This document shows positions 1 to 22,194 of a DNA stretch of 22,194 nt, in pieces. Made by a program: the position numbers and the translations under genes. Positions within the stretch are counted from its first letter, which is position 1, and each line of letters begins with the position of its first letter. The notes under the pieces were generated by a model. The model was not told where the DNA came from. It was given only the letters and a program-made list of their open reading frames with translations, and ran no database searches. The stretch comes from a virus. The stretch lies in UHGV virus genome UHGV-0136179. One strand, written 5' to 3'.

Positions 1-40
1 TAAACCCTGTTTTCCTTGCCATAGACACCATCCCTGTCTT

Positions 41-67
41 CCCCCACATGATGTGGGGGTTTTTTTT
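41..67 (+). terminator. Rho-independent terminator: perfect inverted repeat CCCCCACAT-G-ATGTGGGGG followed by T8
   Basis: Read directly: hairpin 41-59, T-run 60-67. Lies in the att arm next to the int 3' end; likely terminates rightward transcription from flanking DNA. Confidence 0.6.
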
Positions 68-121
68 ATCAATCACTTACATCGGTTTCCGTAAGAAAAC
101 AGTAACTTAAGAAAACCTATA

Positions 122-130
122 AGGGACTGG
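122..130. promoter_or_regulatory. AGGGACTGG motif copy in the att arm (candidate Cox/excisionase-type site); AAGGGCTA follows at 131-138
   Basis: Same 9-mer recurs at 1634-1642 and inverted at 1602-1610 in the C/cox switch region. Confidence 0.35.
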
Positions 131-152
131 AAGGGCTACAAAGTTCTGAGAG

Positions 153-174
153 TGTGGACACTATGTGGACACTC
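153..174. repeat. Tandem direct repeats TGTGGACACT (153-162 and 165-174), candidate arm-type integrase binding sites
   Basis: Two identical 10-mers spaced 12 bp start-to-start, immediately next to the int stop codon in the att arm. Confidence 0.4.
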
Positions 175-185
175 AGAAGGGAAAT

Positions 186-1166
186 TTATAACGTCACTCC
201 GCCTTTTAGAGGATTCAGCGCGACGGCATTTTGCAGGTAGTCAGGCGCAAGGTGCGCATAGGCCATCGTCTGCTGAATGCTCGCATGTCCCAGAATCTGT
301 TGCAGTGCGATTATATTGCCCCCATTCATCATGAAATGGCTTGCGAATGTATGCCGCAGGATGTGGGTTGCCTGATTGGGTGGTATATCTGGCTTCACTC
401 TGCGTAAAATCCCGCAAAACTTCTCATAATCAACTTTGAATAATTTAGCGCTGGCCTCCTCTTTAACTTTTTTCTCCAGTTCCTCAGAAATCGGCACGGT
501 TCGCTTTTTACCGTTTTTGGTTTTCAGGAAGGTAACCCTGCAATTTGTAATCTGTGCTGGTTTTAGCGTGGCAACTTCCGTCCATCTTCCTCCAGTGCTC
601 AGACATAAAAGTGCGACAAGTAAGTCATCACCATCCAAAACATTTAACAGTTTTTCGATTTCTGCTTTTTCCAGGAACGTCATTTCAGGGTTGGCCTCCG
701 CCAGTGGCGGCAGTCCGTGAATTGGGTGTTGCCCGGAAAATTCATCCAGTTGAATTAATTTTGTGAACATGCCGGATAATCGGTACATGTCACGGTTTAT
801 CGTTGCGGCACTGATACCATCACGTAGTCGCATGGAACGATAATCCATCAAAGCTCTTTTGTTCATCCGGCTCACTGGTATATCACCTATGCCGCTGATG
901 GTTTTGAGCAGATGATTAAACTCTTTTGTTCCATGCTCGTGGTTTTGCCCGTGATATTTCCACCAGATGTCCAGCAACTCACTCAAAGTTCTGCGATCTG
1001 CTCGCTGACCTGCCCATTCTTTCTGGCTGGCGTAGGCGATTGTGTATCGCTCAAATGCTACAGCCTCAGCTTTTCTTTCAAATTTCCTGCGGATGCGTTT
1101 TCCGTCGCGACCGCGAGGTCTAATGTCCACTTCATAGCGTCCATCATCGAGCTTCTTAATTGACAT
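186..1166 (-). CDS. int: Tyrosine integrase (P2/186 Int family)
   Basis: ORF 186-1196; start at 1166 (MSIKKLDD...) preferred because GAGGG lies 8 nt upstream, whereas the ATG at 1196 has no SD. C-terminal HILRHTFASH ... MAYAHL fits the tyrosine recombinase catalytic region. First gene beside the att arm, divergent from cox. Confidence 0.9.
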   Translation of the reverse strand: MSIKKLDDGRYEVDIRPRGRDGKRIRRKFERKAEAVAFERYTIAYASQKEWAGQRADRRTLSELLDIWWKYHGQNHEHGTKEFNHLLKTISGIGDIPVSRMNKRALMDYRSMRLRDGISAATINRDMYRLSGMFTKLIQLDEFSGQHPIHGLPPLAEANPEMTFLEKAEIEKLLNVLDGDDLLVALLCLSTGGRWTEVATLKPAQITNCRVTFLKTKNGKKRTVPISEELEKKVKEEASAKLFKVDYEKFCGILRRVKPDIPPNQATHILRHTFASHFMMNGGNIIALQQILGHASIQQTMAYAHLAPDYLQNAVALNPLKGGVTL

Positions 1167-1235
1167 AAGAAAGCCCTCTGACGCTGTATTCACCATCTTG
1201 GTAACAAATGGTGAAAATGTAATGTTTATAGAGTG

Positions 1236-1529
1236 TTAACCAGTCTGTTTTTCGGAGTGGTCTGATTCTGTTGGTTTTTGCCCAATGTGTGCGAGAGCCG
1301 GCGCGATCTGACCAGCTTGTGGTGACGTATCACCAGTCATTAACCAGAGCGTATATTTTTTAAATAAAGGCGTATTTGTGACTCGCATAACGATGCTGAG
1401 ACCAGGGTCTTTATGCCCACTTTCGTAATTTTTGACTGTTCCTAGAGCTATCCCGCTAATTTCGCTGAATTTCGCCTGTGTTAAGCCTTCTGCTTTCCTA
1501 ATCGCTTTCAGTTTTTCGAATGTCTGCAT
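1236..1529 (-). CDS. C: Immunity repressor, P2 C-like (helix-turn-helix)
   Basis: 97 aa, close to P2 C (99 aa); HTH-like segment LTQAKFSEISGIALGTVKNYESG; sits between int and cox, divergent from cox. Confidence 0.85.
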   Translation of the reverse strand: MQTFEKLKAIRKAEGLTQAKFSEISGIALGTVKNYESGHKDPGLSIVMRVTNTPLFKKYTLWLMTGDTSPQAGQIAPALAHIGQKPTESDHSEKQTG

Positions 1530-1558
1530 TTGACAGTAACCTATTGGTGACTTATATT
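1530..1558 (+). promoter_or_regulatory. Early rightward promoter (Pe-like): -35 TTGACA (1530-1535), 17-bp spacer, -10 TATATT (1553-1558)
   Basis: Consensus sigma-70 hexamers with ideal spacing, oriented toward cox; an operator repeat lies in the spacer. Confidence 0.6.
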
Positions 1559-1585
1559 TCCGTCAAAAGGTTGTGTATTGGTGAC
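1542..1585. promoter_or_regulatory. Direct-repeat operator half-sites TATTGGTGAC (1542-1551 and 1576-1585)
   Basis: Identical 10-mers 34 bp apart flanking the -10 of the putative Pe; P2 C repressor binds direct repeats flanking the Pe -10. Confidence 0.5.
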
Positions 1586-1601
1586 CTTTTGGGTGTGTTA
1601 G

Positions 1602-1642
1602 CCAGTCCCTAGAAAGGACAGGGGCGACCTAGAAGGGACTGG
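1602..1642. promoter_or_regulatory. Inverted pair CCAGTCCCT (1602-1610) / AGGGACTGG (1634-1642), candidate Cox-type binding region in the switch
   Basis: 9-bp inverted repeat with a 23-bp spacer; the same 9-mer occurs at 122-130 in the att arm. Confidence 0.35.
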
Positions 1643-1681
1643 ATCTAATAAGGGTAACACGAAAGCAAAAAGGGCTAATCA

Positions 1682-1954
1682 ATGGAAGTCAATGACTATG
1701 TGATTCAGTACCCGATTGATGCGGTACATACGGTTAAGTTTGCAGAGTTACTTGGTAAGCCAGAAACGGCTGTAGTCAAGATGGTAAAAGAGAATAAATT
1801 GCCAGTTATTGAGCTTCGTGATCCAAGTAAGCCGAACGCTCGTGTCGGTGAGAAGTGGGTTTTCATTCCAGAGTTTAATCGCGCTGTACGAGAGGCGTTT
1901 TATAACCGACCAGTTGAACAGCGTGATGCATGGCTTTTGTGGATGGGGTTGTGA
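1682..1954 (+). CDS. cox: Cox-like excisionase / lytic-switch regulator
   Basis: 90 aa (P2 Cox is 91 aa), first gene of the rightward early operon, divergent from C; SD AAGGG 7 nt upstream; conserved C-terminal W..W.GL-like ending (WLLWMGL). Confidence 0.8.
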   Translation: MEVNDYVIQYPIDAVHTVKFAELLGKPETAVVKMVKENKLPVIELRDPSKPNARVGEKWVFIPEFNRAVREAFYNRPVEQRDAWLLWMGL

Positions 1955-1956
1955 TT

Positions 1957-2127
1957 ATGAGTGAACCGCGTTGTATTGCTCAGTTACTGCGTAACGAAAG
2001 CCCCAGGGCGATTGACTTCACCATCACCCACGGTAAGGGTCGTAAGGGAATCATTATCCGCACCAAAAAACAGAGTCCGTTAAAAAAGGCTCTGACCTTT
2101 CTGAAAAGCCGGAGGGTATGGAAATGA
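1957..2127 (+). CDS. Hypothetical early protein (positional equivalent of P2 orf78)
   Basis: In-frame ATG at 1957 just after the cox stop; basic 56-aa product; its stop overlaps the next start (ATGA). Confidence 0.4.
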   Translation: MSEPRCIAQLLRNESPRAIDFTITHGKGRKGIIIRTKKQSPLKKALTFLKSRRVWK

Positions 2128-2624
2128 CAGTGATGACGCTCAATCTCGTTGAAAAACAGCCAGCAGCTATGCGCCGGATAATTGGTAAGCATCTTGCCGT
2201 TCCTCGCTGGCAGGATACATGTGATTATTATAATCAGATGATGGAGCGCGAACGGCTAACGGTTTGCTTTCATGCGCAGTTAAAACAGCGTCACGCAACG
2301 ATGCGTTTTGAAGAAATGAACGACGTCGAACGTGAACGGCTGGTTTGTGCAATTGATGAATTGCGTGGGGCATTCTCAAAACGCCGTCAGGTTGGCGCAA
2401 GTGAGTATGCATATATTAGTTTTTTAACAGTCAGTCAGCGTCGCACTTTATTTATGCATGCCGGATTGACTGAAAAAGAATTCAACCAGCCATACTGGCG
2501 AATTAATGAAGAATCATGTTACTGGCGTGATGCTTTATTCCGTGCATTACGTGAATTATTCAGCCTGTTTGAGTATGCACCGACAATTCTGACGTCGGTA
2601 AAACCAGAGCAATATCTGCATTAA
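2124..2624 (+). CDS. B: P2 gpB-like replication protein (helicase-loader-like)
   Basis: 166 aa from the ATG at 2124 (GGAGGG 7 nt upstream), the same length as P2 gpB; position between cox and A. Confidence 0.6.
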   Translation: MTVMTLNLVEKQPAAMRRIIGKHLAVPRWQDTCDYYNQMMERERLTVCFHAQLKQRHATMRFEEMNDVERERLVCAIDELRGAFSKRRQVGASEYAYISFLTVSQRRTLFMHAGLTEKEFNQPYWRINEESCYWRDALFRALRELFSLFEYAPTILTSVKPEQYLH

Positions 2625-2687
2625 GTAATTAACCAGAGTTTTTAACGCACTTAATTGTGCGGGGCTTCTTTTTGCCTGGAGAAAGTC

Positions 2688-2912
2688 ATGCATACAGTTT
2701 CTGAAAATCAGTGCGGTAAATACGCATTACTGCTGCAACAGGCCAGAACCGAAGCACAGGCCGACGCAGCGACGCGCTTTTCTTCTCATCTTGACGCCAT
2801 GATTCGCCACATCACAAAGGCGGAGTTATCCCGCGTGGAGATAGTCGAGCTGCTCAGTCAGGAGTCGGAAAAATTTCACAATATTGGATTGTCTCGCGGG
2901 GAGGTGCTTTGA
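2688..2912 (+). CDS. Hypothetical early protein (orf80 position)
   Basis: ATG at 2688 with GGAGAAAG upstream; 74 aa; stop overlaps the next start. Confidence 0.45.
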
Positions 2913-3214
2913 TGTCCTGTTCTCGTTCAGTTGTATTACTGAATAACGCCTTAAAAATCGCCGTTATGAAAAATGGCGATTTATCTCTTATTCAACTTGG
3001 TCTTGATAAAGAAAAACGCGAAATAACTGAGTCTGTTATCGCGATTTATCAGAACGAATTAAATCTCCTGTCTGATGTGGTCAATTTACTTGTTAAACGC
3101 GCTGTATTCCACAAGCAAATTTCCTCAGTGGATGAACTGACAAAATTAACGACAGAAATTGCCAGCTATTGCGCTGATGAATTTAAAAAACTTAACGACA
3201 AAAGGAGCTGGTAA
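2912..3214 (+). CDS. Hypothetical early protein (orf81 position), A+T-rich
   Basis: ATG at 2912 with GGGGAGG SD; 100 aa; noticeably more A+T-rich than its neighbours. Confidence 0.45.
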   Translation: MSCSRSVVLLNNALKIAVMKNGDLSLIQLGLDKEKREITESVIAIYQNELNLLSDVVNLLVKRAVFHKQISSVDELTKLTTEIASYCADEFKKLNDKRSW

Positions 3215-3438
3215 TGCCGGACAACGTAGATTTTATTCAGGAACAACAGGCTGAATTACTGGAGCGCCAGATTAACGCGGCAAGGGTAAAGCATTGCGGT
3301 GTTTCTGCGCTGGTTTGCGAAGAGTGTGACGCGCCAATACCTGCTGCCCGTCGTGCGGCTTATCCGTCAGCCACGCGTTGTGTTTCCTGCCAGTCAGTCT
3401 TTGAAGCAAAAAACAAACATTACCGGAGAACGGCATGA
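3214..3438 (+). CDS. TraR/DksA-family C4 zinc-finger protein
   Basis: 74 aa with CxxC-(17)-CxxC (CEEC ... CVSC); AAAGGAG SD; P2 has a TraR-like orf82 at this position. Confidence 0.7.
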   Translation: MPDNVDFIQEQQAELLERQINAARVKHCGVSALVCEECDAPIPAARRAAYPSATRCVSCQSVFEAKNKHYRRTA

Positions 3439-3710
3439 GTATTAGTATTGAAATTGGCGAACGTTATGTCGTTACCAGTGACAGCTTTCAGTTTATTCTC
3501 CACGAGAAAAAGAGAGCTGAAAGCGGTAAAAACGCCGGTCAGGAATGGCTGGCGGTGGTTGGTTATTACCCGAAATTAAGCCAGCTCGTTTCCGGCCTGA
3601 TGCATCACGATATTCTGACCGGAAGCGCAAAGTCTTTTGCTGATTTAAACGCGCAGGTTGAGCAACTCAGCAAGCGTTGTTCAGAGGCTTTTGGCTCATA
3701 TGGCCGTTAA
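3435..3710 (+). CDS. Hypothetical early protein (orf83 position)
   Basis: 91-aa ORF, GGAGAA SD, overlaps the A start. Confidence 0.45.
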   Translation: MSISIEIGERYVVTSDSFQFILHEKKRAESGKNAGQEWLAVVGYYPKLSQLVSGLMHHDILTGSAKSFADLNAQVEQLSKRCSEAFGSYGR

Positions 3711-5967
3711 AGCCTCCGGGCGTTTTGTCCCTCCGTCAGTATTTGCCGCAGGCACCGGTGAGACGTTTACCGGTGCTTATGCATGGAACGCGCCACGCGA
3801 GGCCGTCGGGCGCGAAAGACCCCTTACACGTGACGAGATGCGTCAGGTGCAAGGTGTTTTATCCACGATTAATCGCCTGCCTTACTTTTTGCGCTCGCTG
3901 TTTACTTCACGCTATGACTACATCCGGCGCAATAAAAGCCCGGTGCACGGGTTTTATTTCCTCACATCCACTTTTCAGCGCCGTTTATGGCCGCGTATTG
4001 AGCGCGTGAATCAGCGCCATGAAATGAATACCGACGCGTCGTTGCTGTTTCTGGCAGAGCGTGACCATTATGCGCGTCTGCCGGGGATGAATGACAAGGA
4101 GCTGAAAAAGTTTGCCGCCCGTATCTCATCGCAGCTTTTCATGATGTATGAGGAACTCTGCGATGCATGGGTTGATGCACATGGCGAGAAAGAATCGCTG
4201 TTTACAGATGAGGCGCAGGCGCATCTGTATGGTCATGTTGCTGGCGCTGCACGTGCTTTCAATATTTCCCCTCTCTACTGGAAAAAATACCGTAAAGGAC
4301 AGATGACCACGAGGCAGGCATATTCTGCCATTGCCCGTCTGTTTAACGATGAGTGGTGGACTCATCAGTTTAAAGGCCAGCGTATGCGCTGGCATGAGGC
4401 GTTACTGATTGCTGTCGGGGAGGTCAATAAAGACCGTTCTCCTTATGCCAGTAAACATGCCATTCGTGATGTGCGTGCGCGCCGCCAGGCAAATCTGGAA
4501 TTTCTTAAATCGTGTGACCTTGAAAACAGGGAAACCGGCGAGCGCATCGACCTTATCAGTAAGGTGATGGGCAGTATTTCTAATCCTGAAATTCGCCGGA
4601 TGGAGCTGATGAACACCATTGCCGGTATTGAGCGTTACGCCGCCGCAGAGGGCGATGTGGGCATGTTTATCACGCTGACCGCGCCGTCAAAGTATCACCC
4701 GACACGTCAGGTCGGAAAAGGCGAAAGTAAAACCGTCCAGCTTAATCACGGCTGGAACGATGAGGCATTTAATCCAAAGGATGCGCAGCGTTATCTCTGC
4801 CGTATCTGGAGCCTGATGCGCACGGCATTCAAGGATAATGATTTACAGGTCTACGGTTTGCGAGTCGTCGAGCCACACCACGACGGAACGCCGCACTGGC
4901 ATATGATGCTTTTTTGTAATCCACGCCAGCGTAACCAGATTATCGAAATCATGCGTCGCTATGCGCTCAAAGAGGATGGCGACGAAAGAGGAGCCGCGCG
5001 AAACCGTTTTCAGGCAAAACACCTTAACCGGGGCGGTGCTGCGGGATATATCGCGAAATACATTTCAAAAAATATCGACGGCTATGCACTGGACGGTCAG
5101 CTCGATAACGATACCGGCAGACCGCTGAAAGATACTGCGGCGGCTGTTACCGCATGGGCGTCAACGTGGCGCATCCCGCAATTTAAAACGGTTGGCCTGC
5201 CGACAATGGGAGCTTACCGTGAGCTACGTAAATTGCCTCGCGGCGTCAGCATTGCTGATGAATTTGACGAACGCGTGGAGGCTGCACGCGCCGCCGCAGA
5301 CAGTGGTGATTTTGCGTTGTATATCAGCGCACAGGGTGGGGCAAATGTTCCGCGTGATTGCCAGACTGTCAGAGTCGCCCGTAGCCCGTCGGATGACGTT
5401 AACGAGTACGAGGAAGAAGTCGAGAGAGTGGTCGGCATTTACGCGCCGCATCTCGGCGCGCGTCATATTCATATCACCAGAACGACGGACTGGCGCATTG
5501 TGCCGAAAGTTCCGGTCGTTGAGCCTTTGACTTTAAAAAGCGGCATCGCCGCGCCTCGGAGTCCTGTCAATAACTGTGGAAAGCTCACCGGTGGTGATAC
5601 TTCGTTACCGGCTCCCACACCTTCTGAACACGCCGCAGCAGTGCTTAATCTGGTTGATGACGGTGTTATCGAATGGAATGACCCGGAGGTCGTGAGGGTG
5701 CTCAGGGGCGCATTAAAACACGGCCTGAGAACACCAAATCGTCAGCAAAGAAACGGAAGCCCGTTAAAACCACATGAAATTGCACCATCGGCCAGGCTGA
5801 CCCGGCCGGAACGATTGCAAATTACCCGTATCCGCGTTGACCTTGCTCAGAACGGTATCAGGCCTCCGCGATGGGAGCTTGAGGCGCTGGCGCGTGGGGC
5901 AACAGTAAATTATGACGGGAAAAAATTCACGTATCCGGTCGCTGATGAGTGGCCGGGATTCACATAA
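3700..5967 (+). CDS. A: Rolling-circle replication initiator gpA (HUH endonuclease superfamily)
   Basis: 755 aa from the ATG at 3700 (the ORF extends to 3658 via a non-ATG). HUH motif PHWHMMLF and tyrosine motif GYIAKYISKNIDGY are visible in the translation. Confidence 0.9.
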   Translation: MAVKASGRFVPPSVFAAGTGETFTGAYAWNAPREAVGRERPLTRDEMRQVQGVLSTINRLPYFLRSLFTSRYDYIRRNKSPVHGFYFLTSTFQRRLWPRIERVNQRHEMNTDASLLFLAERDHYARLPGMNDKELKKFAARISSQLFMMYEELCDAWVDAHGEKESLFTDEAQAHLYGHVAGAARAFNISPLYWKKYRKGQMTTRQAYSAIARLFNDEWWTHQFKGQRMRWHEALLIAVGEVNKDRSPYASKHAIRDVRARRQANLEFLKSCDLENRETGERIDLISKVMGSISNPEIRRMELMNTIAGIERYAAAEGDVGMFITLTAPSKYHPTRQVGKGESKTVQLNHGWNDEAFNPKDAQRYLCRIWSLMRTAFKDNDLQVYGLRVVEPHHDGTPHWHMMLFCNPRQRNQIIEIMRRYALKEDGDERGAARNRFQAKHLNRGGAAGYIAKYISKNIDGYALDGQLDNDTGRPLKDTAAAVTAWASTWRIPQFKTVGLPTMGAYRELRKLPRGVSIADEFDERVEAARAAADSGDFALYISAQGGANVPRDCQTVRVARSPSDDVNEYEEEVERVVGIYAPHLGARHIHITRTTDWRIVPKVPVVEPLTLKSGIAAPRSPVNNCGKLTGGDTSLPAPTPSEHAAAVLNLVDDGVIEWNDPEVVRVLRGALKHGLRTPNRQQRNGSPLKPHEIAPSARLTRPERLQITRIRVDLAQNGIRPPRWELEALARGATVNYDGKKFTYPVADEWPGFT

Positions 5968-6085
5968 ACTGAAATGAACAGCGTTGCAAGTGTGATAAAA
6001 ATCATTATACTGTTTTTATATACAGTACTTTAATCTGGAAAGATGCTATAAATGTATATTTCTATAAAAATATATGGTTTATTGA

Positions 6086-6114
6086 TTGTGTATGCTCACT
6101 ATCAAATTTATACT
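6086..6114 (+). promoter_or_regulatory. Candidate sigma-70 promoter for cargo locus 1 (-35 TTGTGT, 17-bp spacer, -10 TATACT)
   Basis: Lies in the A+T-rich spacer between the A stop and the cargo gene; hexamers only. Confidence 0.25.
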
Positions 6115-6244
6115 CCGCGCGCAATGTTGAGTATGCTTAAGATATAGCGTTTACAATTCCAGGCTTGAAGGCTCGGGTATAGGTAAAAATTGAGTGTTCT
6201 CGGTTGCTTTTCGTGACATAAGAGGACAGCAAAGGAGGTTGAGT

Positions 6245-6715
6245 ATGTACAGCCCATTGAACATCGCGAATAAGTTTATAGAACTTGCTTGCGCGGCTGG
6301 TATGCCAATCACCCAGATGCAGGCACAAAAGCTGACCTATATAGCACATGGTATAAATCTGGGTTACAAAGGCACGCCTTTGTTAACGACACCAGTTTGT
6401 GCATGGCGTTATGGTCCAGTGGTTCCAGTTCTGTATAACCATCTTAAAGTTTATGGCCGTAGTCCCATAACACAACCAATACAAGTTCCATCGGCAATTT
6501 CTCAGGAGTTTGACCCTATGACTGAGCAGTTGCTGCAGAACGTTTATAACGTTTACGGTAAATATACCGCTGAGGATTTATCTGCTTTCACACATCGTGA
6601 AGGTACTCCTTGGAAGCAAGCAATGGATAGTCGTATGGATATCATTCCTGATTCCGTTATTCAGGATTACTATCAAAAGCTGCTACACGGCGATAGCAAT
6701 TGCATCGGACTATGA
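6245..6715 (+). CDS. Panacea/DUF4065-like protein (candidate antitoxin or defence component)
   Basis: ATG at 6245 with perfect AAAGGAGG SD 6 nt upstream; 156 aa. Segment QKLTYIAHGINLGYKGTPLLTTPVCAWRYGPVVPVLYNHLKVYG resembles the DUF4065 core as I recall it (KLQKL.Y.A.G ... W..GPV.P..Y). Located in the A-Q variable slot. Confidence 0.5.
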   Translation: MYSPLNIANKFIELACAAGMPITQMQAQKLTYIAHGINLGYKGTPLLTTPVCAWRYGPVVPVLYNHLKVYGRSPITQPIQVPSAISQEFDPMTEQLLQNVYNVYGKYTAEDLSAFTHREGTPWKQAMDSRMDIIPDSVIQDYYQKLLHGDSNCIGL

Positions 6716-6730
6716 GTCCGAATTAAGATA

Positions 6731-6755
6731 ACCCCGTCTATGTACGGGGTTTTTT
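6731..6755 (+). terminator. Intergenic hairpin plus T6 between the two cargo genes
   Basis: Stem ACCCCGT (6731-6737) / ACGGGGT (6744-6750), 6-nt loop, T-run 6750-6755; the downstream ATG begins at 6756. Confidence 0.55.
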
Positions 6756-7328
6756 ATGCCTGACGATAATAAGAAAGTGACAGCTGAATTTGATAAAGAC
6801 CTTCTCAGACGATTGCAGCAAGCTGAGCAGAATCTGATAACTGCCTCTGCGGCTTTGGGAGATGAGGGCTGTTGGGATGAAGAATCTCATGAGCCTGAGT
6901 CTGTTGAGGACGCTGTTGATGAAATGCAAAAGGAAGAAGAGGATGCTGCGACCATGCAGCGTTTGGATTTATCCAGTCTTAATTTTCAAATTGCTGAATT
7001 GAGTCGCTGTGTTGAAACTATAAGCACTAACCTTGAAAGCGTACAGGCAGAAACCAAAAGAAAAAATGCGGAAACCGACGGCCTGCTTACGGACAATGAG
7101 CTCCGTAGAACTATGGCTGATAAAACATATCAATTCATGATTGTTTGGTGTTGTTTTGTCGGCTGGGTCATATTTATGTATGTATTGAAAAAAGATTTTG
7201 ATCCACCAGAAACAATTATCATTGCGCTTATGGGAACCACAACTGTGAGTATTGTGGGATTGGTTGGGTTTGTTGTTAGTGGTTTGTTCAAAAGCAACAA
7301 TAAACCTTCTGGCGACAATAAAAATTAA
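6756..7328 (+). CDS. Acidic coiled-coil protein with C-terminal two-helix membrane hairpin (candidate toxin/effector)
   Basis: 190 aa. Acidic N-terminus (EESHEPESVEDAVDEMQKEEEDA); hydrophobic segments FMIVWCCFVGWVIFMYVL and IIIALMGTTTVSIVGLVGFVVSGLF; A+T-rich. Start uncertain because it abuts the terminator T-run. Confidence 0.5.
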   Translation: MPDDNKKVTAEFDKDLLRRLQQAEQNLITASAALGDEGCWDEESHEPESVEDAVDEMQKEEEDAATMQRLDLSSLNFQIAELSRCVETISTNLESVQAETKRKNAETDGLLTDNELRRTMADKTYQFMIVWCCFVGWVIFMYVLKKDFDPPETIIIALMGTTTVSIVGLVGFVVSGLFKSNNKPSGDNKN

Positions 7329-7338
7329 TCATCAAAGT

Positions 7339-7363
7339 GGCACCTTTGGGTGCTATTTTTTTT
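7339..7363 (+). terminator. Rho-independent terminator closing cargo locus 1
   Basis: Stem GGCACC/GGTGCT with TTTG loop, followed by T8, 11 nt after the stop at 7328. Confidence 0.55.
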
Positions 7364-7516
7364 GCTTTTTCCGCGATTTCTCTGTTTTTTCCGTGCATCA
7401 TTTGATGCATGAGTTTGAATGTGCTTTAGTCGAGCTCACTTGCTTTCTGCTGCCAATGCTAGCTAGGTTTGACGGTGTTCATGCAACTGCATTAAAACCG
7501 ACCCATGAAGCGGGCG

Positions 7517-7535
7517 GGCGAGGCGGGGAAAGCAC
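7517..7535. other. cos: cos site: 19-nt cohesive-end sequence GGCGAGGCGGGGAAAGCAC
   Basis: Exact match to the P2/186 cohesive end as I recall it; correct position between the A-side cargo and Q; G/T-rich flank at 7536-7680. Confidence 0.75.
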
Positions 7536-7677
7536 TGCGCGCTGGCGGTGGTGCTGATTTTATTTTTTCAGCGTCTGAGCGCGTCGTGATGGCGTTTAGA
7601 TTGTGCGCCGGGGCGTTGGTTTGTCTGCGGGCTGTTTTGCGCGGTGTTGAGCGTGTGAGGGCGTGATGACGGGGTGT

Positions 7678-7699
7678 AAAAAAGCCGCCCGCAGGCGGC
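7678..7699 (-). terminator. Terminator of the leftward P-Q operon
   Basis: On the minus strand, hairpin GCCGCC-(4 nt)-GGCGGC followed by a U6 run, 5 nt after the Q stop. Confidence 0.65.
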
Positions 7700-7704
7700 G
7701 ATGT

Positions 7705-8739
7705 TCAGCCGTTGTCAGTGTCCAGTGAGTAGTTTTTAAAGCGGATGACCTCCTGACCGAGCCAGCCGTTTATCTCGCGGATCCTGTCCTGTAGCGGGAT
7801 AAGCTCATTGCGGACAAAGACCTTTGCCACTTTCTCAATATCACCCAGCGACCCGACGTTCTCCGGCTTGCCGCCCATCAACTGAAAGGGGATGCGGTGC
7901 GCGTCCAGCAGGTCAGCGGCGCTGGCTTTTTTGATATTAAAAAAATCGTCCTTCGTTGCCACTTCACTGAGCGGGATAATTTTAATGCCGTCGGCTTTCC
8001 CCTGTGGGGCATAGAGAAACAGATTTTTAAAGTTATTGCGGCCTTTCGACTTAACCATGTTTTCGCGAAGCATTTCGATATCGTTGCGGTCCTGCACGGC
8101 ATCGGTGACGTACATGATGTATCCGGCATGTGCGCCGTTTTCGTAATACTTGCGGCGGAACAGCGTGGCCGACTCATTCAGCCAGGCAGAGTTAAGGGCG
8201 CTGAGATATTCCGGCAGGCCGTACAGCTCCTGATTGATATCCGGCTCCAGCAGGTGAAACACGGAGCCGGGCGTGAAAGGTGTCGGCTCGTTGAAGGACG
8301 GCACCCACCAGTAAACATCCTCCTCCACGCCACGACGGGTATATTTTGCCGGTGAGGTTTCCAGTCTGATGACCTTACCGGTGGTGCTGTAACGCTTTTC
8401 CAGAAACGCATTACCGAACACCAGAAAATCCAGCACAAAGCGGCTGAAATCCTGCTGGGAAAGCCACGGATGCGGGATAAATGTTGAGGCCAGAATATTA
8501 CGTTTGACGTAAATCGGTGAGCTGTGATGCACGGCAGCACGCAGGCTTTTTGCCAGACCGGTAAAGCTGACCGGTGGCTCATACCATCTGCCGTTACTGA
8601 TGCACTCGACGTAATCCAGAATGTCACGGCGGTCGAGTACCGGCACCGGCTCACCAAAGGTGAATGCCTCCATTTTCGGGGCGCTGGCGGTCATTTTTTT
8701 TGCCGCAGGTTGCGGTGTTTTCCCTTTTTTCTTGCTCAT
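7705..8739 (-). CDS. Q: Portal protein gpQ
   Basis: 344 aa, identical in length to P2 gpQ; leftward, start overlaps the P stop (ATGA); position next to cos. Confidence 0.9.
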   Translation of the reverse strand: MSKKKGKTPQPAAKKMTASAPKMEAFTFGEPVPVLDRRDILDYVECISNGRWYEPPVSFTGLAKSLRAAVHHSSPIYVKRNILASTFIPHPWLSQQDFSRFVLDFLVFGNAFLEKRYSTTGKVIRLETSPAKYTRRGVEEDVYWWVPSFNEPTPFTPGSVFHLLEPDINQELYGLPEYLSALNSAWLNESATLFRRKYYENGAHAGYIMYVTDAVQDRNDIEMLRENMVKSKGRNNFKNLFLYAPQGKADGIKIIPLSEVATKDDFFNIKKASAADLLDAHRIPFQLMGGKPENVGSLGDIEKVAKVFVRNELIPLQDRIREINGWLGQEVIRFKNYSLDTDNG

Positions 8740-10511
8740 CAGTAAAACTCCAGAATGGTGGATGTCAGCGGGGTGCTGATACCGGCGGTGAGTGGCTCAT
8801 TTAACAGAGCGTGCATGGTCGCCCAGGCGAGGTCGGCGTGGCTGGCTTCCTCGCTGCGGCTGGCCTCATAGGTGGCGCTGCGTCCGCTGCTGGTCATGGT
8901 CTTGCGGATAGCCATAAAGGAGCTGGTGATGTCGGTGGCGCTGACGTCATATTCCAGACAGCCACGGCGGATAACGTCTTTGGCCTTGAGCACCATTGCG
9001 GTTTTCATTTCCGGCGTGTAGCGGATATCGCGCGCGGCGGGATAGAACGAGCGCACGAGCTGGAACACGCCGACACCGAGGCCGGTGGCATCAATTCCGA
9101 TGTATTCGACGTTGTATTTTTCGGTGAGTTTGCGGATGGATTCAGCCTGAGTGGCAAAGTCCATGCCTTTCCACTGGTGACGCTCAAGTATTCTGAATTT
9201 GCCACCGGCCACCACCGGCGGTGCCAGTACCACGCATCCGGCGCTGTCGCCACGGTGTGACGGGTCGTAACCAATCCATACCGGGCGGGAGCCGAACGGA
9301 TTGGCGGCAAACGGCGCATAGTCTTCCCATTCTTCCAGCGTGTCGACCATGCAGCGTTGCAGCTCCTCGAACGGGAACACCGATGCCTTGTCGTCAACAA
9401 ATTCACACATGAACAGGTTTTTAAAATCGTCGGCGCTGTTTTCGCGTTTGAGCTGCTCAATGTCGAACAGCGTGCAGCCGCCTTTCAGGGCGTCCTCAAT
9501 GGTGACAATCTGCCGCCACTGGCCGTCCGCACAGAGAAGTCCACCGGCAAGGGCGTTATGACTGACGTCGATTTCCACGCGTTCGGCGGCGCTGGCGCGT
9601 CCCCGGTTAAACAGTTCACCCGACCAGAACGGGTAGGCGTCGTGCGCCAGCGTGGACGGGGTGGAGAAATAGGTCGAACGCAGGTGACTCTGTGAGGCCA
9701 TACCTGATGCCACCTTACGCAGTACCTGAAAATTCGGGATCCAGAAAATCTCGTCGACGTACAGGTCGCCGTTATGGCTCTGTGCGGTGTTGGAGTTGGT
9801 GCCGAGAAAAATCAGTTTTGCGCCGTTATTGCCCAGGACAATCGGGTCACCGGTCAGGTCAACGTCAACCAGCCGGGCAAAGGCGATGATGTATTCGCGG
9901 AACACATACGCCTGTGTTTTACTGGCCGACAGAAAAATCTGGTTATGACCGGTTTTCAGGGCGCGCAGCAGCGCCTCGCGGGAAAAATAAAACGTCGCGC
10001 CAATCTGGCGGGATTTCAGGATATCGCGGATGCGGTGCTCAAGCCCGGCGCGATACCAGTGCAGCTGATAGTCGAAAGACTGCTCAAAGAAAATCTGCTC
10101 CAGCTTTTCGATGGCCTCGTCACTGAAAAAATTCTTTTTCGGTTTGCGACGCCCGCCTTTGTTGCGGTTAGCGACGTTCGGATTAAGGTCTGCCTCGTTG
10201 CCGGTCTGACTGTAACGGTTGACCCGTGCCAGTCGTTCAATCTGGCGTCCGAGCAGGTCAATTTCCTTGAAGTCACCGCCGGTTTTCTGCGGTTTGATGA
10301 TGAGCCGGGTCAGCCGCGCTTCCAGACTCATTTCGACACGGCTGATGGGGGCAACGCTGTCCCAGCCGTCGCGCTGTTTCCAGCTCTGCACCGTCGGGCG
10401 TTTCATCTGCAACATGGCGGCAATCTGCGGCACGGAAAACCCCTGCCAGTACAGCAGCGCCGCCTGACGACGCGGGTCGTGTAAAAGAGTGGTGTCTGTG
10501 GTGATGGTCAT
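8739..10511 (-). CDS. P: Terminase large (ATPase) subunit gpP
   Basis: 590 aa from the ATG at 10511 (GAGG 6 nt upstream), equal to P2 gpP; the ORF extends to 10541. Divergent from O as in P2. Confidence 0.9.
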   Translation of the reverse strand: MTITTDTTLLHDPRRQAALLYWQGFSVPQIAAMLQMKRPTVQSWKQRDGWDSVAPISRVEMSLEARLTRLIIKPQKTGGDFKEIDLLGRQIERLARVNRYSQTGNEADLNPNVANRNKGGRRKPKKNFFSDEAIEKLEQIFFEQSFDYQLHWYRAGLEHRIRDILKSRQIGATFYFSREALLRALKTGHNQIFLSASKTQAYVFREYIIAFARLVDVDLTGDPIVLGNNGAKLIFLGTNSNTAQSHNGDLYVDEIFWIPNFQVLRKVASGMASQSHLRSTYFSTPSTLAHDAYPFWSGELFNRGRASAAERVEIDVSHNALAGGLLCADGQWRQIVTIEDALKGGCTLFDIEQLKRENSADDFKNLFMCEFVDDKASVFPFEELQRCMVDTLEEWEDYAPFAANPFGSRPVWIGYDPSHRGDSAGCVVLAPPVVAGGKFRILERHQWKGMDFATQAESIRKLTEKYNVEYIGIDATGLGVGVFQLVRSFYPAARDIRYTPEMKTAMVLKAKDVIRRGCLEYDVSATDITSSFMAIRKTMTSSGRSATYEASRSEEASHADLAWATMHALLNEPLTAGISTPLTSTILEFY

Positions 10512-10684
10512 GAATACCTCGCCGTGATGAATCCATGGCAAGGCTACTGAGTCGCGCCCCGCGATTCGCTAAGGTGCTGTTGTGCCAGTGATAAGCCATC
10601 CGGGACTGATGGCGGAGGATGCGCATCGTCGGGAAACTGATGCCGACATGTGACTCCTCTAATCACTATTCAGGACTCCTGACA

Positions 10685-11539
10685 ATGGCAAAAAAAGTCT
10701 CAAAATTCTTTCGTATCGGCGTTGAGGGTGACACCTGTGACGGGCGTGTCATCAGTGCGCAGGATATTCAGGAAATGGCCGAAACCTTTGACCCGCGAGT
10801 CTATGGTTGCCGCATTAACCTGGAACATCTGCGCGGCATCCTGCCTGACGGTATTTTTAAGCGTTATGGCGATGTGGCCGAACTGAAGGCCGAAAAGATT
10901 GACGATGATTCGGCGCTGAAAGGCAAATGGGCGCTGTTTGCGAAAATCACCCCGACCGATGACCTTATCGCGATGAACAAGGCCGCGCAGAAGGTCTACA
11001 CCTCAATGGAAATTCAGCCGAACTTTGCCAACACCGGCAAATGTTATCTGGTGGGGCTGGCCGTCACCGATGACCCGGCAAGCCTCGGTACGGAATACCT
11101 GGAATTCTGCCGCACGGCAAAACACAACCCCCTGAACCGCTTCAAATTAAGCCCTGAAAACCTGATTTCAGTGGCAACGCCTGTTGAGCTGGAATTTGAA
11201 GACCTGCCTGAAACCGTGTTCACCGCCCTGACCGAAAAGGTGAAATCCATTTTTGGCCGCAAACAGGCCAGCGATGATGCCCGTCTGAATGACGTGCATG
11301 AAGCGGTGACCGCTGTTGCTGAACATGTGCAGGAAAAACTGAGTGCCACTGAGCAGCGCCTCGCTGAGATGGAAACCGCCTTTTCCGCACTTAAGCAGGA
11401 GGTGACTGACAGGGCGGATGAAACCAGCCAGGCATTCACCCGCCTGAAAAACAGTCTCGACCACACCGAAAGTCTGACCCAACAGCGCCGCAGCAAGGCC
11501 ACCGGCGGTGGCGGTGACGCCCTGATGACGAACTGCTGA
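10685..11539 (+). CDS. O: Capsid scaffolding protein gpO
   Basis: 284 aa from the ATG at 10685 (P2 gpO is 284 aa); the ORF extends upstream to 10619; precedes the major capsid gene. Confidence 0.85.
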   Translation: MAKKVSKFFRIGVEGDTCDGRVISAQDIQEMAETFDPRVYGCRINLEHLRGILPDGIFKRYGDVAELKAEKIDDDSALKGKWALFAKITPTDDLIAMNKAAQKVYTSMEIQPNFANTGKCYLVGLAVTDDPASLGTEYLEFCRTAKHNPLNRFKLSPENLISVATPVELEFEDLPETVFTALTEKVKSIFGRKQASDDARLNDVHEAVTAVAEHVQEKLSATEQRLAEMETAFSALKQEVTDRADETSQAFTRLKNSLDHTESLTQQRRSKATGGGGDALMTNC

Positions 11540-11597
11540 CCGGCGTCAGTCAGTCCGGGAAAACCTTCACGATTAACCCTTAATTTCAGGAAAAACT

Positions 11598-12671
11598 ATG
11601 CGCCAGGAAACCCGCTTTAAATTTAATGCTTACCTGTCCCGTGTTGCCGAACTGAACGGCATCGACGCCGGTGATGTGTCGAAAAAATTCACCGTTGAAC
11701 CGTCGGTCACCCAGACCCTGATGAACACCATGCAGGAGTCCTCTGACTTTCTGACCCGCATCAACATTGTGCCGGTCAGCGAAATGAAAGGGGAAAAAAT
11801 TGGTATTGGTGTCACCGGCTCCATCGCCAGCACCACCGACACCGCCGGTGGCACCGAGCGTCAGCCGAAGGACTTCTCGAAGCTGGCGTCAAACAAGTAC
11901 GAATGCGACCAGATTAACTTCGATTTTTATATCCGCTACAAAACGCTTGACCTGTGGGCGCGTTATCAGGATTTCCAGCTCCGTATCCGTAACGCCATTA
12001 TCAAACGCCAGTCCCTTGATTTCATCATGGCCGGTTTTAACGGCGTGAAGCGTGCCGAAACCTCTGACCGCAGCAGCAATCCGATGCTGCAGGATGTGGC
12101 GGTCGGCTGGCTGCAGAAATACCGCAATGAAGCCCCGGCGCGCGTGATGAGCAAGGTCACTGACGAGGAAGGGCACACGACCTCTGAGGTCATCCGCGTG
12201 GGTAAGGGCGGTGATTATGCCAGCCTCGATGCACTGGTGATGGATGCGACCAACAACCTGATTGAGCCGTGGTATCAGGAAGACCCTGACCTTGTGGTGA
12301 TTGTGGGGCGTCAGCTACTGGCGGACAAGTATTTCCCCATCGTCAACAAGGAGCAGGACAACAGCGAAATGCTGGCCGCTGACGTCATCATCAGCCAGAA
12401 ACGCATCGGTAACCTGCCGGCGGTACGCGTCCCGTACTTCCCGGCGGATGCGATGCTCATCACGAAGCTGGAAAACCTGTCCATCTACTACATGGATGAC
12501 AGCCATCGCCGCGTGATTGTGGAAAACCCGAAACTCGACCGCGTGGAGAACTACGAGTCAATGAACATTGATTACGTGGTGGAAGACTACGCCGCCGGTT
12601 GTCTGGTGGAAAAAATTAAGGTCGGTGATTTCTCCACACCGGCTAAAGTGACCGCAGAGCCGGGAGCGTAA
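11598..12671 (+). CDS. N: Major capsid protein gpN
   Basis: 357 aa, identical in length to P2 gpN; AGGA SD; position after O. Confidence 0.9.
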   Translation: MRQETRFKFNAYLSRVAELNGIDAGDVSKKFTVEPSVTQTLMNTMQESSDFLTRINIVPVSEMKGEKIGIGVTGSIASTTDTAGGTERQPKDFSKLASNKYECDQINFDFYIRYKTLDLWARYQDFQLRIRNAIIKRQSLDFIMAGFNGVKRAETSDRSSNPMLQDVAVGWLQKYRNEAPARVMSKVTDEEGHTTSEVIRVGKGGDYASLDALVMDATNNLIEPWYQEDPDLVVIVGRQLLADKYFPIVNKEQDNSEMLAADVIISQKRIGNLPAVRVPYFPADAMLITKLENLSIYYMDDSHRRVIVENPKLDRVENYESMNIDYVVEDYAAGCLVEKIKVGDFSTPAKVTAEPGA

Positions 12672-12674
12672 CCG

Positions 12675-13418
12675 ATGACGAGTCCCGCACAGCGCCACAT
12701 GATGCGGGTCTCGGCAGCGATGACCGCGCAGCGGGAAGCCGCCCCGCTGCGACATGCAACTGTCTATGAGCAGATGCTGGTCAAGCTGGCCGCAGACCAG
12801 CGCACACTGAAAGCGATTTATTCAAAAGAGCTGAAGGCCGCGAAAAAACGCGAACTGCTGCCGTTCTGGTTGCCGTGGGTGAACGGCGTGCTGGAGCAGG
12901 GCAAAGGTGCACAGGATGACATTCTGATGACGGTCATGCTGTGGCGTCTGGATACCGGCGATATTGCCGGTGCGCTGGAGATTGCCCGTTATGCCCTGAA
13001 ATACGGTCTGACCATGCCGGGTAAACACCGCCGTACCCCGCCGTACATGTTCACCGAGGAGGTGGCGCTTGCGGCCATGCGCGCTCACGCTGCCGGTGAG
13101 TCTGTGGATACCCGCCTGCTGACGGAGACCCTTGAACTGACCGCCACGGCTGACATGCCAGATGAAGTGCGCGCAAAGCTGCACAAAATCACCGGTCTGT
13201 TTCTGCGTGACGCTGGTGATGCCGCAGGGGCGCTGGCGCACCTGCAACGCGCGACACAGCTCGACTGTCAGGCAGGCGTCAAAAAAGAGATTGAACGACT
13301 GGAGCGGGAGCTGAAACCGAAGCCGGAGCCGCAGCCCAAAGCGTCCCCCCGCGCCCCGCGTAAGACCCGGAGCGTGACACCGGCAAAACGTGGACGCCCG
13401 AAAAAGAAAGCCAGTTAA
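12675..13418 (+). CDS. M: Terminase small (endonuclease) subunit gpM
   Basis: 247 aa as in P2 gpM; basic C-terminal tail; GGGAG SD. Confidence 0.85.
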   Translation: MTSPAQRHMMRVSAAMTAQREAAPLRHATVYEQMLVKLAADQRTLKAIYSKELKAAKKRELLPFWLPWVNGVLEQGKGAQDDILMTVMLWRLDTGDIAGALEIARYALKYGLTMPGKHRRTPPYMFTEEVALAAMRAHAAGESVDTRLLTETLELTATADMPDEVRAKLHKITGLFLRDAGDAAGALAHLQRATQLDCQAGVKKEIERLERELKPKPEPQPKASPRAPRKTRSVTPAKRGRPKKKAS

Positions 13419-13517
13419 CAACCGAATGCGCCCCGCGCCAGGGCGGCACGCCGGTCAGTGACGGTGAATCACCTGACACTGCACCGGCGTCCACCGCCCG
13501 ACTTTTCAGAGGTAGTC

Positions 13518-14027
13518 ATGATGACGCTGATTATTCCGCGAAAGGAGGCTCCCGTGTCCGGTGAGGGTACGGTGGTCATCCAGCAACCGGCAGGCGACGA
13601 GCCGGTGATTAAAAACACGTTCTTTTTTCCCGATATCGACCCGAAGCGCGTCCGGGAACGTATGCGCCTTGAGCAGACCGTCGCCCCCGCCCGTTTGCGT
13701 GAGGCTATCAAGTCAGGCATGGCGGAAACGAATGCGGAGCTGTACGAGTACCGCGAACAGAAAATTGCTGCCGGTTTTACGCGTCTGGCGGACGTCCCGG
13801 CGGACGACATCGACGGTGAAAGCATCAAAGTTTTTTACTACGAGCGCGCCGTGTGTGCGATGGCGACCGCGTCGCTTTATGAGCGTTATCGCGGCGTGGA
13901 TGCCAGTGCGAAAGGCGACAAAAAGGCCGACAGCATTGACAGCACCATTGATGAACTGTGGCGGGATATGCGCTGGGCGGTGGCGCGTATCCAGGACAAG
14001 CCGCGCTGCATCGTGAGTCAAATCTGA
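13518..14027 (+). CDS. L: Head completion protein gpL
   Basis: 169 aa from the ATG at 13518 (P2 gpL is 169 aa); stop overlaps the X start. Confidence 0.8.
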   Translation: MMTLIIPRKEAPVSGEGTVVIQQPAGDEPVIKNTFFFPDIDPKRVRERMRLEQTVAPARLREAIKSGMAETNAELYEYREQKIAAGFTRLADVPADDIDGESIKVFYYERAVCAMATASLYERYRGVDASAKGDKKADSIDSTIDELWRDMRWAVARIQDKPRCIVSQI

Positions 14028-14230
14028 TGAAGACCTTTGCGCTACAGGGCGACACGCTCGACGCCATTTGTGTCCGGTATTACGGGCGCACTGAGGGCGT
14101 GGTTGAAACCGTGCTCGCCGCAAATCCGGGACTGGCTGAACTGGGTGCGGTGCTGCCACACGGCACCGCCGTCGAACTGCCCGACGTTCAGACCGCGCCC
14201 GTGGCTGAAACTGTCAATCTGTGGGAGTAA
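14027..14230 (+). CDS. X: Tail protein gpX
   Basis: 67 aa (P2 gpX is 67 aa); ATG overlaps the L stop (TGATGA). Confidence 0.8.
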   Translation: MKTFALQGDTLDAICVRYYGRTEGVVETVLAANPGLAELGAVLPHGTAVELPDVQTAPVAETVNLWE

Positions 14231-14233
14231 CGC

Positions 14234-14515
14234 ATGACAGCAGAAGAAAAAAGCGTCCTGTCGCTTTTCATGATTGGGGTGCTGATTGTTGTCGGCAAGG
14301 TGCTTGCCGGTGGTGAACCCATCACCCCGCGTCTGTTTATCGGGCGCATGTTGCTCGGTGGTTTTGTCTCGATGGTTGCCGGTGTTGTTCTGGTGCAGTT
14401 TCCTGACCTGTCACTGCCTGCGGTGTGCGGCATCGGCTCCATGCTGGGTATCGCCGGTTATCAGGTGATTGAGATTGCCATTCAGCGCCGCTTTAAGGGC
14501 AGGGGGAAACCGTAA
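14234..14515 (+). CDS. Y: Holin gpY
   Basis: 93 aa (P2 gpY is 93 aa); hydrophobic helices and a charged C-terminus; immediately upstream of the endolysin. Confidence 0.85.
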   Translation: MTAEEKSVLSLFMIGVLIVVGKVLAGGEPITPRLFIGRMLLGGFVSMVAGVVLVQFPDLSLPAVCGIGSMLGIAGYQVIEIAIQRRFKGRGKP

Positions 14516-15012
14516 TGCCGGTAATTAACACGCATCAGAATATCGCCGCCTTTCTCGACATGCTGGCCGTGTCCGAAGGGACGGCGAATCATCCGCTGAC
14601 GAAAAACCGGGGCTATGACGTGATAGTCACCGGACTGGACGGGAAGCCGGAAATTTTCACCGACTACAGTGACCACCCGTTCGCACATGGCCGACCGGCG
14701 AAGGTGTTTAACCGTCGCGGTGAAAAATCCACGGCCTCCGGTCGCTATCAGCAGCTTTACCTGTTCTGGCCGCATTACCGCAAACAGCTTGCCCTGCCGG
14801 ATTTCAGTCCGTTGTCACAGGACAGACTCGCCATTCAGTTGATCCGCGAACGCGGTGCACTGGATGACATCCGGGCGGGACGCATTGAGCGCGCCATTTC
14901 ACGCTGTCGCAATATCTGGGCGTCCCTGCCGGGTGCCGGTTACGGTCAGCGTGAGCATTCACTGGAAAAACTGGTCACCGTCTGGCGTACCGCTGGCGGC
15001 GTACCGGCTTAA
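14515..15012 (+). CDS. K: Endolysin gpK
   Basis: 165 aa (P2 gpK is 165 aa); position in the lysis cassette. Confidence 0.85.
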   Translation: MPVINTHQNIAAFLDMLAVSEGTANHPLTKNRGYDVIVTGLDGKPEIFTDYSDHPFAHGRPAKVFNRRGEKSTASGRYQQLYLFWPHYRKQLALPDFSPLSQDRLAIQLIRERGALDDIRAGRIERAISRCRNIWASLPGAGYGQREHSLEKLVTVWRTAGGVPA

Positions 15013-15026
15013 ACGGAGTAAACACC

Positions 15027-15452
15027 ATGAAGAAATTATCCCTTTCACTGATGCTGAACGTGTCGCTGGCGCTGATGCTGGCACTGTCCCTGATTTACCC
15101 GCAGAGCGTGGCCGTCAGTTTTGTCGCCGCCTGGGCGATTCTGGTGACGGTTATCTGTGTGGTTGCCGGTGGTGTCGGCGTGTATGCCACTGAGTATGTG
15201 CTGGAACGCTACGGGCGCGAGCTGCCGCCGGAATCGCTGGCCGTGCAGATTGTCACGTCGCTGTTTTTGCAGCCGGTGACGTGGTGCAGACGGGCGGCGG
15301 GTCTGGTGGTGATGGTGGCGACGTTTATCTCGCTGGTCGCTGCCGGGTGGATTTTTACTGCGCTGATTTACCTCGTGGCGTCGGTGTTTTTCCGGCTGAT
15401 ACGTAAAGCCTGTCGTCAGCGTCTTGAGGGGCGAGAATTATGTCAAAGCTGA
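15027..15452 (+). CDS. lysA: Lysis timing membrane protein LysA
   Basis: 141 aa (P2 LysA is 141 aa); several hydrophobic helices. Confidence 0.8.
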   Translation: MKKLSLSLMLNVSLALMLALSLIYPQSVAVSFVAAWAILVTVICVVAGGVGVYATEYVLERYGRELPPESLAVQIVTSLFLQPVTWCRRAAGLVVMVATFISLVAAGWIFTALIYLVASVFFRLIRKACRQRLEGRELCQS

Positions 15453-15865
15453 TGATTGTGCTGGTCGTGTTGTTATCGCTGGCGGTGGCGGGGCTGTTTC
15501 TGGCGAAGCATGAAAACGCCAGCCTGCGCACCTCACTGGACAGGGCGAACAGCGTCGCCAGCGGGCAGCAGACGACCATCACCATGCTGAAAAACCAGCT
15601 TCATGTTGCCCTTACCAGGGCAGACAAAAACGAGCTGGCGCAGGTGGCACTGCGTCAGGAACTGGAAAACGCCGCGAAGCGTGAAGCTCAGCGCGAGAAA
15701 ACCATCACGAGATTACTCAATGAAAACGAAGATTTTCGCCGCTGGTACGGTGCTGACCTGCCTGATGCTGTGCGCCGGTTGCACCAGCGCCCGGCCTGCG
15801 CAGACGCCAGTGATTGTCCACAACGCCTGCCCGAAAGTGAGCCTTTGCCCGATGCCGGGCAGTGA
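15440..15865 (+). CDS. lysB: Rz-like inner-membrane spanin LysB
   Basis: 141 aa (P2 LysB is 141 aa); N-terminal membrane helix then a coiled-coil-like region. Confidence 0.8.
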   Translation: MSKLMIVLVVLLSLAVAGLFLAKHENASLRTSLDRANSVASGQQTTITMLKNQLHVALTRADKNELAQVALRQELENAAKREAQREKTITRLLNENEDFRRWYGADLPDAVRRLHQRPACADASDCPQRLPESEPLPDAGQ

Positions 15866-16010
15866 CCCGGAGACGAACGGCGATTTAAGTGCCGATATCC
15901 GGCAGCTTGAGAACGCGCTGGCACGCTGTGCCAGCCAGGTAAAAATGATTAAACACTGTCAGGACGTAAACGATGCTCAAACCCGACAGCCTGCGCAGGG
16001 CGCTGACTGA
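15720..16010 (+). CDS. lysC: Rz1-like outer-membrane lipoprotein spanin LysC, out of frame within and beyond lysB
   Basis: 96 aa from the ATG at 15720 (P2 LysC is 96 aa); lipoprotein signal with lipobox-like LCAGC; overlaps the lysB 3' end in another frame. Confidence 0.7.
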   Translation: MKTKIFAAGTVLTCLMLCAGCTSARPAQTPVIVHNACPKVSLCPMPGSDPETNGDLSADIRQLENALARCASQVKMIKHCQDVNDAQTRQPAQGAD

Positions 16011-16440
16011 TGCCGTCATGGTGCTGAAAACCAGTCCCGAGATGCTGCGGATATTCGTGGATAACGGGAGTATTGCCTCCACACTGGCGACGTCGCTGTC
16101 ATTCGAAAAGCGTTACACGCTCAATGTGATTGTGACCGACTTTACCGGTGATTTTGACCTGCTCATCGTGCCGGTGCTGGCGTGGCTGCGGGAAAATCAG
16201 CCCGACATCATGACCACCGACGCAGGTCAGAAAAAGGGCTTCACGTTTTATGCAGACATCAACAATGACAGCAGCTTTGATATCAGCATCAGCCTGATGC
16301 TGACCGAGCGAACGCTGGTCAGTGAGGTGGATGGCGCGCTGCATGTGAAGAATATCCCGGAACCTCCGCCGCCGGAGCCGGTCACCCGCCCGGTGGAGCT
16401 TTATATCAATGGCGAACTGGTGAGCAAGTGGGATGAATGA
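15973..16440 (+). CDS. R: Tail completion protein gpR
   Basis: 155 aa (P2 gpR is 155 aa). Confidence 0.85.
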   Translation: MLKPDSLRRALTDAVMVLKTSPEMLRIFVDNGSIASTLATSLSFEKRYTLNVIVTDFTGDFDLLIVPVLAWLRENQPDIMTTDAGQKKGFTFYADINNDSSFDISISLMLTERTLVSEVDGALHVKNIPEPPPPEPVTRPVELYINGELVSKWDE

Positions 16441-16891
16441 GTTTAAGCGTTTTGAAGACCGGCTGACCGGACTGATTGAATCGCTGTCACCGTCAGGGCG
16501 TCGGCGACTGGCGGTAGATATTGCGAAGAAACTGCGCCAGCGCCAGCAGCAGCGAATTAAATTACAAAAAGGCCCGGATGGTACGCCGTATGTACCGAGA
16601 AAAAACCAGCCAGTGCGAAATAAGAAAGGCCGGATAAAGCGGGAAATGTTTGTGAAATTACGCACTAACCGGTTTATGAAAGCAACAGGTAGCGAGAGTG
16701 CGGCGGTGGTGGAGTTTGCCAGCGGAGTACAACGAATTGCGCGAGTACATCAATTAGGGCTTAGGGATAAGCCGGGGCGTAATAGTGCTGTGGTGGAATA
16801 TCCTGTTCGTGAGTTATTTGGTTTTGACAAGGAATCTATACAATTGATAGAAAGGGAGTTATTAGTGATTCTATCGAAAGATGTTATATGA
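16433..16891 (+). CDS. S: Tail completion protein gpS
   Basis: 152 aa (P2 gpS is 150 aa); the last ~50 codons become A+T-rich, suggesting the cargo junction lies inside the gene's 3' end. Confidence 0.8.
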   Translation: MNEFKRFEDRLTGLIESLSPSGRRRLAVDIAKKLRQRQQQRIKLQKGPDGTPYVPRKNQPVRNKKGRIKREMFVKLRTNRFMKATGSESAAVVEFASGVQRIARVHQLGLRDKPGRNSAVVEYPVRELFGFDKESIQLIERELLVILSKDVI

Positions 16892-17643
16892 GACGGGTGT
16901 TTGTGGATAAAAAGTTTTCCATTTTGAGAAAAAGAGTAAAGCATTCTCAAAAGAAAGTTATGGATTGTATTATTGCTGACCATAATGCTGATATATGTGT
17001 GTTATGCGGGAGTTCTGACGATATTACTCGTGAGCACATTATTCCTCAGTGGGCCTTTGAGTCAAATGCTGAAAAATCTTTAATTAATAAAAAGAATAAT
17101 CAGTCAACTCATTACATTAAAGCCACTGTACCAGCATGCAGAGTGTGCAATTCTGATTTGCTGGGAGTGTTTGAGTATAACTTGAAGAAATTTCTTACGG
17201 AAAAGAGGGGCGATGAGTTAACAGATTATGAATATGATTGCATCATATGGTGGTTGCAATACATGGGCTTTAAGTTGCAATTAATGGATTTACGGACCCG
17301 CTTTCTCAGGTATAAAGGGGGGGATTATATCCCTTTCCTTGCAAACTTCCCGGTTGCAATGTTTTGGGGGAATGTCGATACGACACCGGAGGATGTCTTC
17401 AGGATTATAAGAAAATCGCGACGCAATCTGATGTCGAAATGGAAGGATAAAAAACATAATTCTTTGATGGTTTTTGAAACATCAAACAAGAGTTTTCATT
17501 TCTTTCATAAGGTTGATGAATTTATTTTTATTGAAATGCCTCAGGTTAAGAAGGCGTTTTTCTTCTTTTTTAATAAAGAATTTGACAGCCATGATTTAGC
17601 TCATGAGGAGTGTATGAAGATTATAGAGAAGTACTACAACTAA
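16888..17643 (+). CDS. HNH-motif nuclease-like protein with uncharacterised C-terminal domain (cargo in the S-V slot)
   Basis: 251 aa. ATG overlaps the S stop (ATGA). Motif CVLCG-(x8)-EHIIPQW-(x)-CRVCN matches the HNH/His-Me finger pattern (CxxC ... [D/E]H..P ... CxxCN). Very A+T-rich against the GC-rich tail genes. Confidence 0.55.
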   Translation: MRRVFVDKKFSILRKRVKHSQKKVMDCIIADHNADICVLCGSSDDITREHIIPQWAFESNAEKSLINKKNNQSTHYIKATVPACRVCNSDLLGVFEYNLKKFLTEKRGDELTDYEYDCIIWWLQYMGFKLQLMDLRTRFLRYKGGDYIPFLANFPVAMFWGNVDTTPEDVFRIIRKSRRNLMSKWKDKKHNSLMVFETSNKSFHFFHKVDEFIFIEMPQVKKAFFFFFNKEFDSHDLAHEECMKIIEKYYN

Positions 17644-17720
17644 TATTTATTATGTTGTGTCACGGCTGACAGAGTCCTCCATGATTGCTGCTGGTATCGT
17701 CCGGCGGCATCCTTCCCGTC

Positions 17721-18356
17721 ATGAACACTCTCGCAAATATTCAGGAACTCGCGCGCGCACTGCGCAACATGATCCGCACCGGCCTTGTCGTCGAAACCAA
17801 CCTTAAAGCCGGTCGCTGCCGTGTGCAGACCGGCGGCATGTGCACCGACTGGCTTCAGTGGCTGACCTGTCGTGCCGGGCGTTCGCGCACATGGTGGGCA
17901 CCTTCCGTGGGGGAGCAGGTGCTGATTCTGGCCGTGGGCGGTGAACTTGACACGGCGTTTGTTCTGCCGGGGATTTATTCCGGCGATAACCCCGCGCCGT
18001 CTGCGTCGGCGGATGCCCTGCATATCCGTTTCCCTGACGGGGCGGTGATTGAGTATGAACCCGAAACCAGTGCACTGACGGTAAGCGGAATTAAAACGGC
18101 CAGCGTGACGGCTTCTGATTCTGTTACTGCCACGGTGCCGGTGGTCATTGTGAAAGCATCAACCCGCGTCACCCTGGACACACCGGAGGTGGTCTGCACC
18201 AACAGGCTGATTACCGGCACGCTGGAAGTGCAGAAGGGCGGGACGATGCACGGCAACATTGAACACACCGGCGGTGAACTCTCATCAAACGGTAAGGTAC
18301 TGCATACCCATAAACACCCCGGCGACAGTGGCGGCACAACAGGGGGACCTCTATGA
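17721..18356 (+). CDS. V: Baseplate spike gpV
   Basis: 211 aa from the ATG at 17721 (P2 gpV is 211 aa); the ORF extends to 17685 via a non-ATG. Confidence 0.9.
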   Translation: MNTLANIQELARALRNMIRTGLVVETNLKAGRCRVQTGGMCTDWLQWLTCRAGRSRTWWAPSVGEQVLILAVGGELDTAFVLPGIYSGDNPAPSASADALHIRFPDGAVIEYEPETSALTVSGIKTASVTASDSVTATVPVVIVKASTRVTLDTPEVVCTNRLITGTLEVQKGGTMHGNIEHTGGELSSNGKVLHTHKHPGDSGGTTGGPL

Positions 18357-18700
18357 CTGCGCGTTATCTCGGAATGAATCGCAGTGATGGCCTGACTGTC
18401 ACTGACCTTGAGCATATCAGCCAGAGTATCGGCGATATCCTGCGCACACCGGTCGGCTCACGGGTGATGCGTCGTGATTACGGCTCGTTGCTGGCATCAA
18501 TGATTGACCAGCCGCAGACCCCGGCGCTTGAGTTGCAGATTAAGGTCGCCTGTTACATGGCGGTGCTGAAATGGGAACCCCGCGTCACCCTGTCATCCGT
18601 CACCACTGAACGCAGTTTTGACGGGCGAATGACTGTCACTTTGACCGGCCAGCACAACGACACCGGCCAGCCACTTTCGTTAACCATCCCTGTGAGTTGA
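18353..18700 (+). CDS. W: Baseplate wedge protein gpW
   Basis: 115 aa (P2 gpW is 115 aa); ATGA overlap with V. Confidence 0.85.
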   Translation: MTARYLGMNRSDGLTVTDLEHISQSIGDILRTPVGSRVMRRDYGSLLASMIDQPQTPALELQIKVACYMAVLKWEPRVTLSSVTTERSFDGRMTVTLTGQHNDTGQPLSLTIPVS

Positions 18701-18704
18701 AACC

Positions 18705-19613
18705 ATGCCGATTATCGACCTGAACCAGCTACCCGTACCGGATGTGGTCGAGGAGCTGGACTTTGAAACCATTCTTGCCGAACGCAAGGCGACACTGATT
18801 TCCCTTTACCCGGAAGACCAGCAGGAGGCGGTCGCCCGTACCCTGACGCTGGAATCCGAGCCTCTCGTCAAACTGCTGGAGGAAAATGCTTATCGTGAGC
18901 TTATCTGGCGTCAGCGTGTGAATGAGGCCGCACGGGCGGTAATGCTGGCCTGTGCCGCCGGTAATGACCTTGATGTGATTGGTGCCAATTACAACACCAC
19001 GCGCCTGATTATCACCCCGGCAGATGATTCGACCCTCCCGCCGACACCGGCAGTGATGGAATCTGACACGGATTATCGTCTGCGTATTCAGCAGGCGTTT
19101 GAAGGTTTAAGCGTCGCCGGGTCGGTGGGGGCCTATCAGTATCATGGTCGCAGTGCCGACGGGCGTGTCGCGGATATTTCTGTCACCAGTCCGTCTCCGG
19201 CCTGCGTCACCATCTCTGTGCTGTCACGTGAAAATAACGGTGTCGCATCCGAAGACCTGCTGGCGGTGGTGCGTAACGCCCTTAATGGCGAGGACGTCAG
19301 GCCGGTGGCCGACCGCGTGACCGTGCAGTCTGCCGCCATCGTTGAATACCAGATAAACGCCACGCTTTACCTTTACCCTGGTCCCGAAAGCGAACCCATA
19401 CGCGCTGCTGCCGTGAAAAAACTGGAAGCGTACATCACGGCACAGCACCGGCTGGGGCGTGACATCCGTCTGTCTGCCATTTATGCCGCTTTGCATGTGG
19501 AAGGCGTGCAGCGTGTCGAACTGACTGCACCGCTGACCGACATCGTGCTCAACAGTACGCAGGCGTCTTTCTGTACCGAATACCGCGTCGTGACCGGAGG
19601 CTCGGATGAGTGA
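18705..19613 (+). CDS. J: Baseplate protein gpJ
   Basis: 302 aa (P2 gpJ is 302 aa). Confidence 0.85.
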   Translation: MPIIDLNQLPVPDVVEELDFETILAERKATLISLYPEDQQEAVARTLTLESEPLVKLLEENAYRELIWRQRVNEAARAVMLACAAGNDLDVIGANYNTTRLIITPADDSTLPPTPAVMESDTDYRLRIQQAFEGLSVAGSVGAYQYHGRSADGRVADISVTSPSPACVTISVLSRENNGVASEDLLAVVRNALNGEDVRPVADRVTVQSAAIVEYQINATLYLYPGPESEPIRAAAVKKLEAYITAQHRLGRDIRLSAIYAALHVEGVQRVELTAPLTDIVLNSTQASFCTEYRVVTGGSDE

Positions 19614-20136
19614 TTCGCGACTGCTGCCGACCGGCTCATCACCGCTTGAAATTGCTGCCGCAAAAGCCTGTGCGGAAATTGAAAAAACGCCGGTCAGGAT
19701 TCGTGAACTGTGGAACCCGGATACCTGTCCGGCAAATCTGCTGCCGTGGCTGGCGTGGGCGTTTTCGGTCGACAGGTGGGATGAAAAGTGGCCGGAAGCG
19801 ACAAAACGCGCCGTTATCCGCGATGCCTATTTCATCCACTGTCATAAGGGCACTATCGGTGCAATCCGGCGTGTGGTGGAGCCGCTCGGCTATCTCATCA
19901 ACGTGACGGAGTGGTGGGAAAACAGTGACCCGCCAGGCACCTTCCGGCTTGATATTGGTGTACTGGAAAGCGGCATCACAGAGGCAATGTATCAGGAAAT
20001 GGAACGGCTGATTGCTGATGCCAAACCTGCAAGCCGCCACCTTATCGGCCTGAACATTACCCGGGACATTCCCGGCTACCTGTTCGCCGGTGGTGTGGCT
20101 TACGACGGCGATGTAATTACGGTTTACCCCGGATAA
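19606..20136 (+). CDS. I: Baseplate protein gpI
   Basis: 176 aa (P2 gpI is 176 aa); overlaps the J 3' end. Confidence 0.85.
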   Translation: MSDSRLLPTGSSPLEIAAAKACAEIEKTPVRIRELWNPDTCPANLLPWLAWAFSVDRWDEKWPEATKRAVIRDAYFIHCHKGTIGAIRRVVEPLGYLINVTEWWENSDPPGTFRLDIGVLESGITEAMYQEMERLIADAKPASRHLIGLNITRDIPGYLFAGGVAYDGDVITVYPG

Positions 20137-20146
20137 GTGAGGAATA

Positions 20147-22192
20147 ATGAGCACAAAATTCAGAACCGTTATCACCACTGCCGGTGCAGCAAAGCTGGCA
20201 GCGGCAACCGCACCGGGAGGGCGGAAGGTCAACATTACCACGATGGCCGTCGGGGATGGCGGTGGTAAATTGCCTGTCCCGGATGCCGGACAGACCGGGC
20301 TTATCCACGAAGTCTGGCGACATACGCTGAACAAAATCAGCCAGGACAAACGAAACAGTAATTATATTATCGCAGAGCTGGTTATTCCGCCGGAGGTGGG
20401 CGGTTTCTGGATGCGTGAGCTTGGCCTGTACGATGATGCGGGAACGTTAATTGCCGTGGCGAACATGGCTGAAAGTTATAAGCCAGCTCTTGCCGAAGGC
20501 TCAGGGCGTTCGCAGACCTGCCGCATGGTCATCATCGTCAGCAGTGTGGCCTCAGTGGCGCTGACCATTGACACCACAACGGTGATGGCAACGCAGGATT
20601 ACGTTGATGACAAAATTGCAGAACATGAACAGTCACGACGTCACCCGGACGCCTCGCTAACCGCCAAAGGTTTTACTCAGTTAAGCAGTGCGACCAACAG
20701 CACGTCTGAAACACTCGCCGCAACACCAAAAGCGGTAAAAGCAGCATATGACCTTGCTAACGGGAAATACACTGCACAGGACGCCACCACAGCGCGAAAA
20801 GGCCTTGTCCAGCTCAGTAGTGCCACCAACAGCACGTCTGAAACGCTCGCCGCAACACCAAAAGCCGTTAAGACGGTAATGGATGAAACGAACAAGAAAG
20901 CGCCATTAAACAGCCCTGCACTGACCGGAACGCCAACGACGCCAACTGCGCGACAGGGAACGAATAATACTCAGATCGCAAACACGGCTTTCGTTATGGC
21001 CGCGATTGCCGCCCTTGTAGACTCGTCGCCTGACGCACTGAATACGCTGAACGAGCTGGCGGCGGCGCTGGGCAATGACCCGAATTTTGCTACCACCATG
21101 ACTAATGCGCTTGCGGGTAAGCAACCGAAAGATGCCACTTTGACGGCGCTGGCGGGGCTTGCTACTGCGGCAGACAGGTTTCCGTATTTTACGGGGAATG
21201 ATGTTGCCAGCCTGGCGACCCTGACAAAAGTCGGGCGGGATATTCTGGCTAAATCGACCGTTGCCGCCGTTATCGAATATCTCGGTTTACAGGAAACGGT
21301 AAACCGAGCCGGGAACGCCGTGCAAAAAAATGGCGATACCTTGTCCGGTGGACTTACTTTTGAAAACGACTCAATCCTTGCCTGGATTCGAAATACTGAC
21401 TGGGCGAAGATTGGATTTAAAAATGATGCCGATGGTGACACTGATTCATACATGTGGTTTGAAACAGGCGACAACGGCAATGAATATTTCAAATGGAGAA
21501 GCCGTCAGGGCACCACAACAAAAGACCTGATGAATCTTAAATGGGATGCTTTGTCTGTCCTTGTTAAAGCCCTTTTCAGCAGTGAAGTAAAAATATCGAC
21601 AGTCAATGCACTGAGAATCTTTAATTCATCCTTTGGTGCTATTTTTCGCCGTTCTGAAGAATGCCTGCATATTATCCCCACACGAGAGAATGAGGGGGAA
21701 AATGGTGATATCGGGCCACTACGCCCCTTTTCGTTGAATCTCAGAACTGGTCGCATAACTATGGGGCACGCTCTGGATGTTACAGGAGATATAACAACTA
21801 ACGCATGGGTGTACGCAAACCGCCTTGCAATTAACAGCAGCACAGGCATGTGGATTCATATGCGTGACCAGAATGTTATTTTTGGACGTAATGCGGTATC
21901 CACTGATGGTGCTCAGGCTTTGCTCCGTCAGGACCATGCCGATCGCAAATTTATGATTGGCGGTCTGGGAAATAAGCAATTTGGCATCTACATGATTAAT
22001 AACTCAAGGACAGCCAATGGCACCGATGGTCAGGCATACATGGATAATAACGGTAACTGGCTTTGTGGTTCGCAAGTTATTCCCGGCAACTATGGCAATT
22101 TTGATTCCAGATATGTGAAAGATATTCGACTTGGTTCACTGCGTATTTTCATGAAAGGAGATCACTCAATAACTTCCATCGAGATCGGGTAA
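20147..22192 (+). CDS. H: Tail fibre protein gpH
   Basis: 681 aa (P2 gpH is 669 aa); GAGGAA SD; internal tail-fibre repeats; C-terminal third is A+T-rich. Stop codon is at 22190-22192. Confidence 0.85.
   Translation: MSTKFRTVITTAGAAKLAAATAPGGRKVNITTMAVGDGGGKLPVPDAGQTGLIHEVWRHTLNKISQDKRNSNYIIAELVIPPEVGGFWMRELGLYDDAGTLIAVANMAESYKPALAEGSGRSQTCRMVIIVSSVASVALTIDTTTVMATQDYVDDKIAEHEQSRRHPDASLTAKGFTQLSSATNSTSETLAATPKAVKAAYDLANGKYTAQDATTARKGLVQLSSATNSTSETLAATPKAVKTVMDETNKKAPLNSPALTGTPTTPTARQGTNNTQIANTAFVMAAIAALVDSSPDALNTLNELAAALGNDPNFATTMTNALAGKQPKDATLTALAGLATAADRFPYFTGNDVASLATLTKVGRDILAKSTVAAVIEYLGLQETVNRAGNAVQKNGDTLSGGLTFENDSILAWIRNTDWAKIGFKNDADGDTDSYMWFETGDNGNEYFKWRSRQGTTTKDLMNLKWDALSVLVKALFSSEVKISTVNALRIFNSSFGAIFRRSEECLHIIPTRENEGENGDIGPLRPFSLNLRTGRITMGHALDVTGDITTNAWVYANRLAINSSTGMWIHMRDQNVIFGRNAVSTDGAQALLRQDHADRKFMIGGLGNKQFGIYMINNSRTANGTDGQAYMDNNGNWLCGSQVIPGNYGNFDSRYVKDIRLGSLRIFMKGDHSITSIEIG
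20677..20874 (+). repeat. Tandem 132-bp (44-codon) duplication inside H, encoding QLSSATNSTSETLAATPKAVK twice
   Basis: About 60 bp near-identical at 20681-20742 and 20813-20874 with a 132-bp offset; resembles the phage tail-fibre repeat. Confidence 0.7.
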
Positions 22193-22194
22193 TA

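Follow-up and report, generated by a model that had tools for sequence, protein, structure and literature searches.

Predicted Cox boxes shared by the attachment site and the C–cox switch of a WΦ-type prophage, and a possible 5'-terminal RNA hairpin on the Pc transcript

The window, i.e., the whole stretch of DNA analysed (22,194 nucleotides, UHGV virus genome UHGV-0136179), contains a prophage that shares 99.3–99.7% identity with coliphage WΦ and close relatives of that phage; its insertion site is the cpxP 3' end. Judged by this identity, the region under study is the att–int–C–cox module of WΦ. Positions 1–70 (+ strand) represent the 3' UTR of host cpxP, with the 3' end of the CpxQ sRNA and a predicted terminator (stem 41–59, T-run 60–67); they are matched by empty sites in E. 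coli genomes, and an Rfam match to Hrs1 was found in the same region on the minus strand. In E. coli W, cpxP directly precedes int. The bases of the 47-nt common core (24–70) are carried by both attB and WΦ attP, the match to WΦ attP beginning at base 24. The att arm, 24–260, is 100% WΦ sequence, and the switch differs from WΦ by only two SNPs, at 1559 and 1592, both outside the motif described below.

The module is represented by the genes int, encoding a tyrosine integrase (186–1166, − strand; PF00589, PF24624), C, encoding the immunity repressor (1236–1529, − strand; HTH_3), and cox, encoding a protein of 90 aa (1682–1954, + strand), which is 100% identical to WΦ Cox. Open reading frames, the Pe consensus and the features of record AJ245959 place the elements in the order att – int – C ←Pc / Pe→ cox; the two promoters face each other, and the arrangement is of the P2 type. 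Promoter Pe (1530–1558, + strand) matches the consensus, with TTGACA, a 17-nt spacer and TATATT, and a promoter feature in AJ245959 is equivalent to window positions 1528–1564. Promoter Pc (1646–1682, − strand) is a promoter feature of the same record; its −35, TTGATT, is the reverse complement of 1677–1682, its extended −10, TGTTACCCT, is the reverse complement of 1651–1659, and transcription is predicted to start at about 1644–1646. The C operator half-sites O1 (1542–1551) and O2 (1576–1585) are two + strand copies of TATTGGTGAC, spanning 1542–1585 and placed 34 bp apart; oligonucleotide sequences and the 34-nt spacing are given for them in the literature, where O2 lies 60 nt from the Pc start and the Pe and Pc transcripts overlap by 82 nt (PMC1904263). 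An apparently conserved inverted repeat is present at the start of the Pe transcript (1564–1571 / 1584–1591). In phage P2 the Pc start has an inverted repeat of its own, which is 6 bp long and unrelated.

The Cox protein belongs to PF10743 (Phage_Cox; E = 9.4e-24, 83.5 bits against a cut-off of 27.5), and its residues 12–90 are homologous to the crystallised P2 Cox (PDB 4LHF, E = 2.5e-20). Both matches identify it as a P2-type Cox, i.e., a small winged-helix protein acting both as the lytic repressor and as the directionality factor of excision. Cox of WΦ represses Pc and promotes excision in vitro; it does not use P2 cox-boxes, its target in the Pe–Pc region being a 12-nt direct repeat, and at high concentration it binds cooperatively to non-specific DNA (PMC5009727). 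The att DNA is bent by WΦ Cox, and higher-order complexes form there (PMC7498355, PMC11963761). A search for the P2 cox-box TTAAA(G/C)NC(A/C), allowing at most one mismatch, gave no match in 70–152 and 1565–1681, so that the P2 class of box is not represented in either region; the earlier statement that the motif here differs from it was right.

A 9-nt word, AGGGACTGG, was found on the + strand in the att arm (122–130) and in the switch (1634–1642), and its reverse complement, CCAGTCCCT, at 1602–1610, the latter two forming an inverted pair with exactly 23 nt between the arms; all these positions had been given correctly in the first-pass annotation. A genome-wide count had been proposed there as a check, and the word is not widespread: four copies are present in the window against 0.07 expected, none of 100 shuffles reaches four, and the whole genome of WΦ contains the same four copies and no further ones. 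The fourth copy, which had gone unmentioned, is located at 12008–12016 (− strand) inside the major capsid gene N (ORF 11598–12671). Phage P2 has an identical gene N copy at the homologous place and lacks the three regulatory copies. A regulatory role for this copy was rejected, as it is in-frame capsid coding sequence and the same in P2; on sequence grounds it is a coding coincidence.

The claim that chance recurrence is very unlikely held for the window-wide count and only partly for a local test. When the att arm (70–152) was compared with the switch (1565–1681) using dinucleotide-preserving shuffles, the longest word common to both was one of 11 nt, AAGGGACTGGA, with P(≥11) = 0.008, whereas P(≥9) = 0.09. 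The shared-word statistics by themselves are moderate, and it is conservation in relatives that makes the repeat convincing. Recurrence by chance in two purine-rich regulatory regions, with no shared function, would agree with the value for nine nucleotides and with the gene N copy, which shows that the word can arise for unrelated reasons. It is very improbable all the same: besides the 11-nt value, matches to the longer word CCTAKAAGGGACTGG with up to three mismatches are confined to 116–130, 1608–1622 and 1628–1642; the motif is kept at 100% in a Kosakonia prophage whose flanks have diverged; at least five other Cox lineages show parallel sharing of words between att and switch; and binding of Cox to the Pe–Pc repeat is published (PMC5009727), the identity of that repeat being assigned here by elimination. 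On the comparative data, chance can be regarded as effectively refuted. A search of literature text for the motif strings returned nothing relevant.

A second word, AAGGGCTA, had been reported close to both sites, and its positions, 131–138 and 1670–1677 (+ strand), are correct. As evidence it is weak, with 0.29 copies expected and 1 of 100 shuffles reaching two. The AAGGG of the switch copy (1670–1674) is the Shine–Dalgarno sequence of cox, 7 nt before the ATG; this copy also falls in the Pc spacer beside the −35, and relatives have purine-rich Shine–Dalgarno sequences in its place. The coincidence therefore needs no Cox, and the word was rejected as a second shared Cox word, its switch copy being mainly the cox ribosome-binding site. 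The sequence AGGGTA at 1651–1656 was likewise rejected as a weak box, since it corresponds to the −10 of Pc read on the other strand.

Direct-repeat and 15-mer searches of the switch gave two + strand copies of a longer element. The first, CCTAGAAAGGACAGG (1608–1622), has the core AAGGACAGG (1614–1622), the predicted distal Cox box; the second, CCTAGAAGGGACTGG (1628–1642), contains the 9-mer, doubles as the right-hand arm of the inverted pair, and includes the predicted Pc-proximal Cox box AAGGGACTGG (1633–1642). Within them lies an imperfect 12-nt direct repeat, CCTAGAAAGGAC(AGG) at 1608–1619 and CCTAGAAGGGAC(TGG) at 1628–1639, matching at 11 of 12 positions and spaced 20 bp apart. The pair 1608–1622 / 1628–1642 is the only direct repeat in the switch apart from the C operators, and because no other such repeat is present in the region, we infer by elimination that CCTAGAAAGGAC / CCTAGAAGGGAC is the published WΦ Cox repeat. 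Its second copy includes six bases of the 9-mer, which is the 12-nt element read 6 nt rightward. Across the WΦ-type group AAGGAC is invariant and CCTAG is variable, which identifies ARGGAC.GG, not CCTAG, as the conserved core of the unit.

In the att arm, the related sequence CCTATAAGGGACTGG (116–130, + strand) matches 1628–1642 at 14 of 15 positions and includes the 9-mer at 122–130. Two boxes are predicted here on the + strand: att-1, AAGGGACTGG, at 121–130, obtained from the 9-mer and 15-mer searches, and att-2, a weaker unit, AAGGGCTACA, at 131–140, exactly 10 bp after att-1. Although the flanks have diverged, positions 116–130 are kept completely in the Kosakonia prophage L014; the second att unit is found at the same place in relatives and covaries with the second unit of the switch. 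Two Int arm-type sites, TGTGGACACT, form a + strand direct repeat at 153–173 that is kept in all relatives, and the P2 record has the Int P' arm annotated at the equivalent place. Lying between the core and the Int arm sites, the att copy occupies the position of the Cox footprint annotated in the P2 record. Accordingly, what appear to be the same units are present at Pc and in the P' arm, as is typical of a P2-type system.

The P' arm also contains a perfect 9-bp direct repeat found by repeat search, TAAGAAAAC, at 92–100 and 108–116 (+ strand), which has AGAAA in common with the 12-mer of the switch and possibly functions as an accessory element for Cox or for bending. The att element named by Ahlgren-Berg et al. 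in 2009 is reportedly a 9-bp repeat with only 5 bp in common with the switch repeat, and such an element would fit the two copies of TAAGAAAAC (92–116) as well as, or better than, the units at 121–140.

Comparison with about 20 related phages showed that the 10-bp units of att and switch vary jointly and track the recognition helix of Cox. The unit AAGGGACTGG is present in att and switch of both WΦ and Kosakonia L014; att and switch likewise share AGTGGTTT in L-413C, AGCGGTTT in P37, A[AG]CCGTTT in L078, L099 and L018, and ATAAGCAGTTACAAG in T5282H. The unit types follow the helix variants VKMVKEN, SEMVKAN and TTMIEKN. The units of relatives are arranged head-to-tail with 10–11 bp phasing, as reported for P2 cox-boxes (PMC3936717), and three consecutive units of 10–11 bp each were found in L-413C, L017 and L077.

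Integrase, the C repressor and IHF all bind the same two regions, and a site of IHF consensus is located at 67–79, which would be expected if one of them, and not Cox, read the motif. This is hardly credible, given that the C operators are the two copies of TATTGGTGAC (PMC1904263) and the Int arm sites the two copies of TGTGGACACT; that heteroimmune relatives with other C operators keep the motif while their Cox is at least 93% identical; and that L-413C, P37 and others keep the core and the Int arm sites, whereas their units and Cox differ.

The identity with WΦ, the position of the copies and the covariation of att and switch thus support the proposal of the first-pass annotation that the 9-mer is a candidate recognition motif of Cox. 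For its extension to all three copies, this applies to the direct copies; the inverted left copy probably does not serve Cox binding alone. We consider it probable that the direct-orientation copies are binding units ("boxes") of Cox, of about 10 bp and of the form AARGGACWGG, and that the inverted copy is mostly a hairpin complement and not primarily a Cox site. The switch would contain two good units, 1613–1622 and 1633–1642, which are 20 bp apart and would correspond to the imperfect 12-nt direct repeat of the literature; on the leftward Pc transcript their position is roughly +3 to +33. Cox would nucleate on them and spread cooperatively over the −10 and −35 of Pc, silencing C and int. The att arm would have one strong and one weaker unit (121–130 and 131–140), 12 bp from the P' Int arm sites, allowing Cox to bend the arm and to act with Int, so that excision is favoured and integration is disfavoured. 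Two features run counter to the box reading. The middle 10-bp unit of WΦ, GGCGACCTAG, is outside the box consensus (the good units of the switch are 20 bp apart, and those of att, starting at 121 and 131, are 10 bp apart); and relative to Pc +1 the strong boxes are downstream, not over the −10 and −35 as in P2, and occlusion of the promoter would therefore need spreading.

For the inverted copy at 1602–1610, which makes up the left arm of the inverted repeat, Cox binding is most likely not the primary role. This copy would be the 3' arm of a 5'-terminal hairpin on the Pc mRNA, pairing with the Pc-proximal box to form a stem-loop 1–4 nt from the 5' end of the C–int message, and it would look like an inverted Cox box because it must complement one. 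The same stem would also form in the Pe RNA; it lies within the 82-nt overlap of the two transcripts. The annotated Pc feature ends at 1646 and the arm begins at 1642, i.e., the hairpin is 4 nt from the annotated 5' end, and the predicted start likewise places it close to that end.

Because spacer length varies, direct alignment with MAFFT mis-registered the left arms, and an arms-only alignment anchored on CCA and TGG was used. Stem pairs 1–6 are paired in 19–22 of 22 distinct switches, with the changes GC<->AU, CG<->UA and CG<->GC/UA; three pairs show double changes, i.e., compensatory substitutions, and independent compensatory events are few, about 4–5. The covariation score of the stem is 0.226 against 0.136 ± 0.018 in shuffles (0 of 500 reach it), and a register-slide control peaks at 0. 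Folding z-scores of the hairpin range from −2.1 to −5.8. An extended −10 (TGnTAnnnT) is fixed 8–9 nt from the arm in 20 of the 20 distinct relatives with enough downstream sequence. The strand of the stem RNA is not indicated by the counts of G·U against A·C pairs (6 vs 8), which are uninformative. Among P2-type switches nearly all of the 80 loci sampled are the P2 switch with scattered point differences only, and this diversity is too small for an independent covariation test. No Rfam family covers the switch, and no description of a stem-loop at P2-type Pc promoters was found in the literature searched.

The same covariation of the arms would be expected of a symmetric site bound by a protein with which it co-evolves. 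All copies in switch and att, the inverted one included, would then be Cox boxes, with 1602–1610 and 1634–1642 (and 1602–1610 with 1614–1622) as a symmetric operator, filaments nucleating both ways as proposed for P2 att, and RNA structure playing no part. The left arm is indeed a perfect copy of the box found in att, and P2 cox-boxes occur in both orientations (PMC3936717); a changed Cox specificity would alter both arms together, and the change from T:A to C:G coincides with the K/E to E/A difference in the helix. On the other hand, att units do not follow the arm changes in L021 (att GGGGCTGG, switch GGGGTTGG/CCAACCCC), L078 (att CGTCTGG, switch CCGCTGG/CCAGCGC) and L099, and L080 has an L-413C-type helix but A:T arms. 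The arm-to-arm span ranges from 40 to 44 nt among relatives, a variation of 4 bp or about 140° of helical phase; mirroring extends over only the 3' 6–7 nt of the unit and leaves out its AA start; and the position of the arm is locked to the Pc −10. On balance, this explanation is rather unlikely, and the reading of the direct copies as boxes and of the inverted copy as their complement is preferred. That 1602–1610 / 1634–1642 form an RNA stem-loop close to the start of the Pc mRNA, conserved through compensatory changes in WΦ-type switches from at least six enterobacterial genera, is proposed tentatively, as a real though not the more probable outcome.

The repeated motif is the published WΦ operator rediscovered, not a new one, and this main result, though a correct rediscovery from sequence alone, leaves what is known of the biology of P2-like phages unchanged. 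Comparison of about 50 distinct related switches gave two modest additions. One is that the core ARGGAC.GG varies in parallel at att and Pc together with the recognition helix of Cox; this natural series of specificities could help to decode how Cox-family proteins read DNA. The other concerns the inverted arm, and the proposed hairpin on the C–int mRNA is possibly new. If the inverted arm is indeed base-paired and locked to the Pc start, the lysis–lysogeny switch would have an unrecognised RNA component: the stem-loop could stabilise the repressor mRNA or could be a kissing-loop entry for antisense pairing of the convergent transcripts, and in either case a switch so far described only as two repressors and transcriptional interference would gain an RNA layer. 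The 5' arm of the stem would be the Pc-proximal Cox box itself, recognised in the DNA by Cox and in the RNA by its own complement.

As to known systems, 5'-terminal stem-loops of the ompA type are said to stabilise bacterial mRNAs (Emory, Bouvet and Belasco, in 1992). The stem here resembles them in lying about 1–4 nt from the predicted Pc 5' end and in its compensatory changes, and differs in being shared with the antisense Pe transcript and in overlapping a site of protein binding; a likeness in function is purely conjectural. With the Cox operator and att of WΦ (Liu and Haggård-Ljungquist 1999, J Virol 73:9816; Ahlgren-Berg et al. 2009, Virology 385:303) the module is the same, and nothing differs biologically. 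Phage P2 has a Cox of the same family, the same gene order and convergent Pe and Pc; its cox-boxes, like the predicted boxes here, are placed both at Pc and in att, on the stretch from the core to the Int sites of the P' arm. They are units about 10 bp apart, as are the two att units here, and cooperative oligomerisation is a further resemblance. The box sequence of P2 differs from the motif here, six or more boxes are present in P2 against two good boxes 20 bp apart, the boxes of P2 cover the −10 and −35, and P4 is not activated by WΦ Cox (PMC5009727). Apl of phage 186 is likewise a dual-purpose protein, excisionase and switch regulator, with direct repeats one helical turn apart in att and between the convergent pR and pL (PMC7498355); unlike Cox, it is a sequence outlier and operates with a CI-type repressor and CII, with seven operators at pR–pL.

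The region belongs to a WΦ-type prophage. Over bases 24-2400, identity to coliphage WΦ and a group of near-identical phages is 99.3-99.7%; the att arm has no difference from either WΦ record over 24-260, and the switch between C and cox differs from WΦ only at 1559 and 1592. The Cox protein has the same sequence as WΦ Cox (100% identity); it belongs to the Phage_Cox family and is homologous to the P2 Cox of known crystal structure. According to the annotated WΦ record, the convergent promoters Pe and Pc lie at 1528-1564 (+) and 1646-1682 (-), and the WΦ C operator half-sites, two copies of TATTGGTGAC 34 bp apart (PMC1904263), are found at 1542-1551 and 1576-1585. PMC1904263 also reports an 82-nt overlap of the Pe and Pc transcripts and puts O2 60 nt from the Pc start, which places this start near 1644-1646.

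The first-pass annotation reported the 9-mer AGGGACTGG in the att arm (122-130, +) and the switch (1634-1642, +), its reverse complement at 1602-1610, 23 nt from the latter copy, and the word AAGGGCTA at 131-138 and 1670-1677; all these positions were confirmed. The claim that such recurrence is unlikely by chance holds window-wide, where the 9-mer is found four times (0.07 expected) and none of 100 shuffles gives as many, but a local test is more sober and gives moderate values: the longest word common to the att arm (70-152) and the switch (1565-1681) is 11 nt, for which dinucleotide-preserving shuffles give P(≥11) = 0.008, with P(≥9) = 0.09. The fourth copy, at 12008-12016 (-) within the major capsid gene N (ORF 11598-12671), was rejected as a regulatory site and is considered a coding coincidence; it encodes ...KRQSLDF..., the same in WΦ and P2, and is present identically at the homologous position of P2, from which all three regulatory copies are absent. 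The 9-mer is real but too short a version of the repeat: CCTAKAAGGGACTGG with up to three mismatches is found at only three places, CCTATAAGGGACTGG (116-130), CCTAGAAAGGACAGG (1608-1622) and CCTAGAAGGGACTGG (1628-1642), a family spanning 15 nt. As for AAGGGCTA, its switch copy contains the Shine-Dalgarno sequence of cox, AAGGG at 1670-1674, which precedes the ATG at 1682 by 7 nt; this copy also adjoins the Pc -35. The 8-mer coincidence is weak, and a second 10-bp Cox unit is the better explanation for the att copy (131-138). AGGGTA at 1651-1656 is the Pc -10 in reverse complement.

Passages of PMC5009727 citing Ahlgren-Berg et al. 2009 describe WΦ Cox as a repressor of WΦ Pc and a promoter of excision in vitro, which does not activate P4, does not bind P2 cox-boxes, TTAAA(G/C)NC(A/C), recognises a 12-nt direct repeat in the Pe-Pc region, and at higher concentration binds cooperatively to non-specific DNA; passages of PMC7498355 and PMC11963761 citing the same work describe att DNA bending and higher-order complexes on att. 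No P2-type cox-box was found in the att arm (70-152) or the switch (1565-1681), consistent with the earlier statement that the motif differs from it. Apart from the C operators, the only direct repeats of the switch are 1608-1622 and 1628-1642; by elimination, the published 12-nt WΦ Cox repeat would therefore be CCTAGAAAGGAC / CCTAGAAGGGAC. Given this assignment, the 9-mer is the published element shifted six bases rightward.

Relatives with Cox 59-100% identical were collected from phage records, one genome per species, and IMG/VR, yielding about 50 distinct switch sequences and about 17 distinct att-arm and switch pairs, most with the same core. In these pairs, every lineage has its own word common to the att arm and the switch: AAGGGACTGG in WΦ and a Kosakonia prophage (Cox 93%), AGTGGTTT in L-413C, AGCGGTTT in P37, A[AG]CCGTTT in three Buttiauxella-like lineages, the 15-mer ATAAGCAGTTACAAG in Enterobacter phage T5282H, and the cox-box in P2. 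Among the relatives compared, the units are about 10 bp long and appear to run head-to-tail, with two per att arm and three in the majority of switches, and the unit type tracks the Cox recognition-helix variant. In heteroimmune phages with WΦ-type Cox the C operators differ completely, while CCAGTCCC, AAGGAC, GCGAC and GG.CTGGA are invariant and the CCTAG portion of the published 12-mer is variable, which places the conserved core of the putative Cox unit close to the 9-mer. The lineage-specific words, together with this invariance despite different C operators, support Cox as the reader of the motif.

In a WΦ-immunity variant (L036, L040 and related IMG/VR loci), AGGGGCTGG replaces AGGGACTGG in the Pc-proximal box, at the position equivalent to 1638. 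The U:A pair thereby becomes U·G on the + strand, with no change in Cox, in the left arm or, for L040, in the att box. Nine loci with WΦ-like Cox (59-81% identity; L015, L016, L022, L023, L072, L076, L084, L090, L094) have a different upstream gene, of non-C type, and no homology to the WΦ switch in the intergenic region; recombination appears to combine Cox modules with other types of repressor.

The inverted pair lies entirely inside the Pe/Pc transcript overlap, just downstream of Pc +1. In all relatives compared, the left arm is complementary to the final 6-9 nt of the Pc-proximal unit, for example, CCAGTCCCT / AGGGACTGG, CCAGCCC / GGGCTGG, CCAACCC / GGGTTGG, CCAGCG / CGCTGG and CCACCTC / GAGTTGG, with an arm-to-arm span of 40 to 44 nt. 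In an arms-only alignment of 22 distinct sequences, anchored on CCA and TGG alone, each of stem pairs 1-6 is formed in 19-22 sequences, with compensatory double changes at three pairs; the covariation score, 0.226, compares with 0.136±0.018 for shuffled data and is reached by none of 500 shuffles, and the register-slide control peaks at zero. Arm changes in L021, L078 and L099 have no counterpart in the att units. A minus-strand extended -10 (TGnTAnnnT) is found 8-9 nt from the right arm in all 20 distinct relatives with enough downstream sequence. The predicted RNA stem begins 4 nt from the 5' end of the predicted Pc 5' UTR and is stable on both strands (-18.7 and -21.5 kcal/mol in WΦ), with folding z-scores of -2.1 to -5.8 in four lineages. 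A symmetric Cox operator is a less likely alternative; both orientations occur among P2 cox-boxes (PMC3936717), and G·U counts single out no strand for an RNA stem. Most simply, the inverted pair would form a 5'-terminal stem-loop of the C-int mRNA, with the Cox box as its 5' arm; the copy at 1602-1610 would then exist because it is obliged to pair with that at 1634-1642. This conserved hairpin is a tentative candidate, plausible but somewhat short of probable. A GATC (Dam) site at 1642-1645, at the Pc start directly after the right arm (CTGGATC), is kept in most relatives.

A second inverted repeat, CAAAAGGT / ACCTTTTG (1564-1591; 8 bp, 12-nt loop with operator O2), begins at the predicted Pe +1; heteroimmune relatives also have an inverted repeat there despite a different enclosed operator, with apparently compensatory variants in some (AAATGG/CCATTT, TGGTTTTA/TAAAACCA). 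Together with the Pc stem, this suggests that both convergent transcripts may begin with a hairpin. In IMG/VR loci L182-L185, a further Cox lineage (84-85% identical to P2 Cox), lineage-specific tandem 10-bp units AGCCATTAGG AGCCATTAGA upstream of cox are enclosed by the 8-bp inverted repeat GTGCTTCT / AGAAGCAC, with the right arm directly after the units, and P2 has TAGTGC / GCACTA at its own Pc start; boxes combined with an inverted repeat may thus be a general arrangement.

Window 1-70 matches empty attachment sites of E. coli, and the WΦ attP match begins at base 24, giving a common core of 24-70 (47 nt); relatives in Citrobacter, Kosakonia, Yokenella and Kluyvera use this core too. In E. 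coli W, cpxP is the gene directly left of the site, and the prophage is inserted in its 3' UTR, the region yielding CpxQ sRNA. The core carries the terminator, so that upon integration the 3' end of the sRNA is rebuilt with phage DNA. Rfam Hrs1 (RF02628) matches the opposite strand of this region at 51 bits and E = 1e-9; the score falls short of the gathering cut-off, as the match is truncated by the window edge.

Overall, the motif observation is confirmed and its Cox interpretation is supported by att/switch/helix covariation, in a system already known experimentally; the small additions are the unit register, the covariation series and the candidate RNA hairpin at the Pc 5' end. The att motif copy (116-140), 12 bp from two Int arm sites TGTGGACACT, occupies the position equivalent to the Cox footprint annotated in the P2 record, which is flanked by the core on one side and the P' Int arm sites on the other. 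TATCAATCACTTA at 67-79, which fits the IHF consensus WATCAANNNNTTR perfectly, is kept in most relatives and spans the core/P' arm boundary; the annotated IHF site of P2 is in the P arm.

Follow-up and report, generated by a model that had tools for sequence, protein, structure and literature searches.

A probable PanAT toxin-antitoxin operon with a predicted LexA box and an intergenic hairpin in the A-cos slot of a P2-type prophage

Which genes does a P2-like prophage carry where P2 itself carries old and tin, and how might they be controlled? We examined this question in a 22,194-nucleotide stretch of virus genome UHGV-0136179 (the window), a prophage with P2-type Cox/C immunity and without tum. 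The first-pass annotation, made from the letters alone, had placed an A+T-rich cargo module in the old/tin position, and this placement held. Gene A lies at 3658 to 5967 (Pfam Phage_GPA, E = 1e-123), an exact P2 cos sequence forms the right boundary of the hotspot, and the portal gene Q follows on the minus strand at 7705 to 8739. We assign the module to the P2 old/tin slot because gene A, cos, and Q are placed around it, with P2 itself as the comparison. A two-gene operon fills the interval between the end of gene A and cos, with both open reading frames at the positions first proposed (6245 to 6715 and 6756 to 7328). Composition is not uniform: GC content is 0.38 to 0.44 over positions 5800 to 7400, versus 0.52 to 0.58 on either flank. 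The module was absent from the GenBank phage collection by megablast and was found again in the A-cos hotspot in several genera. These genes are a genuine cargo module of a P2-like prophage, which we refer to below as panA and panT. Feature coordinates are collected in Table 1.

Table 1. Positions and supporting details of features in the A-cos interval of the window.
Feature	Position	Strand	Basis and details
Sigma-70-like promoter of the cargo operon (predicted)	5984-6011	+	-35 TTGCAA 5984-5989, 16-nt spacer, -10 TATACT 6006-6011
Predicted LexA (SOS) box TACTGTTTTTATATACAGTA	6008-6027		18/20 to consensus; overlaps the -10 hexamer
Conserved leader block GATTGTGTATG...TATCAAATTTATACTCCGCGCGCAAT	6083-6125	+	Candidate second promoter: -35 TTGTGT 6086-6091, 17-nt spacer, -10 TATACT 6109-6114, then GC-rich discriminator
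panA Shine-Dalgarno sequence AAGGAGGT	6232-6239	+	Read from sequence; 5 nt upstream of ATG; invariant in 5 aligned leaders
panA, 156-aa stand-alone Panacea-domain antitoxin (by homology)	6245-6715	+	PF13274, phrog_1281, STEC O31 PanA homology
Intergenic hairpin AACCCCGT-ctatgt-ACGGGGTT, then UUUU	6730-6755	+	Terminator scan; abuts panT ATG; terminator-like
panT, 190-aa predicted toxin (WP_001112381.1)	6756-7328	+	Hydropathy/charge, STEC O31 PanT homology, phrog_26171
Intrinsic terminator at operon end (predicted)	7334-7367	+	Stem 7334-7359, then T-run; terminator scan
P2 cos cohesive-end sequence GGCGAGGCGGGGAAAGCAC	7517-7535	+	Exact match; 0/100 shuffles match; hotspot right boundary

The product of panA is one residue apart from RefSeq WP_000287234.1. 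A Pfam profile search matched it to SocA_Panacea (PF13274, DUF4065) over model positions 2 to 113 of 113 (E = 5e-18; 66.5 bits, cut-off 25.7), bearing out the Panacea-like core recognized in the first pass, and it also matched phrog_1281 (E = 1e-47). Across an alignment of 19 PanA sequences, the motifs QKL.Y.AHG, AW.YGPV, and LS..TH and residue W123 are invariant. A PDB sequence search with PanA gave no match. We took ATG 6245 as the start and dropped an upstream GTG at 6194, because the ATG has the perfect Shine-Dalgarno sequence already noted for this gene and homologs begin with MYSP.

For PanT, topology was predicted from hydropathy windows and the positive-inside rule. The pair of C-terminal hydrophobic helices proposed earlier was recovered as two hydrophobic 19-residue segments, at about residues 125 to 146 (TM1) and 152 to 178 (TM2, ALMGTTTVSIVGLVGFVVSGLFKS), joined by a short loop. 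The N-terminal half is acidic, variable, and helical or disordered, with 25 D/E versus 8 K/R in residues 1 to 95 and a pI of 4.2 over residues 1 to 120. The strong acidity described in the first pass was thus confirmed, but its coiled coil was not: AlphaFold2 placed helices at residues 5 to 35 and 60 to 145 at low confidence (mean pLDDT, 64; pTM, 0.31), and coiled-coil families gave only weak, sub-threshold matches. The transmembrane hairpin was modeled with a pLDDT of 74 to 88. We found 72 PanT homologs and made family alignments from them, in which a juxtamembrane helix (D113-N-x-L-R-x-x-M-A) and TM2 are invariant. PanT matched phrog_26171 (E = 1e-135). The RefSeq name of the gene, DUF2975 (PF11188), corresponds to a score of 22.1 bits, under the gathering threshold of 27, over the transmembrane hairpin only (127 to 179), and a PDB search with the PanT profile returned noise (E = 0.25 or worse).

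Based on homology, the pair belongs to the PanA–PanT (PanAT) type II toxin-antitoxin family, T3 toxin cluster. This is a named family, already known (PMC8832971), and the earlier statement that the pairing was not a named system was mistaken, although its expectation of a Panacea antitoxin with a membrane-active toxin was right in kind. PanA is 45% identical to the validated PanA of Escherichia coli STEC O31 (WP_000287252.1; E = 8e-46). The C-terminal 95 residues of PanT are 44% identical to the validated PanT (WP_000019185.1; BLASTP E = 1e-27), and the N-terminal 85 residues do not align with it. The validated toxin aligns within a 21-sequence PanT family alignment and shares its 26 invariant columns; in the larger homolog alignment, its presumed counterpart is cluster P0093 (182 aa, E. 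coli). Both systems place a stand-alone Panacea antitoxin of 156 to 157 aa directly upstream of a toxin of 182 to 190 aa, both toxins have an acidic N-terminal half and a near-identical C-terminal module (DN.LR..MA...WC.FV...ALLGT.T.SIVGLVGFVVSGLFKS), and both pairs are prophage associated with LexA-like boxes upstream. They differ in the toxin N-terminal halves, which cannot be aligned, and in features found in the STEC O31 pair only: a 22-nt spacer with an exposed Shine-Dalgarno sequence and no hairpin, weaker boxes, and a location at the end of a non-P2 prophage, adjoining a dusA fragment.

The pairing itself is conserved. Wherever upstream sequence was available (25+ loci from several phyla, Enterobacterales to Caulobacter and Acidobacteriota), panA is directly upstream of panT. 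PanA/PanT identities drop in step across loci (e.g., 90/75, 79/66, 61/48, 57/38, and 49/43%), as expected for cognate partners, and this conservation and co-divergence across genera argues that neither gene is a chance open reading frame. The exact pair (WP_000287234 plus WP_001112381) is listed by Rousset 2022 (Tables S5A/S5B) as P2-hotspot system 122, "DUF4065", with 24 occurrences and the comment "2 TM in protein 1"; system 122 is not among the tested systems in Table S2 of that study (PMC9122126). The locus is therefore an ordinary PanAT family member, with modestly interesting regulation. Three of its features were not found for PanAT in the literature that we searched and look new: a LexA box on the -10 hexamer, a covarying hairpin before panT, and recurrence in the A-cos slot across genera.

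A scan of positions 5900 to 7750 called a single promoter-like site, the one next to gene A, whose -10 hexamer is overlapped by the predicted LexA box. This box is the sole CTGT-N8-ACAG in the whole window, and hits with three or fewer mismatches occurred in 0/100 shuffles. The arrangement of -35 and -10 hexamers plus box is shared with related loci and with p95 as annotated in phage 186. Among boxes scoring at least 15/20 in 264 kb of loci, all 25 lay upstream of panAT or tum/dinI-panAT, the exception being the annotated 186 p95 site, which precedes tum-orf97. Such a box precedes panAT or tum/dinI-panAT in all enterobacterial loci but the Providencia lambdoid one. In E. coli, the box-bearing leader was found only together with panAT cargo. 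Boxed panAT loci also occur in three contexts outside the P2 hotspot: the STEC O31 pair, with boxes at -141, -118, and -37 (15/20, 14/20, and 14/20); an Enterobacter locus (L028), with a box at -132 relative to panA; and a third locus (L027).

Downstream of the box, the leader contains a conserved block that resembles a second promoter. In five leaders whose PanA products are 79 to 100% identical, its hexamers and a CCGCNCGCAAT motif are kept and the spacer is variable. The promoter scan missed positions 6086 to 6114 because the -35 hexamer matches at only 3/6 positions. This block could allow LexA-independent expression. The 220-nt leader as a whole gave a weak conserved RNA fold (-8 kcal/mol, with an unfavorable covariation term), so we claim no structured leader. 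Rfam matches over 5900 to 7750 were sub-threshold and fell on the terminator only (PhrS, 21 bits, gathering score 37). A small leader reading frame at 6052 to 6147 (31 aa) was considered and dropped, as the one relative examined (L006) has a premature stop at the matching position.

Between the genes lies a terminator-like hairpin with a predicted folding energy of -17.1 kcal/mol (z = -3.2). Its 3' arm holds the only G-run able to act as the panT Shine-Dalgarno sequence (GGGG, -10 to -7), and the hairpin thus likely buries the probable ribosome-binding site of panT. Across nine distinct loci, all 72 of 72 cells were paired, with compensatory double changes in four of the eight pairs; 0/500 shuffles did as well, and slid controls were 35 to 56% paired. 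In two loci (L025 and L029) the hairpin is retained but no clean U-run follows it; its conserved role may therefore be something other than termination. Like the STEC O31 pair, the Providencia pair has no panA-panT hairpin. At the end of the operon, the predicted intrinsic terminator folds at -14.6 kcal/mol (z = -3.7), and 0/200 shuffles were as stable. The module had been described as bracketed by terminators, which was correct after panT (stem at 7334 to 7359) but not before panA: the scan found no terminator-like site between gene A and panA, and the other site that it called is the intergenic one (6730 to 6751).

This layout closely parallels the SOS operon of phage 186. The annotation of 186 (GenBank U32222) gives, at the same position, the order LexA-p95, tum, partial terminator t95a, orf97 ("blocks 186 infection"), t95b, and cos. 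Both loci have a two-gene operon after gene A and before cos, a LexA box (predicted here) of equal quality (18/20) overlapping the -10 hexamer of a rightward promoter, a hairpin between the genes (the annotated t95a in 186), and a terminator before cos. The genes themselves are unrelated, those of 186 being the antirepressor gene tum and orf97, and no plus-strand open reading frame of at least 40 aa that might encode a Tum antirepressor is present in 5968 to 6193.

We consider it probable that the locus is a bicistronic PanAT type II toxin-antitoxin operon, carried as A-cos cargo of a P2-type prophage, in which a membrane toxin, PanT, is neutralized by PanA, repressed by LexA, and throttled by the hairpin. 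By homology, PanT would enter the inner membrane as a two-helix hairpin with both termini inside, and unbound PanT would depolarize and permeabilize the membrane and stop all macromolecular synthesis. STEC O31 PanT strongly depolarizes cells, lets SYTOX in, and shuts down transcription, translation, and replication alike, without selectivity (Kurata 2022, PMC8832971). PanA forms complexes with cognate toxins, and the toxicity-neutralization and pull-down experiments were done on the STEC O31 homolog (PMC8832971). Membrane PanT is neutralized directly by a stand-alone Panacea domain, via the region before the transmembrane segment (PMC10440598). By the same homology, PanA here would bind PanT directly, most likely at the invariant cytoplasmic helix that precedes TM1 and at the neighboring N-terminal stretch. 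Because the near-consensus box covers the -10 hexamer, LexA is predicted to silence the operon in an undamaged lysogen, and the SOS response would induce it. The intergenic hairpin, judged from sequence and comparison, would end part of the transcripts and hide the panT ribosome-binding site, and this combination of partial termination and occlusion would keep PanA always in excess over PanT.

As to purpose, we speculate that panAT is a DNA-damage- or infection-armed device for abortive infection or competition that benefits the prophage, rather than a housekeeping phage gene. P2-like phages keep a reservoir of anti-phage systems at the A-Q hotspot (PMC9122126), and the authors of the family papers propose Panacea as a sensor of unknown cues (PMC10440598). 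A broader generalization, which we offer only tentatively, is that T3 PanAT systems of enterobacterial prophages form a class of DNA-damage-armed membrane toxin-antitoxins: LexA-silenced, switched on by SOS, with a PanA excess fixed by the hairpin and PanA acting as the sensor that releases PanT. Such systems would act at induction, in competition between prophages or in abortive infection, and not in constitutive lysogenic conversion, and the segment after gene A in P2/186 phages would be a slot for exchangeable "SOS operons". Possible SOS triggers would be genotoxic stress, induction of a co-resident prophage, or an infecting phage.

Other readings concern either the role of the pair or its regulation. 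A pure addiction or stabilization module, killing cells that lose the prophage or its hotspot cargo and having no defense or competition role, would fit the canonical two-gene layout with the antitoxin first, and the P2 hotspot does host maintenance functions, with a partition system in about a quarter of P2-like phages (PMC9122126). A defense-database check proposed for both proteins also came back negative (in PADLOC-DB v2, panA had no match and panT reached only E = 0.052 to the CARF_TM model), and no phage assay of membrane-type PanAT was found in the literature searched. However, a P2-type prophage, once integrated, is passed on stably without such help, simple postsegregational killing needs neither LexA control nor a throttled toxin, and the module repeatedly lies beside defense-type genes in the hotspot (RT, AIPR, KAP NTPase, DUF4145, and DEAD helicase); we regard this reading as unlikely. 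Far less probable is a lysis or exclusion accessory, with PanT as a holin-like or superinfection-exclusion protein and PanA as an antiholin-like regulator, turned on at host damage or the lytic switch. The predicted topology does resemble that of class II holins (two transmembrane segments, both termini inside, and a charged C-terminal tail), predicted expression is tied to SOS, in Providencia the pair lies within a lambdoid prophage, with the late antiterminator on one side and the holin on the other, and 186 orf97, the distal gene in the slot matching panT, is the one annotated as blocking infection. Yet a separate holin is encoded by the prophage at 14234 to 14515 (Phage_holin_3_2, E = 3e-42), PanT matches no holin family, and a 190-aa protein with a 120-residue cytoplasmic domain is unlike holins. 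To our knowledge, P2-type prophages are not SOS inducible, which also counts against a lysis function. The PanT homolog, moreover, acts as a toxin neutralized by PanA (PMC8832971).

Alternatively, the genes may be read correctly and their regulation misread: the LexA box would be a relic of a 186-type p95 at a recombination boundary, expression would be constitutive from the downstream block, and the hairpin would stabilize the transcript or be decorative. That many relatives have tum/dinI, not panA, after the box is consistent with this view, as are the conserved -35/-10-like block between box and panA and the two hairpins without a U-run. Against it, panAT loci not in the P2 hotspot carry boxes of their own by panA within unrelated flanking sequence (STEC O31 and Enterobacter L028), the box matches the annotated 186 site in quality and is missing from P2 itself, with its old/tin, and compensatory changes maintain the hairpin. 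We therefore find a misreading of the regulation rather doubtful and keep the LexA-repressed, hairpin-throttled operon as the preferred interpretation.

For the role and trigger of Panacea-type toxin-antitoxin systems, this locus offers a natural context (the P2 defense hotspot), a predicted LexA/SOS input, and a cis element that may set the toxin-antitoxin ratio. Because the gene family is not new, the practical value lies in a corrected annotation (PanA/PanT, not "DUF2975") and in the regulatory hypothesis. If LexA control is real, some of the P2/186 hotspot would be expressed on DNA damage only, and defense screens run on native promoters without induction could miss such systems. The panAT module shares its hotspot, small size, and low GC content with old/tin and the A-Q systems, but is unrelated in sequence to old, tin, and the validated Rst systems. 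Orientation differs as well, with old/tin running leftward from a promoter near cos and panAT rightward from a promoter, predicted to be LexA controlled, next to gene A.

LexA control would also make this PanAT clade join the SOS-induced membrane toxins. In E. coli these include tisB/istR-1, dinQ/agrB, and hokE, which combine a LexA-controlled promoter, a toxin that depolarizes the inner membrane, and RNA structure that restrains translation. They are type I systems with RNA antitoxins and toxins of 18 to 50 aa, whereas panAT has a protein (Panacea) antitoxin and a toxin whose cytoplasmic domain spans 120 residues. SocAB of Caulobacter, a type VI system and the source of the SocA_Panacea name, likewise has the Panacea domain in its antitoxin. 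SocA is known as a ClpXP adaptor, not as a direct neutralizer. The partner of PanA, in contrast, is a two-transmembrane protein rather than SocB, and PanA scores 98.6 bits against the NCBIfam SocA equivalog NF047745, under its cut-off of 190.

The gene order in the window is typical of a P2-type prophage, and an exact match to the P2 cohesive-end sequence (cos) defines 5968-7516 as the A-cos slot, where P2 carries orf91, tin, and old. GC content is 0.38 to 0.44 across this interval versus 0.52 to 0.58 on either side. Two ORFs on the same strand, panA (gene 1) and panT (gene 2), occupy it, so the cargo module proposed by the first-pass annotation is real and correctly placed.

Features of the window and positions of LexA boxes in related loci
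Feature	Position	Strand	Remark
Integrase	186-1196	minus	
HTH repressor	1236-1529	minus	
Cox	1682-1954		
Replication endonuclease A	3658-5967		Phage_GPA, E 1e-123
LexA box TACTGTTTTTATATACAGTA	6008-6027		overlaps promoter -10
panA (gene 1)	6245-6715	plus	
Hairpin AACCCCGT-ctatgt-ACGGGGTT, UUUU, ATG	between panA stop (6715) and panT ATG (6756)		
panT (gene 2)	6756-7328	plus	
cos GGCGAGGCGGGGAAAGCAC	7517-7535		exact match
Portal Q	7705-8739	minus	terminase next
Phage's own holin	14234-14515		among late genes
LexA box, window clade (window, Buttiauxella, Salmonella, loci L030 and L031)	-232 to -247 from panA		
LexA box, Erwinia and Pectobacterium	-382 and -409 from panA		
LexA box, 186-like loci	upstream of tum/dinI		
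LexA-like boxes, STEC O31 pair	-141, -118, -37		15/20, 14/20, 14/20
LexA box, Enterobacter locus L028	-132		

As had been noticed from the sequence, panA has a well-placed Shine-Dalgarno sequence (AAGGAGGT) before its ATG and resembles DUF4065. Its product matched the whole Pfam SocA_Panacea model, PF13274 (formerly DUF4065), at 66.5 bits (cutoff, 25.7; E 5e-18), and also matched phrog_1281. SocA proper was ruled out by a score of 98.6 against the NCBIfam SocA equivalog, below the cutoff of 190. PanA is a stand-alone domain of 156 amino acids with no extra N-terminal domain; QKL.Y.AHG, AW.YGPV, LS..TH, and a C-proximal W are invariant among 19 aligned PanA proteins taken from the collected loci. 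Alignment A6 revealed a conserved C-x-G-L-COOH end in all enterobacterial PanAs (here NCIGL; 6701-6712) that is missing from alphaproteobacterial and acidobacterial homologues. This end could be a protease-recognition tail setting antitoxin lability. The 137-amino-acid "PanA" in NCBI and in Table S5B of Rousset et al. starts at internal Met20.

The N-terminal half of PanT is acidic (25 D/E versus 8 K/R in residues 1 to 95) and is followed by hydrophobic segments at approximately 125 to 146 and 152 to 178, as the first-pass annotation had described. The segments are joined by a short loop, KKDFDPPE, and have basic residues on their outer sides, which points to an N-in/C-in topology. AlphaFold2, given 69 homologues, placed helices at 5 to 35, 60 to 145, and 152 to 180, with the acidic stretch 36 to 59 disordered. 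Confidence was acceptable for the transmembrane (TM) hairpin only (pLDDT of 74 to 88, versus 64 overall; pTM of 0.31), and the predicted coiled coil of the earlier description is therefore plausible but not firm. The RefSeq name for gene 2, DUF2975, was rejected, as it reflects a subthreshold match (22.1 bits versus 27) to the TM hairpin alone. A database search with gene 2 returned 72 homologues, and in their alignments the N-terminal half is variable, while D113-N-x-L-R-x-x-M-A...F-M..W-C.F-V and, in the second helix, A-L-x-G-T-x-T-x-S-I-x-G-L-V-G-F-V-V-S-G-L-F-K-S show little or no variation.

Kurata et al. (2022) defined PanA/PanT pairs, nine of them validated and three with membrane toxins (PMC8832971). 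One is the Escherichia coli STEC O31 pair, PanA WP_000287252.1 and then PanT WP_000019185.1, 22 bp apart (PMC8832971), both of which we located in E. coli STEC1588. Gene 1 and this PanA share 45% identity along the entire protein (E 8e-46), and gene 2 is 44% identical to this PanT over the C-terminal 95 residues (E 1e-27); the validated toxin has both near-invariant segments. On these homologies, the locus is very probably a PanAT type II toxin-antitoxin (TA) system with a membrane-type PanT. The STEC O31 toxin causes strong depolarization, SYTOX uptake, and nonselective arrest of transcription, translation, and replication (PMC8832971). Another membrane PanT is neutralized directly by a stand-alone Panacea domain, through the region and short helix preceding the TM segment (PMC10440598). 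By analogy, PanA would most likely contact gene 2 at its invariant juxtamembrane helix.

The family is thus already named and experimentally characterized through a 45%/44% homologue, and the exact pair is already in a published catalogue. Rousset et al. (2022) surveyed the gpA-gpQ hotspot of P2-like prophages (PMC9122126); their Table S5A lists "DUF4065 + hypothetical: WP_000287234 + WP_001112381," and Table S5B lists system 122, "DUF4065," with 24 occurrences and the comment "2 TM in protein 1." The PanT sequence of system 122 is identical to ours. Neither the accessions nor the protein sequences of the pair appear in Table S2 of that paper, which holds the cloned and tested systems. The first-pass annotation, which had not recognized a named system, guessed the logic of the module correctly and overrated its novelty.

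The sole sigma-70-like promoter found upstream of panA is TTGCAA-16 nt-TATACT (5984-6011). The LexA box on it matches the consensus TACTGTATATATATACAGTA at 18/20 positions, with both mismatches in the central AT-rich spacer; shuffles of the window yielded no match with three or fewer mismatches. P2 itself has no such box, and in E. coli the 290-bp leader carrying it occurs only with panAT cargo. Across the 264 kb of all collected loci, we found 25 boxes of at least 15/20, every one in front of either panA or a tum/dinI-panAT array, except the annotated p95 site of phage 186, which precedes tum-orf97. LexA-like boxes also adjoin PanAT copies outside the P2 hotspot, namely the STEC O31 pair and Enterobacter locus L028, where the flanks are unrelated; those of the STEC O31 pair lie just downstream of a consensus TTGACA/TATAAT promoter. 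The only enterobacterial copy without a LexA box is the Providencia late-operon PanAT. The panAT operon is probably repressed by LexA, judging from these sites. The LexA box on the panAT promoter is a new observation relative to the papers of Kurata et al. (PMC8832971) and Rousset et al. (PMC9122126), neither of which mentions LexA or SOS.

In its GenBank record, phage 186 is annotated with a matching layout in this slot: p95 ("SOS-dependent transcription of SOS operon"), with a LexA site of 18/20 over its -10, and then tum, t95a ("partial termination"), orf97, t95b, and cos. The orf97 annotation reads "expression from plasmid blocks 186 infection." Unlike 186, the window prophage lacks tum and has Cox/C immunity of the P2 type. 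It retains the architecture of an SOS operon, with panA and panT in place of tum and orf97, and the operon is predicted to be SOS induced.

Two leader blocks, 6083-6125 and 6200-6220, are conserved in five related loci, as GATTG(C/T)GTATG..TTATCAAATTTATACTCCGCNCGCAAT and AATTTGAGNGTTCNCNG. The former contains TTGTGT-17 nt-TATACT followed by CCGCGCGCAAT and may act as an additional promoter, one independent of LexA and with a GC-rich discriminator; alternatively, it may be an anti-SD (CUCC). A search for a conserved RNA fold in the panA leader gave nothing convincing.

The hairpin between panA and panT folds at -17.1 kcal/mol (z -3.2) and is kept in nine distinct loci with differing stems (e.g., CCCCGC/GCGGGG, TCCCGT/ACGGGA, and GCCTCG/CGAGGC). 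All 72 cells of the nine-locus alignment are paired, and compensatory double changes occur in four of the eight pairs, a level of covariation reached by none of 500 shuffles; when partner columns were slid as a control, pairing dropped to 35 to 56%. A U-run follows the hairpin in seven of the nine loci, which therefore resemble intrinsic terminators, and is absent from the other two. In all nine, the 3' arm is the only purine-rich run (GGGG or GAGG) upstream of the panT ATG. The simplest reading is that the hairpin is an attenuator, which would end some transcripts after panA and occlude the panT ribosome-binding site in those remaining, guaranteeing an excess of antitoxin. We lean toward toxin synthesis being limited in this way. 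The hairpin is missing from the Providencia pair and from the STEC O31 pair, which has a 22-nt spacer with AGGGA exposed, and is therefore a feature of the hotspot clade, not of PanAT as a whole. Some database PanT entries (P0042 and P0043; locus L024, 3985-4040) carry a false N-terminal extension (MISPVTLRGFFLM...) that is the translated intergenic hairpin; the real start is an internal Met.

The module is rare, occurring in 11 of 5,426 complete E. coli genomes and each time in the A-cos slot, where its genes are labeled "Panacea domain-containing protein" and "DUF2975 domain-containing protein." It was not found in the GenBank phage collection, and the defense-database search suggested at first pass gave no match among PADLOC models. 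Wherever upstream sequence is available, panT is immediately preceded by panA; these loci include Buttiauxella, Pectobacterium, Erwinia, Salmonella, Enterobacter, Pantoea, Cronobacter, Serratia, Klebsiella, and Providencia among enterobacteria, and Caulobacter, Methylocystis, Niveispirillum, and Acidobacteriota/Bryobacterales MAGs elsewhere. PanA and PanT identities fall together across loci, as expected for a cognate pair.

Comparison of the slot across P2-like prophages, also proposed at first pass, placed most enterobacterial copies in the A-to-portal hotspot of P2/186-family prophages. There, PanAT often lies downstream of a small tum-like gene (59 to 66 amino acids), with or without dinI, and often adjoins a second defense-type gene encoding a reverse transcriptase, AIPR, KAP NTPase, DUF4145, or DEAD-box helicase (in other genera, loci L018-L021, L024-L026, L029, and L030). 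This suggests a hotspot assembled from modules behind one SOS promoter.

Judging from the hotspot context and the neighboring defense genes, the module may serve in abortive infection or inter-phage competition, a speculative role, or it may instead be a plain addiction module; a literature search found no phage defense assay of a membrane PanAT. PanT is unlikely to serve as a holin, since the phage has its own. The SOS wiring suggests that the module is armed by DNA damage, induction of a co-resident prophage, or infection. This wiring and the covarying putative attenuator are what remain of interest, as they give testable hypotheses on when a Panacea TA is deployed.

Copies elsewhere have other surroundings. 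The STEC O31 PanAT (L004, 395-545; L002, 3652-5411) lies at one end of a prophage-like region containing the PrtN activator, an exonuclease, and yfdP/Q/R, adjoins a truncated tRNA-dihydrouridine synthase gene, and is flagged "NotPhage" in the dataset of Kurata et al. The Providencia pair (L022/L023, 3507-4495) occupies the classic moron site of a lambdoid prophage, with the late antiterminator (Antiterm) on one side and the holin on the other. T3-type homologues of PanT are also present in Caulobacter (L009 and L010), preceded by a Panacea gene where the contig extends far enough; the Panacea domain owes its name to the unrelated SocAB system of this genus. In the window itself, a second low-GC insert (0.35 to 0.40 versus approximately 0.56 in the flanks) separates tail gene S (16433-16891) from tail gene V (17685-18356). 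Its 251-amino-acid ORF (16888-17643, plus strand) had no family match in Pfam or PADLOC and probably represents further cargo, at the position of orf30 in P2.

Follow-up and report, generated by a model that had tools for sequence, protein, structure and literature searches.

Toxin–antitoxin and abortive-infection modules have to hold a lethal effector almost silent and yet ready, and only in a few systems is it understood what determines the balance between the two products. The locus studied here lies in a 22,194-nt stretch of viral DNA (UHGV virus genome UHGV-0136179; hereafter the window). It carries an antitoxin gene, panA, directly followed by a putative toxin gene, panT, and a GC hairpin with a run of six T adjoins the panT start codon. 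The locus raises the question of how panT is transcribed and translated, and how its output is set relative to that of panA. According to the original prediction, made from the sequence of the window, expression of panT would need terminator read-through and stem melting. Comparison of the junction with those of its homologues suggests a further route.

A PanAT module in the defence hotspot of a P2-like prophage

The window represents such a prophage, with the PanA/PanT module as cargo. The features of the locus are listed in Table 1. The module is bordered by gpA, which is co-directional with panA and panT, and by gpQ; the insert between the two border genes is low in GC (36-44%). The gpA-gpQ interval, next to cos, is a defence hotspot of P2 (PMC9122126, PMC13586616), and panA and panT, lying between the two genes, occupy the position of a hotspot insert. 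The same gpA-gpQ context was found around both close and distant homologues of the hairpin type described below (loci L076-L079, L081-L083 and L086). Identical copies of the cassette are present in 11 of 5,426 complete E. coli genomes.

Table 1. Features of the panA-panT locus, in positions of the window
Feature	Position	Strand	Basis or remark
gpA, P2-type replication gene; left hotspot border	3658-5967	+	Pfam Phage_GPA, E = 1e-123
Predicted promoter P_panA: -35 TTGTGT (6086-6091), 17-nt spacer, -10 TATACT (6109-6114)	6086-6114	+	Conserved upstream of panA
Putative GC-rich discriminator of P_panA, CCGCGCGC	6115-6122	+	(C/T)CGCGCGC-like after the -10 in nearly all homologues
Strong Shine-Dalgarno (SD) sequence of panA, AAGGAGGT	6232-6239	+	Sequence; conserved in homologues
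panA, Panacea (DUF4065/SocA-like) domain antitoxin, 156 aa	6245-6715	+	Pfam PF13274
-35-like box TTGCAT of the putative panT promoter; overlaps panA codons Asn-Cys-Ile	6700-6705	+	TTGC invariant, 28/28
-10-like box TAAGAT, 18 nt after the -35-like box, adjoining the stem	6724-6729	+	TAnnAT invariant, 28/28
Putative terminator hairpin: 8-bp stem AACCCCGT/ACGGGGTT, 6-nt loop	6730-6751	+	Fold, covariation
SD-like GGGGU of panT, in the 3' arm, 5-6 nt before the ATG	6746-6750	+	Anti-SD duplex, -6.2 kcal/mol
T6 tract: predicted terminator U-tract and SD-to-AUG spacer	6750-6755	+	T-run conservation
panT, putative 190-aa toxin; acidic N-terminal part, two C-terminal TM helices	6756-7328	+	Hydropathy, homology
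Terminator-like hairpin with T8 after panT; end of the cassette	7334-7367	+	Terminator scan
gpQ, portal gene; right hotspot border	7705-8739	-	Pfam Phage_portal, RefSeq annotation

PanA matches the Panacea model with an E-value of 5.2e-18 and a score of 66.5 bits (cut-off 25.7), and its RefSeq name is 'Panacea domain-containing protein'. Panacea is its sole Pfam match; PanA is without an N-terminal DNA-binding domain. The hydropathy peaks of PanT are located at residues 125-146 and 152-178. Its N-terminal two-thirds are acidic, with a net charge of -17 over residues 1-120. Over residues 86-180, PanT is 44% identical to the PanT annotated in phage PhiR47_1; each of the two proteins shares ∼45% identity with its counterpart in the PanA/PanT pair annotated in this E. 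coli lambdoid prophage (PhiR47_1). The C-terminal motif IALxGTxTxSIVGLVGFVVSGLFKS is invariant across the PanT family. Among the PADLOC-DB protein models, PanA had 0 matches and PanT only a stray one (E = 0.05).

Judged by its sequence, PanT belongs to the T3-type membrane toxin family of PanT(Esc. col.) (PMC8832971), and its domain, its synteny and the architecture of the toxin place the module in PanAT. In the validated pair, from E. coli STEC O31, PanT(Esc. col.) depolarises the membrane; growth arrest and its neutralisation through direct binding by PanA were demonstrated for the same pair (PMC8832971). That the second gene encodes a membrane protein acting as toxic effector, as originally predicted, agrees with its homology to this membrane-depolarising toxin, from which the toxicity of the present PanT is carried over by analogy.

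The start codon of panT is the ATG at 6756, as had been predicted. The N-terminus MP[DE][DE]NK and codons 14-33 are conserved as protein among homologues of 62-86% identity. An upstream start is excluded by the in-frame TAA at 6729-6731. Downstream starts were rejected as well: homologues do not share the GTG at codon 8, no further ATG occurs before codon 57, and the protein sequence is conserved over codons 2-33. In L080 and L081, gene callers ran panT through the hairpin, and the longer product ('MINPV...GFFM') is an artefact. A mini-ORF from the ATG at 6740, in the loop, to the TGA at 6763 was also discarded, its ATG not being conserved.

The junction with a hairpin defines one clade

We assembled homologous loci by searching viral, metagenomic and genomic collections and through exact look-up of the protein. 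Both genes could be placed in 83 loci, and in every one of these PanT follows PanA directly; the few fragments in which no PanA was detected are truncated at panT or immediately before it. The loci contain 35 distinct junction sequences. In 28 of them, the hairpin type, a gap of 40-47 nt harbours a GC hairpin. Six are hairpin-less, with a gap of 18-26 nt and an ordinary SD; they occur in lambdoid-type contexts, including the PhiR47_1 type, whose clade has the 22-nt gap recorded for the validated PanAT of E. coli STEC O31. The last one, L085, is distant; its gap is 56 nt long and holds a hairpin of unrelated sequence.

In the PanA tree, the hairpin-type junctions form one clade, in which the arrangement is kept down to ∼44% PanA identity. 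The clade is confined to the P2 defence hotspot, and deposited phage genomes contain the hairpin-less type only. A homologue scan of genome contigs yielded one locus; a second viral scan, with distant PanT relatives, added zero junctions. More distant PanA loci (L138-L143) have overlapping genes or short gaps and no hairpin. The gaps of the T3 pairs listed in PMC8832971 are almost all between -26 and +14 nt, and therefore the hairpin junction is an atypical, derived state.

A conserved terminator-like hairpin adjoins the panT start codon

The arms of the hairpin, AACCCCGT (6730-6737) and ACGGGGTT (6744-6751), enclose the loop CTATGT (6738-6743), and five of the eight base pairs are GC. Its minimum free energy is -13.1 kcal/mol (z = -3.0), and none of 200 shuffled sequences folded equally well. 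The 7-bp stem ACCCCGT/ACGGGGT with T6 named in the original prediction is present, as the core of this 8-bp stem. The T-run, described there as ending one nucleotide before the ATG, ends at 6755 and touches the start codon (6756-6758) directly. As had also been noticed, GGGG at 6746-6749 is the sole SD-like run before the panT ATG, and it is located in the right (3') arm.

The GC-rich stem, a loop within the usual 3-8 nt and the immediate U-tract are the attributes of an intrinsic terminator. The terminator scan called the hairpin on the + strand, at a background of ∼1.9 terminator-like sites per 1.85 kb of shuffled sequence; on the - strand a T-run is lacking, since ATCTTAATTC comes after the stem. 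An Rfam scan of positions 5900-7700 (E <= 5) matched no family, the best hit (E = 0.012) being under the gathering score.

Across the 28 distinct hairpin-type junctions, 96% of the cells at the hairpin are paired, and the eight core pairs contain no broken cell. Compensatory changes on both sides were observed at seven of nine pairs (CCCCG/CGGGG, TCCCG/CGGGA, CCTCG/CGAGG, CCCCA/TGGGG and others). The covariation score was matched by none of 500 shuffles, and in slid controls 28-56% of the cells were paired. RNAalifold yields the same stem. The core pairs include 13 G·U cells and no A·C cell; therefore, selection acts on the RNA of the + strand. Stems are 8-15 bp and loops 3-7 nt in length, and without exception the G-rich arm is on the 3' side. 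In 24 of the 28 junctions the T-run comprises six or more residues, and in 21 of the 28 it adjoins the start codon. These features indicate that the hairpin probably functions as a terminator, as predicted originally. In the other four junctions (L010, L022, L023 and L086) the stem is kept and the T-run is degraded, so the hairpin may have a role besides termination.

At the panA stop codon (TGA, 6713-6715), a small hairpin (6705-6721) was observed. It is shared by the closest relatives only, with one compensatory change (L008).

Promoter-like boxes span the end of panA

To compare candidate promoters, we scored sites with a sigma-70 position weight matrix (PWM), a simple matrix with assumed base frequencies. 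Among 27 aligned regions upstream of panA, TTG and TATA(A/C)T of P_panA are invariant or nearly so; the recovery of this promoter served as the positive control for alignment-based promoter detection. With a score of 10.1 bits, P_panA ranks 11th among the 221,630 sites of the window. Its predicted +1 is located at ∼6121, and the GC-rich CCGCGCGC probably acts as its discriminator. The SD of panA is strong, in line with the original prediction: its duplex with the anti-SD has -12.8 kcal/mol, compared with the -6.2 kcal/mol of the panT SD.

The same approach revealed a second pair of boxes directly before the hairpin. All 28 hairpin-type junctions contain TTGC(A/C)N, a spacer of 17-18 nt and TAnnAT, which ends 0-2 nt before the stem. 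In form the boxes fit a sigma-70 promoter, which has TAnnnT as -10, TTGnnn as -35 and 17±1 bp between them. The -35-like box lies within the panA coding sequence, and its conservation is visible at synonymous sites. When 27 panA genes were aligned by codon, the entropy of third positions was typically 1.3-2.0 bits, close to saturation; Met and Trp codons aside, it falls to zero at just two of them, both inside TTGC. The amino acid that precedes Cys differs among the genes (N, V, I, A, T, S or H), and its codon is always NNT. The Cys codon of the box is always TGC, whereas another Cys column has 19 TGT and 8 TGC. In the hairpin-less clade, the C-x-G-L terminus is the same but is encoded by aTGTCa or similar, and both boxes are absent.

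In 25 of the 28 junctions, the boxes are the best PWM site of the region, with scores of up to 12.5 bits; in the hairpin-less clade, no PWM site was found at a consistent place. The copy in the window scores 6.7 bits, rank 190 of ∼220,000 sites (top 0.1%). It matches the consensus in 3/6 positions of the -35 and 4/6 of the -10, with an 18-nt spacer, and a consensus promoter scan of the window did not call it. In RNAalifold predictions, neither box is part of a conserved RNA structure. The distant junction L085 has TATAAT, followed by its unrelated hairpin and by T8, which merges into a TTG start codon. By geometry alone, the predicted +1 of panT is ∼G6736, within the 5' arm; this column is a purine in 28/28.

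Other sigma factors were considered. A sigma-54 reading, with TTGCA as the -12 element, was rejected: most homologues lack the -24 GG, and in the window it is shifted by one nucleotide from the required register. So was a sigma-32 reading, with CCCCGTCT as the -10 CCCCATNT; it would be ∼26 nt away from the TTG box, and the TCCCG and CCTCG variants no longer match. The C at position 4 of the -35-like box is invariant, different from the A of the sigma-70 consensus, so the TTGC box might serve another factor. Taken together, the spacing and conservation of the boxes suggest a sigma-70 promoter driving panT. In type II modules, a promoter that makes the toxin without co-transcribed antitoxin is unusual.

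A composite junction may uncouple toxin from antitoxin transcription

We propose, with a probability of about 0.5, that the terminator insulates panT from upstream transcription and that panT has its own weak promoter embedded in the junction. The 56 nt at 6700-6755 would then be a composite junction, uncoupling antitoxin from toxin transcription. Transcripts born upstream, at P_panA, would contain both arms, fold into the stem followed by U6 and mostly be terminated before the panT AUG. During P2 lytic growth, read-through from gpA is probably another source of upstream transcripts. Since the terminator scan detected no other terminator-like site on the + strand from the gpA stop to 6730, P2 early transcripts are probably also stopped at the hairpin. 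In transcripts that read through, the panT SD would stay locked in the stem.

The weak embedded sigma-70 promoter (TTGCAT/TAAGAT) would start transcription at ∼G6736. The start lies inside the 5' arm; therefore, the resulting RNA could not form the hairpin, would escape the terminator and would expose the SD. The probability of the panT SD being unpaired is 0.005 (∼0.5%) in the read-through RNA, with both arms present, versus 0.28 in the RNA from 6736. The leader of the latter would be ∼20 nt in length; in it, GGGGU would be an SD of moderate strength, and the U-run would provide the spacer. The outcome would be abundant PanA, from a strong promoter and SD, and little PanT, from a weak promoter and SD, the output of PanT being insulated from whatever is transcribed upstream. 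In the original prediction, expression of panT depended on read-through and melting of the stem; the -35- and -10-like boxes conserved in 28/28 junctions speak against this dependence. If the panT promoter is used, read-through is not required and may be only a minor route.

It is possible, though doubtful in our view, that the element is a terminator or attenuator only, and that the genes form one operon in which PanT comes from rare read-through after melting of the stem; the TTGC and TAnnAT boxes would then owe their conservation to something else. The terminator features and their conservation, the sequestered SD and the modest score of the promoter in the window itself are consistent with this reading, and in hicA(T)B an internal terminator governs the ratio of the two genes in just this manner (PMC11878559). 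However, this reading does not account for the two invariant boxes, spaced as in a sigma-70 promoter and one of them held through synonymous sites, or for the perfect TATAAT beside the unrelated hairpin of L085. Moreover, RNAalifold of the region from -36 to +30 found the hairpin only, and no conserved alternative structure that would release the SD. Ribosome-dependent attenuation was considered separately and is unlikely: the panA stop codon is located 14 nt before the stem, and a ribosome terminating at that distance should not, given its footprint, reach the stem.

The four junctions that keep the stem with a poor T-run, together with the location of the SD within the stem in all of them, could also point to a hairpin that acts mainly after transcription and does not terminate, the genes being co-transcribed. 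It would then stabilise the 3' end of a processed panA mRNA, repress the translation of panT, or do both; many operons show differential decay in which hairpins are protective (PMC5927463). We consider this unlikely, given that neither a stabiliser nor a repressor needs the T-run of at least 6 that follows the stem directly in 24/28. The hairpin-less sister clade does with a short gap of 18-26 nt and an SD, and the promoter-like boxes would again have no explanation.

Improbable, too, is a reading in which the junction works as an infection-sensing transcriptional NOT-gate. Polymerases from P_panA or from the phage early operon would cross the panT promoter before terminating and would occlude it. 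Both promoters have GC-rich discriminators, and the two may differ in their response to ppGpp or to the polymerase being taken over by a phage. Upon collapse of upstream transcription, occlusion would be lifted and labile PanA would not be replenished, and PanT made from hairpin-free transcripts, which can be translated, would kill the cell, an abortive infection. In the lytic cycle of P2 itself, read-through from gpA would over-produce PanA and protect the phage.

The inverted repeat might instead be a DNA operator for a dimeric repressor of the panT promoter, which it would cover from -6 to +16. Type II toxin–antitoxin complexes often autoregulate, and a position over the predicted +1 is typical of operators. 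Nevertheless, an operator is very unlikely: the loop, which would be the half-site spacing, and the stem both vary in length (3-7 nt and 8-15 bp), the 13 G·U and zero A·C cells are a strand-specific RNA signature, and the T-run is conserved on one side only. In addition, PanA has no N-terminal DNA-binding domain, and its validated relative is classified as 'noNTD' (PMC8832971 supplement). A chance hairpin without function is barely credible: short GC hairpins do arise by chance, at the rate given above for shuffled sequence, but not with covariation over 28 junctions down to ∼44% protein identity, where synonymous sites elsewhere are near saturation.

Comparison with known systems

Like the T3 cluster of PanAT, the module contains a Panacea antitoxin, has the order A then T, and encodes a toxin with a charged N-terminal part and C-terminal TM helices (PMC8832971). 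Different from the validated pair, with its gap of 22 nt, the junctions of the present clade have 40-47 nt and carry a hairpin, a T-run and the boxes. A terminator, hairpin or intergenic region is not mentioned in the PanAT paper (PMC8832971).

The internal terminator with an embedded promoter that we propose can be set beside two type II modules. The hicA(T)B module of IncI2 plasmids also has a GC hairpin with a U-tract between the two genes, and it likewise falls into two subfamilies, with and without the terminator. There, the terminator raises the ratio of the upstream to the downstream product, and the hairpin before the downstream RBS lowers translation (PMC11878559). However, the toxin is the upstream gene in hicA(T)B, so the terminator favours the toxin, whereas the antitoxin is upstream in the present module. 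The U-tract of hicA(T)B is 3 nt in length, no promoter embedded in its terminator has been described, and the proteins are unrelated.

The paxe promoter of axe-txe is a sigma-70-type promoter within the antitoxin gene, which makes the toxin independent of the operon promoter (PMC3760812). Its quality is also similar, with 3/6 matches in the -35 and a 17-bp spacer. It differs in that its start lies ∼110 bp upstream of txe and is combined with no terminator, compared with 20 nt from the predicted +1 to the AUG here. The proteins are again unrelated, and paxe was mapped experimentally, whereas the panT promoter is predicted.

In the type III system ToxIN, which acts in phage defence, the toxin gene is separated from the antitoxin repeats by a terminator, which limits transcription of the toxin relative to that of the antitoxin. 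The antitoxin of ToxIN is an RNA, and its toxin relies on read-through; the system is not known to contain an embedded promoter. In the literature, we found no description of a promoter fused to a terminator with its start inside the stem. Each half of the proposed element has a precedent, the internal terminator in hicA(T)B and the internal promoter in axe.

Implications

One PanAT clade has exchanged the usual tight operon junction for a 56-nt element, and it has kept the element through deep divergence. The same bases appear to encode the C-terminal codons of the antitoxin, a promoter, a terminator, the SD of the toxin gene and its spacer. Two cautions follow for work on the family. Gene callers run panT through the hairpin in some homologues, and a foreign promoter placed before the cloned 'operon' would not bring panT under its control. 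Should the embedded promoter prove real, the junction would be a natural, compact 'insulator', whose terminator stops all transcripts except those born inside it, a design of use to synthetic biology. The junction would then also offer a testable handle on how prophage toxins are shielded from phage early transcription.

Promoter and discriminator sequences upstream of panA

The promoter of panA, the antitoxin gene, is directly followed by one GC-rich discriminator, CCGCGCGC, which is strongly conserved and set in an AT-rich cassette. This arrangement is similar to that of promoters under stringent control (ppGpp/DksA-sensitive). A C-rich discriminator (AACCCCG) is also present in the putative promoter of the toxin gene panT.

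In addition to the conserved panA promoter, one strong promoter-like site is located just past the gpA stop codon, ∼100 nt 5′ of that promoter. Alignment of the panA upstream regions identified an extra conserved motif, ATTGAC(A/G), in many homologues (L003, L007, L008 and L077–L079); it lies 3′ of the panA promoter, ∼90–150 nt before the panA ATG, and is followed by TATAAG in the closest relatives. The motif may represent another promoter or an operator site. At the corresponding site, the window shows deletion or divergence (ACAATTCCAGGC, about 6134–6145).

Features of the PanAT cassette and its surroundings. Coordinates are those of the window or of the homologous PanAT locus named; bits and rank refer to a simple sigma-70 matrix.
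Feature	Location	Strand	Details
Strong promoter-like site	window 5984–6011		TTGCAA, 16 nt, TATACT; 10.5 bits, rank 7 in window
Conserved panA promoter and discriminator	window 6086–6122	+	TTGTGT, 17 nt, TATACT, then CCGCGCGC
Small hairpin	window 6705–6721		TCGGACT-ATG-AGTCCGA; panA stop codon within loop and 3′ arm
Mini-ORF, seven codons	window 6740–6763		ATG TAC GGG GTT TTT TAT GCC TGA
Terminator-like hairpin and T8	window 7334–7367	+	closes panT
GC hairpin and T6	window 7699–7684	-	after portal gene
Further cargo genes	L078 3596–4240; L081 4267–6009; L082 3963–4717; L083 3853–4551; L086 2734–3630		

Small elements and variants of the panA-panT junction

The small hairpin at the panA stop codon falls within the -35/-10 spacer of the putative promoter of panT. 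It is retained in the closest relatives, in L008 with one compensatory change (GGTCT/AGACC), and is absent from the wider clade of homologues. The mini-ORF begins in the loop of the junction hairpin and runs across the panT ATG in a different reading frame; the homologues do not conserve its own ATG.

The best -35 element (TTGCCA, 12.5 bits) occurs in two junctions, those of L010 and L022, whose stems are also the longest of all (11 and 15 bp) and lack a good T-run. These two sequences may reflect a move from termination to pure SD sequestration or insulation. In L080 (1201–1821) and L081 (3001–3645), automatic gene calls over-extended PanT 5′ through the hairpin, giving N-termini that start with MINPVYITGFFM and MISPVTLRGFFLM, respectively; the gap then appears to be 9 nt long, which conceals the junction.

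The part of the defence hotspot 3′ of panT

Because one terminator-like hairpin also follows panT, the gene is bracketed by predicted terminators on the + strand. The sequence GGCGAGGCGGGGAAAGCAC (7517–7535) matches the cohesive end (cos, 19 nt) of phage P2; its position, after the cassette and before the portal gene, is the one expected of a cos-proximal hotspot. Several homologous hotspots contain additional cargo genes between panT and the portal gene; across the five loci listed in the table, the products are an AIPR-domain protein, DUF8209 plus DUF1493, DUF4145, one Vpar_1526-like protein and one 214-aa protein without assigned function. This extra cargo indicates that the PanAT cassette is one among several modules swapped at the hotspot.

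Follow-up and report, generated by a model that had tools for sequence, protein, structure and literature searches.

The closest described relative of the gene considered here is ORF16 of phage R18C (QDP43509; PHROG 10503), which is the same gene, with 97% amino acid identity and the same position between the tail completion gene S and the baseplate gene V. It was published as a hypothetical protein in which no motif was found (PMC6823313). The S-V interval is the known "orf30" cargo slot of P2 and has been treated as one of three cargo ("moron") regions of P2-like phages (PMC6823313). The prototype occupant, P2 Orf30 (NP_046770), is like the new cargo in being non-essential, low in GC and of similar size (261 aa). 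However, orf30 lies on the opposite strand, and kinship of the two proteins was rejected, their sequences being unrelated (best BLASTP E 0.47). In P2, the O-operon terminator stands between S and orf30, whereas the cargo of the present locus is co-oriented with S and abuts it. Defence hotspots within P2 tail genes have been reported (PMC13586616), and the work of Rousset 2022 covers only the cos-adjacent hotspot. The defence cargo of P2 hotspots (old, tin and fun/Z, as well as Pycsar and a PDC-S59-like ATPase) is A+T-rich, variable and swapped by recombination in the flanking core genes, and the gene described here shares these properties. It is embedded in the late operon and not at the screened cos-adjacent hotspot, and its defence role is a proposed one.

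The encoded protein is closest to Pfam HNH_5 (PF14279) and to His-Me finger group 1, which comprises McrA, the Cas9 HNH, T4 Mob homing enzymes and the Septu PtuB-type HNH. It shares with them two CxxC pairs around an E-H … N … N core and a predicted beta-beta-alpha layout. It differs from HNH_5 in that every family member falls below the Pfam gathering threshold, and from McrA and the homing enzymes in lacking their reader or DNA-binding domain. The PtuA-like ABC/AAA15-21 ATPase partner of Septu is absent beside the HNH gene (74 loci; the flanking genes here are those of gpS and gpV), and no PADLOC match to PtuB was obtained. HK97 gp74-type terminase HNH proteins are ~100-130 aa long and encoded beside the terminase or portal gene of a cos phage, unlike the 246-251-aa cargo between S and V; the ORFs assigned by position to P2 Q (portal) and P (terminase) lie at 7705-10541, ~7 kb from the HNH gene. 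The HNH core, the breadth of the family and the slot context are new in comparison with the R18C ORF16 record. A cluster look-up of relatives returned only the names "hypothetical" and "HNH endonuclease", and no mention of the family accessions or the PHROG identifier was found in the literature searched.

The window analysed is a 22,194-nt stretch of viral DNA (UHGV-0136179). The features of the locus are listed in Table 1.

Table 1. Features of the S-V region in the window.
Feature	Position	Strand	Details and basis
gpS, tail completion / virion morphogenesis, mosaic gene	16433-16891	+	Pfam Phage_tail_S, 6e-29
Divergent S segment common to phages with other slot cargo (Pycsar, PDC-S59-like ATPase)	16511-16773	+	Megablast
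3' end of S specific to the HNH module, travelling with the HNH gene	16774-16891	+	Sequence comparison
Candidate sigma-70 promoter within S, TTGACA-N18-TGaTAGAAA	16824-16853	+	Relaxed scan, consensus match only
HNH-family cargo ORF	16888-17643	+	251 aa from ATG 16888; TAA at 17641-17643
HNH cargo ORF, probable true form	GTG 16903 start	+	246 aa
HNH (His-Me finger) core	16996-17151	+	C37-x2-C40 … E49-H50 … N70 … C84-x2-C87-N88
Family-specific C-terminal region, ~aa 95-251	17170-17640	+	Without known homologue
Right cargo boundary, GTTGT-N10-ACA	17654-17671	+	Aligns with the activator-binding site of the P2 V promoter
gpV, baseplate spike, high-GC P2/Wphi-like backbone again	17721-18356	+	Pfam Phage_base_V, Phage_spike, Apex

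The original prediction of a 251-aa ORF between gpS and gpV was borne out, the interval given for it (16740-17720) being a loose bracket round the ORF. The protein matches phrog_10503 over its full length (7e-180), a PHROG annotated as "unknown function". The ATG at 16888 does overlap the S stop in the ATGA arrangement that had been described. However, homologues in other genera begin at MDKKF, which equals GTG 16903 in the window and has an ATG as its start codon in R18C and in strain Ec-U9-2, and a 741-bp form is annotated for R18C and in RefSeq. Because of this common start and the 741-bp annotation, the real start is probably GTG 16903, 11 nt past the S stop, which makes the proposed ATGA coupling uncertain.

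The gene is A+T-rich against its late-gene surroundings, as had been noticed: windowed GC is 35-41% inside the ORF and 55-65% in the flanks, and the whole gene has a GC-content of 36.0% (flanks summarised as 56-60%). The low GC is no sign of recent import, since the gene retains 32-38% GC across P2-like phages while diverging to 46% identity, and co-diverges with R, S, V and W. Its dN/dS of 0.06-0.13 is comparable to that of S and V, and the gene is functional and under strong purifying selection.

Cargo in the S-V slot is variable, in agreement with the original prediction. Most of the E. coli slots are empty, with orf30-type cargo in about one fifth of a 60-row sample, and the HNH gene was found in 77 of 5426 genomes, or in 77 of the ~1675 E. 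coli genomes with a P2-like R-to-J region (~4.6%). Among the 76 matching P2-like phage records, it is present in one distinct phage, R18C (two records). As in a defence hotspot, the alternative occupants include defence systems: a Pycsar effector and cyclase occupy the slot in another E. coli P2-like prophage, and an ATPase matching PADLOC PDC-S59 at 1.5e-31 occupies it at two further loci.

Gene S upstream of the cargo is a mosaic. Nucleotides 1-78 match P2 and Wphi at 100% identity, and a divergent allele runs from 16511 onwards, with 44-45% identity to the P2/Wphi S proteins over aa 27-152 and a GC-content of 45.7%. A recombination junction inside S had been suspected and is present; the alignment with P2 and Wphi places it not in the 3' end but at codon 27 (16511), ~380 bp upstream of the HNH gene. 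The position of this left junction varies slightly between genomes (query position 1 vs 22). In genomes carrying other cargo, the megablast match to the divergent segment ends at query position 207, 242 or 263, and the S proteins of different-cargo carriers are identical to ~aa 105 and cargo-specific beyond. The S C-terminus in the window (…FGFDKESIQLIERELL…) resembles that of other HNH carriers (Klebsiella, Enterobacter and a metagenome) and is unlike that of PDC-S59 or Pycsar carriers. On the right side, the GTTGT-N10-ACA boundary also aligns with the sequence directly past the S stop in Wphi, and the P2 record annotates the site as "activator binding site; activation of pV promoter". The gpV start is ATG 17721 (MNTLANIQEL) and not the TTG at 17685 of the ORF list. 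In the window, the HNH gene came with the divergent S allele as a single block, 16511-17653, recombined into a P2/Wphi-type backbone. Pycsar and PDC-S59-like cargo come with the same divergent S allele, and the S mosaic therefore belongs to the hotspot and not to the HNH gene. The mosaic illustrates clearly how cargo is swapped via recombination within an essential gene: the divergent S allele is shared, the 3' ends of S are cargo-specific, and the right boundary is fixed at the activator site of the V promoter.

Coupling of the gene to the late operon had also been proposed, and part of its basis was found: the gene follows S immediately and is flanked by no terminator. A strict scan detected neither a sigma-70 promoter upstream of the HNH gene nor a terminator flanking it. 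Judging by gene order, a gene that follows S after 11 nt (or -4 nt), without a terminator between them, must be transcribed together with the late O operon. The promoter candidate within S emerged from a relaxed scan; in the same type of scan a similar TTCACA-N17-TAGAAT was found upstream of the Pycsar cargo, and no comparable site was seen in S of P2 or Wphi. Such a promoter-like site inside the S 3' end could add expression in the lysogen. In composition the locus resembles a Hendrix-type moron, being an extra gene of deviant GC between two late genes; of the moron's own promoter and terminator, the terminator is absent and the promoter is represented by the consensus-level candidate inside S.

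The HNH motif was confirmed in the translated ORF, where CVLCG, EHIIPQW and CRVCN are all present. The residues C37, C40, E49, H50, N70, C84, C87 and N88 show no variation among 25 family members of 26-71% identity. They provide the catalytic-type His at the end of strand 1 and the Asn/His metal ligands (H-N-H or H-N-N) of the HNH superfamily (E49-H50, N70 and N88) and two CxxC pairs around the core (C37-x2-C40 and C84-x2-C87), at which a zinc site is predicted. HNH_5 was the top Pfam match in 19 of 19 members, all sub-threshold (best E 2.8e-4), and in remote relatives of 300-360 aa as well; the cargo protein scored 16.2 bits against a gathering threshold of 27.5. The AlphaFold2 model (pTM 0.83) places strands at 46-50, 64-67, 72-75 and 80-84, followed by a helix at 85-105, a predicted strand-strand-helix layout as expected of an HNH (beta-beta-alpha) fold. 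The cargo protein stands alone and is probably a zinc-stabilised HNH (beta-beta-alpha-metal) nuclease, fused to a family-specific C-terminal region of helical and alpha/beta character.

The ~150 C-terminal residues, described beforehand as unassignable, have no relative in the Pfam, NCBIfam, PADLOC, PDB and BFVD searches. In the model this region consists of long helices, a low-confidence loop (139-164), a basic stretch (175-191) and a four-strand sheet followed by a helix. No part of the protein had a neighbour in the structure-based searches, and the role of the C-terminal region is therefore a guess. NCBIfam returned no match to the protein. PADLOC-DB v2.0.0 gave no defence-model match, the best hit being PDC-M01B over the HNH motif (E 0.033), and the remote relatives had no real PADLOC match either. 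JetD_C / Toprim matches in 9 of the 19 members were rejected, since they cover aa 141-184 in the low-confidence loop with a sub-gathering score and their acidic residues are not conserved across the wider family.

The HNH family is broad and stand-alone. The 130 relatives found are distributed across Gammaproteobacteria, Bacteroidota, Desulfobulbaceae, Gracilibacteria and others. At E<=1e-3, 885 representatives match, ~35 of them full-length at 50% clustering and ~850 further ones. Many of the listed matches share no more than the HNH-plus-helix module (aa 25-135), which in them is joined to other C-termini; as aligned, the architecture is modular, the HNH-plus-helix module being combined with varied C-termini. 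No conserved neighbour or partner (antitoxin, methyltransferase or ATPase) was found in 74 loci. About 70 of the 80 genome loci of the family represent variable chromosomal contexts outside phages, introns and inteins, and stand-alone full-length homologues are present at non-phage chromosomal loci of distant phyla. One copy resides on a conjugative element beside an integrase and a KAP NTPase, relaxases or integrases are among the immediate neighbours of relatives, and a distant homologue lies ~1.5 kb upstream of terS with two ORFs intervening. Roughly 12-19 of the 130 immediate neighbours match defence or candidate-defence models (Mrr-type IV, bSEFIR, Mokosh, Lamassu LmuA, pAgo, SoFic, PsyrT and PDC-S31/S02/S03/S37), a count that has no background control and comes from a set in which many neighbours are housekeeping genes.

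At P2-like loci, the HNH gene always comes immediately after S and is oriented with the late operon, with a gap of ~10-13 nt in 41 of 48 cases. Co-divergence with the late genes within P2-like phages is supported by 40 distinct loci, among which pairwise divergence of the HNH gene correlates with that of R, S, V and W (rho 0.57-0.72), about equally to the correlation of those genes with each other. Outside the E. coli clade, the Mantel p was 0.001 for S, V and W and 0.007 for R. The correlation of identities to the window was dropped as a sign of co-divergence, having vanished within the non-E. coli subset, and the all-pairs Mantel test was used instead. No pair among the 40 loci combined an HNH identity of at least 95% with a V identity below 85%. 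The constant position behind S and the co-divergence with late genes would be just as compatible with a function in the lytic cycle of the phage itself.

The reading favoured here, to which we assign about an even chance, is that the HNH protein is a self-contained nuclease effector for defence or for competition between elements. It would act as a single nucleic-acid-cleaving protein in mobile-element conflicts, by anti-phage defence, superinfection exclusion or anti-satellite action, and its C-terminal region would hold the nuclease in check or direct it, leaving host and P2 DNA intact. The nuclease activity, the defence role, the regulatory role of the C-terminal region and the expression pattern are what we infer from the evidence above. 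A role in defence or superinfection exclusion had been among the original suggestions; the context speaks for it, with Pycsar and the PDC-S59-like ATPase in the same slot, but no known defence model matches the protein. The HNH gene is, therefore, a reasonable though unproven candidate for a new single-gene defence nuclease. It is harmless to its carrier R18C, a viable lytic phage.

A further reading, which we regard as distinctly unlikely, makes the nuclease a "tripwire" in the late operon. As the gene abuts gpS without a terminator, it would switch on whenever the prophage late promoters are transactivated, be it by the phage's own Ogr, by the delta of a hijacking P4-type satellite or by the Ogr of a superinfecting P2-like phage, and cleavage of intruder or competing DNA by the nuclease would follow. 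This reading would explain both why the HNH gene stays joined to S and co-diverges with the late genes across Peduoviridae and how the family also serves as a free-standing effector elsewhere. In a weaker form, the S-V slot may act as a defence hotspot, as yet unscreened, with its cargo promoters concealed in the cargo-specific S 3' ends.

A specific sub-case of defence is a type IV-like, modification-dependent HNH restriction enzyme, whose C-terminal region would read hmC, glucosyl-hmC or other modifications. Such an enzyme would need no methyltransferase or antitoxin and would spare host and P2 DNA, which agrees with a single protein that has no conserved partner or cognate methyltransferase and is tolerated by host and carrier phage. 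McrA-type enzymes belong to the same Cys4 HNH group (PMC5714182), and Mrr-type IV enzymes account for two immediate neighbours at other loci, a hint of restriction-type islands. However, no match to SRA, EVE, YTH, Mrr-N or other reader domains was found in the C-terminal 150 aa with Pfam, nor to any solved fold searched, and no sequence feature ties the protein specifically to modified DNA; we consider this sub-case unlikely. Similarly unlikely is a helper of the lytic cycle, that is, a late nuclease degrading host or competitor DNA or processing DNA, and kept vertically in a subset of Peduoviridae. The fixed position behind S without a terminator towards S or the downstream V promoter, the co-divergence over deep Peduoviridae lineages (HNH identity down to 46%) and the presence of the gene in viable R18C would all suit a helper. 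Against it, the gene is missing from ~95% of E. coli P2-like prophages and from all matching phage records except those of R18C, and is therefore dispensable, full-length homologues stand alone in non-phage chromosomes of distant phyla, and the slot is interchangeable with defence systems. Nor is P2 packaging known to require an HNH partner.

The selfish homing-type endonuclease, originally offered as an alternative, is very unlikely. A free-standing HNH homing enzyme would spread by cutting the S-V region of P2-like phages without the gene, and repair from the carrier would copy the gene in, so that the divergent S would be a co-conversion tract or a cleavage-resistant allele. An A+T-rich gene of sporadic occurrence, wedged between two conserved essential genes, has the appearance expected of such an element; the slightly different left junctions in S fit it too, and the weak BFVD structural matches include HNH homing endonucleases (E 0.07-0.7). 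However, the Pfam search of 19 members found no NUMOD, IENR, AP2 or HTH DNA-binding module, and most family loci lie outside phages, introns and inteins. The co-divergence of the HNH gene with the late genes argues against homing, as does the lack of near-identical HNH genes in diverged backbones. The association of the same divergent S allele with Pycsar and PDC-S59-like cargo also counts against it.

If the favoured nuclease effector has no role in conflicts, the result is a hypothetical gene, now better annotated, in a cargo slot that was already known. If it protects against phages or satellites, it would add a compact, single-gene family of HNH defence proteins that Pfam, NCBIfam and PADLOC do not contain, and the S-V slot would be a third cargo reservoir of P2-like phages, experimentally unscreened and already holding Pycsar and a candidate ATPase system.

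The S-V slot of the window contains a 251-aa ORF that carries all the HNH-type motifs named in the original prediction, and both of its flanks were typed with Pfam (see table). GC-content is 55–63% upstream, 35–41% over the ORF (36.0% for the gene) and 55–65% again in V, so the predicted A+T-richness relative to the late-gene surroundings is evident. The predicted ATGA overlap of ATG 16888 with the S stop exists and is kept across the E. coli clade, but it is probably not the start used. GTG 16903 is the more likely start codon: homologues from other genera have the N-terminus MDKKF or MEKKF and a Shine-Dalgarno sequence of their own, 11–15 nt past the S stop, the MDKKF start codon is ATG in the P2-like phage R18C and strain Ec-U9-2, and the 741-bp form of the gene is annotated in R18C and RefSeq.

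Coordinates of features in the window and in the compared loci
Feature	Location	Strand	Basis or remark
gpS, 152-aa ORF	window 16433–16891	+	Pfam Phage_tail_S, 6e-29
HNH ORF, 251 aa	window 16888–17643	+	ORF list
gpV, 223-aa ORF	window 17685–18356	+	Pfam Phage_base_V, Phage_spike, Apex; true start ATG 17721 by alignment, instead of ORF-list 17685
Left junction, within S	window 16511		P2/Wphi alignment
Promoter-like site TTGACA-N18-TGaTAGAAA	window 16824–16853		relaxed scan
Right junction, element GTTGT-N10-ACA	window 17654		
ORF at expected place of P2 gene A	window 3658–5967		
Cargo locus 1, two ORFs	window 6194–7328		GC 39–43%
ORF at expected place of P2 gene Q	window 7705–8739		
414-aa AAA-type 'ATP-binding protein'	L013 (GB089), L014 (S6aCHROMc) 2973–4217	−	PADLOC PDC-S59, 1.5e-31
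Promoter-like site TTCACA-N17-TAGAAT	L015, about 2815–2849		relaxed scan
Complete Pycsar system	L015 (E. coli TUM18781, NZ_AP023205.1) 2900–4802		
HNH gene in two CDSs	L099 (E. coli 1604D011) 916–1645		11-bp deletion
216-aa ORF between HNH gene and V	L004 (Klebsiella) 4926–5576	−	no Pfam or PADLOC match
39%-identical family member	L148 (IMG/VR UViG_3300045988_180813) 4004–4741		non-P2 phage

The only Pfam signals for the protein were sub-threshold ones to HNH_5 (16.2 vs. 27.5 bits) and Endonuclease_1. No meaningful PADLOC match and no NCBIfam match were obtained, and the full-length PHROGs match is to phrog_10503, of 'unknown function'. A word-indexed protein search returned 45 clusters, nearly all from Enterobacterales, with 56–97% identity, and one Bacteroidota protein with 41%. 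When 1.84 billion representatives were searched with a profile, 885 matched at E ≤ 1e-3. The 35 matches at ≤1e-30 are mostly full-length proteins of ~245–270 aa, the remainder being fragments, and many relatives of 300–360 aa have only residues 25–135 in common with the HNH protein; their names are uninformative, and their sole Pfam signal is sub-threshold HNH_5. Thirteen columns do not vary among 25 full-length members (26–71% identity): C37, C40, E49, H50, P53, W55, N70, C84, C87, N88, L92, W122 and K129. They correspond to a predicted His-Me finger of the Cys4 zinc type, its catalytic pattern being H-N-N.

The AlphaFold2 model (pLDDT 79, pTM 0.83) puts the conserved residues on strands 46–50, 64–67, 72–75 and 80–84 and on the start of helix 85–105; the rest comprises long helices, a low-confidence loop (139–164), a basic segment and a sheet of four strands plus a helix at the terminus. 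The C-terminal region, left unassigned in the original prediction, stayed so, since fold and profile searches found no informative neighbour; a weak JetD_C match was judged spurious. The dN/dS ratio among E. coli-clade copies is 0.06–0.13, with similar values for S and V. The split copy in L099 shows occasional decay.

The slot is variably occupied, the reverse of conservation in all P2-like phages. The S-V query region matched 76 of 50,697 phage records, all P2-like; the HNH gene was present in R18C only (two records), and in the other listed matches S abuts the V promoter. The gene occurs in 77 of 5426 complete E. coli genomes, adjoining S every time, while a flank-only query matched 1675. 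Slot states were read from slot lengths in a 60-row spread of the flank-only ranking: about 37 slots were empty, 11 were of the P2 orf30 type, and one each held the HNH gene, a P-loop NTPase and another hypothetical gene; about nine rows were partial or low-identity matches for which slot length was not given. In R18C the gene was described as hypothetical ORF16, taking the place of P2 ORF30 at one of the three sites where P2-like phages carry cargo ('morons'; PMC6823313). P2 Orf30 is unrelated in sequence to the HNH protein and lies on the opposite strand, with the O-operon terminator before it. Cargo locus 1 of the window, flanked by the ORFs at the expected places of P2 genes A and Q, lies where the classical old/tin hotspot is found. 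It encodes a 173-aa protein with a SocA/Panacea antitoxin domain (7e-18) and a 190-aa protein with a weak DUF2975-like match, neither with a PADLOC match; the pair looks like a PanA-type toxin-antitoxin pair.

A recombination junction had been predicted at the 3′ end of S; the break does lie within S, but far upstream. Over its first 78 nt, S matches P2 and Wphi with 100% identity, and from the left junction onwards S is a different allele, 44–45% identical to P2/Wphi S over aa 27–152, with a GC-content of 45.7%. This allele was found in 97 E. coli genomes, at full length in 79. Partial carriers share it only to about 16717–16773, after which other cargo follows; hence, each cargo comes with its own version of the last 40–50 codons of S. 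In alignments, the right junction element corresponds to the annotated activator site of the P2 V promoter and, in Wphi, to the bases that immediately follow the S stop. In the window lineage, recombination brought S(27–152) and the gene as one block into a backbone of the P2/Wphi type. The other cargo in partial carriers of the allele is the 414-aa ATPase in L013 and L014 and, in L015, a Pycsar system comprising an effector and an adenylate/guanylate cyclase, co-oriented with S and starting 16 nt past it. No defence system in the S-V slot is mentioned in the P2 hotspot literature examined.

Klebsiella, Enterobacter and metagenome homologues (56–69% identity) lie in the same place, immediately past S. 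An IMG/VR scan yielded 51 viral loci, 48 with the order R-S-[gene]-V-W-J, in which the gene is 46–100% identical to that of the window and the backbones diverge down to 52% (S) and 60% (V). In one of them, IMGVR_UViG_2695420792_000008 (L100), the protein is 100% identical and the flanks are near-identical. The S-to-gene gap is 10–13 nt in 41 of the 48 loci, and the gene-to-V gap is ~77 nt, except in four loci with an extra 1-kb insert. Carriers with such an insert between the gene and V are L004 and L132–L135. Across P2-like loci the gene has a GC-content of 32.5–38.3%, against 56.7–62.9% for V to J.

All-pairs identity matrices for 40 distinct loci gave Spearman rho values for the HNH gene of 0.72 with V, 0.66 with W, 0.61 with R and 0.57 with S (V with R and W, 0.77–0.80). 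For loci that fall outside the E. coli clade, the Mantel test gave a rho of 0.64 (S), 0.57 (V) and 0.60 (W), with p = 0.001, and of 0.40 (R), with p = 0.007. Since the matrices correlate and no pair among the 40 loci shares a near-identical gene while differing strongly in backbone, the gene is an old resident of the slot, passed on mostly vertically, in a smaller part of the Peduoviridae. The low GC-content of the gene is maintained and does not indicate recent arrival. In two pairs of loci (L127/L141 and L132/L137), V is 95–99% identical and the HNH alleles only 68–71%, which indicates allele replacement inside the slot, atop a mainly vertical history.

A scan of species-representative genomes revealed 130 relatives in Vibrio, Shewanella, Colwellia, Halomonas, Acinetobacter, Pseudomonas, Flavobacterium, Chryseobacterium, Pedobacter, Desulfobulbaceae, Gracilibacteria and others; of the 80 loci retained, just 3 are of the P2-like type. 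No neighbour gene is conserved across these loci. In a raw tally, made without a background rate, the immediate neighbours are housekeeping genes, relaxases, one integrase and, as a smaller share, hits to defence or candidate-defence models (including Mrr-type IV enzymes, bSEFIR, Mokosh, LmuA, pAgo, SoFic, PsyrT and several PDC candidates). An Erwinia copy is carried by a conjugative element and has an integrase and a KAP NTPase as neighbours, and the L148 member lies between an anti-repressor-like gene and terS/terL, another typical accessory-gene position. Two loci, from a MAG labelled Sporobacter termitidis (L017) and an assembly labelled Chryseobacterium sp. 18061 (L018), carry the gene at 67% identity, and the genes next to it share clusters with R, S and V homologues from the Kluyvera locus L016; they are probably contamination or mis-binning, because such a P2-like phage is unexpected in those taxa.

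The protein is a candidate self-contained HNH nuclease of variable-partner architecture, found on mobile elements. The gene is dispensable for P2-like phages, and host and carrier tolerate it. The original prediction offered defence or superinfection exclusion, or homing. Homing is disfavoured by family loci outside phages, the absence of a DNA-binding module, co-divergence of the gene with its flanks and the divergent S allele being common to other cargo too. A role in conflict (defence, exclusion or anti-satellite) is the best-supported reading, with about an even chance of being correct, because the protein is self-contained, mobile, dispensable and tolerated, and its slot is interchangeable with Pycsar and a candidate defence ATPase; this evidence is contextual, and the protein matches none of the known defence models. 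A type IV-like, modification-dependent enzyme would be an attractive sub-case of the conflict role, as it would explain the absence of a partner gene. A helper function in the lytic cycle remains a contender, supported by the gene's unvarying position in the late operon and by its vertical descent.

Scanning found no terminator-like sites between S, the HNH gene and V, and a relaxed scan detected promoter-like sites in the cargo-specific 3′ end of S in the window and upstream of the Pycsar cargo; P2 and Wphi S have no comparable site at the same threshold. Such sites, embedded in the essential S gene before two different cargos, could be a means of cargo expression in lysogens; they serve as a lead and do not demonstrate a function.

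The slot, its cargo nature and the HNH gene itself, as a hypothetical ORF, are already published. Four points go beyond the R18C description and the literature examined: conservation of the HNH core, a family that is broad and stands alone, occupation of the S-V slot by Pycsar and a PDC-S59-like ATPase, and the exact make-up of the mosaic. The HNH gene represents candidate nuclease cargo in a prophage hotspot and a clear, cheap experimental target.

Follow-up and report, generated by a model that had tools for sequence, protein, structure and literature searches.

Evidence that the tail-fibre gene H of a P2-like prophage is a mosaic interrupted by ISEc12

Main finding

The region described here is very probably gene H, which encodes the mosaic tail fibre of a P2-like (Peduovirus) prophage and in which a repeat and an A+T-rich tip, both of them traits of the family, are followed by a cut that the insertion sequence (IS) ISEc12 has made at codon 665. 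It is a known kind of gene and not a new one, since its repeat is Pfam family PF03406 and its drop in GC content is found in P2 H as well. As we read it, the gene would be built of four parts: an N-terminal domain of P2 type, which would fix the fibre to the baseplate; a shaft with two copies of a common phage tail-fibre repeat; one 26-bp site that is a homologue of Gin/Cin-type invertase crossover sites; and, at the distal end, an A+T-rich module belonging to the Mu S / P7 Sv' family, which would bind the host surface.

The prophage and its gene H

The window, by which we mean the whole stretch of 22,194 nucleotides that was analysed, is the left two thirds of a P2-like prophage, with the integrase at one end, the tail-fibre gene at the other, and the replication, head, lysis and baseplate genes in between. 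It shows 97% nucleotide identity to phages R18C, Wphi and P2 over 83–88% of its length, and its backbone is classed by sequence as P2-type (Peduovirus) and not P88-type. The features on which the following account depends are these:

186–1196, minus strand: integrase gene, in the left part of the window
20147–22192, plus strand: H open reading frame (ORF), the last of the window; 681 aa, open throughout
20147–22139, plus strand: native H coding sequence, codons 1–664 plus one base
20147–20599, plus strand: N-terminal tail-collar / baseplate-attachment domain, aa 1–151; Pfam PF12571, E 7.7e-60, profile positions 1–150 of 150

The original prediction had H start at 20677, but the ORF actually begins at 20147. 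Upstream of it, the ORFs at 17685–18356, 18353–18700, 18705–19613 and 19606–20136 complete the synteny V-W-J-I-H, and each of the products of the baseplate genes V, W, J and I carries a Pfam name on the source contig. Two further Pfam families are recognised in H itself, namely PF03406 (Phage_fiber_2), which matches in two stretches with 138.5 bits against a cut-off of 22 (E 5e-41), and the fibre trimerisation domain PF21446 at aa 419–528. H thus shares with P2-type gpH both the PF12571 domain and the place after V, W, J and I in the late operon. It departs from gpH in that its C-terminal end is incomplete: the native sequence ends at 22139 and the IS comes next, with the assembly gene G, expected after H, lying beyond both the window and the source contig.

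Native H has 96.7% nucleotide identity to P2 H over 20147–21549 (the first 1403 nt), and 99–100% identity throughout to the 724-aa H of the prophage of Escherichia coli CFSAN061770 (WP_032139880.1). No RNA family was recognised when the entire window was compared with Rfam. Within 19500–22194 no terminator-like site was found, and promoter-like sites were not commoner there than by chance.

The distal receptor-binding module and its crossover site

The distal part of H is set apart by its homologies, and a putative recombination site lies at its proximal edge:

21270–21295, plus strand: single gix/cix-like 26-bp invertase crossover site TTATCGAATATCTCGGTTTACAGGAA; 23 of 26 bases match Mu gix TTATCCAAAACCTCGGTTTACAGGAA, with 0 such sites expected by chance
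21296–22139, plus strand: receptor-binding module of the Mu S / P7 Sv' type, low in GC (44.8%) and with a truncated 3' end, recognised by protein and nucleotide homology
21550–22139, plus strand: part of the module without a homologue in P2 H (38–49% nucleotide identity to P2 H)

When the native C-terminal 290 residues of H were compared with the proteins of phage records, the amino-acid identities were as follows:

P88: 96%
PhiR68_1 (Mu-like): 91%
SfMu, copy in the unexpressed orientation: 89%
P7 Sv': 89%
Mu S: 72%
P1 S: 70%
P2 H: 87%, over the first 115 residues only

At 89–96% amino-acid identity the module is found in phages of three kinds, namely P88 (P2-like), SfMu and PhiR68_1 (Mu-like), and P7 and RCS47 (P1-like), which supports the earlier proposal that the A+T-rich end of the gene can be exchanged and serves in receptor binding. 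From the crossover site onward, the distal part also shows the homology that characterises the variable module of Mu S, P1 S and P7 Sv'. The tail-fibre genes of P2, Mu and P1 are reportedly related, according to a 1992 paper on the P2 genes. The intact homologue of H matches the solved tail fibre S of Mu (PDB 5YVQ, which holds Mu S with its assembly protein) over aa 375–723 with an E value of 1e-150, the central part, aa 478–580, being the least conserved. By analogy with Mu, the receptor of the module is probably lipopolysaccharide. Among 5,426 complete E. coli genomes, 359 hold at least 80% of window positions 21300–22194, that is, of nearly all of the low-GC part together with the IS end.

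The C-terminal part had been expected to depart from P2 H, and this was borne out for its distal portion and not for its proximal one. Up to about 21546 the two genes are colinear, with 90–100% nucleotide identity; beyond that point identity falls to 38–49%, and in a BLASTP comparison the proteins have in common only a 36-aa motif around GNFDSRYVKD(I/V)RLG. To judge by these homologies, the module has been exchanged horizontally, and its distal tip is a different cassette from that of P2, given the low identity and the single common motif after about 21549. P2 gpH (NC_001895 P2p20) otherwise resembles the gene studied here in its N-terminal domain, its two repeat copies, its gix-like site, its GC drop and the V-W-J-I-H order, but it is complete, with 669 aa, and the motif by which the unrelated tips are linked lies near the C-terminal end. 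The H genes of E. coli P2-like prophages, such as that of CFSAN061770, are 99–100% identical over the native part, but they are intact at 724 aa, have the tail-fibre assembly gene directly after them, and contain no IS. The variable parts of Mu S, P1 S and P7 Sv', which are encoded in the invertible segments G and C, are homologues of the distal module; here, unlike there, the module is fused to an N-terminal part of P2 type, with neither a second site nor an invertase gene in view.

The site at 21270–21295 retains an intact right half-site and an intact central TC. It aligns with the site of the SfMu G segment, and homology to SfMu begins exactly there, beside gin; in the P1-like phage P7 the shared part begins further inside Sv' and not at the site. 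From the homologous site within the fibre gene of P88 it differs by one base.

P88 itself offers an instructive locus (L009, positions 3537–6633), where two inverted gix-like sites flank the fibre tip, two assembly genes and an alternative tip. An invertase gene adjoins the second site, and SfMu likewise has a partner site and an invertase gene. The P88 locus shows that a P2-type fibre gene can take a switchable form. P88 (Xuanwuvirus, P2-like) shares with the present phage the module at 96% amino-acid identity, the crossover site inside the fibre gene and the fibre-repeat module, but it differs in having three copies of the repeat, a diverged N-terminal part (61–79% nucleotide identity), a further, inverted site, an alternative tip that comes with an assembly gene for itself, and the invertase gene.

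Up to its end within the IS, the window contains a single gix-like site and no invertase gene. One alternative is that the low-GC module lies in an active invertible segment as in P88, so that the tip seen here is one of two. Its appeal lies in the near identity of the crossover site to the one inside P88 H, which does have an inverted partner and an invertase gene, and in the 96% identity of the modules. We nevertheless consider it quite unlikely. No invertase gene was found in the two closest intact relatives; CFSAN061770, the closest intact prophage in which sites were counted, has one site. These relatives, 99–100% identical across H, show the gene order H, assembly gene, cargo, sheath gene, and the backbone is P2-type, 97% identical to R18C, Wphi and P2, and not P88-type. 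The reading we prefer is that, although Mu-like, P1-like and some P2-like phages keep the module inside an invertible segment, it would be held here, as in P2, in one fixed orientation.

The lone site may still have a small chance of serving as a substrate for Gin-, Cin- or Pin-type invertases supplied in trans by co-resident elements, a suggestion that stems from its intact right half-site and central TC and from its single-base difference to the presumably active site of P88. The anatomy of the gene, its homologies and the IS junction are observed, unlike the mechanism of module exchange, which we infer.

The end of the gene at ISEc12

The 3' end of the ORF is formed by two adjoining features:

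22135–22139, plus strand: predicted 5-bp ISEc12 target site TTCAC, proposed from the duplications of the reference copies; a second copy would be expected at the right end of the element
22140–22194, plus strand: left terminus of ISEc12 (IS21 family), which agrees at 55/55 nt with copies inserted in unrelated genes

The 681-aa ORF had been regarded as a complete H, which is not borne out. Its codons 665–681 (LRIFMKGDHSITSIEIG, 17 codons) and the stop at 22190–22192 are IS sequence, and the last 60 native residues (QQYYGVNNWQTWNFQCPSGHVLSGINVQDTGSNSADNIAGVYYRPVQKYINGTWYNVASV) are absent, intact homologues having 724 aa and ending in ...RPVQKYINGTWYNVASV. Alignment places the junction between H and the IS at 22139|22140, at the TG that opens the element. 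Complete E. coli genomes match the window at 99.6–99.8% up to 22142 and then diverge, and the last 55–62 nt of the window occur in thousands of places.

From two reference copies the ends of ISEc12 were defined as TGCGTATTTTC ... GGTAATACGCA, with the 5-bp target duplications GTCAC and TTTAC. A start of the IS at about 22133, suggested by similar flanks in several copies, was rejected after the ends and duplications had been defined in these two references. The three copies examined lie in a tape-measure gene, in a DUF5983 gene and beside a restriction-modification locus, with istA and istB next. In the reference copies istA, istB, the right end and the 5-bp duplications can all be seen, whereas here the left end alone is visible. 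The source contig, a k141 metagenome contig of 48,394 bp (MEGAHIT, short-read), continues for 88 more nucleotides that are identical to ISEc12 and then ends, so that 143/143 IS nucleotides are identical in all; a contig end within an IS is the usual assembly break at a repeat.

The three target sequences are alike (TTCAC, GTCAC and TTTAC) and hint at a preference for (G/T)T(C/T)AC, as far as the three sites inspected can tell. They are located at window positions 22135–22139, at L003 3006–3010 and 5594–5598, and at L004 near 3006 and 5590.

That the junction might be an assembly chimera, in which an intact H was joined to an IS end with no insertion at all, has to be weighed in view of the kind of contig, a MEGAHIT k141 assembly that stops 143 nt into a multi-copy repeat, and in view of the rarity of the junction, which occurs in none of the 5,426 complete E. 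coli genomes and whose exact 40 nt had no match in a search of one genome per species. Such a chimera seems very improbable, however. The join coincides to the base with the start (TG) of the IS terminus, it is flanked by TTCAC, a sequence similar to the GTCAC and TTTAC that are duplicated around other copies, and the same 681-aa fusion protein is recorded, letter for letter, on three contigs; moreover, a k-mer chimera needs about 141 nt in common, and H and the IS have no such overlap. An insertion into H is the reading that we retain.

Base composition along H

H had been described as more A+T-rich from about 21330, and this is confirmed: instead of remaining uniform, GC content changes from 55.3% over 20147–21269 to 44.8% over 21296–22139, with the best change point at 21323 (z = 4.8), and the boundary lies directly after the gix-like site. 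An equal drop at the equal place is found in the H genes of P2, P88 and CFSAN061770. The step from this drop to a difference from P2 consequently fails, as P2 H has the same drop and is 90–100% identical across 21296–21549.

Could the drop reflect the amino-acid or structural constraint of a beta-rich tip domain and not a horizontal origin? GC at the first and second codon positions does fall, from 0.57 to 0.49 (GC1) and from 0.52 to 0.43 (GC2), and the module has a low GC content in every homologue. The largest decrease, however, is at the third position (GC3), from 0.57 to 0.42, which means that the shift is not an amino-acid effect only. Besides, the module starts at a recombination site and recurs at 84–99% nucleotide identity in the otherwise unrelated backbones of Mu-like, P1-like and P2-like phages, which makes constraint alone a highly improbable source of the drop and favours horizontal exchange.

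The tandem repeat

The tandem duplication of a 44-codon module at an offset of 132 bp, which had been pointed out before, was recovered both by a repeat search and by an offset scan of the protein:

20648–20779, plus strand: fibre-repeat module, copy 1; 44 codons, with Pfam PF03406 spanning aa 170–210
20780–20911, plus strand: fibre-repeat module, copy 2; 44 codons, with PF03406 in two stretches

The repeat search reported one family of direct repeats in H (20647–20739 against 20779–20871, 93 nt, 77% identical, spacing 132). In the ungapped BLOSUM62 self-comparison, the score reaches 128 at an offset of 44, whereas 30 shuffles gave a mean of 36.4 (sd 5.0) and no value above 52. None of the remaining offsets is conspicuous, and nothing else in H is repeated. 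Tandem Repeats Finder reported no array in H, the two copies at 66% nucleotide identity being below its threshold, and a self-BLASTP of H returned the diagonal only. In codon register the copies agree at 28/44 amino acids and 87/132 nucleotides, and clear repetition is limited to about 31/44 codons. Their 21-aa core QLSSATNSTSETLAATPKAVK, at 20678–20740 and 20810–20872, is identical in protein although 8/63 nucleotides differ, all of them synonymously, a pattern that points to an old duplication kept by selection and not to a recent one.

As a feature of this particular phage the duplication does not hold, since both copies are present in P2 H too, at identical residue positions (179 and 223), and the module is PF03406. 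Copy number in H is one in P2 isolate SIAC10, two in P2 and here, and three in P88, and by these comparisons the repeat is a family trait of variable copy number that has already been catalogued as PF03406. The variation from one to three copies among relatives would presumably arise by unequal recombination. The loci compared are L001 3001–5022, L006 1501–3510 and L009 2273–4567, and between close P2-like relatives the length of the fibre shaft differs by steps of 44 residues.

A complete 681-aa H with a native stop, a lineage-specific duplication and a new low-GC tip that changes host range relative to P2, which is how the gene was originally read, is by now hardly credible: it is true that the ORF spans 20147–22192 without interruption, that H has the repeat and the GC drop, and that the distal 590 nt are unrelated to P2 H, but the stop and the 17 preceding codons are ISEc12 sequence, intact homologues extend 60 residues further, and P2 H shares the repeat copies and the GC drop, so that on sequence evidence the parts of that reading concerning the gene end and the lineage-specific duplication are refuted.

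Predicted consequences of the insertion

In the course of events that we propose, ISEc12 would have transposed into codon 665, whereby the last 60 residues would have been lost and the 681-aa ORF would have arisen as a fusion ending in the IS. About 2.4 kb of IS should then separate H from the downstream fibre-assembly gene. Assembly is said to begin at the C-terminal region of the fibre, as put forward in a 2019 structure paper. In Mu, the assembly protein attaches to the fibre, promotes its trimerisation and is retained at the fibre tip. Assembly of the present fibre should fail because its last 60 residues are lost and H is separated from the assembly gene; by homology to Mu, the fibre is most likely not assembled and probably non-functional, in a prophage that would probably yield no infectious particles. 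With a fibre that is probably non-functional, this copy would have no host range to compare with that of P2.

The other late genes in the window are all open and of normal length, and for this reason the insertion looks recent. As the data come from a short-read metagenome assembly, an intact allele of H may coexist in the same sample.

Low-GC cargo genes elsewhere in the window

Low GC content is also a property of genes outside H. The lowest in the window, about 36%, belongs to a 251-aa ORF at 16888–17643 (plus strand), placed between the tail-completion gene S and the baseplate gene V, which is the orf30 slot of P2; related prophages have other genes in this slot. The ORF belongs to phrog_10503 (unknown function), with R18C as its sole carrier among 50,697 phage records, and it has 45 clusters of homologues, nearly all from Enterobacteriaceae. 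Its invariant residues C37, C40, E49, H50, C84, C87 and N88 suggest an HNH-like nuclease motif. It had no PADLOC match and no Pfam match above the cut-off, and a comparison of its AlphaFold model (pLDDT 77) with solved structures gave no informative match.

Two further low-GC cargo genes are located at 6194–7328 (plus strand), between the replication gene A and the portal gene Q, in the tin/old slot of P2. The product of the first, 173 aa long, contains a SocA/Panacea antitoxin domain (PF13274, E 7e-18); that of the second, 190 aa long, is acidic in its N-terminal half and hydrophobic at its C-terminal end. We read them as a putative toxin-antitoxin pair of Panacea type; neither had a PADLOC match.

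Implications

The finding has little importance beyond annotation, for which it carries some lessons. As this case illustrates, the stop codon of an ORF that closes at the edge of a contig may come from an insertion sequence, and a shift in composition within a tail-fibre gene may belong to the family as a whole and not be peculiar to one phage. For host-range prediction or fibre engineering, the intact 724-aa form should be used and not the 681-aa fusion, and the module boundary at the gix-like site offers a natural fusion point for chimeric fibres. If the lone site were indeed used by invertases in trans, this would explain why a module of 89–96% amino-acid identity starts at this site in both P2-like and Mu-like backbones, and receptor-binding cassettes could then move among P2-like, Mu-like and P1-like prophages by site-specific and not homologous recombination.
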